A stretch of DNA of 49,323 bases from an uncultured Nioella sp. (GTDB lineage: Bacteria > Pseudomonadota > Alphaproteobacteria > Rhodobacterales > Rhodobacteraceae), in assembly GCA_963975135.1 (NCBI GenBank), contig CAXBGQ010000001.1, positions 1 to 49,323 on the forward strand, written 5' to 3'. Under the pieces are notes generated by a model. That model searched no databases. It saw only the letters and a program-made list of their open reading frames with translations, and was not told where the DNA came from. Positions 1-49,323 of the stretch are shown here, in pieces (the stretch's first letter is position 1; each line of letters starts with the position of its first letter). The translations under genes and the position numbers were made by a program.

Positions 1-1
1 C

Positions 2-475
2 CGCCGCAGGGGCCTGCAACGCCGAATGCAGAACATAAGGCGCGCCATAGCGCATCTTGCACAGCCGCGCGGTCTGCTCCATCGGCGTCAGGAACGTGCG
101 CAACGGGAAATGCTGGTATCCTTCGGGGGTATAAGCCTCGGACGATCCCGCCGCCGAAATCGCCTGCATCAGGATCTTTCCCATCAGCTTGTCACCGCCC
201 GCGCCGTAGGCAAAGCCATGTTCCAGAACCAGGTCGACCCATTCCTTGATCAGCGACGGCGTCGAATACCAAAAGAGCGGATGCTGAAACAGGATCACGT
301 CATGCTCCAGCAGCAGCGCCTGTTCACGATCGATATTGATGTCCTGACGTGGGTAGCTGGCATAAAGATCGACGCGGGTAATGCCCTGAACGGCAGTCGC
401 TGCGTCATACATCGCCTGATTGACGTGGCTGTGGCGGTGGCCAGGGTGGGCATAATATAGAAGAATGCGGGCCAT
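2..475 (-). CDS. NAD(P)H-dependent oxidoreductase, flavodoxin-2 fold (KefF/KefG-like); 3' end runs off the window
   Basis: Not in the ORF track. Hand translation from ATG at 475 (SD AAGGA upstream): MARILLYYAHPGHRHSHVNQAM...DLYASYP...QHPLFWYSTPSLIKEWVDLVLEHGFAYG. AHP and QxPxxWYSxP..LKEW.D motifs are typical of this family. Confidence 0.85.
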   Translation of the reverse strand, partial: MARILLYYAHPGHRHSHVNQAMYDAATAVQGITRVDLYASYPRQDINIDREQALLLEHDVILFQHPLFWYSTPSLIKEWVDLVLEHGFAYGAGGDKLMGKILMQAISAAGSSEAYTPEGYQHFPLRTFLTPMEQTARLCKMRYGAPYVLHSALQAPAA

Positions 476-580
476 GCGGTTTCCTTGTTTCCGGTGCGGT
501 CAGTAGACCCCGATCAGCCCGATATGAAAAGGCCGGCAACAATGCACCCGTTCATAAGGTTGCAAAGCTGATCTGCAAAC

Positions 581-610
581 GAAAAGGGCCGCCATGTGCG
601 GCGACCCTTC
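581..610 (-). terminator. Rho-independent terminator closing the small 581-770 transcript
   Basis: Minus strand reads AAGGGTCGCC-gcacat-GGCGGCCCTT followed by TTCGTTT. Confidence 0.75.
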
Positions 611-681
611 ACGAGAATTTAAGGAGGTGGGGCGGGTTAGACCGAAGTCCCACCTGGGGCGGTTTCCACCGCTAGGATTGC

Positions 682-738
682 CTAGAGGCGACCTCCCCAG
701 ATTTTCCCGACTCCATTCTCCAATACCTCTCTTGACAC
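682..738 (-). CDS. Putative 18-aa small protein MSREVLENGVGKIWGGRL, or an sORF within an sRNA
   Basis: GTG start 7 nt after AGGAGG within AAGGAGGTGATCCAG; TAG stop at 682-684; own terminator downstream. Confidence 0.45.
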   Translation of the reverse strand: MSREVLENGVGKIWGGRL

Positions 739-808
739 TGGATCACCTCCTTCCATTTCGTTGCTGTTAGAAGAAGGTTGCCATAGATTTTGTGTTTGTC
801 AAAACATT

Positions 809-1432
809 TTATGCAATTTGTGCTGTCAACCGCGCGGTGATCATACGAAACGGCACCAGCGCCAACAGCGCCAGAGACAGCTTTACAAACCAGTCGGCAA
901 CCGCCAACGACACCCAAAGCGGGGCCTCGGGCCCGGTGCCCAGAAGCGGCAGGATCTCGCCGGCCCAGCCGACATCATTGCCCGGCTCAAGCCAGATCAG
1001 GCTGGCCGAAAAGGCGATGCTGAAAAACAGTGCCGTATCCACCGACGATCCCACCAGCGTCGAGGCCAGCGGTGCCCGCCACCAGGCCCCCGAGCGCATG
1101 CGGTCGAAGATGGCGACGTCCAGCAGTTGCGCGGTCAGAAAGGCCAGCCCCGAGCCGACTGCGATCCTGAGGGTCACCAGCGGGCCAAATTCGCCGATGA
1201 TCTGGGTGCCGATCAGCGAAGAGGCCACGCCAACGACAAAGCCCGCAAACACAACACGGCGCGCGGCGGCAACACCATAGACGCGGTTCATGACATCGGT
1301 GACCAGAAAGGCCACCGGATAGGTGAAGGCCCCCCAGGTCAGCCATTGGCCGAACAGGAACTGAACGAGGATATTGGAGGCGACAACAACGGTCGCCATG
1401 GCAAGAATGCCGGGCAGGTGAATGCGGGTCAT
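809..1432 (-). CDS. yhhQ: Queuosine precursor transporter (YhhQ/VUT family)
   Basis: Hydrophobic 207 aa with ASNILVQ, TWGAFTYPVAFLVTD, RIAVGSGLAFLTAQLLD and S..DT..FFSIAF motifs. Confidence 0.9.
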   Translation of the reverse strand: MTRIHLPGILAMATVVVASNILVQFLFGQWLTWGAFTYPVAFLVTDVMNRVYGVAAARRVVFAGFVVGVASSLIGTQIIGEFGPLVTLRIAVGSGLAFLTAQLLDVAIFDRMRSGAWWRAPLASTLVGSSVDTALFFSIAFSASLIWLEPGNDVGWAGEILPLLGTGPEAPLWVSLAVADWFVKLSLALLALVPFRMITARLTAQIA

Positions 1433-1440
1433 GTATCTGG

Positions 1441-1468
1441 TCCGTTTTTACAAGGTAGCGGAGACTTG
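1441..1468 (-). promoter_or_regulatory. Candidate preQ1 class I riboswitch (translational)
   Basis: CAAG-UCUCCGCUAC-CUUG-UAAAAA-CGGA: 4-bp P1, 10-nt loop U...AC, A-rich linker, and loop UCCG complementary to CGGA, which contains the SD 8 nt before the yhhQ ATG. Confidence 0.65.
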
Positions 1469-1530
1469 GCCCTGCCACAGCGGCAGAGACGCGCGCGCTT
1501 TAGCCTGCAACGCAACCGATTGGCAAGCGC

Positions 1531-1588
1531 GGGGAAGAATTTTCCTGCAAAATTCTTTCCCCCGAAAAATCTTGAGGCAAGATTTTTC
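1531..1588. repeat. Tandem AT-rich palindromes (REP-like double hairpin)
   Basis: GAAGAATTTT-cctgc-AAAATTCTTT and GAAAAATCTTG-agg-CAAGATTTTTC, just past the aminotransferase stop. Confidence 0.65.
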
Positions 1589-1594
1589 CGCCCC

Positions 1595-2779
1595 TCAGCG
1601 CATCACCTCGGCCACGGCACGGGCGACCACGGGAATGCTCTCGGGCGTCAGACCGGCCACATTGATCCGGCTGTCGCCCACCAGATAGATGCCAAACTCA
1701 ACGCGCAGCCGCTCCACCTGATCGGGTGTCGCCCCCAACAGGGTGAACATGCCTTTGTGAGACGTGAAAAAGCCGAAACGGTCCGATCCCGTGACCTGTC
1801 GCAGCTCATCAGCGAATGCCGCCCGATTGGCCTGCAGGCTTTCGCGCATCTCACGCAATTCGCTGCGCCACATATCGCTCAGCCCGGCATCGCCCAAAAC
1901 GGTCTGCACCGCGCGCGCGCCGTGATCGGGCGGAAAAGTATAGTTCTGACGATTGAGCCAGGCCAGCAACCCGCCCGCCGCCTCGGCCCGCCCGGCGTCC
2001 CGCGTCACCGCCATCGCGATGCCGACGCGGTCGCGATACACGCCGAAATTCTTGGAACATGACGCCGCCAGCAGCATCTCGGGCACCATCCCGGTCAGCA
2101 TCCGCAGGCCTGCCGTATCCTCCTCCAAGCCTTCACCAAAGCCCAGATAGGCCGCATCCACGAACGGGACCGCGCCGGTATATTGACAGATCTTGCCCAC
2201 CGCCCGCCAGTCATCGGAATTCAGATCCACACCCGTGGGGTTGTGACAGCAGGCATGCAGCAAGACCACATCCCCGGCCTTGGCACCGGCCAGATCGGCC
2301 ATCATTCCGTCCCGGTCCAGACCGCCGGTCGCCGCGTCGTAGTAGCGGTATTCGCGCAGGTTCAGTCCCAGATAGCGGGCGATCTCGGTATGATTGGGCC
2401 AGGTTGGCGCGGAAAGCCAGATCGTGGCCTCGGGGCTCAGGTGCCGGATCATCTCAAACACCTGCCGCACCGCGCCGGTGCCGCCCGGCGTTGCCACGGC
2501 CCCGACCCTGTCGGCGGGCACGGCATCGCCCAGAACAAGCCCGTGCATCGCCGCCAGAAACCCCGGATCGCCGGCAGGCGCGACATAGCGTTTGCTGTCC
2601 TGTTCGCGCCAGATCCGTTCCTCGGCCGCCTTGACCGCCGCCATCACCGGGGTGCGGCCATCATGGGTTTTGTAAACGCCGATGCCCAGATCGACCTTAT
2701 CGGGCCGCGGATCGTCGCGCAGCATGGCAATCAGGCGGATGATCTTGTCGGGCTCGGGCGGCGTCAGGGTCTCGAACAT
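1595..2779 (-). CDS. tyrB: Aromatic amino acid/aspartate aminotransferase (class I, TyrB-like)
   Basis: KVDLGIGVY, TPGGTGA, HACCHNPTG, DAAYLGFG and PLP-lysine motif SCSKNFGVYRDRVG. Confidence 0.9.
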   Translation of the reverse strand: MFETLTPPEPDKIIRLIAMLRDDPRPDKVDLGIGVYKTHDGRTPVMAAVKAAEERIWREQDSKRYVAPAGDPGFLAAMHGLVLGDAVPADRVGAVATPGGTGAVRQVFEMIRHLSPEATIWLSAPTWPNHTEIARYLGLNLREYRYYDAATGGLDRDGMMADLAGAKAGDVVLLHACCHNPTGVDLNSDDWRAVGKICQYTGAVPFVDAAYLGFGEGLEEDTAGLRMLTGMVPEMLLAASCSKNFGVYRDRVGIAMAVTRDAGRAEAAGGLLAWLNRQNYTFPPDHGARAVQTVLGDAGLSDMWRSELREMRESLQANRAAFADELRQVTGSDRFGFFTSHKGMFTLLGATPDQVERLRVEFGIYLVGDSRINVAGLTPESIPVVARAVAEVMR

Positions 2780-2791
2780 GGGGTTGCCTCC

Positions 2792-3352
2792 TCAGGCGGG
2801 AAAACGGGCCGGGTCGCGGTCGCGGGTCAGAACACGGACGTGTTCTTCGGTGCGGACCGGGCGGAACCCAGCATTTTGATAGACCTGCAAGGCGCGCGGA
2901 TGGTCCAGCGTGCAGGTGTTGAGCGTCATCCGTGTCACGACCGGCCTGGCCCACCCGGCCTGAATGGCGGTTGCCAACAGCTTCGCACCGATGCCGGTTC
3001 CCACTGCCTCGGGCACCAGCCCGAAATAGGCCAGATCGCAGATCCCCGGCACCCGCCAATCAAGCAGGAAAAACCCCTGCGGCCAGCCGTGGCGACAAGC
3101 GGTGGTCAACTGCATATCGGGATGCTGCAGATAGGCGCGCAGGTCTTCGGGGTCATCGTCGAACTTGTCGACCCATTCGTAATCGCGCCCGACCGCGCCA
3201 TAGAGCGACAGGAAAAACCACACCGGAGGGTTTTGCGCCACCTCCAGCCGGACATCGGCGGGCAATGCGGGCGCGGCGGCGCTCGGCCGGGTGTCCATCG
3301 ACAGATATGTGACGGTATAGGGCACCTCGGTGCCCGCCGGAATCACGCTCAT
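2792..3352 (-). CDS. GNAT family N-acetyltransferase
   Basis: YFGLVPEAVGTGIG acetyl-CoA motif and TCTLDHPRALQVYQNAGF. Start placed at the ATG overlapping the sseA stop (ATGA). Confidence 0.85.
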   Translation of the reverse strand: MSVIPAGTEVPYTVTYLSMDTRPSAAAPALPADVRLEVAQNPPVWFFLSLYGAVGRDYEWVDKFDDDPEDLRAYLQHPDMQLTTACRHGWPQGFFLLDWRVPGICDLAYFGLVPEAVGTGIGAKLLATAIQAGWARPVVTRMTLNTCTLDHPRALQVYQNAGFRPVRTEEHVRVLTRDRDPARFPA

Positions 3353-4200
3353 CCGGTTTCGACTTTCAGCTGATCGAACTGCCCCCATTCCGACCACGAC
3401 CCGTCATAGAGCGCCACATCGCGGTGGCCCAGCATTTCCAGCCCAAGCGACAGGATCGCAGCCGTCACGCCAGAGCCGCAGGTGGTGATGATGCGCTTTT
3501 TCAGATCGACGCCGGCATCGGTAAAGGCTTCGCGCAGGGCATCACAGCGCTTCATGGTGCCATCGGCATTCAGGAGTTCCGCGTAATGCACGTTGAACGA
3601 GCCGGGGATATGGCCCGCGCGCAGCCCTTCGCGCGGCTCGGGCGCATCGCCGCGAAACCGCTCCGGCCCGCGCGCATCGACGATCTGCCAATCGCCCAGT
3701 TTCGCGGCGGCGGCGACCTGCGTCACATCCTTGACCAGATGCGCCTGGCGCTGCGCCGTCATGTGCCGGTCGCGCAAAATCGGCGGCATATCCTCGATCT
3801 CGCGGCCCTCGGCCTGCCATTTTGGAAACCCGCCATCCAGCACCGCCACATCGGTTTTTCCCATCAGCCGGAACAGCCACCAGACGCGGGCGGCGGAGAA
3901 CATGCCGATGCCATCATAGACCACGACCTGATGCCCGTCGCCGACGCCCATGGCGCGCATCCGGCTCATGAATTTCTCGATCGGGGGGGCCATGTGCGGC
4001 AGCGGGCTGGCGCTGTCGGCGACATCGTCGATATCGAAATACCGGGCACCCGGAATGTGGCCCGCATCATATTCGGCGCGCGCGTCACGGCCCATATCGG
4101 GCAGATACCAGGACGCATCCAGCACGCGCAGATCGGGGTCGTTCAGGTGATCGGCCAGCCACTGGGTGGAGACGAGGGTTTTCGGATCATCGGCGGGCAT
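3349..4200 (-). CDS. sseA: 3-mercaptopyruvate sulfurtransferase
   Basis: Tandem rhodanese domains, HIPGA, active-site loop CGSGVTA, YDGSWSEW. Confidence 0.93.
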   Translation of the reverse strand: MPADDPKTLVSTQWLADHLNDPDLRVLDASWYLPDMGRDARAEYDAGHIPGARYFDIDDVADSASPLPHMAPPIEKFMSRMRAMGVGDGHQVVVYDGIGMFSAARVWWLFRLMGKTDVAVLDGGFPKWQAEGREIEDMPPILRDRHMTAQRQAHLVKDVTQVAAAAKLGDWQIVDARGPERFRGDAPEPREGLRAGHIPGSFNVHYAELLNADGTMKRCDALREAFTDAGVDLKKRIITTCGSGVTAAILSLGLEMLGHRDVALYDGSWSEWGQFDQLKVETG

Positions 4201-4294
4201 TGGCGGGCTCCCTCACATAGTGCTTTTGGTCGCGCATAGCCCTACGGCATAAGGCTTGGCACTGGCAAGGGGCGCAGGGGTCGCGGGCGGTCCC

Positions 4295-4771
4295 TCAGCC
4301 TTTGTCGCGCATCAGCCGCGCCTTTTGGCGCTGCCAGTCGCGCTTGGCCTCATCGGCGCGTTTATCCTGATTTTTCTTACCCTTGGCGATGCCGATCTTG
4401 AGCTTCACAAAGCCCTTGTGGTTGAAATACATGACCAGCGGCACCAGCGTCATGCCCTGGCGCTGCGTCGCATTCCACAGTTTCGACAGCTCTTTCTTGC
4501 TGACCAGCAGCTTGCGGCGGCGGCGTTCCTCATGGCCCCAGGTCTTGGCCTGCGCATAGGGCGCGATATAGGAGTTCACCAGCCACAGCTCGCCCTCTTC
4601 CACGGCGGCATAGCTTTCGGCGATATTGGAGCCGCCCTGACGCAGCGATTTGACCTCGGAACCTTCCAGAATAATGCCGCATTCGAGATCATCCTCGATG
4701 GCATAATCATAGCGCGCGCGCCGGTTTTCGGCGATCACCTTGTAATTGGGGTCTGCGGGTTTCTTGGCCAT
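4295..4771 (-). CDS. smpB: SsrA-binding protein
   Basis: [25 protein letters not shown] and GKK..DKR motifs. Start set at MAKK. Confidence 0.96.
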
Positions 4772-4853
4772 GGCCCGCCCCATGTAGGGGGCGGGCCCGG
4801 CGCTGTCCAGTTGTGGCGGCGGTGGCACCGCGAAAATCGGAGGAGAGGCAGAT

Positions 4854-4897
4854 AAGTGACACGAGTGTCACTTTTAAATGACGCAAGTGTCACTTTT
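4854..4897. repeat. 22-bp direct repeat of a palindrome between dapA and smpB
   Basis: AAGTGACACGAGTGTCACTTTT followed directly by AAATGACGCAAGTGTCACTTTT. Confidence 0.7.
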
Positions 4898-4919
4898 TAC
4901 GCCGCCGGCAACCCCCGGA

Positions 4920-5792
4920 TCAGTGGATCAGGCTGGCGTGACGCAGCGCGGCCTGGATGGCGCGCTTGGTGGCGTCCTCGACCGGCAGCAGCGGCAGGCG
5001 CACATCCTCAGTGCAGAACCCCAGCATCGCCAGCGCGGCCTTGGCACCCGATACGCCCGGTTCCATGAAGATGGCCTCGTGCAGCGGCATCAGCTTGTCC
5101 TGATACTCCAGCGCGCGATCCCAGTCGCCCGCCGCCATCGCGGCCTGAAACTGCGCGCAGAGGCGCGGGGCGACATTGGCGGTGACGCTGATGCAGCCCA
5201 CCCCGCCATGCGCATTGAAGCCGAGCGCGCTGGCATCTTCGCCCGAAAGCTGGATGAATTCCGGCCCGCAGGTGGCGCGCTGCTTGCTGACGCGCACGAT
5301 ATCGCCGGTGGCATCCTTGACGCCCACGATATTGGGCAGTTTCGCCAGTTCGCCCATGGTTCCCGGGCTCATGTCGATCACCGAACGCGGCGGGATGTTG
5401 TAGATGTAGATCGGCAGACCGACCGCATCGAGCGCGGTGAAATGCGCGATCAGGCCGCGTTGCGTCGGCTTGTTGTAATAGGGCGTCACCACCAGCGCCG
5501 CATCGGCCCCGACCGATTTGGCAAATTCGACAAAACGAATAGCCTCGGCGGTGTTGTTGGAGCCTGCGCCCGCCATCACGGGCACCCGGCCCGCCGCCGC
5601 CTGCACCACCGCCTTGATCACCTGTTCATGTTCCGCGTGGGTCAGTGTCGGGCTTTCGCCCGTGGTGCCGACCGGAACCAGCCCGTTCGAGCCTTCGGCG
5701 ATATGCCAGTCGACCAGTTTCTTGAGCGTGTCGAAATCCACTGCGCCGTCCTTGAACGGCGTGACCAATGCGGGCATCGAGCCTTTGAACAT
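4920..5792 (-). CDS. dapA: 4-hydroxy-tetrahydrodipicolinate synthase
   Basis: [21 protein letters not shown] and Schiff-base GVKDATG motifs. Confidence 0.96.
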
Positions 5793-5936
5793 AACACGCT
5801 TCCTTTTCTCAGGGTTGGGCCGGGATCGGCAAGTATCGGCGGATTTCGGTCCGCAGGGCAGCTATTGCCAAGTTCGTGTGTTGCAAGCAAGGGGCCAGTC
5901 ACTATCCTTATGCAGTGATTGCAGGATGGACACGCG

Positions 5937-7874
5937 ATGAAGCACTTTCTTTTTGGTTTTTTACTTGGGGTTATGCCGGTGGCCGCCTCGGCCACGCCCG
6001 AAGCGTTGGCCGAGGCCATCGCGGCGCTGGAAGCGGAGGATTATGAAACCGCCGCCGCCGCGCAGGCGCGGATCAGCGACAGCGCCGCCGCCAATGTCGT
6101 GACCTGGATGCGGCTGCGCCAGGGCCAGGGCGAGATGTCGGACTATATGGGTTTTCTGGCCGATCACCCGGATTGGCCGGGGTTGATCCTGCTGCGTCGC
6201 GAGGGCGAGCAATCCATCCCCGAGGATGCCGCACCGGCGCGGGTGCTGGAATATTTCGAGGCCGGCGCGCCGCGCACCGGCACCGGCGCGCTGCGGCTGG
6301 CGGCGGCTTTGTGGGCCACCGATCAGCGCGACGCCGCCATGGCCGAGGCGCGCCGGGCCTGGACCACCATGTCGTTGAGCGAGGAGGAGTTCGACCAGTT
6401 CATGATCGACTGGCCCCGCACTCTGCGCACCGAACATGAGGCGCGGCTGGATTTTCTGTTGTGGGAAAATCAGGCCACGCAGGCCCGCGCGATGTATCCG
6501 CTGGTCGATGATGGCTGGGAACGGCTGGCCGAGGCGCGGCTGGCGCTGCGGGCGCGGCGCGATGGGGTCAATGCGCTGATCTCGGCGGTGCCGGCGAATT
6601 TGCGGTCCGATCCGGGGCTGAATTACGAGCGTTTCGTCTGGCGCATGCGCGAGGGGCTGGAGCCATCGGCGCGCGAATTGATCGAGGCCTCGTCGGAAAG
6701 CGCCGCCATGCTGGGGCGGCCATTGGAATGGACCAACCGGCGGCGGCAACTGGCGCGGTCGCTGATGCGCGCGGGCGATTTCGAGGCCGCCTACCGGGTG
6801 GCGGCGAACCATCAGATCACGGCCGCCGACAATGCCTCCAGCTATGCCGATCTGGAATGGATCGCGGGCTATACGGCGTTTCGGATGGGTCAGTTTGACA
6901 CCGCGCTGCATCATTTCAACGATTTCCGCGCGGCGGTCTATTCGCCGATTTCGGTGGGCCGGGCCGGGTATTGGATCGGGCGCGCGCAGGAGGCTTTGGG
7001 CAATGCGGATGCAGCCGCCGAGGCCTATGCGATGGGGGCCGAGTATCAGAGCAGTTTCTACGGTCAGCTAGCTGCCGAAAGGGCCGGATTGCCAACCGAC
7101 CCCGATTTCACCGCGCAGGAGGATTTCGGGCGCTGGCAGGATGGCTCCTTTGTCAGCGACGAGGTGTTCCGCGCCGGGCTGCGCCTTGTCGAGGCCGGCG
7201 AGATGGATCTGGCGGCGCGGTTCATGGCGTCGTTGGTCAGCGGCCTGTCGCGTCAGGATGCCGGGCGGCTGGGCGATCTGGCGCTTGAGCTGGACAGCCC
7301 GCGCATTGCGCTGGCGGTTGCCAAGGCGGCGGCGCAGGCGGGCCATGTGATCATGCGCGCCTATTACCCGATCTATCCCGATCTGGTGGCCGCCGATCTG
7401 CCGGTATCGGACCGGCTGGCGCTGTCGATCGCAAGGCGCGAATCCGAGTTCAACCCGGATGTGATCAGCGGCGCGGGGGCCATCGGCCTGATGCAGGTGA
7501 TGCCGCGCACGGGCCGCGAAATGGCGGGCCGGTTGGGGCTGGCCTTTGACGAGGGCCGGATGTTGGACGATGCGGGCTATAACGCCACGCTGGGGGCCGG
7601 GTATCTGGCCTATCTGATCGAGGAGTTCGGGGCCAACCCGGTGCTGATTGCCGCGGCTTATAATGCCGGGCCGTCGCGGGCGCGGCGGTGGTCGGAGGCC
7701 AATGGCGATCCTTGGGCGGCGGATGTGGATATCGTCGACTGGATCGAGGCGATTCCGTTCCGCGAGACCCGCAATTACGTGATGCGCGTGACCGAGGCGA
7801 TGCGGATCTATGAGGCGCATCTGAGCGGCACCCTGCCGCGTCAGAGCCTCAGCCAGATGTTGCGGCAACGTTAG
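5937..7874 (+). CDS. Soluble lytic murein transglycosylase (Slt70-like)
   Basis: Signal peptide MKHFLFGFLLGVMPVAASA, helical region, SLT domain ARRESEF, GAIGLMQVMP, AYNAGP, ETRNYV. Confidence 0.9.
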   Translation: MKHFLFGFLLGVMPVAASATPEALAEAIAALEAEDYETAAAAQARISDSAAANVVTWMRLRQGQGEMSDYMGFLADHPDWPGLILLRREGEQSIPEDAAPARVLEYFEAGAPRTGTGALRLAAALWATDQRDAAMAEARRAWTTMSLSEEEFDQFMIDWPRTLRTEHEARLDFLLWENQATQARAMYPLVDDGWERLAEARLALRARRDGVNALISAVPANLRSDPGLNYERFVWRMREGLEPSARELIEASSESAAMLGRPLEWTNRRRQLARSLMRAGDFEAAYRVAANHQITAADNASSYADLEWIAGYTAFRMGQFDTALHHFNDFRAAVYSPISVGRAGYWIGRAQEALGNADAAAEAYAMGAEYQSSFYGQLAAERAGLPTDPDFTAQEDFGRWQDGSFVSDEVFRAGLRLVEAGEMDLAARFMASLVSGLSRQDAGRLGDLALELDSPRIALAVAKAAAQAGHVIMRAYYPIYPDLVAADLPVSDRLALSIARRESEFNPDVISGAGAIGLMQVMPRTGREMAGRLGLAFDEGRMLDDAGYNATLGAGYLAYLIEEFGANPVLIAAAYNAGPSRARRWSEANGDPWAADVDIVDWIEAIPFRETRNYVMRVTEAMRIYEAHLSGTLPRQSLSQMLRQR

Positions 7875-7976
7875 AGCATGTTGCGCAAAAGTGGGAACCG
7901 GTTTTGCGCCGCGAACATGCGAAATAATAAGGTTAGAGCGTGTTGCGTGAAGGCGAATGAACGCGACACGCTCTAA
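7871..7976. mobile_element. ~106-bp palindromic MITE/REP-like element
   Basis: Ends TTAGAGC...GCTCTAA. Internal hairpins GCATGTTGCGCAAAAGTGGGAACCGGTTTTGCG...AACATGC and TTAGAGCGTGTTGCGT...ACGCGACACGCTCTAA. Confidence 0.75.
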
Positions 7977-8835
7977 GGGCGGCGCGTTCGCGCCAGAAGG
8001 TAAAGAGCCCCGCCGCCACGATGATCGCGGCCCCGATCAGGACCGGCGTTTCGATCACTTCGCCAAAGATGGCGACGGCCAGGATCGAGACAAAGATCAG
8101 CTGGAAATAGGCAAAGGGCTGCACCGCGCTGGCCTCGGCCACCTCATAGGTGCGGATCAGCAGGTAATGGCCCGATACGCCGGTCACGCAGAGCACCGCC
8201 ATCCAGCCCCAGGCATAGGCGGTCATCGGCTCCCAGAACCAGATGCCGATGGCGGTGGCGGCGATGGCCCCGACGGTGCCGGTCCAGAAGAAGCTGGTCA
8301 TCGCGCTGTCCTGGCGGGCGGCGTAGCGCGTCAGCAGCCCGTAAAGCGCGAACATAGCAGCCGCCAGCAGCGGAATGAGGGCTGCGGGGGTAAAGACACC
8401 AAGCCCCGGGCGCAGGATGATCAGGATGCCCACCAGACCCACCCCGATCGCGGCCCACCGCCGCCAGCCGACCCGCTCGCCCAGAACCGGGCCGGACAGC
8501 GCCGCGATGATCAGCGGAAAGCTGGCAAAGATGGCATGGGTCTCGACCAGGCCCAGAACGACAAAGGCCACGACCGTGACCATGATCTCCAACACCAGCA
8601 GAACCGCGCGGAACGATTGCAGAAACCACTGGCGGCTGGCCATCGCGAACCGCAACCCGCCGGGTTTGCGCGCCACCAGCGCGATCACGAAGGCGGCAAA
8701 GAACCAGTAACGGATCATCACCACCATGTAGACGTTGTATTCCGCCGCCAGATAGCGCGAGATCACGTCCTGCGAGGCAAAGACCGCCGTGGTGGCGATC
8801 ATCAGGAGAATGCCCAAACCGGTGTTATTGCCCAT
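7933..8835 (-). CDS. DMT/EamA family transporter
   Basis: About 10 hydrophobic segments; LGERVGWRRW and ASAVQPFAYFQL motifs. Confidence 0.88.
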   Translation of the reverse strand: MGNNTGLGILLMIATTAVFASQDVISRYLAAEYNVYMVVMIRYWFFAAFVIALVARKPGGLRFAMASRQWFLQSFRAVLLVLEIMVTVVAFVVLGLVETHAIFASFPLIIAALSGPVLGERVGWRRWAAIGVGLVGILIILRPGLGVFTPAALIPLLAAAMFALYGLLTRYAARQDSAMTSFFWTGTVGAIAATAIGIWFWEPMTAYAWGWMAVLCVTGVSGHYLLIRTYEVAEASAVQPFAYFQLIFVSILAVAIFGEVIETPVLIGAAIIVAAGLFTFWRERAALRACRVHSPSRNTL

Positions 8836-9508
8836 CGCGCAATCTGCCCACGCTCATATGCCTCTTGCGGCCATAGCCCGGCTGCCGGCTCACGTCGAAC
8901 CCGGCAGCGACCAGCGCGCGTCGCACATGGCCCGCCGCCGTGTAGGTGGCGAAGCTGCCGCCGGGCTTTGTGTGACGGGCCACCTCGGCCATCAGGTCGG
9001 GCTGCCACAGTTCCGGGTTCCGGGCGGGCGAGAACCCGTCGAGGAACCAGGCATCGGCGCGGCCTTGCCATCCCGGCAGGGTTTGGCGGGCGTCGCCCGT
9101 GACAATCCGCAACTCAAGATCGGGGCGGATGAGCGGCGTGGCCGGGTCGCTCAGCGCGGCGGCGACATCGCCTCCAAAGGGCGCGGTTTCGGGAAAGGCC
9201 GCGAGCGCGCGCAGGGCATCGGCGGGGGGCATCGGGAAGGCCTCGAAACTGGTGAAACGCAGGGGGCCGGTGACGCCCGATGCGCGCCACGCCGACCATG
9301 CTGCGGTGAGGTTGAGCCCGGTGCCGAAGCCCAGTTCGGCGATTTGAAATCCGGGGGCGAAGCGCGTCGGAAGGTCGTTGCCCGCCAGAAAAACATGGCG
9401 CGTTTCCAGAAGCCCGTTTTCCAGCGAATAATAGGGATCGTCGAAGCGTTCCGAGACCGGCACGCCGCCGCTTTGCCATAATACCCTGTCCGTCTGGTCG
9501 TGCTGCAT
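8825..9508 (-). CDS. mnmD: tRNA (mnm5s2U34)-methyltransferase MnmD
   Basis: SERFDDPYYS, ELGFGTGLN, DAWFLDGFSPARNPELW, TYTAAG.VRR, GRKRHM. Start set at MQHDQ. Confidence 0.92.
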   Translation of the reverse strand: MQHDQTDRVLWQSGGVPVSERFDDPYYSLENGLLETRHVFLAGNDLPTRFAPGFQIAELGFGTGLNLTAAWSAWRASGVTGPLRFTSFEAFPMPPADALRALAAFPETAPFGGDVAAALSDPATPLIRPDLELRIVTGDARQTLPGWQGRADAWFLDGFSPARNPELWQPDLMAEVARHTKPGGSFATYTAAGHVRRALVAAGFDVSRQPGYGRKRHMSVGRLRDGQ

Positions 9509-9554
9509 CCTCTGCCCTATGAAGGGTTTGGACGGATGCGGCAAGTGGGGCGAC

Positions 9555-10595
9555 ATGGTGGACATCACGATCAGGGGGGCGGGGATTTTCGGCCTGTCGG
9601 TGGCCTGGGCCTGCGTGGCGCGCGGGGCGCAGGTGCGCGTGATCGATCCCGGCGGCGTGGCGGCGGGGGCCTCGGGCGGGTTGATGGGGGCACTGGCCCC
9701 GCATACGCCGGAACGCTGGAACGACAAGAAGGCGCTGCAATTTGCCAGTTTGGAACAGGCCGAAGTGCTGTGGGCCGAGGTGGCGGAAGCGGGTGGGCAG
9801 GATCCCGGATATGCCCGCACGGGCCGCATTCAGCCGGTGGGCGCGCTGGAACTGGCCGCTGAGCGCGCCCGCAATGCCGAGGCGCTTTGGCAGGGGCGCT
9901 ATGACTGGCGCGTGGCCCCGGTGGCCGAGTTCGCGCCCTTTGCGCCGCTGACCACCTCGGGCCTTGTGATCCACGATACGTTGAGCGCGCGGGTGCATCC
10001 GCGCCGCGCCACCCGAGCGCTGGCGGCGGCACTGAAGGAACGGGGTGTTGCGGTGGTGCCCGATGGCGATGAAAAAGGCGCGGTGATCCATGCCACTGGC
10101 CATGCCGGGCTGGCGGCGCTGTCGCAACAGATGGGCGCGCCGGTGGGGGCGGCGATCAAGGGGCAGGCGGCGCTTTTGGATTTTGACGCGCGCGACTGCC
10201 CGCAGATCTTTGTCGATGGCCTGCATGTGGTGCCGCATGGCGATGGCACAACGGCGGTGGGATCGACCACCGAGCGTGAATTTGACAACCCCGCGCGCTG
10301 TGACGGGGCGATGGACGATATTCTGGGCCGCATCGTGCGGCTTGTTCCGGTGCTGCGCGATGTCACGGTTTTGGAGCGTTGGGCCGGGTTGCGCCCGCGC
10401 GCCCGGTCGCGCGCCCCGATGCTGGGGGCCTATCCGGGGCGGGCGGGGCATTTCATTGCCAATGGCGGCTTCAAGATCGGCTTTGGCATGGCCCCGGTGG
10501 TGGCCGATATGATGGCCGATCTGGTGCTGGAGGGGCGCGACGAGATCCCCGAGAGCTTTCGCGTGGCCGCATCGCTGCCGAAACCACGTAGTTAG
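9555..10595 (+). CDS. FAD-dependent oxidoreductase (DAO/glycine oxidase family)
   Basis: GAGIFG dinucleotide motif, GASGG, WAGLRPR, GGFKIGFGMAP. Confidence 0.85.
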   Translation: MVDITIRGAGIFGLSVAWACVARGAQVRVIDPGGVAAGASGGLMGALAPHTPERWNDKKALQFASLEQAEVLWAEVAEAGGQDPGYARTGRIQPVGALELAAERARNAEALWQGRYDWRVAPVAEFAPFAPLTTSGLVIHDTLSARVHPRRATRALAAALKERGVAVVPDGDEKGAVIHATGHAGLAALSQQMGAPVGAAIKGQAALLDFDARDCPQIFVDGLHVVPHGDGTTAVGSTTEREFDNPARCDGAMDDILGRIVRLVPVLRDVTVLERWAGLRPRARSRAPMLGAYPGRAGHFIANGGFKIGFGMAPVVADMMADLVLEGRDEIPESFRVAASLPKPRS

Positions 10596-11137
10596 GCGCG
10601 CAACCCGGCCTCGGCGCGCAGGGCGGCCATCAGTTCCGTCAGCGTGGCGAGGTAGCGGTCATTGGTGAGCCGCCCATCGGCATCGAATTGCGCCGCGGCG
10701 GAGCCCACCAGAAGCTCCGGCCCGACCAGCAGCCGGGGGCGAAACGGATTGAGCGCCAGCCGCATGATCCATTGCGCCCGTTCGCCGCCCGCGCGCCCGG
10801 CGGTGGCCGACATTAGCGCCACGGGCTTGTCGCGCCATGGGTTCGGCTTGGTGCGGCTGACCCAGTCGAGCGCGTTTTTCAGCACGCCCGAGATGGATTT
10901 GTTGTATTCCGGGCCGGAGATGATCACCGCATCGGCAGCGGCGATCTGTTGGACCAGAAGGCTGACCGCCTCGGGCATGCCCTCTGCCTCCAGATCGCCA
11001 TCGTAGAGCGGCAGGCGCAGATCGGCTTTCGTGAAACGGGCCGGATCAAAGAGCCGCGCGGCCTCGGCCATCAGCTTCGTGTTCAGCGAAGCCGCCCTGA
11101 GCGAGCCTGAAATTCCCAGGATGTTTCCCGTAGGCAT
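10592..11137 (-). CDS. NADPH-dependent FMN reductase
   Basis: GSLRAASLN and PEYNKSISGVLKNALDWVS motifs. Confidence 0.9.
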   Translation of the reverse strand: MPTGNILGISGSLRAASLNTKLMAEAARLFDPARFTKADLRLPLYDGDLEAEGMPEAVSLLVQQIAAADAVIISGPEYNKSISGVLKNALDWVSRTKPNPWRDKPVALMSATAGRAGGERAQWIMRLALNPFRPRLLVGPELLVGSAAAQFDADGRLTNDRYLATLTELMAALRAEAGLRA

Positions 11138-11233
11138 GCGCGTTGCACCTGTCTTGTCCGATCCAATGCCGGATACCCCGAACCGGAGCGCGGGAAAATA
11201 CGCAGCGGCGCACAGGGGCCTGTGCGGCGGGCC

Positions 11234-12607
11234 TCACCCCTCGACCATCCGAACCTCGCGCTGCGGGAAGGGGATCGAGATGCCGTTTTCCTGAAACTTG
11301 TCCCACAGCGCCAGATAGACATTGCCGCGAATATTGGTCAGCCCGCCGGTCGGGTCGCTGATCCAGAAACGCAGGATGTAATCGACGCTGCTGTCGCCGA
11401 AGCCCACGATATGGCAGACGGGCCTGCGGCTGACCAAGACGCGGTCGACCGATTTGGCGGCCTCGATCGCCAATGCGCGCACCCGGTGCGGATCGTCGCC
11501 ATAGGCGGTGCCGAAAAAGATGTCGAGCCGGACGAAATCATCGGAATGGGACCAGTTGACGACCTGATTGGTGATCAGATCCTCGTTCGGGATCAGGTAT
11601 TCGCGCCCGTCGCGGGTGACCACGCTGGCATAGCGCGCGCCGAGCGTCTTGATCCAGCCGAAGGTGTCGCCAAGCGAGATCACGTCGCCCGGCTTGATGG
11701 ATTTGTCCAGCAGGATGATGATGCCCGAGACCAGGTTCGAGACCACCTTTTGCAGACCGAAGCCCAGACCGACACCGATGGCCCCCGACAGAAAGGCAAG
11801 CCCGGTCAGATCGACGCCAATGGCCTTGAGCCCGATATAGAGCGCGGCCCCGTAGAGCCCGACCTGAAGCGCCTTGATCACCAGCACCCGCATCGAGGGC
11901 GAGATATCCTCGTTCTTCTGGACCCGCGCCGCCGTCGTGCGCGACAGGAACCGCGCCCCCACCATCAGCACCGTGACCAGCACGATGCCCTGCACGACCA
12001 GCAGCAGCGAAATCCGCACATCGCCCAGGTTGAAACCGATGCTGTGCAGGATGGCGGCGGCTTCGTCCTGAATGTTGAGAATGGTCAGTGTCACATAGGC
12101 CCAGGCCCCATACCTGAGCAGCGTGCGCATCACCGGCGAATGCACCAGCCGGGTGATGAAGGTCACGATCAGAAGCGCGGTGGCCAGTTCGGCGAAGATG
12201 CCCAGCAGATAGGACCGGCTGGGCCAGGTCACTTCGCGCATGATCATTACGGTGGGCCAGATCAGGGTGACGAAAAAGATGCCCGCCAGCCGGCGGTGAA
12301 CAACCACCAGGATCCGCATCCGCCATTTGGGCCAGCCTTCGCGCGAGGCCATCCAGGCCCGGATGCGCGGGCCAAAGAGGCGGCGCAGCAGATGGGCCGC
12401 CAGCAACAGGCCGACCGCGATGGAAAGCTGATAGGCATTCCACGGGCGCAGCAGGCCTTCCAGCAGGCCCTGCCCCTCGGCCAACAGCCGGTTGCCGATA
12501 TCGACGGCCTCCTCAAGCTGCAATCCGACCTCGGGCGCGGCCTCGGTCTCTGCGGCTTCGACCGCTGTCGCGGCGGTCAGTTCCTCGACTGTGGTTTCTT
12601 CTTCCAT
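11234..12607 (-). CDS. MscS family mechanosensitive channel
   Basis: TM segments, GAIGVGLGFGLQKVVSNLVSG, IKPGD, IPNEDLIT, FGDSSVD, IPFPQR. Confidence 0.92.
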   Translation of the reverse strand: MEEETTVEELTAATAVEAAETEAAPEVGLQLEEAVDIGNRLLAEGQGLLEGLLRPWNAYQLSIAVGLLLAAHLLRRLFGPRIRAWMASREGWPKWRMRILVVVHRRLAGIFFVTLIWPTVMIMREVTWPSRSYLLGIFAELATALLIVTFITRLVHSPVMRTLLRYGAWAYVTLTILNIQDEAAAILHSIGFNLGDVRISLLLVVQGIVLVTVLMVGARFLSRTTAARVQKNEDISPSMRVLVIKALQVGLYGAALYIGLKAIGVDLTGLAFLSGAIGVGLGFGLQKVVSNLVSGIIILLDKSIKPGDVISLGDTFGWIKTLGARYASVVTRDGREYLIPNEDLITNQVVNWSHSDDFVRLDIFFGTAYGDDPHRVRALAIEAAKSVDRVLVSRRPVCHIVGFGDSSVDYILRFWISDPTGGLTNIRGNVYLALWDKFQENGISIPFPQREVRMVEG

Positions 12608-12745
12608 TGCCCCTGCCGCATGTGTCTGGCCCCATAGTGGCGGCTTGCCCGCACCCCCGCAAGCGTGGCGTCACGGGGGCGATTGCCGGGGCGGTGCATC
12701 GGGCCCGCTTGAAGCGGGCCGGGCTTGGGTGTATCTGCCGGGGCG

Positions 12746-12841
12746 ATGAAACGGATTTTCGACATGGATGACCGGACCCGCCTGCCCTGGCGGTTTCACG
12801 GTCAATGCGCGGCGGGATTGATCGGCGGCCTATCCGGCTGA
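12746..12841 (+). CDS. Putative leu leader peptide [31 protein letters not shown] (31 aa)
   Basis: ATG 8 nt after a TTGAAG-N17-TATCTG promoter-like sequence. Leu codons CTG, TTG, CTA. Ends 50 nt before leuC. Confidence 0.55.
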
Positions 12842-12891
12842 GCTTTCTTCCGCAGCAGCATATCCCTACACCCGAACGAAAGAACCCTCCG

Positions 12892-14295
12892 ATGACCGGC
12901 AAGACACTTTACGACAAGATCTGGGACGCGCATCTGGCGCATGAGGCCGAGGACGGCACCTGCCTGCTCTATATCGACCGCCATCTGGTGCATGAAGTGA
13001 CCAGCCCGCAGGCGTTTGAGGGGCTGCGTATGGCCGGGCGCGGCGTGCGCGCACCCGACAAGACCATCGCGGTGCCGGATCACAACGTGCCCACCACGCT
13101 GGACCGGGTGAACGGCATCACCAACCCCGAAAGCCGCATCCAGGTCGAGGCGCTTGATAAAAACGCGCGCGATTTCGGCATCCACTATTACCCGGTCAGC
13201 GATGTGCGCCAGGGGATCGTGCATATTGTCGGCCCCGAACAGGGCTGGACCCTGCCGGGCATGACCGTGGTCTGCGGCGACAGCCACACCGCCACGCATG
13301 GCGCGTTCGGCGCGCTGGCCCATGGCATCGGCACCTCCGAGGTGGAGCATGTTCTGGCCACCCAGACGCTGATCCAGAAGAAATCGAAGAACATGAAAGT
13401 CGAGATCACCGGCAAGCTCAAACCCGGTGTGACCGCCAAGGACATCACCCTCAGCGTGATCGGGGCCACCGGCACGGCGGGCGGCACCGGCTATGTGATC
13501 GAGTATTGTGGCGAGGCCATTCGCGACCTCAGCATGGAAGGCCGCATGACGGTGTGCAACATGGCCATCGAGGGCGGTGCGCGTGCGGGGCTGATTGCGC
13601 CCGATCAGACCACCTATGACTATGTGCAGGGCCGCCCGCATGCGCCCAAGGGCGCGCAATGGGAGGCGGCGCTGAACTGGTGGAAAACGCTTTATTCCGA
13701 CGATGACGCGCAATGGGATCTGGTGCTGACGCTGAAGGGCGAGAATATCGCGCCGGTGGTGACATGGGGCACTTCGCCCGAGGATGTTCTGCCGATCACG
13801 GCCAGGGTGCCGGACCCGTCCGATTTCGAAGGCGGCAAGGTCGATGCGGTCAAGCGGTCGCTGGATTATATGGGGCTGGTGCCGGGCACGCCGTTGAACG
13901 AGGTTGCCATCGACACGGTCTTTATCGGCTCCTGCACCAATGGCCGGATCGAGGATCTGCGCGCCGCCGCAGAGATCCTGAAGGGCAAGAAGATCAAGGA
14001 CGGGCTGCGCGCCATGGTGGTGCCGGGATCGGGGCTGGTTCGGGCGCAGGCCGAGGAAGAGGGGCTGGCCGATATCTTTATCGCGGCGGGCTTTGAATGG
14101 CGGCTGGCGGGCTGTTCCATGTGTCTTGCGATGAACCCCGATCAACTGTCTCCCGGCGAACGCTGCGCGGCCACGTCGAACCGCAATTTCGAGGGCCGTC
14201 AGGGCCGTGGCGGGCGCACCCATCTGCTGTCGCCCGCGATGGCGGCGGCGGCGGCGATCACCGGGCATCTGACGGATATCCGCGAGGTGATGTGA
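12892..14295 (+). CDS. leuC: 3-isopropylmalate dehydratase large subunit
   Basis: [57 protein letters not shown]. Confidence 0.97.
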
Positions 14296-14324
14296 GGGCG
14301 GCCTTGCAGTCGCAATTTGTGCCG

Positions 14325-14358
14325 AAGGGCGCGGAGGACAATATCCGCGCCCTTTTTT
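14325..14358 (+). terminator. Rho-independent terminator of leuC
   Basis: AAGGGCGCGGA-ggacaata-TCCGCGCCCTT followed by TTTT. Confidence 0.85.
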
Positions 14359-14491
14359 GGCGAAAAACAGCCAGATCAAGCGCTTATACCAGCCCGGATC
14401 GCGAATGTGTGAACCGGACCCATTTGCGAAGCCAAAATTCTTCTGCTAGAACATTCACACAATAATAAGCAGTTTCTGGCAGGTATCTTCT

Positions 14492-14971
14492 ATGACCTCT
14501 CTTGCACGCTCCGCCTGGCGCGAGGTGATTTCGCCCCTTTTCCGCCGCCCTTCGGTGGTCCAACTGGCTGCGCTTTGCTACCGCACCGGCCCTGATGGGC
14601 TGGAGGTCATGTTGGTGCGAAGTTCGCGCGGGCGCTGGATTTTGCCCAAAGGCTGGCCGATTGACGGGTTGAGCGGGGCCGAAACCGCGATGCAGGAAGC
14701 GTGGGAGGAAGGCGGCGTCAGCGATGGAAAGGCCGCCAAACGCGCGCTTGGGTTCTTTGACACGGTGAAGCGGCTGGATAGCGGCACCGAAATGCCGTGC
14801 GAAACCCATGTCTACGCCGTCACGGTGCGCGAAACACGGCCTGAATTCCCCGAATCCGACAACCGCGACCCGACCTGGATGTCGGTGGCCGATGCCGCGA
14901 ATTTGGTCGGGGAACGCGGTCTGAAAGACATCCTGACCGAATTTGGAGCGTCTCACGGCAAGAAACGTTGA
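14492..14971 (+). CDS. NUDIX hydrolase (DIPP-like)
   Basis: RWILPKGW followed by Nudix box G...AETAMQEAWEEGGV. Confidence 0.85.
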   Translation: MTSLARSAWREVISPLFRRPSVVQLAALCYRTGPDGLEVMLVRSSRGRWILPKGWPIDGLSGAETAMQEAWEEGGVSDGKAAKRALGFFDTVKRLDSGTEMPCETHVYAVTVRETRPEFPESDNRDPTWMSVADAANLVGERGLKDILTEFGASHGKKR

Positions 14972-15066
14972 TCTTGAGGCCTTACGCGACTAGGCCCATG
15001 CGGAACTGAGTCAACTGGATGACCGGCGTTGGCGGCCCTGGCCCCGGCGCGGGCGCGGGAAACCCG

Positions 15067-16542
15067 ATGTCGCAAAACACACCGAATAACCAATGGCGCA
15101 CTCTGGACAAGGATCTGGGGCGCATCAGCCAGCTTGAATATGCCGCGCAATATGTCTCGCGGCCCATGGTCGGGCTGGGCATCGCGCTGGCCTTTGTGGT
15201 TGTGGTCGGTGTCGGGGTTGCCGTTTTGCTGGGCACGCCGCCGCCATCGCCCGTTATCGTCGCCGCTGCCGTTCTGGGTGCCTATATGGCAATCAATATC
15301 GGGGCCAATGACGTTGCCAACAATATGGGCCCCGCGGTTGGTGCCAATGCGCTGACTATGGGGGGCGCGATCCTGATTGCGGCGTTTTTCGAAAGCGCCG
15401 GGGCCCTGCTGGCAGGCGGCGATGTCGTCTCGACCATTTCCAAGGGCATCATCGACCCCGACAGCGTGGCCGACAGCCAGGTGTTCATCTGGGCGATGAT
15501 GGCGGCGCTGATGTCCTCGGCGCTGTGGGTGAACCTGGCCACCTGGATCGGTGCGCCGGTCTCGACCACCCATGCCGTTGTCGGCGGCGTGATGGGCGCG
15601 GGTATCGCGGCGGCGGGGTTTGCCGCCGTCAACTGGCCCACGATGGGGGCGATTGCCGCCTCCTGGGTGATTTCGCCGGTTCTGGGCGGTGTTATCGCGG
15701 CGCTGTTTCTGGCCTTTATCAAGGCGCAGATCATCTATCAGGATGACAAGATCGCCGCCGCGCGCCGCTGGGTGCCGGTGCTGATCGGGCTTATGGCCGG
15801 GGTCTTTGCCACCTATCTGGCGATGAAGGGGCTGAAACGGATCGTCTCCATCGATCTGGGCACCGCGCTTTTGATCGGGCTTGTGGTCGGGGCCGTCACC
15901 TATGGCATTGCCGCTCCAATGATCCGGCGGCAGTCGGAAGGCATGGAAAACCGCAACCGGTCGCTCAAGAAGCTCTTTGCCGTGCCGCTGGTGTTCTCGG
16001 CGGCTCTGTTGTCTTTCGCGCATGGGGCCAATGACGTGGCCAATGCGGTGGGGCCGCTGGCTGCCATCGTGCATACCGACCAGTTCGGCGAATTTGCCGG
16101 CCAGGTCACCATCCCCACCTGGGTGATGATCATCGGGGCCTTTGGCATTTCCTTCGGGCTGGTTCTGTTTGGCCCCAAGCTGATCCGAATGGTCGGCAGC
16201 CAGATCACCAAACTGAACCCGATGCGGGCCTATTGCGTGGCGCTCTCTGCTGCGATCACCGTGATCATCGCCAGTTGGCTGGGCCTGCCGGTATCCTCGA
16301 CCCATATCGCGGTAGGGGCCGTCTTCGGGGTCGGGTTTTTCCGCGAATGGCATGCCGAGCGGCGCAGCCAGCGGTTGGGGCTCAGCACCGGCAAACGCAT
16401 CGCGGTCGAGGAACGGCGCCGCCGCAAGCTGGTGCGCCGGTCGCATTTCCTGACCATCATCGCGGCCTGGGTCATTACCGTGCCCGCCGCCGCCACGATG
16501 TCGGCGCTGCTGTTTCTGGGGCTATCCGCGTTTTTCGTCTGA
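15067..16542 (+). CDS. Inorganic phosphate transporter (PiT family)
   Basis: Two GANDVANxxG signatures plus PVSTTH and PVSSTH. Confidence 0.93.
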   Translation: MSQNTPNNQWRTLDKDLGRISQLEYAAQYVSRPMVGLGIALAFVVVVGVGVAVLLGTPPPSPVIVAAAVLGAYMAINIGANDVANNMGPAVGANALTMGGAILIAAFFESAGALLAGGDVVSTISKGIIDPDSVADSQVFIWAMMAALMSSALWVNLATWIGAPVSTTHAVVGGVMGAGIAAAGFAAVNWPTMGAIAASWVISPVLGGVIAALFLAFIKAQIIYQDDKIAAARRWVPVLIGLMAGVFATYLAMKGLKRIVSIDLGTALLIGLVVGAVTYGIAAPMIRRQSEGMENRNRSLKKLFAVPLVFSAALLSFAHGANDVANAVGPLAAIVHTDQFGEFAGQVTIPTWVMIIGAFGISFGLVLFGPKLIRMVGSQITKLNPMRAYCVALSAAITVIIASWLGLPVSSTHIAVGAVFGVGFFREWHAERRSQRLGLSTGKRIAVEERRRRKLVRRSHFLTIIAAWVITVPAAATMSALLFLGLSAFFV

Positions 16543-18084
16543 GATCCGCAGCATCCGCCGCAGGATCTTGCCCGAGGCCGATTTCGGCACCGCATCGACA
16601 AAGACCACATCGGCCAGATGCTTGTAATGGGCAAGCTGCCCGGCCAGATGCGCCTTGACGGCTTCGGCTGACATATCGGATCCCGGCGCGCGCTGGATAT
16701 AGGCCACCGGCACTTCGCCGGCTTCCGGATCGGCGCGGCCAATGACGCCCGCATCTGCGATCTCGACGTGGTCGAGCAACACGCCTTCAAGCTCGGCCGG
16801 GGCGACCTGAAACCCTTTGACCTTGATCAGCTCCTTCAGCCGGTCGCGGATATAAAGGTAGTCATCGGCGTCGATACATCCGATATCGCCGGTGCGCAGC
16901 CAGCCATCCTCGACGATATTCTCCGCCGTGGCCCTGGGGTTGTTCAGGTAGCCTTTCATCACCTGCGGGCCCTTGACCCACAGCTCGCCCTCCTCATCGA
17001 CGCCCATATCCTTGCCGGTCGCGGGATCGACAATCCGACAGGATGTGCCGGCAAGCGTGCGCCCGACCGCGCCCGCGCGCCCGCCATCGGCGGCCATGAC
17101 ATGGCTGCCGGGGCTCAGTTCGGTCATGCCATAGGCCTGCGTCACGGCGCATCCCAGACGCGCCTGCACCGCGGCACCCAGCTCCGGCCCCATCGGGGCG
17201 GCGGCGGAATTGACCTGAATGACCGAGGAAAGGTCGAACTCGTCGACCATCGGATGCTTGGCCAGCGCGATGGCGACCGGCGGCACGATCCAAAGGCGTT
17301 CGGCCCGGTGATCCTGGGTCAGGCGCAGGAACAGTTCCAGATCAAAGCGCGGCAGGGTGGCGATTGCGGCCCCGGCGGAAAGATAGACATTCACCATCAC
17401 CTGAAGGCCGTAAATGTGGAAAAACGGCAGGAAGGCAGGCGTGACCTCGCCGGCGCTGATCCCGACCACGCCCAGAAACTGATCGACATTCACCACCAGA
17501 TTGCGGTGGCTCAGCATCACGCCCTTGGGCAGGCCGGTGGTGCCCGAGGAATAGGGCAGCACGGCGATGTGATCGTCCAGATCGACCGGCACCTGCGCGG
17601 TCAGCGGCGCGCCCATCAGGCTGACCAGCGGCACCGCCCCCTCGGCCTCACCAATCACCACGATTTCCTCGACCGCGGTGCCGGTCAGGGCCTCCTGGGC
17701 GACAGGCAGAAAGTCGGGGATGGTGATCAAGAGATGCGCGCCCGCATCCTGCAACTGGTGGCGCACTTCACCCGCGGTATAGGTCGGGTTGATGGTGGTG
17801 ACCGTGGCCCCGGCATAGACGATGCCGTGAAAGCAGCTGACGAATTCGGGAATGTTGGGGGCCATCAGGCCGATAACCGTGCCCGGCCCGATGCCGCGCG
17901 CCGCCAGCCCGCCGGCAAGGCTCTGGATCGCGGCCACCAGATCGGTGCCGGTGACCCTGCGCCCGGTGGGCCCGTCGATCAGCGCGGTGGCCTCGGGGCG
18001 GATCGCCAGCCCCTCCAACACACGTTCGGTGATTGTCTGATCGCGCAGGGCGATATCGCCAAAGGGACTGGTGAATATGGTCAT
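16522..18084 (-). CDS. AMP-binding acyl-CoA ligase (4-coumarate-CoA ligase-like)
   Basis: [41 protein letters not shown]. Confidence 0.9.
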
Positions 18085-18206
18085 GGGCGCTCCTCCTCGC
18101 GACAGCCTGCCACAGGGCCTGTGTTGGCTCCAGAAAAACCCGCCACCTTGTCTTGCCCCGGAGGCTCGGCTATGTCGCCCCTGCACGCGAAGGAGACCAG
18201 AGGCCC

Positions 18207-18812
18207 ATGGATAGTTTCACCACGCTGACCGGCATTGCCGCCCCGATGCCGCAGATCAATGTCGATACCGACATGATCATCCCCAAGCAGTTCCTGAAAA
18301 CGATCAAACGCTCGGGGCTTGGCGTGAACCTGTTTGACGAGATGCGCTATGACGATGATGGCAACGAGATCGCCGATTTCGTGCTGAACAAACCGGCCTA
18401 TCGCGATGCGCGGATTCTGGTGGCGGGCGACAATTTCGGCTGCGGATCAAGCCGTGAACACGCGCCCTGGGCACTGTTGGATTTCGGCATCCGCTGCGTG
18501 ATCGCGCCGTCCTTCGCCGATATTTTCTACAACAACTGCTTCAAGAACGGCATCCTGCCCATCGTGTTGCCGCAGGATGAGGTCGACAAGCTGATGGATG
18601 ACGCCGAACGCGGGGCCAATGCGGTGGTGAGCGTCGATCTGGAAAGCCAGACCATCACCGGCCCCGATGGCGGATCCATCGCCTTCGAGGTCGACGCCTT
18701 TCGCAAGCATTGCCTGCTGAACGGGCTGGACGATATCGGCCTGACGATGGAAAAAGCGGCTGCGATCGACGCCTTTGAGGCCGCCGCTACACAGGCCCGG
18801 CCCTGGGTCTGA
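18207..18812 (+). CDS. leuD: 3-isopropylmalate dehydratase small subunit
   Basis: [37 protein letters not shown]; SD AAGGAG upstream. Confidence 0.97.
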
Positions 18813-18832
18813 TCCACAAAAAACACCATATG

Positions 18833-18868
18833 TAGCCCTCCGACCGCGCCGGGGGGCTATTTCTTTTT
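18833..18868 (+). terminator. Rho-independent terminator of leuD
   Basis: TAGCCCTCCG-accgcgc-CGGGGGGCTA followed by TTTCTTTTT. Confidence 0.7.
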
Positions 18869-19061
18869 GCCACTGTGTCCAACCGGCGACAGTTTGCCCG
18901 CCAAAAACACCTCGCCTGAATCGTCAACGGAACCAGAGGGTTGCGAAACGACGTGAATGTGGGCAAGATCATGGCAATTGAGGCAATCCGATGGCAAATC
19001 GGACAATAACGTGGAACAAGGGTTCGCCAAAAGAACCCGTCCAGGTTGAGGGTTTTAGGCA

Positions 19062-19904
19062 GTGATCGCACAGCTTGTAAGCGCTGTGGTGCGGGCGATT
19101 TTAGTTGTTATCGTCATCTCCACTCCGTCCCTGCTCCTTCCGGGGTCAAGCCCGGAATCGGCGCAGGTGGTGGCGCTGTTGGCGTTGTTCGGCGCTGTCT
19201 TTACGTTCGCCGAATATGCCTCTTCCTATCCCGGCCTGATCGAATTTCGCGATGCCCCGCCCTTTAACCGGGTCCGAGCGGTCAGCATTTTCCTGACGCT
19301 TTTTCTGCTCAGCCTTGTGGCCGCATCGGGCGATACGCCGCGGTCGCTGTCGTTGATCGTGAATGCGACCGGTCTGGTCGTGGCGCAAGCGATTGATTTT
19401 CCCTACAGCCCCATCGGATTGCTCAGAACGCTTTTATCGGGTGAGGTTTCGGCCAACGATCTGACGATGCTGCGCGCCCTGGGCGGCCTCAGCTTTCTGA
19501 TCGGGCTGGTCACGCTCAGCGTCTTTGCGGTGCTGATGCGGGTGCAGGGATGGCCAAACCGCAACGTCAGTTTCAACGTCTGGGTCAACCTGCCCACATT
19601 CGACCCCACCATTGGCGGCGATGTGGTGGCACGGCTGACGCGCGACAGCCGCATTAACTATATCTTAGGTTTCGTTCTTCCATTCTTGATGCCGGTGCTG
19701 GCGTCGCTTGGCGCGCGGCATCTGGGCGTGTCGTTGATGGCCTCGCCGCAAACGCTTGTCTGGATGGTGACGTTATGGAGCTTTCTGCCGGTATCGCTCT
19801 TTATGCGCGGCATGGCGATGGCGCGCATCGCCGCGATGATCACCGCGCGGCGCAAGCATATCGTGCGGCAACTGGACCAGCATGGCGATTTGCTGCCGGT
19901 CTGA
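19062..19904 (+). CDS. Hypothetical integral membrane protein
   Basis: 280 aa with about 7 hydrophobic segments, GTG start; function not recognisable. Confidence 0.75.
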   Translation: MIAQLVSAVVRAILVVIVISTPSLLLPGSSPESAQVVALLALFGAVFTFAEYASSYPGLIEFRDAPPFNRVRAVSIFLTLFLLSLVAASGDTPRSLSLIVNATGLVVAQAIDFPYSPIGLLRTLLSGEVSANDLTMLRALGGLSFLIGLVTLSVFAVLMRVQGWPNRNVSFNVWVNLPTFDPTIGGDVVARLTRDSRINYILGFVLPFLMPVLASLGARHLGVSLMASPQTLVWMVTLWSFLPVSLFMRGMAMARIAAMITARRKHIVRQLDQHGDLLPV

Positions 19905-20935
19905 TCTGCATCATATTGGCCGGGCCGGCGATTGCCGATCCGGTCCGCATCGCCACCTATAACACCGAATTGTCACGCGACGGCCCTGGCCTGTTCCTGC
20001 GCGATATCCTGCGCGGCGAGGATGACCAGATCGCCGGGGTGACGGGTGTCATCGCGCGGGTCAGCCCCGATATCCTGTTGCTGCAAGGCATCGATTATGA
20101 TGCCGGCGGCTATGCGCTGGCGGCTTTTGCCGATGCGTTGGCCGGGATGGGCGCGGACTATCCCTACCGTCTGGCGCTGCGGCCCAATACCGGCATGCCC
20201 ACGGGCCTAGATCTGGATGGCAACGGGCGGCTGGGCGAGGCGCGCGATGCCCAGGGCTATGGCCGGTTCAACGGCGCGGGCGGGATGGCGGTGCTGTCGC
20301 GGCTGCCGATCGATAGGGGCGCGGTGGTGGATCATTCCGGGTTTCTCTGGGCCGATCTGCCGGGCGGTCAGGCGCGCGAGGTGTTGAGCCCGGAGGCGCT
20401 GGCCGTTCAACGGCTGGCCTCGGTCGCCGCCTGGGAAGTGCCGATTGAGGTTGGCGATCAGGTGCTGCGCCTCTTGACGATGCACGCCACGCCGCCGGTC
20501 TTTGACGGCCCCGAGGATCGCAACGGGCGGCGCAATGCCGATGAGCTGCGGTTCTGGCAATGGCAGATCGAGACCGGCGCGGTCACTGCTCCCTTTGTGC
20601 TGGCGGGGGTAATGAATGCCGACCCGGTCGATGGCGATGCAAGGCGCGAGGTGCTGGCCGCGATGCTGAGCGATCCGGCCTTGCAAGACCCCGCGCCCGT
20701 CAGCGAGGGCGGCGAAGGCACCGATACCGCCGATTGGGCCGATCCCGATCCCGGCAATCTGCGGGTCAGCTATATCCTGCCCTCGGTTGATACGCGCGTT
20801 ATGGATAGCGGCGTGTTCTGGCCCGCCGATGATGCCCCGAACCGGCCGCTGCTGGGTGGGCCAGATGGCAACGGTGCCTCGCGGCAGCGGCTGGTCTGGG
20901 TCGATATCGAGATGCAGGGCATGGGCGAGCACTGA
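19775..20935 (+). CDS. Endonuclease/exonuclease/phosphatase (EEP) family protein; start uncertain, possibly near 19901-19916
   Basis: RIATYN, PDILLLQ, GMAVLSRLP, HATPPVFDGPEDRNG.RN.DE and C-terminal LRVxYILPS/RLVWVD, preceded by a signal-like hydrophobic stretch. Confidence 0.75.
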   Translation: MELSAGIALYARHGDGAHRRDDHRAAQAYRAATGPAWRFAAGLICIILAGPAIADPVRIATYNTELSRDGPGLFLRDILRGEDDQIAGVTGVIARVSPDILLLQGIDYDAGGYALAAFADALAGMGADYPYRLALRPNTGMPTGLDLDGNGRLGEARDAQGYGRFNGAGGMAVLSRLPIDRGAVVDHSGFLWADLPGGQAREVLSPEALAVQRLASVAAWEVPIEVGDQVLRLLTMHATPPVFDGPEDRNGRRNADELRFWQWQIETGAVTAPFVLAGVMNADPVDGDARREVLAAMLSDPALQDPAPVSEGGEGTDTADWADPDPGNLRVSYILPSVDTRVMDSGVFWPADDAPNRPLLGGPDGNGASRQRLVWVDIEMQGMGEH

Positions 20936-21014
20936 GCTCTGTGCTGCTTTCTTGACCCTCCGGCGCGCAGGGGTTACCCGGTGGCAACCCAATTTCTAGG
21001 ACACGGAACACGCC

Positions 21015-22121
21015 ATGAGCACCCCTTCGCTTCTTATCCTGCCCGGTGACGGGATCGGCCCCGAAGTAATGGCCGAGGTTCGCAAGGTCATCGACTGGTT
21101 CGGCACCAATCGCGGCCTTGCCTTTGACGTCAGCGAAGATCTGGTGGGCGGCGCGGCCTATGACGCCCATGGCGCGCCCTTGTCGGATGAGACGATGGAA
21201 CGCGCACAGGCGGCGGATGCGGTTTTGCTGGGGGCCGTGGGCGGCCCGAAATACGACGATCTGGATTTTTCCGTCAAGCCCGAACGCGGCCTGTTGCGTC
21301 TGCGCAAGGAGATGGACCTGTTTTCCAACCTGCGCCCGGCGCAGTGTTTCGACGCGCTGGCCGATTTCTCGTCGCTGAAAAAGGATGTCGTGGCGGGTCT
21401 CGACATCATGATCGTGCGCGAATTGACCAGCGGAGTCTATTTCGGCGAACCTCGCGGCATATTCGAAGAGGGCAATGAGCGCGTCGGCATCAACACGCAG
21501 CGCTATACGGAATCCGAGATTGCCCGGGTGGCAAGGTCGGCATTCGAGCTGGCGCGGCGGCGCTCGGGCAAGGTCTGTTCGATGGAAAAGGCCAATGTGA
21601 TGGAATCGGGCATCCTGTGGCGCGACGTGGTCAGCGAGGTTCACGCGGCCGAATACACGGATATCGAGCTCAGCCATATGTATGCCGATAACGGTGCCAT
21701 GCAGCTGGTGCGCGCGCCGAAGCAGTTCGACGTGATCCTGACCGACAACCTCTTTGGCGATATCCTGTCCGATTGTGCCGCGATGCTGACCGGGTCGCTT
21801 GGCATGTTGCCCTCGGCCAGTCTGGGCGCGCCGATGGCAAGTGGCCGACCCAAGGCGCTTTATGAACCGGTGCATGGCTCGGCCCCCGATATCACCGGTC
21901 AGGGCAAGGCCAACCCGATCGCCTGTATCCTCAGTTTCGCCATGGCGCTGCGCTATTCCTTCGATCAGGGCGATGAGGCCGCGCGGCTGGAGGGCGCAGT
22001 CGAGGCCGTGCTGGCCGACGGGTTGCGCACCGCCGATCTGTTGGGGGCCGACGGTGAGACGCCGATCAGCACCACAGAAATGGGCGACGCGATCATTGCC
22101 AAGCTGACCGCGAGCCTCTGA
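21015..22121 (+). CDS. leuB: 3-isopropylmalate dehydrogenase
   Basis: [45 protein letters not shown]. Confidence 0.97.
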
Positions 22122-22127
22122 CGATAC

Positions 22128-22157
22128 GGGGGCAATCCCGTACGGGGTTGCCCTTTT
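22128..22157 (+). terminator. Rho-independent terminator of leuB
   Basis: GGGGGCAATCCC-gtac-GGGGTTGCCC followed by TTTT. Confidence 0.75.
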
Positions 22158-22215
22158 GCCTTTGCGGCATGGCCGGGCTAGGGTCCGCATCGGACCTGAA
22201 AAAACGAAATCACAC

Positions 22216-23187
22216 ATGACCCTGAGCCCCCAATCCCCCTCTCTGCGCGGCGCGCTCTTTGCGCTCATGGCCTTTGGCCTGTTTTCGACGCATGATCTGG
22301 TGGTCAAGTTTCTGGGGCTCAGCTACGCCGCACCGCAGATCATCTTTTTCTCGGTCCTGTTCGGCTTTCCCCTGATCATCTTTATCCTGATCCGCGACTC
22401 GGGTGGCGGATCGCTGAGGCCCGTGCATCCCTGGTGGACCGTTGCGCGCGGCGCGATGTCGGCGATCAGCGGCGGCGCGGTTTATTATGCGATTTCGGTG
22501 CTGCCGCTGACGCAGCTTTACCCGATCCTGTTTTCCACCCCGCTCCTGATCACATTGATGGCGATTCCGATCCTGGGCGAACGCGTCGGCCCGCACCGGG
22601 CGGTGGCGGTGGTGGTGGGCATGATCGGCGTGATCGTGGTGCTGCAGCCGGGCGTGGCTGCGTTTTCCATCGGCCATCTTGCGGCGCTGGTGGCGGCGGC
22701 GGCCTCGGCCTTCAACTCGATCATCATGCGCAAGGTCGGGCGCGCCGAACGCACCGTGGTGTTGCAGCTTTATCCGCTGATCGTGAACCTGGTGATCATG
22801 GGGGCGCTTTTGCCTTTCGTCTATGTGCCGATGCAGCTGGTCGATCTCGGGGCCAGCGCCGTGGTGGCCGTGCTGGCGCTGACGGCGGTGGCCTGTCTGG
22901 TCGCGGCCTATCGCGCTGCCCCCGCCGTCGTGGTGGCACCCATGCAATATTCGCAGATCATCTGGGCCAGCCTGTTTGGCCTTCTGTTCTTTGACGACAG
23001 CATGGACCGGATGACCCTCTTGGGCACCGCCATCATCATCGCCTCGGGCGTCTATATCGTGCTGCGCGAGGACAAGCGCCGCGCCGATGGATCGACGCAG
23101 CCGGTGTTGCGCTCGCGTTCCCGCGCGGGCACGCCGTCGATGCCGCGCGTGGCCTCGTTCCTGACACGCGAGGAAAAGGATAAATGA
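22216..23187 (+). CDS. DMT/EamA family transporter
   Basis: Multi-TM; LGERVG.HR and VVAPMQYSQIIW motifs. Confidence 0.88.
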   Translation: MTLSPQSPSLRGALFALMAFGLFSTHDLVVKFLGLSYAAPQIIFFSVLFGFPLIIFILIRDSGGGSLRPVHPWWTVARGAMSAISGGAVYYAISVLPLTQLYPILFSTPLLITLMAIPILGERVGPHRAVAVVVGMIGVIVVLQPGVAAFSIGHLAALVAAAASAFNSIIMRKVGRAERTVVLQLYPLIVNLVIMGALLPFVYVPMQLVDLGASAVVAVLALTAVACLVAAYRAAPAVVVAPMQYSQIIWASLFGLLFFDDSMDRMTLLGTAIIIASGVYIVLREDKRRADGSTQPVLRSRSRAGTPSMPRVASFLTREEKDK

Positions 23188-24679
23188 CCATGCCCGCGCC
23201 CATTCGTCTGGCCGTGGTGGCCACGGCGGCCGATAATGTGCAGGCGCTGAAGGCGCTGCGCGCCCTGGCCGGCGACCGCATCGGGCATGTGGTGCATCTG
23301 GGCGGCGGGCAGGCCGATTACAAAGCCAATAACTTCTTTCGCATGCGCCCCGTCAGGGGTACGCGCGGCGATCTGATGGTGGGCGACCGTTTCACCGGGG
23401 CCGCCGCCGCTCTGGAAACCGGGCCCGACATGGCCGCCGCGCAGTGGAGGCGATCGACAACCTGACCCGTGGGTCGGATCAGATGGCCTATAAATTTCAC
23501 GGCATTCAGGACGTGCAGGATTATCAGCACATCACCCATATCGCGCATGACGTGATGGCCGGGATGCTGCTGCGTGAGGGCATTACCCATGTGCTGTTCT
23601 TCGACATCCCGCATATGTTCCATGACACCTGCCTGCGGCAGGCGGCCGAGGCGCTTGGGCTGGAGGTGCTGATCCTGCGGCAGAGCTTTTTCCCGCGGCA
23701 ATTCTTTTCGATGCGGCGCGTGATGGAGCTTGGCCATATGGCCCCGCGCACATCCGAGGCGGCGGCCCCACCCGTGCCTCTGGCCAAGGGCCCGCCCGAT
23801 CTGTTCTACATGAAAGGCGTCAAGCAGGAGCGCGATGCACCGGGCCGCCTGACCCTGCGGGCAGTGGCGCAGATGATTACGCATCACGCCGTCAATGCGC
23901 CTCTCAAGCTGCTGAACCCGGTCTACATGGCGCGGCTCTTGCGCCGGATGCATCGGCTGGCCGGCCGGTTTCCGAAATGGCGCGACCCGTTCCATCATTT
24001 CTTTCACACCGATCACATGGCCTATTTCGTTCAGCTTGCCGAGGTCGAAGAGACCGAGCCGGACCTGAGCCAGCCCTTTGTCTATTTCCCGATGCAGTGG
24101 CAGCCCGAAATGACCACCAGCAGCCTGGGCGGGCGCTATCGCGATCAACTGCTGGCGCTGGAGCGTCTGGCCGAGATGCTGCCCGAGGGGCACCTGATCT
24201 ATGTGAAGGAAAACCCCAAGCAGAACGGCAAACTGCGCAGCCCGCTGTTCTTTCACCGGATGAACCGGATCAAACAGGTGCGCCTGATGCCGAGCCATGC
24301 CAACAGTCAGACATTGCTGGCGCATTCGGTTGCAGTCGCCAATATTTCCGGCACTGTCGGGTGGGAGGGCGTGCTGGCAGGCAAACCGGTGCTCTGCTTT
24401 GGCGCGACCTGGTGGTCCGAAGCCCCCGGCGTCACGCGCTACCGGCCCGGATTGCGGTTCGACGAATTGCTGGCCAACACCGCAACCCATGCCGATGCCG
24501 AAGGTTTTGCCGGTCGTTTGCAGGCGCGGTCGCACGCCGGCAACGTGCAGCGGCATTTCAATCGCGCCGACGCGGAGTTGCCGGATGCCGAGAATGCGGA
24601 TCTGGTGGCCCGTGCCATCCTCGATCTGCTGGAGGGCCGCGTGCCGCATAGTTTCGACCCGTTGGAGGACACCGCATGA
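23184..24679 (+). pseudogene. KpsS/Capsule_synth-like glycosyltransferase split by an apparent 1-nt frameshift near 23435-23444
   Basis: ORF 23184-23465 (ATGA-coupled to the DMT gene) overlaps ORF 23444-24679 in the -1 frame, whose GTG has no SD. C-terminal motifs YFPMQWQPE, YVKENP, GTVGWEG..AGKPV. Confidence 0.65.
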
Positions 24680-25368
24680 CCATTGTGGCCATCATCCCCG
24701 CGCGCGGCGGATCGAAACGGATCCCGCACAAGAACATCAAGCCGTTTCTGGGCGCGCCGATACTGCATTGGCCGATTGCGGCGGCGCGGGCATCGCGCCT
24801 CTTTGACCACATAATCGTGTCCACCGACGACCCCGAGATTGCCGATTGCGCGCGCACCGCCGGGGCCGAGGCGCTGATGCGCCCCGATGATCTGGCCGAT
24901 GATTTCACCGGCGTGGTGCCGGTCATGCGCCACGCCATCGCCACCCTGCCCGACCGGATCGAGGCCGCCTGCCTGATCTATGCCACCGCGCCGTTTCTGC
25001 TGGCCGATGATCTGCGCCGGGGCCGCGCGGCGCTCAAGGGGGCGGGCTATGCCCTGTCGGTCACCACCTTTCCGTTTCCGATTCAGCGCGCGGTGATGCG
25101 TACGCCCGATAACCGGCTGATCATGGCTTTTCCTGAACATGCCCAGACCCGGTCGCAGGATCTTCCCGAAGCGCTGCACGATGCGGCGATGTTTGCCTGG
25201 GGCACGCGGGCGGCGTGGGGCTCGGATACACCGCTTTTCGGCCCCGATACCGCCCCGGTCGAGATCCCGCGCCACCGGGTACAGGATCTGGACACACAAG
25301 AGGACTGGATCCGCGCCGAATATATGGGCCGGGCGCTGATTGCCGCCGGTGAAATATCGCCACCTTGA
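24676..25368 (+). CDS. pseF: Pseudaminic acid/acylneuraminate cytidylyltransferase
   Basis: IIPARGGSKRIP.KN, VSTDD.EIA, IYATAPF, RSQDL...HDA motifs. Confidence 0.82.
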   Translation: MTIVAIIPARGGSKRIPHKNIKPFLGAPILHWPIAAARASRLFDHIIVSTDDPEIADCARTAGAEALMRPDDLADDFTGVVPVMRHAIATLPDRIEAACLIYATAPFLLADDLRRGRAALKGAGYALSVTTFPFPIQRAVMRTPDNRLIMAFPEHAQTRSQDLPEALHDAAMFAWGTRAAWGSDTPLFGPDTAPVEIPRHRVQDLDTQEDWIRAEYMGRALIAAGEISPP

Positions 25369-25400
25369 CGGGCGCGCGGGACCAAGGGAAAACCGACCCC

Positions 25401-26456
25401 ATGATAGACCCCATCCAAATCGAACATTTTACGCTTGGCGAAGACCTCAAACCCTTCCTGATCGCCGAGCTTTCCGCCAATCATGACCGCGATCTCGATC
25501 TGGCGCTGAAGCTGGTCGATATTGCCGCCGATGCCGGGTGGGACTGCATCAAGTTCCAGACCTATGACGCCGACACGCTGACTGTGCCATCGACGCATAG
25601 CTCGATGAAGATCGACCCGGTCTGGGGCACCGACAACCTCTATGATCTCTACAATTCCGCCGGTATGCCGATGGAGTTTCACGCGCCTCTCTTTGAACGC
25701 GCCCGCGAACGCGGCCTGGTGCCGTTCACCTCGGTCTATGATCCGCGCGACATGGATTTTGTCGAGGGCCTTGGCTGTGCGGTCTACAAGATCGCCAGTT
25801 TCGAGATGACATTTGACGATCTGCTGATCGAGGTCGCGGCCACCGGCAAGCCCATCATCATGTCGACCGGCATGGCCAATCTGGGCGAGGTCGATCACGC
25901 GATGGAGGTGCTGGACAAACACCGCAGCGGCCCGGTTGTGTTGCTGCATTGCGTGTCGTCCTACCCCGCCCCGGTCGAGAAAGTGAACCTGGCCTCGATG
26001 GCCACGTTGCGCGACCGGTTTTGCCGTCATATCGGGTTTTCCGATCACACCATCGGTGCCGATGTCGCGGTGACGGCGGCGGCGATGGGGGCGGTGGCGA
26101 TTGAAAAGCATTTCACCGATGACATGACCCGCCCCGGCCCCGATCACCGGTTTTCGGCCACCCCCGAGATCCTGCGCGACATCGCCCAAAGGGTCGATCT
26201 GGTCCAGACCATGCGCGGCACGGCCAACAAGGACACGGTTCAGGCCGAAGCAGGCAACCGCGCCGCGTTTCGCCGATCGGCCTTTGCGCTGCGCGACCTG
26301 AAGGCGGGCGAGGTTCTGGGCTGGGGCGATTACCGGTTCGTGCGGCCCAATGCGGGTGTTCCGGTGAGCGACAAGCCCGCCCTGATCGACCGCAGGCTGG
26401 CGCGCGACGTGAAGCAATACGATCCCATAACTTACGAGGATTTGGCTCCGAGATGA
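25401..26456 (+). CDS. pseI: Nonulosonic acid synthase (PseI/NeuB family) with C-terminal SAF domain
   Basis: IAELSANH, KFQTY, KIASFE, LHCVSSYP, FSDHT, IEKHFT, PDH.FS. Confidence 0.78.
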   Translation: MIDPIQIEHFTLGEDLKPFLIAELSANHDRDLDLALKLVDIAADAGWDCIKFQTYDADTLTVPSTHSSMKIDPVWGTDNLYDLYNSAGMPMEFHAPLFERARERGLVPFTSVYDPRDMDFVEGLGCAVYKIASFEMTFDDLLIEVAATGKPIIMSTGMANLGEVDHAMEVLDKHRSGPVVLLHCVSSYPAPVEKVNLASMATLRDRFCRHIGFSDHTIGADVAVTAAAMGAVAIEKHFTDDMTRPGPDHRFSATPEILRDIAQRVDLVQTMRGTANKDTVQAEAGNRAAFRRSAFALRDLKAGEVLGWGDYRFVRPNAGVPVSDKPALIDRRLARDVKQYDPITYEDLAPR

Positions 26457-27091
26457 AAATACGCCCCGCCACAATGAACGATGCGAAAATGCTGTTTGGA
26501 TGGCGCAACGATCCTCAAACGCGGGCGATGTCGAACACGCAGGACCCGGTAGCCTGGGAAGCCCATGTCGAATGGTTGAAAGCAAGTCTTTCGGACCCTA
26601 CCCGCGACATTTTGATTGCAGAGGTGGATGGCCCGGTAGGCACAGTTCGGCGTGATCGCGATGTATCCGGATGCATCGGCGTGTCTATGACCATGGCCCC
26701 TGAGGCCCGTGGTCGAAAGCTTTCAGGTCCGATGATGGACATGGCAACGTCGGATCCGGGGCGTTACACCTGCGGCATTCGCGCTGACAACCCGGCCAGC
26801 AGACGCGGAGTCGAAAGAGCGGGGTTCGTTTTCACCCACAATGCCGATGGAATGGACTTTTTCATCAAGGACCGAAGGAAAGCAACGATGACCCCCGAAC
26901 AGATCGAAGAGAAGCTGAAACTGATCGACGCCATCGAAGCGGTGCGCACCAAGAACAATGTGAACTGGATGAACTTGCTGCGCGTGGCGCTGCGCGCCGA
27001 TCCCGAGGGCACGCTTGCACTGGTGCGCGAGATCAACACCAAGGATAACGAAATATCCGAGCTGTTCGCGAAACTGGGTGAGGCTGTCTGA
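26453..27091 (+). CDS. GNAT acetyltransferase (PseH-like) with a 67-aa C-terminal helical extension
   Basis: IRPAT..D...LF.WRND...R.MS, H..W, ARGRKLS and N.AS...E.AGF motifs; in-frame second module from 26888. Confidence 0.7.
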   Translation: MKIRPATMNDAKMLFGWRNDPQTRAMSNTQDPVAWEAHVEWLKASLSDPTRDILIAEVDGPVGTVRRDRDVSGCIGVSMTMAPEARGRKLSGPMMDMATSDPGRYTCGIRADNPASRRGVERAGFVFTHNADGMDFFIKDRRKATMTPEQIEEKLKLIDAIEAVRTKNNVNWMNLLRVALRADPEGTLALVREINTKDNEISELFAKLGEAV

Positions 27092-27098
27092 AGCTCGC

Positions 27099-28574
27099 TC
27101 AGGCCACCGCCTGACAGAGCCCCCTCAGAACGGCGCGGGCCCCGTAGGTTTCGATCTGGCCCAGTTGACGGGCAAAGGCGGCGGCAAACCGGCTGTCCCC
27201 GGCCAGCGTGCCGAAAATCTCCTCTTGTGACAGAAACGCGGCGGGGTCTTCGGAGGCCCGCAAGGCGGCGGCGATCAGGCTGTCGGCGCGCTCATCCTCA
27301 ACCACGAACCCAGCCCCCTTGTCGTCGGAGGCCGCCAGATAGGCGCACCAGAACGCCACCTCCAGCGCCAGCAGGTCAACCGCGCCGCCCACGGCCAGCG
27401 CATCGGCAATCGAGGGCAGAACGAATTTCGGCTGCCGGTTCGATCCGTCAAGACAAAGCCGGGCGATGGTGTCGCCGATGGCCGGATTGGCAAAGCGTTT
27501 GATGCAAGTATCGAGATAGGTGGCGTAATCGACGCCCGCGATCGGCGGCAGGATCGGGATCACCTCGGTTCCCATCAGATGCCGCAGCCAGGCCGCGATA
27601 TCGGGATCGGCCATGGCGTCATGCACATAGTCATGGCCAAGCAACGCAGCCGGGTAAGCGATGGCGGCGTGGCCCGCGTTCAGGATGCGCAGCTTCATGG
27701 TCTCGTAAGGGGCGACGTCTTCGACAAACTCCACACCGACATGTTCCAAAGCCGGGCGGCCTTGCGGGAAATTATCCTCCATCACCCATTGCCGGAACGG
27801 CTCACAGGCGACGGGGGCGGCATCGTTGATGCCAAAGCGGTCGGCGACCATGCGAATTTCACGCGCCGAGGTGGCGGGCGTGATGCAATCGACCATGCTG
27901 CCGGGGAAGGCGACGTTTTCGGCCACCCAATCATACAGGTCGGGCGAGATCAGCCCGGCCAGCCCCAGAACAGCCGCCCGCGTGACATGGCCGTTTTCCG
28001 GCAGGTTGTCACAGGACAGGATGGTGAAAGGCGGCAGGCCGGCCGCGCGGCGGCGCTCAAGCCCGGCCAGAAGCAGGCCGAACACCGTTTCGGGTTGGTC
28101 CGGGGTCGCCGCGTCGCGCTGAATCTCGGGATGGGTGGCGTTGAACCCGCCTGTGGTCGCATCGACGTAATAGCCGCCCTCGGTGATCGTCAGCGACACG
28201 ATGCGGATGGCGGGATCGGCAAGCTGGTCGATCAGGGCCGCCGCCTCGACCGGACAAAACCCGATCATCGCGCCGGTGACACGTGCGGAAAAGCCCGACA
28301 GGTCCATCTCGACCACAGTGGTCAGCCAATCCTGATCGATCAGGGCGGCGCGTTTTTCGGCATCGAAGGATTTCACACCGGCCCCGATAATGGCCCAGTC
28401 ATGATCGCGGCCCAGGTTGAACAGCCGGTCCAGATACACCGCCTGATGGGCCCGGTGAAAATTGCCGACACCGATATGGACGATGCCCGCGCTGAGATCA
28501 TCGCGCCGGTAAAGCGGGGTTGCCACGGTGTCGGGCAGGTCGGACAGGGTTGCAAGCGAGAGGGTGCGTGTCAT
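27099..28574 (-). CDS. mtlK: Mannitol 2-dehydrogenase
   Basis: IVHIGVGNFHRAHQA, SLTITEGGY, SCDNL, MVDCITP, EPFRQWV.ED, KLRILN. Confidence 0.9.
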   Translation of the reverse strand: MTRTLSLATLSDLPDTVATPLYRRDDLSAGIVHIGVGNFHRAHQAVYLDRLFNLGRDHDWAIIGAGVKSFDAEKRAALIDQDWLTTVVEMDLSGFSARVTGAMIGFCPVEAAALIDQLADPAIRIVSLTITEGGYYVDATTGGFNATHPEIQRDAATPDQPETVFGLLLAGLERRRAAGLPPFTILSCDNLPENGHVTRAAVLGLAGLISPDLYDWVAENVAFPGSMVDCITPATSAREIRMVADRFGINDAAPVACEPFRQWVMEDNFPQGRPALEHVGVEFVEDVAPYETMKLRILNAGHAAIAYPAALLGHDYVHDAMADPDIAAWLRHLMGTEVIPILPPIAGVDYATYLDTCIKRFANPAIGDTIARLCLDGSNRQPKFVLPSIADALAVGGAVDLLALEVAFWCAYLAASDDKGAGFVVEDERADSLIAAALRASEDPAAFLSQEEIFGTLAGDSRFAAAFARQLGQIETYGARAVLRGLCQAVA

Positions 28575-28575
28575 G

Positions 28576-29345
28576 TCAGCTCATCCAGTTTCCGCCATCG
28601 ACATTGTAGGTCTGGGCCACGATGTAGCGGGCCTCGTCAGTGGCCAGAAACACAGCCATTCCGGTCAGATCCTCGGCCGTGCCCATGCGCCCGAAGGGGA
28701 CGGCATCGCCCACTTCGCGCTTTTTCTGGCCGGGGGCCTTGCCCTCGTATTTGGCGAAAAACGCGTCCACCCCGTCCCAATGTTCGCCATCGACCACACC
28801 GGGCGCGATGGCGTTCACGTTGATGCCATGTTCGATCAGGTTCAGCCCCGCCGATTGGGTCAGGCTGATCACCGCCGCTTTCGAGGCGCAGTAGACGGCG
28901 ACCAGAGCCTCGCCGCGCCGGCCCGCCTGCGACGCCATGTTGATGATCTTGCCGCCCTGGCCACGGGCAATCATGTGACGGGCCACGGCCTGCATGGTAA
29001 AAAGTGTGCCCGCCACGTTGATCGCGAACACCGCGTCATAATCGGCGCGGTCGATCTCGATCAGCGGGGCAGCTGAAAAAATCGCGGCGTTGTTGATCAG
29101 GATGTCGATATGGCCGAACTGGCCGATGGCGGCGTTTACACCCGCCTCGATACTGGCCTGATCGGTGACATCCATGCGCACCGCGATGGCCGTGTCGCCC
29201 AGGTTGCGCGCGGTCTCCGCGGCCCGCGCGGCGTCGATATCGGCAATCGCCACCCGCGCGCCTTCGCGGATATAGGCCTGGGCAAAGGCCCTGCCGATGC
29301 CGCGCGCGGCCCCGGTGATCAGGGCGGTTTTGCCAGTCAGACGGG

Positions 29346-29349
<4 letters not shown>
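28576..29349 (-). CDS. smoS: Sorbitol (L-iditol) 2-dehydrogenase, SDR
   Basis: [39 protein letters not shown]. Confidence 0.92.
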
Positions 29350-30353
<1,004 letters not shown>

Positions 30354-30366
30354 GATCCATGTTTCC

Positions 30367-31197
30367 TTATTTGACGGCGCCGAAGGTGAGGCCACGCACA
30401 AGTTGTTTCTGGCTGAACCAGCCCATGACCAGAATGGGCGCGATGGCCATGGTCGAGGCGGCCGAAAGCTTGGCGTAGAACAACCCTTCCGGGCTGGAAT
30501 AGCTGGCGATGAAGGCGGTCAACGGGGCCGCGTCCACGGTGGTCAGCGTCAGCGTCCAGAAGGCTTCGTTCCAGGCCAGGATGATATTGAGCAGGATGGT
30601 CGAGGCGATGCCCGGCAGCGCCATCGGCGTCAGCACATAGAGGATCTCTGATTTCAGCGTCGCGCCATCCATCCGCGCGGCCTCCAGGATCTCGCCCGGG
30701 ATCTCGCGGAAATAGGTGTAGAGCATCCAGACAATGATCGGCAGGTTGATCAGCGTCAGGATAAAGATCAGCGCCCCCTTGGTATCCAGCAACCCGGTCT
30801 GGATCAGGATCAGCCGGATCGGATAGAGCACACCGACCGCAGGCAGCATCTTGGTCGACAGCATCCACAGCAGGATATCCTTGGTGCGTTTGCCGGGCAC
30901 AAAGGCCATCGACCAGGCGGCGGGCACCGCGATCAGGATGCCAAGCGCGGTGGAGCCAACGGCGATGGCGATCGAGTTCCACAGGTAGCGCAGGTAATCC
31001 GAGCGTTCCTGCACGATGAAGTAGTTCTCCAGCGTCCAGTCAAAGCCCAGGAACATGGGCGGATCGGCAATGGCGTCCGCTTCGGTCTTGAAGCTGGTCA
31101 GGATCGTCCACAGGATCGGGAAAAAGATCAGCAGAGCGATGATCCAGGCCGCCGTCGAATAGGCCGCCTTGCGTCGGGTGGTGATTGCACGTGCCAT
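30367..31197 (-). CDS. smoG: Polyol ABC transporter permease
   Basis: EAA loop EAARMDGA, six TM segments, operon context. Confidence 0.88.
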
Positions 31198-31212
31198 CAG
31201 GTCGATCCCCCT

Positions 31213-32079
31213 TTAGTTATCCAGGTTCTTGCCGACGACGCGCATCAGCGCGAAGGCAATGATATTTGCCAGGATCACGGCGATGATGCCGCCGGCAGAT
31301 CCAAGCCCGACATTCTGGCTTTCGATCACGCGCTGATAGACCAGATAGGTCAGCGTCCGGGTGCCAAAGGCCCCGCCGGTGGTCACGAAAATCTCGGCGA
31401 AGATCGACAGCAGAAAGATCGTCTGGATCAGGATCACCACGGTGATGGCCCGGCTCATATGCGGCAAGATGATGTAGAAAAAGCGGCTGACGACGCCGGC
31501 ACCGTCCATTTCGGAGGCCTCCAGCTGTTCGCTGCTGAGCGATTGCACCGATGTCAGCAATATGAGCGTCGCAAAGGGCAACCACATCCAGCTGACGATC
31601 AGGATGATCGAAAAGAGCGGTAGTTGTGATAGCCAGTCTATCGGCTCCAGCCCCATGAATTGCCACAGATGCGCCAGCAATCCGTTGACCGGGTTCATGA
31701 ACATGTTCTTCCAGACCAGCGCCGCGACCGTGGGCATGACAAAGAAGGGCGCGATCACAAGGATGCGCACCGGACCCTGGCCCCAGATCGGCTGATCCAG
31801 CAACAGCGCCAGCAGGATGCCGCCAACGACGGTGATCAACAGGATGCCGCCAACCATCATCAGGGTGGTCAGCACGCTGTCCTGGAAGGAACTTGAGGTC
31901 AGGAACCGGGCGTAGTTGCCAAAGCCCTCGCCCCATTCGAACGTGCCGCGCAGCGGGCGGTAATCCATGAAGGAAAACCACAGCGTCAGCGTCAGGGGCA
32001 CCAGCATCCAGACCAGAAGAAGGAATACAGCCGGGGCCATCATCAGCCGGGCTGCGGATTTTGAATGCTGCGTTGCCAT
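31213..32079 (-). CDS. smoF: Polyol ABC transporter permease
   Basis: EASEMDGA loop, TM segments, operon context. Confidence 0.88.
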   Translation of the reverse strand: MATQHSKSAARLMMAPAVFLLLVWMLVPLTLTLWFSFMDYRPLRGTFEWGEGFGNYARFLTSSSFQDSVLTTLMMVGGILLITVVGGILLALLLDQPIWGQGPVRILVIAPFFVMPTVAALVWKNMFMNPVNGLLAHLWQFMGLEPIDWLSQLPLFSIILIVSWMWLPFATLILLTSVQSLSSEQLEASEMDGAGVVSRFFYIILPHMSRAITVVILIQTIFLLSIFAEIFVTTGGAFGTRTLTYLVYQRVIESQNVGLGSAGGIIAVILANIIAFALMRVVGKNLDN

Positions 32080-32198
32080 GACGTTTCCTTACATTTCCGT
32101 CCCGCACGGGGGCGCCCGTGCATCAGGACATGGGTTATGGGCTGCGGCCAGCGTAACAGGCCGAGACGGAAGACGTGAAATCAGAAGTAAAGAGGGGG

Positions 32199-32224
32199 TG
32201 GAGGGCGGAAGCTATCCGCCCTCC
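32199..32224 (-). other. Stable intercistronic hairpin after smoE (mRNA stabiliser or partial terminator)
   Basis: GGAGGGCGGA-agcta-TCCGCCCTCC perfect 10-bp stem. Confidence 0.6.
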
Positions 32225-32242
32225 GGGGAGAGGATCAGCCGA

Positions 32243-33562
32243 TCAGTAACCGGCTGCATCCATTTCTTCGACGGCAAGCTCCTGCGCCTGCTCCAGCGCT
32301 TCTTCGGCGCTCATCTGACCGGCAAGTGCCGCCGAGAAGATCTGACCGACCTGCGTGGCAAGGCCCGCAAATTCAGGGATCGCGACGAACTGGACACCGG
32401 TATAGGGGACCGGATCAACCGTCGGGCTGGTCGGATCGGCCGACAGGATCGATTGCAGGGTCATTTCCGCGAACGGTGCTGCATCCAGATAGGCCTGGTT
32501 TTCATAAAGCGAGGTCCGCGTGCCCGGAGGAACGTTGGCCCAACCTTCATTGGCCGCCACCAGCTCGACATAGTCGGGGCCAGTTGCCCAATTGATGAAG
32601 TCCATTGCCGCCTCGGGCGCATCCGACGAGGACGGAATTGCCAGCGACCAGGCCCAGAGCCAGTTACCGCGCGGGCCAAGGCCGTTATCGGGTGCCAGAG
32701 CAAAGCCAACCGAATCCGCAACGCTGCTGTCATTGGGGTTGGTCACGAAGGATGCCGCAACGGTGGCGTCGATCCACATGCCGCAACGACCGGTCTGGAA
32801 CAGCGCCAGGTTTTCGTTGAAGCCGTTATTGGCGGCACCCGGAGGACCGGCTTCGTTCATCAGGTCGAGATAGAAATTGAGCGTGTTGGCCCATTCCTCG
32901 CTGTCAAACTGCGGCGTCCAGTCTTCGTCGAACCAGCGTGCACCGAACGAGTTCGAGGCGGCCGTCAGGAAGGCCATGTTCTCGCCCCAGCCGGGCTTGC
33001 CGCGCAGGCAGACACCGTAGATGTCATTGTCGCGATCGGTCATGGCGACGGCGGCTTCGCGGATAAACTCCCAGGACGGGGCGTCGGGCATTTCCAGGCC
33101 GGCGGCTTCCATCAGGTCGGTGCGATACATCACCATCGAGCTTTCGCCGTAGAAGGGCGAAGCATAAAGGTTGCCGTCAACGGTCAGGCCGCCGCGCATT
33201 GCAGGCAGCAGATCGTCGATGTTGTAGCTTTCCGGCAGATCGTTCAACGAGGTCAGCCAGCCAAGCTCGCCCCAGATCGGAACCTCATAGGTGCCGATGG
33301 TGATGACGTCATACTGACCGCCACCCGTGGCGATATCGGTCGTCACGTTCTGGCGCAGAACGTTTTCCTCCAGCGTCACCCATTCCAGGGTGATGTCCGG
33401 ATAGGCTTCGTTGAAGGCGTCGGTCAGGCCCTGCATGCGGATCATGTCGCCATTGTTCACCGTGGCGATCGTGACCGTCGTGCCATGGCTGTCGGCCAGG
33501 GCGACCGTTGCCAGCATGGACAAAGAAGTGGCACCCAACAGGGCGCGGCGCAAACTTGTCAT
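32243..33562 (-). CDS. smoE: Polyol ABC transporter substrate-binding protein
   Basis: Signal peptide, TIATVNNGDM, LEENVLRQ..TTDIAT, PFYGESS, LRGKPGWGENMA; SD GGAGG. Confidence 0.92.
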   Translation of the reverse strand: MTSLRRALLGATSLSMLATVALADSHGTTVTIATVNNGDMIRMQGLTDAFNEAYPDITLEWVTLEENVLRQNVTTDIATGGGQYDVITIGTYEVPIWGELGWLTSLNDLPESYNIDDLLPAMRGGLTVDGNLYASPFYGESSMVMYRTDLMEAAGLEMPDAPSWEFIREAAVAMTDRDNDIYGVCLRGKPGWGENMAFLTAASNSFGARWFDEDWTPQFDSEEWANTLNFYLDLMNEAGPPGAANNGFNENLALFQTGRCGMWIDATVAASFVTNPNDSSVADSVGFALAPDNGLGPRGNWLWAWSLAIPSSSDAPEAAMDFINWATGPDYVELVAANEGWANVPPGTRTSLYENQAYLDAAPFAEMTLQSILSADPTSPTVDPVPYTGVQFVAIPEFAGLATQVGQIFSAALAGQMSAEEALEQAQELAVEEMDAAGY

Positions 33563-33586
33563 TATTTCCTCCCAAAAACCCAAAAA

Positions 33587-33641
33587 TGGGCAAATGCTAT
33601 TAGCGTGGGCAAATACTCACTTAAGGGTGACAAAAAGTCAA
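33587..33641 (-). promoter_or_regulatory. smoE promoter with two imperfect palindromic operators (probable SmoC sites)
   Basis: TGGGCAAATGCTAT (33587-33600) and TGGGCAAATACTCA (33606-33619). Minus-strand TTGACT-N17-GAGTAT, with the -10 inside the second site. Confidence 0.65.
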
Positions 33642-33706
33642 CCCCGTCGTTGCAACGGGCATACGCTCGGCATCAGAACATTGAGATTACAGAGGTTTTT
33701 AAGGCG

Positions 33707-34660
33707 TCATTCCGCCAATAACTGCTCGGCCATTGATTCGGAGGTGATCAGCCCGTTGATCAATTGCCCCCGCAAAGCGGCGCGGGTGGCCGCCAGTTTC
33801 GCAGGTCCGGTCGAGACCGCAATGACCAGTTTTCCATCCGCCGGGGCCAGCGGCGCGGAATTGACCCGGCGGCTGAAGGCACAGTCGATCAGTTGCCCGT
33901 CGCCGTCATAGACCCAGGATGTGATTTCGCCCACCGCACCGGCGCGGGTCAGTTCCTGCAATTCCTCGCCGGGCAGAAAGCCATCCACCAAGAGCGGCGC
34001 GGTGTCATCCATCTGCCCGACCCCGACCAGAGTCATATCGGCATTGCCGCAGAGCGCCATGGTGTTGCGCACCGATTCCTGACGTTGCAGAACGGCGCGT
34101 TCCTCGGGATCTCTGGACAAGACCGGCAACGGAAACGGATAATGCCGCGCGCCCACCCGTTCGGCCAGCCGGATGGTGGCGTTATAGGGCGTCGCGGCAC
34201 CATCGGCCATCATGTTGCCCAGCCGCGAGACCAGCCGATGTTGCGGGCAATCCATCTTTGGCACCTGTTCGACCGTCGCTTTCAACGCCCGCCCGGTGCC
34301 AAGTGCGATGACCTTGGCATCCTCGGATTTCAGCATCTCCTCGACCTCGGTCGCCGCCGCCGCCGCGACACCGGCCAGAAGATCGGGCGCATCGGGATCG
34401 GTGGGCACCACTTCGCACAGGCGCAACCCGAACCGGTCGGTCAGCGCCGCAGACAGGCGGATGCAATTTGCAATCGGGTGATCGAGCCGAAACTTGATCA
34501 ACCGCTCAGAGACCGCCAGCGACACCAGCCGCTGCGCCGATTGCCGTGACACGCCCAGTTTGCGGGCGATCTCGTCCTGCGTATTGCCGGCCACATAATA
34601 GAGCCACCCCGCGCGCGCGGCGTCATCCAGACGTGTGTTGTCCCCTGCTGCACGGGCCAT
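33707..34660 (-). CDS. smoC: SorC-family sugar-binding transcriptional regulator
   Basis: N-terminal HTH AARAGWLYY..G.TQDEIA.KLGVSRQ and a sugar-binding domain; adjacent to the smo operon. Confidence 0.88.
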   Translation of the reverse strand: MARAAGDNTRLDDAARAGWLYYVAGNTQDEIARKLGVSRQSAQRLVSLAVSERLIKFRLDHPIANCIRLSAALTDRFGLRLCEVVPTDPDAPDLLAGVAAAAATEVEEMLKSEDAKVIALGTGRALKATVEQVPKMDCPQHRLVSRLGNMMADGAATPYNATIRLAERVGARHYPFPLPVLSRDPEERAVLQRQESVRNTMALCGNADMTLVGVGQMDDTAPLLVDGFLPGEELQELTRAGAVGEITSWVYDGDGQLIDCAFSRRVNSAPLAPADGKLVIAVSTGPAKLAATRAALRGQLINGLITSESMAEQLLAE

Positions 34661-34666
34661 CGAGGC

Positions 34667-35335
34667 CTATCCTTTCCGTTTCAGTTGGGGGGCCATTTGA
34701 TAGAATTCTGTCCAGTTGTCAAAGACCGGCACGCCCGCGGGCGTCGCCAGTTCGCTTGCGGAAAAGCCCTGCATATGCGACCCGCCGATATAGCGCCAGA
34801 CCTCCATTCCGGCCGCACGCGCAGCCAGAATGCCGGCCATGCTGTCCTCGATGACCAGACAGTTTTCAGGGGAAACCGCCATTTTCGAGGCCGTGTGCAG
34901 AAACAGATCGGGGGCCGGTTTGCCGTTTTGGACCTCAGACGCGGTGAACACGTCTTTTCCGAAATATCCGTCCAACCCGGTGATCCGCAGGGTCCGCGCC
35001 ACGCGCGGCGGGCTGGAACTGGTGGCGACGCATCTGGGGCAATTCAGATGATCCAGAACATCGCCAAGACCGGGCGTGCGCGACAGCCCCTCGGCAAAGG
35101 CATCGACCAGTTTCGCGCGATACGCCGCCTCGAAATCCTGTGGCACATCCAGCTGAAACCTGGCCCGGATCTTGTCAGCCACTTTTGGAAAGCTCTGGCC
35201 GACGAAATTGCGAAAGATGTAGTCTTCATCCATTGTCAGGCCATAGGGGCGCAATTCCGCCGCCAGAACACGGGCGCTGATCACCTCGCTATCGGCCAGA
35301 ACACCGTCGCAATCAAATATAACCAGCTGAACCAT
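34667..35335 (-). CDS. HAD family hydrolase (sugar phosphatase-like)
   Basis: FDCDGVL.DSE, ATSS, GKPAPDLF, IEDS..GI. Confidence 0.9.
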   Translation of the reverse strand: MVQLVIFDCDGVLADSEVISARVLAAELRPYGLTMDEDYIFRNFVGQSFPKVADKIRARFQLDVPQDFEAAYRAKLVDAFAEGLSRTPGLGDVLDHLNCPRCVATSSSPPRVARTLRITGLDGYFGKDVFTASEVQNGKPAPDLFLHTASKMAVSPENCLVIEDSMAGILAARAAGMEVWRYIGGSHMQGFSASELATPAGVPVFDNWTEFYQMAPQLKRKG

Positions 35336-35461
35336 GCGCCTCGGAAATCCATAGATCTGTCATGCTCTCGGCGCTGAAGCTGTCAGATTATTCCGGGCTG
35401 GGCAACGGCGTGATTTTCGTCGAACAGAGCACGGGGCCAAAGCGGCCCCAGCTACGCGCCA

Positions 35462-36091
35462 CTACTGCGCCGACCCCAGCACCAGGTCGGCCACGGCGGA
35501 ATTTTCCGCCACCAGGTCGGCGTTGGGCAGGTCGTTTTCCGCACAGCGCCGCGTCGCCTCGGCGTGGCTCAGCCCGTGGCCCAACCATCGCGCCACAAGG
35601 CGATGCTCAAGCTCGGCACGTGGTTCCTCCAATCGCAGCGAAAACGACCAATACGCCCGAAGGTCACGCCAGGGCCGGGTGTTCAGAAGCAGGTAATTGC
35701 CCTCGAACACAACAAATTCAGTCTCTTCGGTCAGCGTAGCAGCGCCCGCGATCGCGCGGTCAAGAGCGCGGTCAAAAACCGGGTAGGCCACTGTCTCACC
35801 GGCCGCGATACGCCGCACCAGAGCCAGAAACCCACCCGCGTCGAAACTGTCAGGGCAACCTTTGCGATCCAGCAAGCCGCGCGCGGCGAGGATGCGATTG
35901 TCTAGGTGAAACCCGTCCATCGGGACGACCTGCGCGACCTTGCCCACATCGGCGAGGGCCGCGCAAAGGGCATCGGCCAGGGTCGATTTGCCCGATCCCG
36001 GCGGCCCGGCAATGGCGATCAGCTTGCGGGTTCCACCAAGCGCCATCAGGCGGGGGAGAACCGTGGCTTCAGATCCCGTCGATGCAGACAT
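35462..36091 (-). CDS. P-loop kinase of the pantothenate/uridine-kinase-like group (FrcK-like putative fructokinase)
   Basis: IAGPPGSGKST, VPMDGFHLDN, RKG.P..FD, EGNYLLL; start uncertain. Confidence 0.78.
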   Translation of the reverse strand: MSASTGSEATVLPRLMALGGTRKLIAIAGPPGSGKSTLADALCAALADVGKVAQVVPMDGFHLDNRILAARGLLDRKGCPDSFDAGGFLALVRRIAAGETVAYPVFDRALDRAIAGAATLTEETEFVVFEGNYLLLNTRPWRDLRAYWSFSLRLEEPRAELEHRLVARWLGHGLSHAEATRRCAENDLPNADLVAENSAVADLVLGSAQ

Positions 36092-37517
36092 ATTTGGTGT
36101 CCAGGTAATCCTCCAACCCCTGGCTGCCGCCTTCTTTGCCCATGCCGCTTTCCTTGACGCCGCCAAACGGGGCCTCGACGGTGGTAATCAGCCCCGAATT
36201 GATCCCGATCATGCCGTATTCCAGCCCCTCGTTCAGTCGGAAGGCGCGGCCCAGATCGGCGGTATAGGCATAGCAGGCAAGGCCAAACTCGGTATCATTG
36301 GCCATGGCGATGACCTCAGCCTCGGTGTCGAATTTGAACACCGGTGCGAGCGGCCCGAAGATCTCTTCCTTCGCGAACATCATCGCCTGAGTGGCACCGG
36401 TGACGATGGTGGGGGTAAAGAACGATCCGCCATTGCCATGCCGCGCGCCGCCGGTGGCAATCGTGGCACCTTTGGCGGTGGCGTCGGTGATGAATTCCTC
36501 GACCTTTTCGACCGCGGCGACATCGATCATCGGCCCCTGTTCGACGCCCTTTTCCATCCCGTTGCCGACCTTGAGCGCCTCGGTTTTCTCGATCAGCCGG
36601 GCGACGAAGGCGTCGTGGATACCGGCCTGCACATAGAGCCGGTTGGCACAAACGCAGGTTTGGCCCGCATTGCGGAACTTGGACGCCATGGCCCCATCCA
36701 CCGCCTTTTCCAGATCGGCGTCGTCGAACACGATGAAGGGCGCGTTGCCGCCCAGTTCCATCGAGACCTTCTTGACCGTGTCGGCCGATTGCCGGATCAG
36801 CGTCTTGCCCACCTCGGTCGAGCCGGTAAACGTCACCTTGCGCACCGCGGGGGCGTCCATCATCGCGCCCGCGATCTTGCGCGCCGACCCGGTAACGATA
36901 TTGACCACGCCCTTGGGAAATCCAGCCTCCTGCGCCAGCGCCGCCCATGCCAGCCCCGAATAGGGCGTCGCGGTCGCGGGTTTCGCCACCACGGTGCAGC
37001 CCACAGCCAAGGCCGGGCCCAGTTTGCGCGCCAGCATCGAGGACGGGAAATTCCACGGTGTGATCATGCCGACAACGCCCACCGGATGGTGGGAGACCAG
37101 AATGCGGCGGCCATTGACACCGGCGGGCACGATCTCGCCCTTGGCGCGGCGGGCCTCTTCGGCGAACCAGCGGATATATTGCGCGCCGATGGTGATCTCG
37201 CCCTTGGCTTCCGCCAGCGGCTTGCCCATCTCGACGGTCAGCAGCTCGGCCAGATCATCGGCATTATCCATCAGCGCGTCATGCAGGTTCCACAAAAGGC
37301 CGACGCGGGACATCAGGTCCATCGCGGCAAAGCCGGGGAACGCGGCTTGCGCGGCGGTGATCGCGCGGGTCGTTTCGGCCTCGCCCGCATTGGGAATGGT
37401 GCCGATTACGTCGCCCGTCGCCGGGTTCGTCACCTCGATGGTTTCACCGCTATCGGCCCCGACCCATGCGCCATCGATGAAATTGCCCGCGCGCAGCCAT
37501 GTCTTGAATCCGGTCAT
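36069..37517 (-). CDS. gabD: NAD(P)-dependent succinate-semialdehyde dehydrogenase
   Basis: ITPWNFP, FTGSTEVG, ELGGNAPF, FRNAGQTCVC, EEIFGP, APFGGVKESG. Confidence 0.85.
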   Translation of the reverse strand: MTGFKTWLRAGNFIDGAWVGADSGETIEVTNPATGDVIGTIPNAGEAETTRAITAAQAAFPGFAAMDLMSRVGLLWNLHDALMDNADDLAELLTVEMGKPLAEAKGEITIGAQYIRWFAEEARRAKGEIVPAGVNGRRILVSHHPVGVVGMITPWNFPSSMLARKLGPALAVGCTVVAKPATATPYSGLAWAALAQEAGFPKGVVNIVTGSARKIAGAMMDAPAVRKVTFTGSTEVGKTLIRQSADTVKKVSMELGGNAPFIVFDDADLEKAVDGAMASKFRNAGQTCVCANRLYVQAGIHDAFVARLIEKTEALKVGNGMEKGVEQGPMIDVAAVEKVEEFITDATAKGATIATGGARHGNGGSFFTPTIVTGATQAMMFAKEEIFGPLAPVFKFDTEAEVIAMANDTEFGLACYAYTADLGRAFRLNEGLEYGMIGINSGLITTVEAPFGGVKESGMGKEGGSQGLEDYLDTKYVCIDGI

Positions 37518-38506
37518 TCCAGTTCTCCCATCTTTCGGGCCACATCCAGCATTCGGCAGGAAAAGCCCCATTCATTGTCATACCAGCCAAAGACGCGCAG
37601 CATGCCGCCCTTGGAACGTTTAATCTCAGGCCCCGCCACGATCAGCGATTCCGGCCGTTGCCGCAGGTCTGACGACACCAGTGGCTTGTCGGTATAGCCA
37701 ATGACACCGCCCGATGAGGCCAGATGCGCGCGCACCTCCGCCGCCTGAGGCCTGTCGCGCAGGATCACCGCCAGATCGACGCAGGAGACCGAGGCCGAGG
37801 GCACGCGCACCGCCGATCCGGTAATCCGCCCCGCCAGAGCGGGCAGCACGACATCAACGAGGCTTTCGGCGCTGGTGGTTGTCGGCACCATCGACAGCGC
37901 GGCGGCGCGGCTGCGCGCGGGGCTGGCCATCGGCATATCCACCGTCGGCTGGCTCCCGGTATAGCAATGCACCGTCGTCATCAGGGCGGTTTCCAGCCCG
38001 TAAGCATCGTCCAGAACACGCGCCAGCGGGGCCAGCGCATTGGTGGTGCAGGAGGCATTGGACACGATCCGGTGCGCGGGCGTCAGGGCCGCGTCATTGG
38101 CCCCCAGCACCATGGTCAGATCGGCCTCCGGGCATGGGCCCGAGACAAGAACCCGCGCCGCGCCCGCCGCCAGACCCTGCTCTGCAATTGCGCGATCACT
38201 GGCGCGGCCTGTGCATTCCATCAGGATATCGACACCGCCGAGATCAAGCTGCGACAGATCGGGTTGTTGCGTGAACGCGATGCGGTGCCCGCCCGCGATC
38301 AGAGCGCCGGGTTCGGTTTCGACACCGCCCGGAAAGGGACCGAAAACGCTGTCATATTCAAAGAGGTAGGCGCAGGTTTCCAGTGGCGCGATATCGTTGA
38401 CGCCGACGATCTCAACTTCGGGCCAGGCATCGGATGTCGCCCAAGCGCGCAGCACCGACCGGCCGATGCGCCCGAACCCGTTGATGACAACCCTGACCCC
38501 GGCCAT
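37514..38506 (-). CDS. gap: Type I glyceraldehyde-3-phosphate dehydrogenase paralog
   Basis: INGFGRIGR, YDSVFG, NASCTTN, RVP and WYDNEWGFS motifs. Confidence 0.85.
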   Translation of the reverse strand: MAGVRVVINGFGRIGRSVLRAWATSDAWPEVEIVGVNDIAPLETCAYLFEYDSVFGPFPGGVETEPGALIAGGHRIAFTQQPDLSQLDLGGVDILMECTGRASDRAIAEQGLAAGAARVLVSGPCPEADLTMVLGANDAALTPAHRIVSNASCTTNALAPLARVLDDAYGLETALMTTVHCYTGSQPTVDMPMASPARSRAAALSMVPTTTSAESLVDVVLPALAGRITGSAVRVPSASVSCVDLAVILRDRPQAAEVRAHLASSGGVIGYTDKPLVSSDLRQRPESLIVAGPEIKRSKGGMLRVFGWYDNEWGFSCRMLDVARKMGELE

Positions 38507-38579
38507 GACCGCGCCCCTTGTGACAGAAGCCCGAGTGATGCACGGGCGCGCGGGCGGGTGCAACCCCCCGGGGTCTGGG

Positions 38580-40484
38580 TCAGCCGGCCCCGGTCCAGAC
38601 CACACCGGCGGCGGGGATGGTGCGGCCCTGATAGGCGACCGGATCGGGGCCGTGATTGAACAGGAACACGGTCTCGCCCGCTTGCCGTCTGCGGATATCG
38701 GGCGGCATTTCATGGACCGCCAGACCGGCATCGGCCAGGAGCCGGGACAGGATCAGCGGCAAAAGATCGGCATCCGGCCAACCGCCCAGATAAAAGCGCC
38801 CGTTTTGCCCCATCATCACCGGCACGCCGTCGGTGGCCGCGATCTGCACCCTTGCCGTGCCTTCCAGCACCTCGCGCCAGCCAATGATATGACCCTGATC
38901 GCCCACCGGCAGGGCCATGTCGGGGCGCAGGCTTTCGACGCGGGCAACGGTCACATCGAGACCGGGAATGGCGGGAGGCAACGGCACGGGGATCGCCATC
39001 TCGGCGGTCTTGGACCCGGTGCGCGGCCCCAACATCACCTGCGCATCGCAGGCCTGAATGGCTTGCATCAGCGCATCGGGGATCGTCACCAGACCGGGCG
39101 CGAGGACCAGGGCATAGCCGCCCAGATCGGAGGTATCGGCGGGCAGGATGTCAACGGATTGCCCCAGTTTCCTGAGACCCCGATAGATCTCGAACACCAG
39201 CCGGAAATAATCCAGTCCCTGCCCCTGCGGCTGCACCTGCCAGGCCCAGACCGAGGCATAGTCAAAGACCAGCGCCACCGGAGCCTGCGTGGCCGCCACC
39301 TCGGGCATCGCGGCCAGTTCGCGGGCGACCTCGGCCGCCTCGTGATAGGCAGGCGCGGGGGCGTCGTCGGGGCGCAACATGCCCGAATGCATCTGTTCCT
39401 GTGCGAACGGGGCCTGCCGCCAGCGGAAATAGCACACGGCTTCGGCCCCGTGGGCAAGGGCTTCCCACGCCCAGAACCGGGCCATGCCGGGCAAGGGCGC
39501 GGGGTTGTAGGGGGCCCAATTCACGGGCCCGGGCTGTTGTTCCATGACCCACCAGCGACCGTTTCCGACCGCGCGGTAAAGGTCATGGTGGAAGGCCTGA
39601 AAATCGGGGTCGCCCTGCCGCGCATAGCGGCGTATGTGGTCGGCCCCATCTTCGATCCGGTCCTCCAGAAAGCCAAGCGGGTAGCTGTCCCAGGTCGCGA
39701 TCTCCATCTGGCGACCAAGCGTGAAATGGTCGAAATCGGTGATCCGGCCCATGTAATTATGGCTGATCGGGGCGGCGGAATGGGCCCGGATGGCCTCCAC
39801 CTGCGCCAGATTGAACCGCGCGACCTGATCCGAGCTGAACCGGCGAAACGCCATGACATGGGCCGGGCCCGGTTCGGTCACGGTCAGGTTGGGCAGGTCG
39901 ATCTGGTCGAAATCGTCATAGTCCATCGACCAGAACACATTGCCCCAGGCCCGGTTCAGCGCCTCAGTCGACTGGTAGCGGTTTGCGCACCAGTCGCGAA
40001 AGGCGCGCGTGGCAGCGGCGGAATAGGACAGCGTGGTGTCGTGGCAGCCATATTCGTTATCGGTCTGCCAGGCCGCGATATGAGGGTTCCGGCCATAGCG
40101 TTCGGCCAGCAGGCGGGTGATACGCACAGCCTCTTCGCGGTATCCGTCATGGCTGAAGCAATAGTGCCGGCGCGAGCCGAATTTGCGGGGGCGGCCATGG
40201 GCGTCCAGCGCCAGCATGTCGGGGTGTTTGTCCAGCATCCAGCGCGGCGGCGTTGCCGTGGGGGTGCCCAGAACCACCCTGAGCCCCGCCGCCCCGAGCA
40301 CGTCAATCGCGCGGTCGAGCCAGTCGAACCGCAGATCACCCGGGGCGGGTTCCAGCCGCGACCAGGCGAATTCGCCAATGCGCACCCAGGTCAGGCCGAT
40401 CTCGGCCATGCGGGCGGCATCCTTGGCCCATTGATCTTCGGGCCAGTGTTCGGGGTAGTAGCAGGTGCCAAGCGTGCGTTTCAC
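38580..40484 (-). CDS. Beta-galactosidase (GH42)
   Basis: YYPEHWP, GEFAWS..EP, TPTATPP.W, WQTDNEYGCH, WVMEQQPG, FAQEQMH. Confidence 0.92.
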   Translation of the reverse strand: MKRTLGTCYYPEHWPEDQWAKDAARMAEIGLTWVRIGEFAWSRLEPAPGDLRFDWLDRAIDVLGAAGLRVVLGTPTATPPRWMLDKHPDMLALDAHGRPRKFGSRRHYCFSHDGYREEAVRITRLLAERYGRNPHIAAWQTDNEYGCHDTTLSYSAAATRAFRDWCANRYQSTEALNRAWGNVFWSMDYDDFDQIDLPNLTVTEPGPAHVMAFRRFSSDQVARFNLAQVEAIRAHSAAPISHNYMGRITDFDHFTLGRQMEIATWDSYPLGFLEDRIEDGADHIRRYARQGDPDFQAFHHDLYRAVGNGRWWVMEQQPGPVNWAPYNPAPLPGMARFWAWEALAHGAEAVCYFRWRQAPFAQEQMHSGMLRPDDAPAPAYHEAAEVARELAAMPEVAATQAPVALVFDYASVWAWQVQPQGQGLDYFRLVFEIYRGLRKLGQSVDILPADTSDLGGYALVLAPGLVTIPDALMQAIQACDAQVMLGPRTGSKTAEMAIPVPLPPAIPGLDVTVARVESLRPDMALPVGDQGHIIGWREVLEGTARVQIAATDGVPVMMGQNGRFYLGGWPDADLLPLILSRLLADAGLAVHEMPPDIRRRQAGETVFLFNHGPDPVAYQGRTIPAAGVVWTGAG

Positions 40485-41323
40485 AGGATGACCTTATGTT
40501 CGGATTGACCGGGGGCGATGTCGCGCGCCACGAAAACCTGGCCTGCCAGCGGCTCCTCGGCCAGGGCCTCCGCGCTCAATCCCTCGCGCGCGGTCGTGAT
40601 GTAGAGGTCGGAGCCGCCGAAAGCCGGGCAGGAGGGTTGCGAGACCGGTAGAGCGATATCGCGCAGAGCCGCGCCCGAGGGGCTGTAGCAGCGCACCCGC
40701 GAACTGCCCCACTCGGCGCACCAGAAATCGCCCGCCGCATCGATCACCGCGCCATCGGGATTGGGGCCATCCGCGCCATGGTCGAGATAGATCTCGGGGG
40801 TGCCTGTGGGCCAGCCGTCGGTTGCCTCCAGCGCCTGCCGCCAGACAATGCCGCGCGCGGTATCGGCGAAGCAGGCGTGGGATCCACCGGGTGCAAAACA
40901 GATCGCGTTCGGGATGGTGATATCTGGAAAAAGTCGCCGCAGTTCACCGCGATAGTAGCGATAGATCGCCCCCGCACCGGGTTCCGCAGCCTTGCCCATT
41001 GTGCCGATCCAGAACCCGCCCCAGGGGTCGGCGCGGCCATCGTTGGAGCGCGTTACCGGGTTGTCGGCCTCCAGCGGCGCGATCTGTTCCTGCCTGCCGG
41101 TTTCAAGGTCGAACCGGATCAGATCCCGGTCGGTGGCAATCAGCAGGTTGTCCTCGTCGAGCCACCCGGCGGCGGAGACGGGTCGGTCGAACTGCCATTC
41201 ACCGCCGCTGGTCATCATCCGGTGGCCGTTGATATCGAACCAGAACAGCTGTGCCCGCGTCGGGTGCCAGAGCGGCCCCTCGCCCAGATCGCAGGGCCGT
41301 GGATCGAAAACGCTCACCTCCAT
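40481..41323 (-). CDS. SMP-30/gluconolactonase family lactonase
   Basis: [32 protein letters not shown]. Confidence 0.9.
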
Positions 41324-41925
41324 CCGGCGGCCTCGTCGAAGGCGGTGACGATGGTCTTGGCGCGGGCTGCAACTTCGGCCACCGACAACCCCGGCGTGTA
41401 AAGCGCCGTGCCGATGCCAAAGCCGCTGATGCCTGCCTGCCACCACTCGGCGAAGTTGTCAGGACCCGCGCCGCCCACGGCGAAGACCTGTGTTTCGGGC
41501 GGCAGCACAGCGCGGATGGCCTTGATGCCGCCGGGGCCCATCAGGCTGGCGGGAAATATCTTGAGCCCATCGGCCCCGGCCCGCAGGGCGGCGAAACATT
41601 CGGTGGGGGTCATGACCCCGGGATAGCTGAGCATGCCCCGCCGCTTGGTCTCACGGATCACGCCCGCATCCATATTGGGCGAGACAATCAGCGCGCCGCC
41701 CGCCTCCGCGACGCGCCCGACATCGGCGGTGGTCAGGACCGTTCCCGCTCCGATCTGTGCCTCCGCGCCATGTGCGCGTGCCATCGCGGCGATGCTGTCG
41801 AAGGGATCGGGTGAATTGAGCGGCACCTCGATCCGGGTGATCCCGGCGGCGATCAGTGCGGCGCAGATACCCGTGGCCTCGGGCGGCTGGATGCCACGCA
41901 GAATGGCAATGATCGGTCGGCTCAT
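41314..41925 (-). CDS. dgoA: 2-dehydro-3-deoxy-6-phosphogalactonate aldolase
   Basis: [38 protein letters not shown]. Confidence 0.93.
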
Positions 41926-42827
41926 GTCGTGGCCTTTCGCAAGGTTTCATAGGCGTTGCAAAGGCCCCGAAGGGTCATCGCGTCGCCATCATGGATGTTG
42001 GCCGCAACGCCCTGAGATTGCAGGGCGCGTGCATAAAGTGCCGACAGTGCGGGTGCGCCAATAAGGACGATCTCGCGGCCCAGCCAATAGGGGCGGGTCG
42101 CGGCCAGTTCGGCTCCGATCAGCAGGCCCGACAGACGCCCGCGCGCAGTGTTTTCGGATTGGTCGGTCAAAAGGCTGGCGGCGCGGATGCCAAAGAGGCT
42201 CTGGGCCAGACGTTCGGGGCGCGAGAGGGTCTCGGCAACGGCTGCATCAAAGGCGGCCGGGTCCAATTCATTGCCGCCGACCGAATGCCGCAGCACCGAT
42301 TTTTCTGCCATCAGCGCAAAGATTTCACCAGTCATCGCGGTCTGAAAGCTGACCACTTCTCCGGCGCTGACATGGGCCCATTTCGTATGCGTTCCGGGCA
42401 GAGCGATGACCCCGTCGAAATCGGGATTTTCGGCCAATGCGCCGAGTATCTGGGTCTCCTCGCCGCGCATCACATCGGGCGGGCTGGCCTGCGACAGGCC
42501 CGGCAGGATCAGCACGTTCAGCCGCGGATCTTGCGTCGGCGCGCGGGTCAGCCCGGCCTCAGCCGGTTTGCAGGGAACGGATTGATAGGCGGCCTCGACC
42601 CAGCCCTGCCGCGCGCCGACCATGCCGCAGGCGAGAACCGTGACAGGTTTGGCTCCAAGCCAGGGGCCGGTTTGCGCCAAAAGCGCTGACTCGAAATCGG
42701 CTTGCGACAGGGTTCCCATGCCGTCCTCCGATTGGGCCTTGGCCAGCACCTGACCGCCCGCACCCATCGCGAAGGCGCGCAGATGCGAAGTGCCCCAGTC
42801 AACCGCGATCCAGGCCAGATTTTCCAT
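41922..42827 (-). CDS. dgoK: 2-dehydro-3-deoxygalactonokinase
   Basis: [42 protein letters not shown]. Confidence 0.93.
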
Positions 42828-42832
42828 ATCCC

Positions 42833-43600
42833 TCACCCCGTCGTCACCACGCCGCCATCGATGACAAGCACTTGGCCGGTCATCATTTTCGACGCATCAG
42901 AGGCCAGAAACAGCACCCCGCCAACGATGTCCTCAGGGCCGAGCGTATCCTTCAGGCATTGCCGGTCAAGGTGACCCGCCAACGCCTCGGGCGTGACCCA
43001 CAGATCCTTTTGCTTCTGGGTCAATACCCACCCCGGTGCCAGCGCGTTGACGCGGATGCGGTCGGGGCCGAATTCGCGCGCCAATGACCGGGTCATCGCG
43101 GTGATGCCGCCATTGGCGGTCGTGTAGGACGGGTAGCCCGCATTGCCCATCATATAGGAGATCGAGGAGAAATTGATGACCGACCCGCCGCCTGCCGCCT
43201 TCATTCCGGGCATCACCGCCTGGCAGGCGAAAAAATAGGCTTTGAGATTAATGGCCTGGCTCCAATCCCAGAACTCCTCGGTCACTTCTTCGGTGCTGTG
43301 GCGTTTGTCATTGGCGGCGTTATTGACCAGAACGGTGACCGGACCATGCGCTTCTGCGGCCTTGGCGATACAGCCCTGAAGCGCCGCGATATCGGTAATG
43401 TCGCAGGGCATATAGAGCGGGCGATTGCCGGTCGCAGCCTCCATTTCATTGACGAAAGCAGAGGCATCCGAACGCTGCACGAAAGCGACCTTGGCACCCT
43501 GTCGCAAAAAGCCTTCGGTCAGGTCGGCCCCGATGCCCGAGCCGCCGCCGGTGATGAAAACGGACGCGCCTGAAAGGTCCGGATAGGTCGGCAATGTCAT
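42833..43600 (-). CDS. SDR family aldose dehydrogenase (probable galactose 1-dehydrogenase)
   Basis: TGGGSGIG, VNNAAND.RH, PGWV.T.KQ; located in the dgo cluster. Confidence 0.8.
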   Translation of the reverse strand: MTLPTYPDLSGASVFITGGGSGIGADLTEGFLRQGAKVAFVQRSDASAFVNEMEAATGNRPLYMPCDITDIAALQGCIAKAAEAHGPVTVLVNNAANDKRHSTEEVTEEFWDWSQAINLKAYFFACQAVMPGMKAAGGGSVINFSSISYMMGNAGYPSYTTANGGITAMTRSLAREFGPDRIRVNALAPGWVLTQKQKDLWVTPEALAGHLDRQCLKDTLGPEDIVGGVLFLASDASKMMTGQVLVIDGGVVTTG

Positions 43601-43622
43601 CAGATCCCCCTTGAAAATTCGC

Positions 43623-43663
43623 TGTGCACATCCCGTGCACATTGCGTACACACCCTGTGCATA
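43623..43663. repeat. Four YGTRCAYA octamers at exact 11-bp period
   Basis: TGTGCACA 43623, CGTGCACA 43634, CGTACACA 43645, TGTGCATA 43656. Confidence 0.7.
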
Positions 43664-43679
43664 CAGGTGTCAGATCTCA

Positions 43680-45389
43680 TCAATGGCTTTCCCGGGTCAC
43701 CGGTCGGGTATCCTTGCCGACGAGAAAATCCAGATCGGCCCCTTTATCGGCCTGCAAGACCGTGTCGATATAGAGTTTGGCATAGCCGCGGGTGTAATGC
43801 GGCGGATCGGGCTGCCATTTGGCGCGGCGCGCGGCAAGCTCGGCATCGCTGACCAGCAATTCCAGAACACCATCACGGGCGGAAACGCGGATGCGGTCGC
43901 CGGTTTTCACCAACGCCAGCGGGCCACCGGCATTCGCCTCGGGCGCGACATGCAGGATCACGGTGCCATAGGCGGTGCCCGACATGCGCGCATCGGAGAC
44001 ACGGATCATGTCGCGCACGCCTTGCTGCACCAGCTTTTTCGGGATCGGCATATTGCCGACTTCGGGCATGCCGGGATAGCCCTTGGGCCCGCAGCCCTTG
44101 AGCACCAGAATGGTATCGGGCGTTACCGGCAGATCCTCGCGGTCGATATTGGCCTTCAGATCCTCTATGTTTTCAAACACATGCGCGTCGCCTTCGTGTT
44201 CCAGCAGGGCATCGGTGGCGGCGGAGGGTTTCACGATGGCCCCGTCGGGGGCCAGATTGCCGCGCAGCACGCGCAGACCGGCAGCGGGTTTCAGCGGCTC
44301 GTCAAAGGACCGGATCACGTCGCGGTTCCAGCATTCGGCCCCGTCTGAATAGGCCCGGATGTCGCCACCGAGGACGGTTTTTGAGGGCCGGAGGAGGTGT
44401 TCCAGTTCTTTCAGCACCACGGGCATGCCGCCCGCATAGCAGAAATCTTCCATAAGATATTTGCCCGACGGCATGCAATTGACCAGAAGCGGGATCTCGC
44501 CGCCAAGTTCGAAATCCTTGAGGCTGAGGTCGATGCCGACACGGCCCGCAAGTGCCAGCAGATGCACCACCGCATTGGTCGATCCGCCCACGGCGGCATT
44601 GGCAAGGATCGCGTTTTCGAACGCCTGGCGTGTCAGGATGTCGGAGGGTTTCAGATCCTCATCGACCATCTCCACGATGCGCTTTCCGGTCAGATGCGCC
44701 AGCGCCATCCGACGGGCATCGACAGCAGGCAGCGCCGCGTTGGTGGGCAGGCACATGCCCATCGCCTCGACGATCGAGGCCATGGTCGACGCCGTGCCCA
44801 TTGTCATGCAGACGCCTTTGGACCGGCTCATGCCCGATTCGGCGGCCATGAAATCCTTGAGGCTCATGTCGCCCGCGCGCACGGCCTCGGAAAATTTCCA
44901 CACATCGGTGCCCGAGCCGATATCCTTGCCCTGCCATTTGCCGTTCAGCATCGGGCCCGAGCTGACCACGATCGACGGCAGATCGACGCTGGCCGCGCCC
45001 ATCAACTGGCCCGGCGTGGTCTTGTCGCAGCCGCCAAGCAGCACGACGCCGTCGATGCCATAGGCGCGGATCGATTCCTCGACATCCATCGCCAGAAGGT
45101 TACGAAACAGCATCGCGGTGGGTTTCATCTGGGTCTCGCCCAATGACATCACCGGAAATTCGACCGGAAAACCGCCCGCCTCCCAAACGCCGCGTTTGAC
45201 GCCTTCGGCCAGATCGCGCAGGCCGGAATTGCAGGGCGTCAGTTCGGACCATGTATTGCAGATGCCAATCACCGGACGCCCGTCAAACGCGTGATCCGGA
45301 AAACCCTGGTTCTTCATCCAGCTGCGGTGGATGAAGCCATCCTTGTCGGCCTTGCCATACCAGGCGCGGTTGCGGCGGTCCTTGGTCAT
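43680..45389 (-). CDS. IlvD/Edd-family sugar-acid dehydratase (probable galactonate dehydratase)
   Basis: NTWSELTPCN, GGCDKTTP, CMTMGTASTM, GGSTN, GPKGYPGMPE, SDARMSGT. Confidence 0.88.
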   Translation of the reverse strand: MTKDRRNRAWYGKADKDGFIHRSWMKNQGFPDHAFDGRPVIGICNTWSELTPCNSGLRDLAEGVKRGVWEAGGFPVEFPVMSLGETQMKPTAMLFRNLLAMDVEESIRAYGIDGVVLLGGCDKTTPGQLMGAASVDLPSIVVSSGPMLNGKWQGKDIGSGTDVWKFSEAVRAGDMSLKDFMAAESGMSRSKGVCMTMGTASTMASIVEAMGMCLPTNAALPAVDARRMALAHLTGKRIVEMVDEDLKPSDILTRQAFENAILANAAVGGSTNAVVHLLALAGRVGIDLSLKDFELGGEIPLLVNCMPSGKYLMEDFCYAGGMPVVLKELEHLLRPSKTVLGGDIRAYSDGAECWNRDVIRSFDEPLKPAAGLRVLRGNLAPDGAIVKPSAATDALLEHEGDAHVFENIEDLKANIDREDLPVTPDTILVLKGCGPKGYPGMPEVGNMPIPKKLVQQGVRDMIRVSDARMSGTAYGTVILHVAPEANAGGPLALVKTGDRIRVSARDGVLELLVSDAELAARRAKWQPDPPHYTRGYAKLYIDTVLQADKGADLDFLVGKDTRPVTRESH

Positions 45390-47467
45390 ACCAACGTCCC
45401 TTCAATAACCCACATGCTTTCGGGAAAGCTCCATGGCAGGGTCAGGCCATGGTTCATCAGATAGGCCCCGCTGACCGTAATCGGCCCTGATTTCAGCGCC
45501 GGGCCCCCGCGTGACAATGGCCCGGCATCGCCGCGGTTGATCAGGTCGATACGATACTGCGCATCGGGCGACAACCGGGTCAGGCGCAGCGGCCGCGGCG
45601 CGATCTGATCGGAGACCGCCGCCTTGCCGGCAAAGACCACGAACCGGGCACCGCCCCGCGCCAGTTGCTGTTCGGCGATCACCGCCCGATCCGGGCTGTC
45701 GAGGCGCAGGATATCGGCCCCGAACATCCAGTCGCGGTTGGATTTCCACCACGCGGTGACCTCGATCAGGACGGCGGTTTCTTCTTCGGTCAATTCGCGC
45801 GGGTCCATCTCGAACCCCATATGACGCTGCGCCGCCACCCAGGCACGAAACCGGATATCGAGCGTGCGGCCGGAGGTGTGGCATTTGCGCGGGCCGACAT
45901 GGGAACCGGTCACCGCCATCGGCAGGAAAATCGCCGCGTTATGCTGCATCTTCAGCCGTTCCAGCGCATCGTTGCTGTCAGACAGCCAGACCCGGTGCGT
46001 GCGGCTGAGAATGCCGAAATCGATGCGCCCGCCTCCGCTCGCGCAGCTTTCGATCTCGACCGACGGAAAGGCGGCGTGCAGCCGGTCGATCAGCGCATAT
46101 GAGCCGCGCGTCTGCGCCGCGTCGGGCGTCGGCAGCACGCGGTTGTGGTCCCATTTGATATAGTCGATGGCGTGGGTTTCGAGGATTGCGGCGATGCGGT
46201 CGAACAGGAAATCGCGGACATCGGCGCGGCCCATGTTCAGCGCCTTCTGGTTGCGGCCCAGGATCTGATCCTCACCACCCAGGGCCCAGTCGAGATGGGC
46301 GCGGTGAATGTCGCTGTCGGGGTTGATCATCTCGGGCTCGAACCAGAGGCCAAAGCTCATGCCAAGGCCGTGGACATGGGCAATCAGCGGGGCCAGCCCG
46401 TCGGGGTATTTTCGCGCATCGACCTCCCAATCGGAAAGCGCGCGGGTGTCGTCATCGCGATTTCCGAACCAGCCGTCATCCAGCACGAAACGCTCCGCCC
46501 CAAGGGCGGCGGCGCGGGTGGCGATGTCTTTCAGGGTGGGCAGGTTGTGATCGAAATAGACCGCCTCCCAGCAATTGTAGTGCACCGGGCGCGGGCGCGC
46601 GGGGTCGGGGAACTGCACGATCCGGTCGCGCAGGTGACGTTGGAAGGCCACCGCGCAGCCATTGATGCCATCATCCGAGAACACCGCATAAAGCGGCGCG
46701 GTTTGGAACCGGGTGGCGGGCGCGCTTTCGACGCGGGCGGCATGGCCGAACTGGATCTGGCGGCGGCCATCGGGCAATTCCTCGGCCACCATCCGGTGCC
46801 CGCCCGACCAGCCATAGTGAAAGGCATAGGCGTTGCCTTGCGTGTTGGTGGCCCCCCGGCAGGGCAGGATGAGACCGGGGAAATGTTCATGGCCGGTACG
46901 CCCAGTGCGGTTCTCGCGATAGCGCATGCCGGGCGACCAGGGGGTGCGGTTCAACTGGAATTCACCGCACCAGCGCCCGGCCACGTCGATCATGTCATCC
47001 GATAGCTGCGGGCCGGGAAAGACCGGCGCGGACAGCCAGTGCAGATGCACCGGCGCGGCGGCCTCAAGCGTTGCCTGCGCCACGATCATATGGGTGGCCG
47101 GATCGATCGAAAAGTGGGCGATGTAGGTCAGGCCATTGGCCGCATCCACAAAGCGCAACTCAAGTTGGTCGTCGCCCTCTTCCGCGTTCTCAAAACAGAA
47201 TTTCGGCAGCAGCGGCGTGCCGTCCTCTGCCCGCAGGATCAACCCCGGCTGCCCCGGAAAGCTGCGCGTTGCCTCAGGGCAGATCGACAGTTCGGGGTTG
47301 GCATCCAGCATGCCGCCGGTCACGTCGATGGCATGGGCCGAAAAAAGCGTGGTCAGATCCTCGGCATCCGGCAGGCGTGGCCCCCAGTAGATAATTTCGG
47401 CCAGGTGGTCCCGGTCAGAGCCAAGCACCAGCGTCTGACGCCCATCATCCAACCGCCAGCATCGCAT
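45386..47467 (-). CDS. Alpha-galactosidase (GH36)
   Basis: YNCWEAVYF, FVLDDGWF, FGLWFEPEM, YIKWDHNR, ESCASGGGR.D, W.SDSND. Confidence 0.93.
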   Translation of the reverse strand: MRCWRLDDGRQTLVLGSDRDHLAEIIYWGPRLPDAEDLTTLFSAHAIDVTGGMLDANPELSICPEATRSFPGQPGLILRAEDGTPLLPKFCFENAEEGDDQLELRFVDAANGLTYIAHFSIDPATHMIVAQATLEAAAPVHLHWLSAPVFPGPQLSDDMIDVAGRWCGEFQLNRTPWSPGMRYRENRTGRTGHEHFPGLILPCRGATNTQGNAYAFHYGWSGGHRMVAEELPDGRRQIQFGHAARVESAPATRFQTAPLYAVFSDDGINGCAVAFQRHLRDRIVQFPDPARPRPVHYNCWEAVYFDHNLPTLKDIATRAAALGAERFVLDDGWFGNRDDDTRALSDWEVDARKYPDGLAPLIAHVHGLGMSFGLWFEPEMINPDSDIHRAHLDWALGGEDQILGRNQKALNMGRADVRDFLFDRIAAILETHAIDYIKWDHNRVLPTPDAAQTRGSYALIDRLHAAFPSVEIESCASGGGRIDFGILSRTHRVWLSDSNDALERLKMQHNAAIFLPMAVTGSHVGPRKCHTSGRTLDIRFRAWVAAQRHMGFEMDPRELTEEETAVLIEVTAWWKSNRDWMFGADILRLDSPDRAVIAEQQLARGGARFVVFAGKAAVSDQIAPRPLRLTRLSPDAQYRIDLINRGDAGPLSRGGPALKSGPITVSGAYLMNHGLTLPWSFPESMWVIEGTLV

Positions 47468-48316
47468 TTACTTCACCGCCCCCAATGTCAGGCCCGCGAT
47501 GAAATGTTTTTGCATGGCAAAGAACATCAACACGGGCGGGATCGCCGCGACGATGCTGCCGGCGCTCATCAGATTATACTGCGCCACGAATTGCGAATTG
47601 AACGAGGTGATACCGGCGGTGACCGGTTGCGCCCCTGGCCCCTGGGTCAGCACGATGGCCCAGAAGTAATCGTTCCAGATGAAGGTAAAGATCAGCACCG
47701 ACAGCGCCGCGATGGCGGGCCGCATCAGCGGCAGAACGACGTACCAGAAGATGCGCCATTCCGCGACGCCCTCGACACGCGCCGCCTCGATCAGCTCCAT
47801 CGGCAGGGCCTTGATGAAATTGCGCATGAAGAGCGTGCAGAACCCGGTCTGAAACGCGATGTGGAAAAGGATAAGGCCCAGCTTGGTATCGTAAAGCCCC
47901 ATGCCCACGGTCAGATCGCGCACCGGCACCATCAGGATCTGGAACGGCACGAAGTTGCCCGCGATGAACATGAAGAAGATCAACAGGTTACCGCGGAACC
48001 GGTAGATGCCAAGCGCAAAGCCGGTCATGGAGCTGAGCGCCACGGCACCCACCACGGTGGGGATCGTGATCATCAGCGAATTCAGCATATAGCGCGGCAT
48101 GTCGCTTTCGAAAAACACCCGGCCGTAATTGGTGAAGAACTCGAACGAGGACGGCATCCCCCAATAATTGCCTTGCGCGAAATCCGAACTGGGACGGATG
48201 GAAAATACGGCGACCGCAATGAGCGGGGCCAGCCACAGGATCAACGCCAGCGGCAGAAAGCTCTGATAGGTGAGCTGTGCGGCGCGGCTGCGTTTCTGGA
48301 TCGGGGTGGGAAACAT
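47468..48316 (-). CDS. Carbohydrate ABC transporter permease
   Basis: EAARVEG loop, FIWNDYFW, TM segments. Confidence 0.9.
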   Translation of the reverse strand: MFPTPIQKRSRAAQLTYQSFLPLALILWLAPLIAVAVFSIRPSSDFAQGNYWGMPSSFEFFTNYGRVFFESDMPRYMLNSLMITIPTVVGAVALSSMTGFALGIYRFRGNLLIFFMFIAGNFVPFQILMVPVRDLTVGMGLYDTKLGLILFHIAFQTGFCTLFMRNFIKALPMELIEAARVEGVAEWRIFWYVVLPLMRPAIAALSVLIFTFIWNDYFWAIVLTQGPGAQPVTAGITSFNSQFVAQYNLMSAGSIVAAIPPVLMFFAMQKHFIAGLTLGAVK

Positions 48317-48333
48317 CTGTCTGGCCCTCTCTC

Positions 48334-49245
48334 TCAGTTCCGCGCCGGGCGTTCGTCACGCCACATGGACCACAGGAAATAGGCGATGAAGATCAGCATG
48401 ATCATGAACAGAACCACCGCGATGGCCGAGCCGTATCCCATGCGAAATCCGTATTCGGATAGCGCCCTCTCGAACATGTAAAAGCTGAGCACGCGGGTCG
48501 ACCCGAAGGGGCCGCCATTGGTCATGATCGAGATCAGGTCGAACGATCTGAGCGCGCCGATGATGGTGACCACGAAGGCGATGAAGGTGGCGGGCTTGAG
48601 TTGCGGCAGAACGACATACCACAGCATCTTGGCCCCCTTGGCCCCATCGAGCCGCGCCGCTTCGATCTGTTCGGGATCGACCGCGTTCAGCCCGGTCAGA
48701 TAGAGGATCATGCAATAGGCGGTCTGTGGCCAGAGACCGGCGGCGATGATGCCATAAGTGGCCAATGTCGGATCGCCCAGAATGTTCAGCGATCCAAGCC
48801 CGATAAATTCAAGCGACGCGTTCAGCAGGCCGACGCGCGGCAGGTAGAACCAGGTGAAGACAAGGCCGACAACGACCTGGGAAATCACGAAGGGAAAGAA
48901 GAAGAGCGATTTATAGAGCCGGATGCCGGTCACGGTCTGGTTCAGGAACAGCGCGATAAAGAGGCCTGCGGGGATCGCCAGCAGGTAGAGCGCCAGCCAT
49001 TTGACGTTGTTCCACAGCGAGATCTCAAAAGCGCGGTCATTCACCAGTTCCTGATAATTGCCGATACCGACCCAGGTCGCCTCGCCCAATCCGTCCCACC
49101 GGTAGAACGAGATGTTGAAGGACTGAAAGATCGGGATGATCACGTAAAGCGAGAAAAACAGCATGCCGGGCAGCAGAAAGAGGATCGGCGTCACCGTCAT
49201 CTTGTTGCGCTTGAGCCATGTCTGCCGGGGTGCGGTCGGGGTCAT
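48334..49245 (-). CDS. Carbohydrate ABC transporter permease
   Basis: EAARLDGA loop, MT.GGP, TM segments; SD AGGAAGG upstream. Confidence 0.9.
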   Translation of the reverse strand: MTPTAPRQTWLKRNKMTVTPILFLLPGMLFFSLYVIIPIFQSFNISFYRWDGLGEATWVGIGNYQELVNDRAFEISLWNNVKWLALYLLAIPAGLFIALFLNQTVTGIRLYKSLFFFPFVISQVVVGLVFTWFYLPRVGLLNASLEFIGLGSLNILGDPTLATYGIIAAGLWPQTAYCMILYLTGLNAVDPEQIEAARLDGAKGAKMLWYVVLPQLKPATFIAFVVTIIGALRSFDLISIMTNGGPFGSTRVLSFYMFERALSEYGFRMGYGSAIAVVLFMIMLIFIAYFLWSMWRDERPARN

Positions 49246-49323
49246 GTCCTTGCCTTCCTGTTAGACAACACATTCGAAAACCGGGATGCGGCTTGCGGAT
49301 GGGTTGCACTCGAATAGGGGAAC

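Follow-up and report, generated by a model that had tools for sequence, protein, structure and literature searches.

The small gene rreR in an uncultured Nioella sp.: comparative analysis of a probable structured mRNA with an extended Shine-Dalgarno sequence

The described rre genes and the identity of the locus

The experimentally studied sister of rreR is rreB of the Bradyrhizobiaceae, which the text of Hahn et al. (RNA Biol 14:1353, PMC5711450) describes as a 165-nt RNA that co-sediments with the 30S subunit, has its own mapped start site and adjoins a tRNA gene. According to the same text its translation is very weak, being limited by the long Shine-Dalgarno (SD) sequence and the GTG codon; the half-life of the RNA increases from 10 to 37 min once the start is removed, its molecules are far fewer than ribosomes, and 20-fold overexpression has no effect on growth (PMC5711450). 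For rreR that text gives sequence conservation and an unstructured synthetic peptide only, the lack of structure being seen by CD and NMR (PMC5711450, PMC7217052), and it finds no similarity between the RreB and RreR peptides despite their identical ribosome-binding sites (RBS; PMC5711450). Kubatova et al. list the D. shibae RreR sequence as SP-3 in their supplement (PMC7217052).

The locus analysed here lies in a stretch of 49,323 nt from an uncultured Nioella sp., referred to below as the window. On the evidence of its sequence it is rreR, the gene already published by Hahn et al. (PMC5711450), because a BLAST homologue of the window (L011, E 1.1e-25) encodes the D. shibae RreR of the SP-3 entry letter for letter and the window peptide is identical to the published one at 10 of 18 residues. 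It shares with rreR of the Rhodobacter-Roseobacter clade an extended SD whose last complementary base is the G of the GTG start (position 738), an 18-codon frame, homology to RreR and the lineage; named records with the same 18-codon type come from Ruegeria, Sulfitobacter, Alloyangia and other Rhodobacteraceae/Paracoccaceae. A complementarity of at least 16 nt to the 16S rRNA 3' end, which also belongs to the definition of rreR, is reached only when one wobble is allowed: the window has 15 perfect pairs plus a wobble, in contrast to the 16-17 perfect pairs given in the text of the published report. Compared with rreB as described there, the locus has the same RBS letters through the first codons (the same RBS letters stand in the rreB primers of the Hahn et al. 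supplement, PMC5711450), a short AC-rich leader, a predicted paired SD, a terminator and a similar predicted RNA size, whereas rreB encodes an unrelated peptide of 14 codons, holds its SD in a local hairpin and not by a distal anti-SD, and has the tRNA gene as its neighbour.

The preliminary description of this DNA had presented the RNA as an unannotated gene whose novelty would end with a match to a characterised RNA. The word unannotated may hold for the assembly, but the gene is published as rreR, and the claim of novelty falls with it. The text of Hahn et al., figures aside, contains no self-caging fold, promoter, Vut_1 linkage or codon analysis of rreR (PMC5711450). A literature search, conducted mostly at the level of abstracts and outside subscription papers and bioRxiv supplements, returned no functional follow-up on rreR. 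Two supplement files on Paracoccus sRNAs, which possibly hold no sequences, did not yield the rreR motif (PMC5107571), rreB or rre is not named in the main text of an S. meliloti Ribo-seq paper (PMC10117765), and a full-text search with the motif returned, among the matches listed, what look like uses as a 16S primer.

The 16S rRNA match, the gene parts and the neighbourhood

The coordinates of the gene parts and of the adjoining genes are collected in Table 1. The predicted 5' end (about position 768) is 7 nt after the -10 T, and the 3' end falls in the U-tract.

Table 1. Features of the rreR locus and its flanks (window positions; all on the minus strand)
Feature	Position	Strand	Basis
Flavodoxin_2 (PF02525) gene, downstream, cut by the window start	2..475	-	Pfam
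Intrinsic terminator: stem 610-586, U-tract 585-577	577..610	-	Sequence; terminator scan
Predicted rreR transcript, ~190 nt	578..768	-	Deduced from promoter and terminator
Internal anti-SD, pairs with SD 752-744 (helix P1)	621..629	-	Predicted fold
Small P5 hairpin, its loop being UUCG in the window	635..654	-	Predicted fold; comparative
Long stem P4: codons ~12/13-19 with the 3' UTR, capped by stop-codon hairpin 685-672	654..700	-	Ensemble probability ~0.9
rreR ORF: GTG start, 18 codons, TAG (684-682)	682..738	-	Sequence; homologues
Hairpin P2 burying the start codon (742-734 with 727-719)	719..742	-	Predicted fold; comparative
Extended SD	738..754	-	15 nt perfect + G-U + G-C against the 16S rRNA 3' tail
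TRTG-extended -10 element: hexamer 780-775, 16-nt spacer	775..785	-	Predicted
Predicted sigma70-type promoter, -35 hexamer TTGACA	797..802	-	Sequence; predicted
Vut_1 (PF02592) transporter gene, upstream, co-oriented	809..1432	-	Pfam 1e-28

The 15-nt match to the 16S rRNA 3' end (752-738, minus strand), the GTG frame of 18 codons with its TAG stop (738-682) and the intrinsic terminator, all reported in the preliminary description, were confirmed, and its estimate of a ~190-nt RNA agrees with the length deduced from the promoter and the terminator. The last G of the 15-mer opens the GTG start. When both strands are counted, the 2.9-Mb assembly has a single occurrence of the 15-mer, as against about 0.005 expected at uniform composition, and the complement of the 15-mer followed by TCT is found in a same-genus genome (G201) and in 18 other 16S-type matches. 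Since the host's own assembly is without the 16S 3' end, the tail of G201 serves as reference; against it the complementarity covers 754-738, 17 nt in all, one of the pairs being a G-U wobble. The predicted duplex between the SD and the 16S tail has an energy of -34.5 kcal/mol, versus -9.2 for AGGAGG alone. Of the 42 changes that the homologues show at positions 2-16 of the 17-mer, 36 retain a G-U pair with 16S rRNA, and 29 of these 36 are transitions at a single A-to-G site, which suit the internal P1 pair as well and probably represent few events. Two trivial explanations of the match were rejected: a 16S rRNA gene fragment, since the flanks diverge from true 16S ends directly after the 15-mer and the Rfam scan gave no rRNA match, and chance, since the 15-mer is unique in the assembly and a 19-nt version of the motif, with one mismatch allowed, is present in 153 of 201 family genomes with 0 for the reversed control.

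BLAST with window 560-830 gave matches in 146 of the 201 family genomes, and 130 of these 146 loci were analysed (the 30 best and 100 further down the ranking). These relatives keep the SD, the start, the length of the frame and the terminator, as the preliminary description had asked of a genuine gene. A GTG followed by exactly 18 codons is seen in 122/130 loci; six others have 20-26 codons, and two open with ATG one base earlier and have 18 (L002) and 13 codons. The motif occurs once per genome except in G006, which carries two copies (G006:C6:442-460 and G006:C84:86274-86292), one with ATG and one with GTG. ATG-type frames of 23-26 codons with the pattern M-S-S-E...E-Q-P make up a second alphaproteobacterial subtype. 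The motif is missing from 48 of the 201 genomes, about one quarter, some of which have a diverged copy (G078). Three loci (L275 of G127, L272 and L190) are degenerate, with a shortened 16S match or a changed frame length, which suggests, judged from the sequences, decay of rreR in some lineages.

Upstream of the gene, TTGAC[AT] is found 62-66 nt before the start codon in 70/128 homologues, and TTGAC[AT]-N16-NANNNT in 67/128; the predicted promoter is absent from the output of the window's consensus promoter scan. The spacer is itself conserved (window 783-794), with CAC-N7-GTG in 53/128 homologues, a pattern that may possibly be a regulator site or may simply reflect the extended -10 element. 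The preliminary description had called the transcript stand-alone, and the conserved promoter-like site at 802-775 speaks for this part of its claim; against it, the co-oriented Vut_1 gene stops 7 nt before that site begins, and the gap is free of listed terminator-like sites.

Proteins of the Vut_1 family import queuosine precursors. A Vut_1 gene stands beside rreR in 123 of 129 family loci (29/29 long and 94/100 short ones). Of 24 rreR-like loci that the motif alone picked out among the matches listed, 22 have it upstream. This synteny, together with the short gap without a listed terminator, would suit a cis element of the vut mRNA, in which read-through ends at the rreR terminator and ribosome loading of the mini-ORF sets vut mRNA stability. 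We consider such a role very improbable: rreR has its own conserved promoter-like site, Vut_1 lies within 300-400 nt upstream in 0 of 95 other motif loci (among the matches listed), rreB has its own mapped start site beside a tRNA gene in the text of Hahn et al. (PMC5711450), and shared ancestry of gene order accounts for the synteny. That the RNA serves the Flavodoxin_2 gene downstream as its leader or attenuator was likewise considered, and was ruled out because that gene adjoins rreR in 0 of 129 family loci.

Beyond Vut_1 the linkage of rreR looks loose, an aminotransferase gene being present in 4/29 long loci. In the window, smpB (PF01668; 4295-4828, minus strand) lies 3.5 kb upstream, followed by rhodanese, GNAT and aminotransferase genes. 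Between the aminotransferase and Vut_1 genes are two AT-rich inverted repeats (1524-1594), terminator-like on opposite strands, and Rfam gave no riboswitch match at 1524-1594.

Fold, selection and proposed mechanism

The predicted rreR transcript folds at -86.5 kcal/mol, and the 201-nt minus strand (575-775) folds better than 200/200 shuffles (z -4.5). A consensus fold was derived by taking every second locus of the 122, 61 in all, and comprises P1, P2, P4, P5 and the terminator; 95.3% of its cells are paired, a value that 0/500 shuffles reach, with slid controls at 44-54%. Of the three hairpins in the preliminary description, all arms exist as sequence, but only the first is predicted to form in the window ensemble, with probability 0.97-1.0, as the hairpin that caps P4; for the second and third the probability is 0.0. 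The 3' arm of the third overlaps the internal anti-SD, which is itself paired with the SD (0.97-1.0, the probability of P1 in the window ensemble).

The preliminary description had also called for a conserved frame and covarying stems, and the frame is there in 122/130 loci; P4, P5 and the terminator have two-sided changes, and P1 and P2 show none. At the base of the P4 stem the two-sided changes number 23, 17 and 27 of 61, and in P5 14 and 22 of 61, and the terminator has two-sided changes at all 9 consensus pairs. For P1 and P2 there are zero two-sided changes among the 61 aligned sequences, and their support comes from wobble-only variation and folding. In P1, 99.5% of cells are paired among the 61 sequences; the nine pairs of P2 are kept in 105-122 of 122 ORFs, with changes almost all one-sided. 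One-sided variation is what a 5' strand fixed by the 16S tail would lead one to expect, but it leaves P1 and P2 less firmly shown than the other helices. Pairing of the SD with the 3' part exceeds 0.5 in 115/122 homologue ensembles and also in 31/61 controls with a shuffled 3' UTR. As modelled, the SD is predicted to be caged by the internal anti-SD and the start codon in a hairpin.

The internal anti-SD motif is present in 113/128 loci as against 663/2600 random windows, and a ribosome occupying the SD would free it. Alphaproteobacterial sRNAs are known to use loops of the anti-SD kind, and the CU-rich 3' segment, freed by translation, could in principle act in trans by base pairing to block the SDs of other mRNAs. 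That the RNA works in this way seems to us very unlikely, as pairing in cis to the invariant SD accounts in full for the variation of the anti-SD. The preliminary description had offered both a dual sRNA/small-protein gene and an RNA that holds 30S subunits unusually tightly; on our analysis its small-ORF and tight-30S readings are consistent with the rreB data in the text of Hahn et al. (PMC5711450), and in the sequence comparisons we found no evidence for a trans-acting sRNA role.

Selection on the frame was examined in statistics that pool related sequences, so that kin are not independent. Codon 19 is a stop in 122/128 homologues (TAG 52, TGA 50, TAA 20), and TGG was observed 0 times, versus about 21 expected, on a naive estimate, if both purines varied freely. 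The entropy per codon position is flat (0.84, 0.87 and 0.82 bits), and pN/pS over all pairs is 0.85 for the peptide frame and 0.76 and 0.78 for the two shifted frames; codons 2-12 give 0.35-0.65, and codons 13-18 give 1.07-1.12. A number of synonymous codons are frozen (Arg3 AGA 113/113, Leu6 TTG 115/119, Glu7 GAG 120/121), while Ser2, Arg8 and Gly11 vary synonymously. Taken together, these sequence statistics favour selection on fold, initiation and termination over selection on the peptide, and weak selection on the first 12 residues is possible.

Another reading, in line with the framing in the text of Hahn et al. (PMC5711450), is that what counts is the RreR peptide itself, perhaps a microprotein that binds the ribosome or membrane and is made at very low level. 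The long SD and the cage would then only limit its expression. The fixed length of 18 codons, the N-terminal consensus S-R-x-x-L-E-x-G-V-G-T with its low pN/pS, and Arg8, which is retained via AGA, CGA and AGG, would agree with such a product, but its C-terminal third drifts freely and sits in a covarying stem, the conserved residues rest on one frozen codon each, partly explained by P2 pairing, and the published peptide data, namely the absence of structure by CD/NMR and the dissimilarity of RreB and RreR though the RBS is identical, also weigh against it. We therefore regard a peptide-centred function as unlikely.

Instead, we propose with moderate confidence, from the comparative evidence, that rreR is a structured mRNA gated by the ribosome, and that selection keeps the docking of 30S and the rare translation, and not the peptide. 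In the closed RNA, P1 and P2 would cage the initiation site and P4 would hold the second half of the ORF with the stop codon, as predicted by folding with comparative support. By analogy with rreB, the 17-bp duplex with the 16S tail would outcompete the cage, and the 30S subunit would bind tightly and initiate slowly at GUG. A rare elongating ribosome would then melt P4, stop inside it, and remodel or destabilise the RNA; that melting P4 may destabilise the RNA is suggested by the reported increase of the rreB half-life without the start (PMC5711450). More speculatively, the level or shape of the RNA may report the supply of free 30S subunits.

The strength of the duplex and the reported co-sedimentation of rreB with 30S (PMC5711450) could alternatively mean that the RNA is a sink or protector that occupies the 16S tail to park or shield subunits, much as a hibernation factor does. 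We hold this to be distinctly unlikely. The hibernation factor HPF (PF02482) is encoded in 200/201 family genomes, with or without rreR (the host's own copy is present, cut by a contig end), and this weakens a role as ribosome sink and argues against the RNA as a substitute for the hibernation factor in this family; moreover, the text of Hahn et al. reports rreB to be far scarcer than ribosomes and its overexpression to be without effect on growth (PMC5711450), and a sink would leave the fixed stop codon unexplained.

The wider rre class

No Rfam family was matched by the window above threshold. The nearest, RF01867 (CC2171), gave 28.8 bits (E 0.0015) against a gathering cut-off of 75, and membership of the window in that family was rejected; the other Rfam match was a terminator-driven one to ctRNA. 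Among 10 loci tested, the CC2171 cut-off was passed by Brevundimonas L109 (91.1 bits) and Methylobacterium L077 (96.7 bits), and other rreR loci scored 42.5 and 32.5 bits. The 5' consensus of the CC2171 model is the same extended SD with GTG; only this motif and the terminator match, and CC2171 frames differ from rreR in having 21-23 codons and another sequence type. Because the rre loci L077 and L109 pass its cut-off, CC2171 is, on sequence grounds, the Caulobacterales/Rhizobiales type of rre. The CC2171 loci L077, L109 and L128, labelled non-coding, have the extended SD and a frame of 21-23 codons starting V-S-H-C, so that this family is probably one of small mRNAs. CC2171 has been detected by Northern blot in Methylorubrum (bioRxiv 10.1101/2022.01.24.477521), and neither CC2171 nor Rfam is named in the main text of Hahn et al. 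(PMC5711450).

A scan of all genomes with the motif, in which taxon names were taken from record titles and some may be mis-binned, gave at least 119 loci; among the matches listed, 109 have frames of up to 30 codons, 9 have longer ones and 1 is cut. The motif was also counted in four genome samples, each tally including its motif-bearing centre genome: 22/201 genomes for the window's class, 10/121 for the phylum of a Phycisphaerales record, 8/121 for Acidobacteriota and 5/151 for the class of a Bordetella record, the reversed controls giving 0, 2, 1 and 0; the last tally also counts the unpublished genome G690, which was left out of all further analysis. On inspection, 9/10, 9/10, 4/9 and 2/5 of the loci examined resemble short-ORF genes, the rest looking like chance matches or ordinary genes.

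Several types recur among these loci. In seven (L034, L050, L069, L127, L130, L141 and L303; Acidobacteriota where titled) the extended SD is followed by a 6-codon frame of the V-R-Y-x-L-R type and immediately by a terminator, an arrangement that amounts to a minimal rre-like RNA of about 90 nt. Planctomycetota loci (L047, L051, L053, L070, L074, L080, L082, L089, L096, L149 and L289-L297) have the extended SD with GTG and frames of 9-22 codons, many of which show a D-C...G-L pattern; hairpins and terminators come after the frames. Further rre-like mini-genes of 12-26 codons outside the Alphaproteobacteria are L073 and L087 (Burkholderiales), L040, L106 and L310 (Gammaproteobacteria), and L043, L094, L103, L118, L134, L302 and L305. 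In L093 (Azospirillum, with an ATG start), L116 and L119 the same extended SD opens frames of 57-60 codons resembling small proteins with a signal peptide. In L046 a roseobacter-type rreR start stands at the end of a contig titled Cytophagales, which is probably mis-binned.

A tentative and rather doubtful extension of the reading of rreR as a ribosome-gated mRNA is that rre genes are multi-phylum, ribosome-operated RNA switches, in which a hidden complement of the 16S tail opens to a free 30S subunit only, and a disposable mini-ORF whose length is fixed lets the translating ribosome refold or destroy the RNA, which would make the RNA a gauge of small subunits standing idle. On this view rreB, rreR, CC2171 and the elements from Planctomycetota, Acidobacteriota and Gammaproteobacteria would be one device with unrelated peptides.

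As publication of the gene, together with its long SD and 18-residue product, dates from 2016-17, the locus itself carries little weight as a discovery. What the comparative data add is a focus on how the RNA folds and on its being translated, with the exact helices to mutate. They also argue against a substitute for the hibernation factor in the family, and connect CC2171, an orphan family of Rfam, with the rre class. If the reading as a gauge of idle subunits were true, rre genes would represent a new way for bacteria to sense their supply of ribosomes.

Follow-up and report, generated by a model that had tools for sequence, protein, structure and literature searches.

The queuosine-precursor transporter locus

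The window considered here, a stretch of 49,323 nucleotides from an uncultured Nioella sp. of the Rhodobacteraceae (contig CAXBGQ010000001.1), carries on its minus strand, at 809..1432, a gene for a 207-aa queuosine-precursor transporter of the Vut_1/COG1738 (YhhQ/QPTR) family. Its product scores 90.2 bits against TIGR00697 (queuosine precursor transporter; cut-off 50.95) and 101 bits against PF02592 (Vut_1). The leader of this gene contains, on the same strand, a predicted 28-nt preQ1-I-like aptamer with the layout of an H-type pseudoknot (1441..1468), which we recognize from the sequence, from the leaders of homologues and with a covariance model, R1. In the numbering used below, position 1469 is counted as 1. 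The first helix, P1, pairs a 5' strand CAAG (1465..1468), in which G1465 is the counterpart of the pocket-floor G5, with a 3' strand CUUG (1454-1451) identified by pairing and in homologues, in which C1454 is the counterpart of C16. The 10-nt loop between them (1455..1464) comprises U1464 (U6), C1463 (C7), A1456 (A14) and the predicted specificity base C1455 (C15), as well as an anti-Shine-Dalgarno stretch (1462-1459) that is complementary to CGGA. The A-rich 6-nt linker L3 (1445..1450), whose A1445 corresponds to the ligand-reading A29, leads into the 3' strand of P2, CGGA (1441..1444), which includes the Shine-Dalgarno GGA and lies 8 nt ahead of the transporter start codon ATG (1432-1430).

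One nucleotide before the aptamer lies P0 (1470..1488, minus strand), a hairpin at what is predicted to be the mRNA's 5' end. A preliminary description of this DNA had proposed the transporter gene, the constituent parts of a pseudoknot in its 5' UTR and a separate hairpin upstream of it; the domain scores bear out the first, every part of the second is found in the minus-strand sequence, and the hairpin is confirmed, at a length of 7 bp formed by 1488-1482 and 1476-1470 with a single G-U. In homologues P0 is variable in sequence, with a mean folding z of -2.8 (z < -2 in 88/122), and only 1-2 nt separate it from P1 in 114 of 119. When the window's own leader plus 30 coding bases is subjected to nested folding, P0 is out-competed in equilibrium; it survives nested folding in 88/120 homologues. 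Further upstream is a predicted housekeeping promoter (1497..1526, minus strand), with its -35 element at 1526-1521 and its -10 element at 1502-1497, so that +1 would fall near 1490. A promoter-like TTG-N19..21-TA arrangement precedes the element in 124/128 leaders (a raw count without a shuffled comparison), and in 106 of these 124 its TA precedes P1 by 26-33 nt. A strict E. coli-type promoter scan of the leader returns no promoter. Just 1/124 of the predicted family promoters has T as the closing base of its -10 hexamer. Alphaproteobacterial promoters often do without this T, and the rarity seen here fits that habit.

Two further features flank the gene. Just downstream of the transporter is an 18-codon GTG-started ORF (738-682; with its surroundings 682-752 of the window, minus strand) preceded by a very long Shine-Dalgarno motif, which recurs in 85/110 related loci. 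By its general description, this ORF fits the rreR of the Rhodobacter/Roseobacter clade presented in passages of PMC5711450. On the other side, two adjoining A/T-rich inverted repeats (1529-1594) lie between the stop codon of an aminotransferase gene and the transporter promoter, and are probably the terminator region of the former. Only 3 weak partial copies of these repeats occur elsewhere in the source genome; hence, they do not constitute an abundant REP.

Conservation and covariation of the leader element

A transporter orthologue is present in 144 of 151 family genomes, which represent one genus each and include the source genome. A parser that demands the G-U, CCG and CGG, no fewer than 3 of 4 P1 pairs and a linker with 3 or more adenines finds the architecture of the element in 128 of the 144 orthologue leaders, one of these matches (L089) being degenerate. 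This lies well above its chance rate of 0.015 per leader-sized stretch of 125 nt (about 1.5%), and the conservation in orthologous leaders on which the preliminary description had made its reading depend is thus upheld. As G5, U6, CCG, C16 and CGG are required by the parser, their invariance is partly a matter of definition. In its strict form the parser matches once in the entire source genome, at the transporter leader. Of 80 named loci, titled almost without exception Rhodobacteraceae, Paracoccaceae or member genera, it also matches 78; this sample partially overlaps the 144 leaders. The element is absent from 16/144 orthologue leaders, and all 16 of these genomes retain queA. Loss of the element along with loss of queA was considered and rejected, queA being retained in 22/22 genomes tested. 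Four leaders (L089, L106, L118 and L281) bear decayed or odd copies, in which the core is lost and the promoter or tail is retained.

The element is linked exclusively to the transporter gene. Model R1, built from 107 cores with the source sequence among them, has its best and only strong match in the source genome at 1440-1469 (E 1.3e-7, for a sequence in its own training set). It matches 124/150 family genomes at E<=0.05, with the top match always at the transporter leader, and yields 2 extra copies, both weak. Since R1 was trained on the same leaders, the informative part of this search is the absence of other copies. Beyond the family, 148 genomes from other alphaproteobacterial families yield no R1 match better than E 0.048 (12 weak matches), and 30 transporter loci from other alphaproteobacteria yield none. 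Likewise, no class-I-like fold precedes 40 other alphaproteobacterial transporter genes (one without an ORF call; the starts of 30 distant ones are rough), and 12 queC loci hold no copy detectable with R1. No count rests on a loose IUPAC pattern, which, in 201 genomes of the order, hit at about the rate of its reversed control. Rfam scans return nothing at the site. Model RF00522 (39-bit gathering cut-off) fails to match it at E values up to 10, also when run over the source genome, and detects none of five longer-stemmed homologues. The search with Rfam PreQ1 models proposed in the preliminary description is thus silent, just as its author had expected of standard models.

P1 covaries. Over the 128 leaders its first pair is C-G in 117, G-C in 7, A-U in 2 and mismatched in 2; the second is A-U in 120, G-U in 6 and G-C in 2; the third is A-U in 120, U-A in 7 and U-G in 1; and the fourth is G-C by definition of the parser. 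Two-sided changes thus occur at 3 of the 4 pairs, and a fifth pair is possible in just 15/128. At the second pair G-U occurs six times and A-C never, as expected for an RNA transcribed from the minus strand. For the counts over aligned cores we used alignment A2, comprising 83 of 108 unique cores, because the MAFFT alignment A1 misplaced the 3' end of cores with long linkers. Left out of A2 are 22 cores whose L3 is not 6 nt long, 2 whose L1 is long, and L089, which is degenerate; with them went every one of the seven GAAG/CUUC variants and the two mismatches at pair 1. In the 83 cores 96.4% of cells pair and 4 pairs vary on both sides. None of 500 shuffles, a control that ignores relatedness, reaches the observed pairing and two-sided changes, and slid registers attain at most 46% pairing on the same cores. 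On a tree of 124 transporter proteins (FastTree on the 207-aa transporter, midpoint root, weak deep branches), a minimum of 6 changes is required at pair 1 and of 5 at pair 3, nearly all of them two-sided.

P2 behaves differently. Its core pairs, CCG with CGG, are complementary in all cores and never vary; hence, they furnish no covariation evidence of their own and are compatible with the helix rather than proof of it. The fourth pair is U-A in 71 of the 128 leaders, C-G in 13, U-G in 4 and A-U in 1, and is broken in 39 (in 24/83 among the aligned cores). Accordingly, the pairing of loop UCCG with CGGA as first drawn stands for three pairs family-wide, but its fourth pair forms in only 88/128 (89 if the one A-U is counted). 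Of the covariation sought in P1 and P2, that in P1 is repeatedly present, whereas P2 varies at the fourth pair alone. Seventeen leaders combine G at position 8 with a G following CGG, and in every one of them the base after that G is C, a correlation that suggests either a bulge at the fourth P2 pair or common descent. The spacer between the arms of P1, read as an inverted repeat, ranges from 8 to 12 nt.

Folding energy at the site is unremarkable (z of 0.11 and 0.94), and we set it aside as a criterion that is uninformative for so small a pseudoknot. Isolated P1 and P2 are marginal, at -0.6 and -2.5 kcal/mol, with median pairing probabilities of 0.02 for P1 and 0.03 for P2 in 120 homologues. 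Such stand-alone weakness is what would be expected if a ligand were needed to close the knot.

Pocket bases, known subtypes and the predicted ligand

Class I preQ1 aptamers, according to passages of PMC11625349, PMC10622847 and PMC6445138, share a pocket with a G-C floor, U in L1, C as the specificity base and an adenine in L3. In the window, the corresponding bases are G5-C16, U6, C7, C9, G11, A14 and C15, then two adenines and the C that is the pairing partner of G11. The G-C floor closing P1, followed by U, is found in the window and in the 128 of 144 leaders for which the parser requires it. C15, directly before the 3' strand of P1, and A14 are not demanded by the parser, and they occur in 126/128 and 119/128 leaders, respectively, with nine homologues bearing C in place of A14. 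One leader, L109 from the queF-positive genome G060, has G at the predicted specificity position. C7 is present in 104/128 and is replaced by U in 10/128. The bases for a C7-G11-C30 ceiling with A14 are present in the sequence, the triple itself being visible only in a structure. The dinucleotide AC precedes the 3' strand of P1 in 117/128, and a loop ending in UC in 0/128. L3 is 6 nt long in 105/128 and ends in AAAA in 124/128, at least 3 A having been asked for by the parser. The exact combination of a 4-bp P1 with a 6-nt L3 is found in 100/128.

Among the described subtypes, the closest is type II, which passages of PMC11625349 define by the AC preceding the 3' strand of P1. The bases reported for its representative from Thermoanaerobacter tengcongensis (Tte; PDB 3q50/6vui; RF00522) in parts of PMC11625349, PMC10622847 and PMC6445138 are G5-C16, U6, C7, G8, C9, A10, G11-C30, A14, C15, A28 and A29. 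The window element shares with it the 10-nt loop and the AC, presents counterparts of G5-C16, U6, C7, C9, G11-C30, A14, C15, A28 and A29 in the same order, and is predicted likewise to control a preQ1 transporter by Shine-Dalgarno sequestration. It differs from Tte in having a P1 of 4 rather than 5 bp, an L3 of 6 rather than 9 nt, and a P2 made up of 3-4 Watson-Crick pairs, against two canonical plus two non-canonical steps in Tte. It also has the additional 5' hairpin P0 and escapes RF00522. More generally, natural class I aptamers have a P1 of 5-6 bp in the passages available from PMC10622847, a length that the 4 bp seen here do not reach, and an L3 of 8-9 nt by the published numbering in the portions consulted. 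A form this short is rendered plausible by the E. coli 30-mer construct, for which the same passages of PMC10622847 give preQ1 binding at 52 nM and a crystal structure with the first of 5 P1 pairs unformed, and by the homologue L147, which has a 5-bp P1 and an 8-nt L3. The preliminary reading of the element as a shortened variant is supported by its 4-bp, covarying P1, its 6-nt L3 and its class I pocket bases in line.

The type III aptamer of E. coli yhhQ (PDB 8fza) controls the same gene family, and has in common with the window element a Watson-Crick P2 that buries the Shine-Dalgarno sequence, a pyrimidine-rich loop and AC at the specificity base. However, type III is gammaproteobacterial, its P1 has three conserved G-C pairs and is followed by UU, its tail is AAGG and its linker is long and variable, whereas the window element has a loop starting UC, two A-U pairs in P1, a CGG tail and a short, near-fixed linker; the UU, the AAGG tail and the three P1 G-C pairs are all lacking. 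With type I (Carnobacterium; two ligands) it shares the class I pocket bases and a C in the 3' tail. Type I in turn requires UC before the 3' strand of P1 and UU after the 5' strand, whereas the family has AC, with UU in 10/128, and neither the UC nor a second ligand site is seen. From the prevalence of AC and the scarcity of UU, one ligand is predicted. As it escapes RF00522 and falls short of the published stem length, we place the element outside the described types, type II-like though it is. We lean towards regarding it as a fourth, Rhodobacteraceae-specific and uncatalogued preQ1-I subtype and the smallest natural aptamer of its kind (28 nt), perhaps retuned (queuine or preQ0 versus preQ1) or aided by the stacked 5' hairpin. 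No description of it was found in the literature searched, including the parts covered of PMC11109978, PMC8632094, PMC6429828, PMC5737381, PMC3766115 and PMC9495176; McCown 2014 or the supplement of Narunsky 2024 could list such RNAs.

The gene complement bears on the ligand. The source genome (97.9% complete, 352 contigs) encodes tgt, queA and queG, and has no match for queC or queF. Its TGT carries a GGLAVG site, which passages of PMC11570991 associate with the E. coli-like enzyme, as opposed to the queuine-type GG[LS][AS]G. Such a gene pattern leaves preQ1 as the sole salvageable precursor according to parts of PMC5372724, which also place yhhQ under preQ1 riboswitches in other bacteria. 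Family-wide, queC occurs in 16/151 genomes and queF in 28/151. This salvage gene set without queC and queF makes preQ1 the likeliest ligand of the element, as predicted from the genome sequences. An L3 longer than 6 nt is found in 8/22 queF-positive genomes versus 14/106 others, a post hoc comparison in which kin are non-independent; this could reflect affinity tuning. Four genomes (G023, G096, G124 and G070), three of the 7 without a transporter and one with a fragmentary match, carry both queC and queF, consistent with synthesis replacing salvage.

The same pseudoknot could also serve another ligand, its trimmed pocket preferring queuine, preQ0 or some other guanine-like base, an option we consider improbable. 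In its favor, the short P1 and L3 of most leaders give a geometry unlike that of all solved aptamers, and the C at position 12 in 110/128 leaders is a base without explanation. Further, a related transporter and TGT of the alphaproteobacterium Bartonella accept both preQ1 and queuine (passages of PMC11570991), and E. coli YhhQ prefers preQ0 (passages of PMC10622847). However, with queF missing from the source and 123/151 family genomes, preQ0 would be useless to most of the family. Moreover, the TGT motif is not of the queuine type and is accompanied by queA and queG, and the core is unchanged in 22 of 24 queF-positive genomes.

Predicted regulation and its implications

Across 982 long ORFs of the source genome, GGA peaks 7-10 nt before the ATG. 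The GGA of the transporter, at 8 nt, lies inside this genome-wide Shine-Dalgarno peak, so the proposal that the element covers the ribosome-binding site holds. In 91/128 leaders the CGG lies 8-9 nt from the start, and no terminator-like site intervenes between the element and the start codon. Taken together with the pocket and the gene set, these sequence-level features make it likely that the element is a shortened preQ1-I riboswitch, a translational OFF switch through which a build-up of preQ1 would halt production of the queuosine-precursor importer. Under this model, the mRNA would begin near 1490 and P0 would fold. With no ligand present, P1 and P2 would be marginal, allowing the ribosome to load and the importer to be made. 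A single preQ1 would then stack on G1465-C1454 and pair with C1455, its minor-groove edge being read by U1464 and A1445. Once bound, it would lock the CCG/CGG helix under a C1463-G1459-C1444 ceiling, with the GGA buried. The outcome would be negative feedback on uptake, in bacteria that are mostly unable to make preQ1. One result is at odds with an ON state that is fully open: in nested folding of the leader plus 30 coding bases, using a program that cannot score pseudoknots, the first three bases of the Shine-Dalgarno strand are modeled as 92-99% paired by other routes without any ligand.

A different output from the same preQ1-bound element, namely mRNA decay or a transcriptional pause as the main effect in place of blocked ribosome loading, appears improbable. 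Passages of PMC11625349 describe pausing and non-canonical outputs for the preQ1 family, and the conserved 5'-terminal P0 suggests a role in RNA stability. These are countered by the lack of a terminator-like site and by the spacing of the CGG, in register with the Shine-Dalgarno peak of the genome, both of which favor the translational switch. Finally, a ligand-independent function of the CAAG/CTTG inverted repeat, as a protein-binding RNA fold or as a DNA operator placed about 22-40 bases past the predicted transcription start, is very unlikely: despite the unremarkable energy of the fold, the G-U pairs without A-C, the variable spacer and the recurrent two-sided changes favor RNA pairing over a fixed operator, the site is single in each genome and restricted to the transporter gene, and the match to a known pocket ahead of the matching transporter would have to be a coincidence.

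If the preferred reading, a preQ1-responsive translational switch, is correct, preQ1 riboswitches would reach into a large alphaproteobacterial family whose transporter gene yields nothing to the standard model, adding examples from more than 100 genera, and the element would be shared by the majority of genera in a dominant marine lineage. It would further mean that the class I pocket functions on a stem of 4 bp and a linker of 6 nt, under the size of the solved natural aptamers, and would bear on the number of tiny riboswitches overlooked by current searches. The element would also offer a ready reporter for preQ1 measurement, and the 28-mer can be synthesized and tested at low cost. With queC and queF missing in most genomes of the family, it would mark preQ1 as a cross-fed micronutrient for these bacteria.
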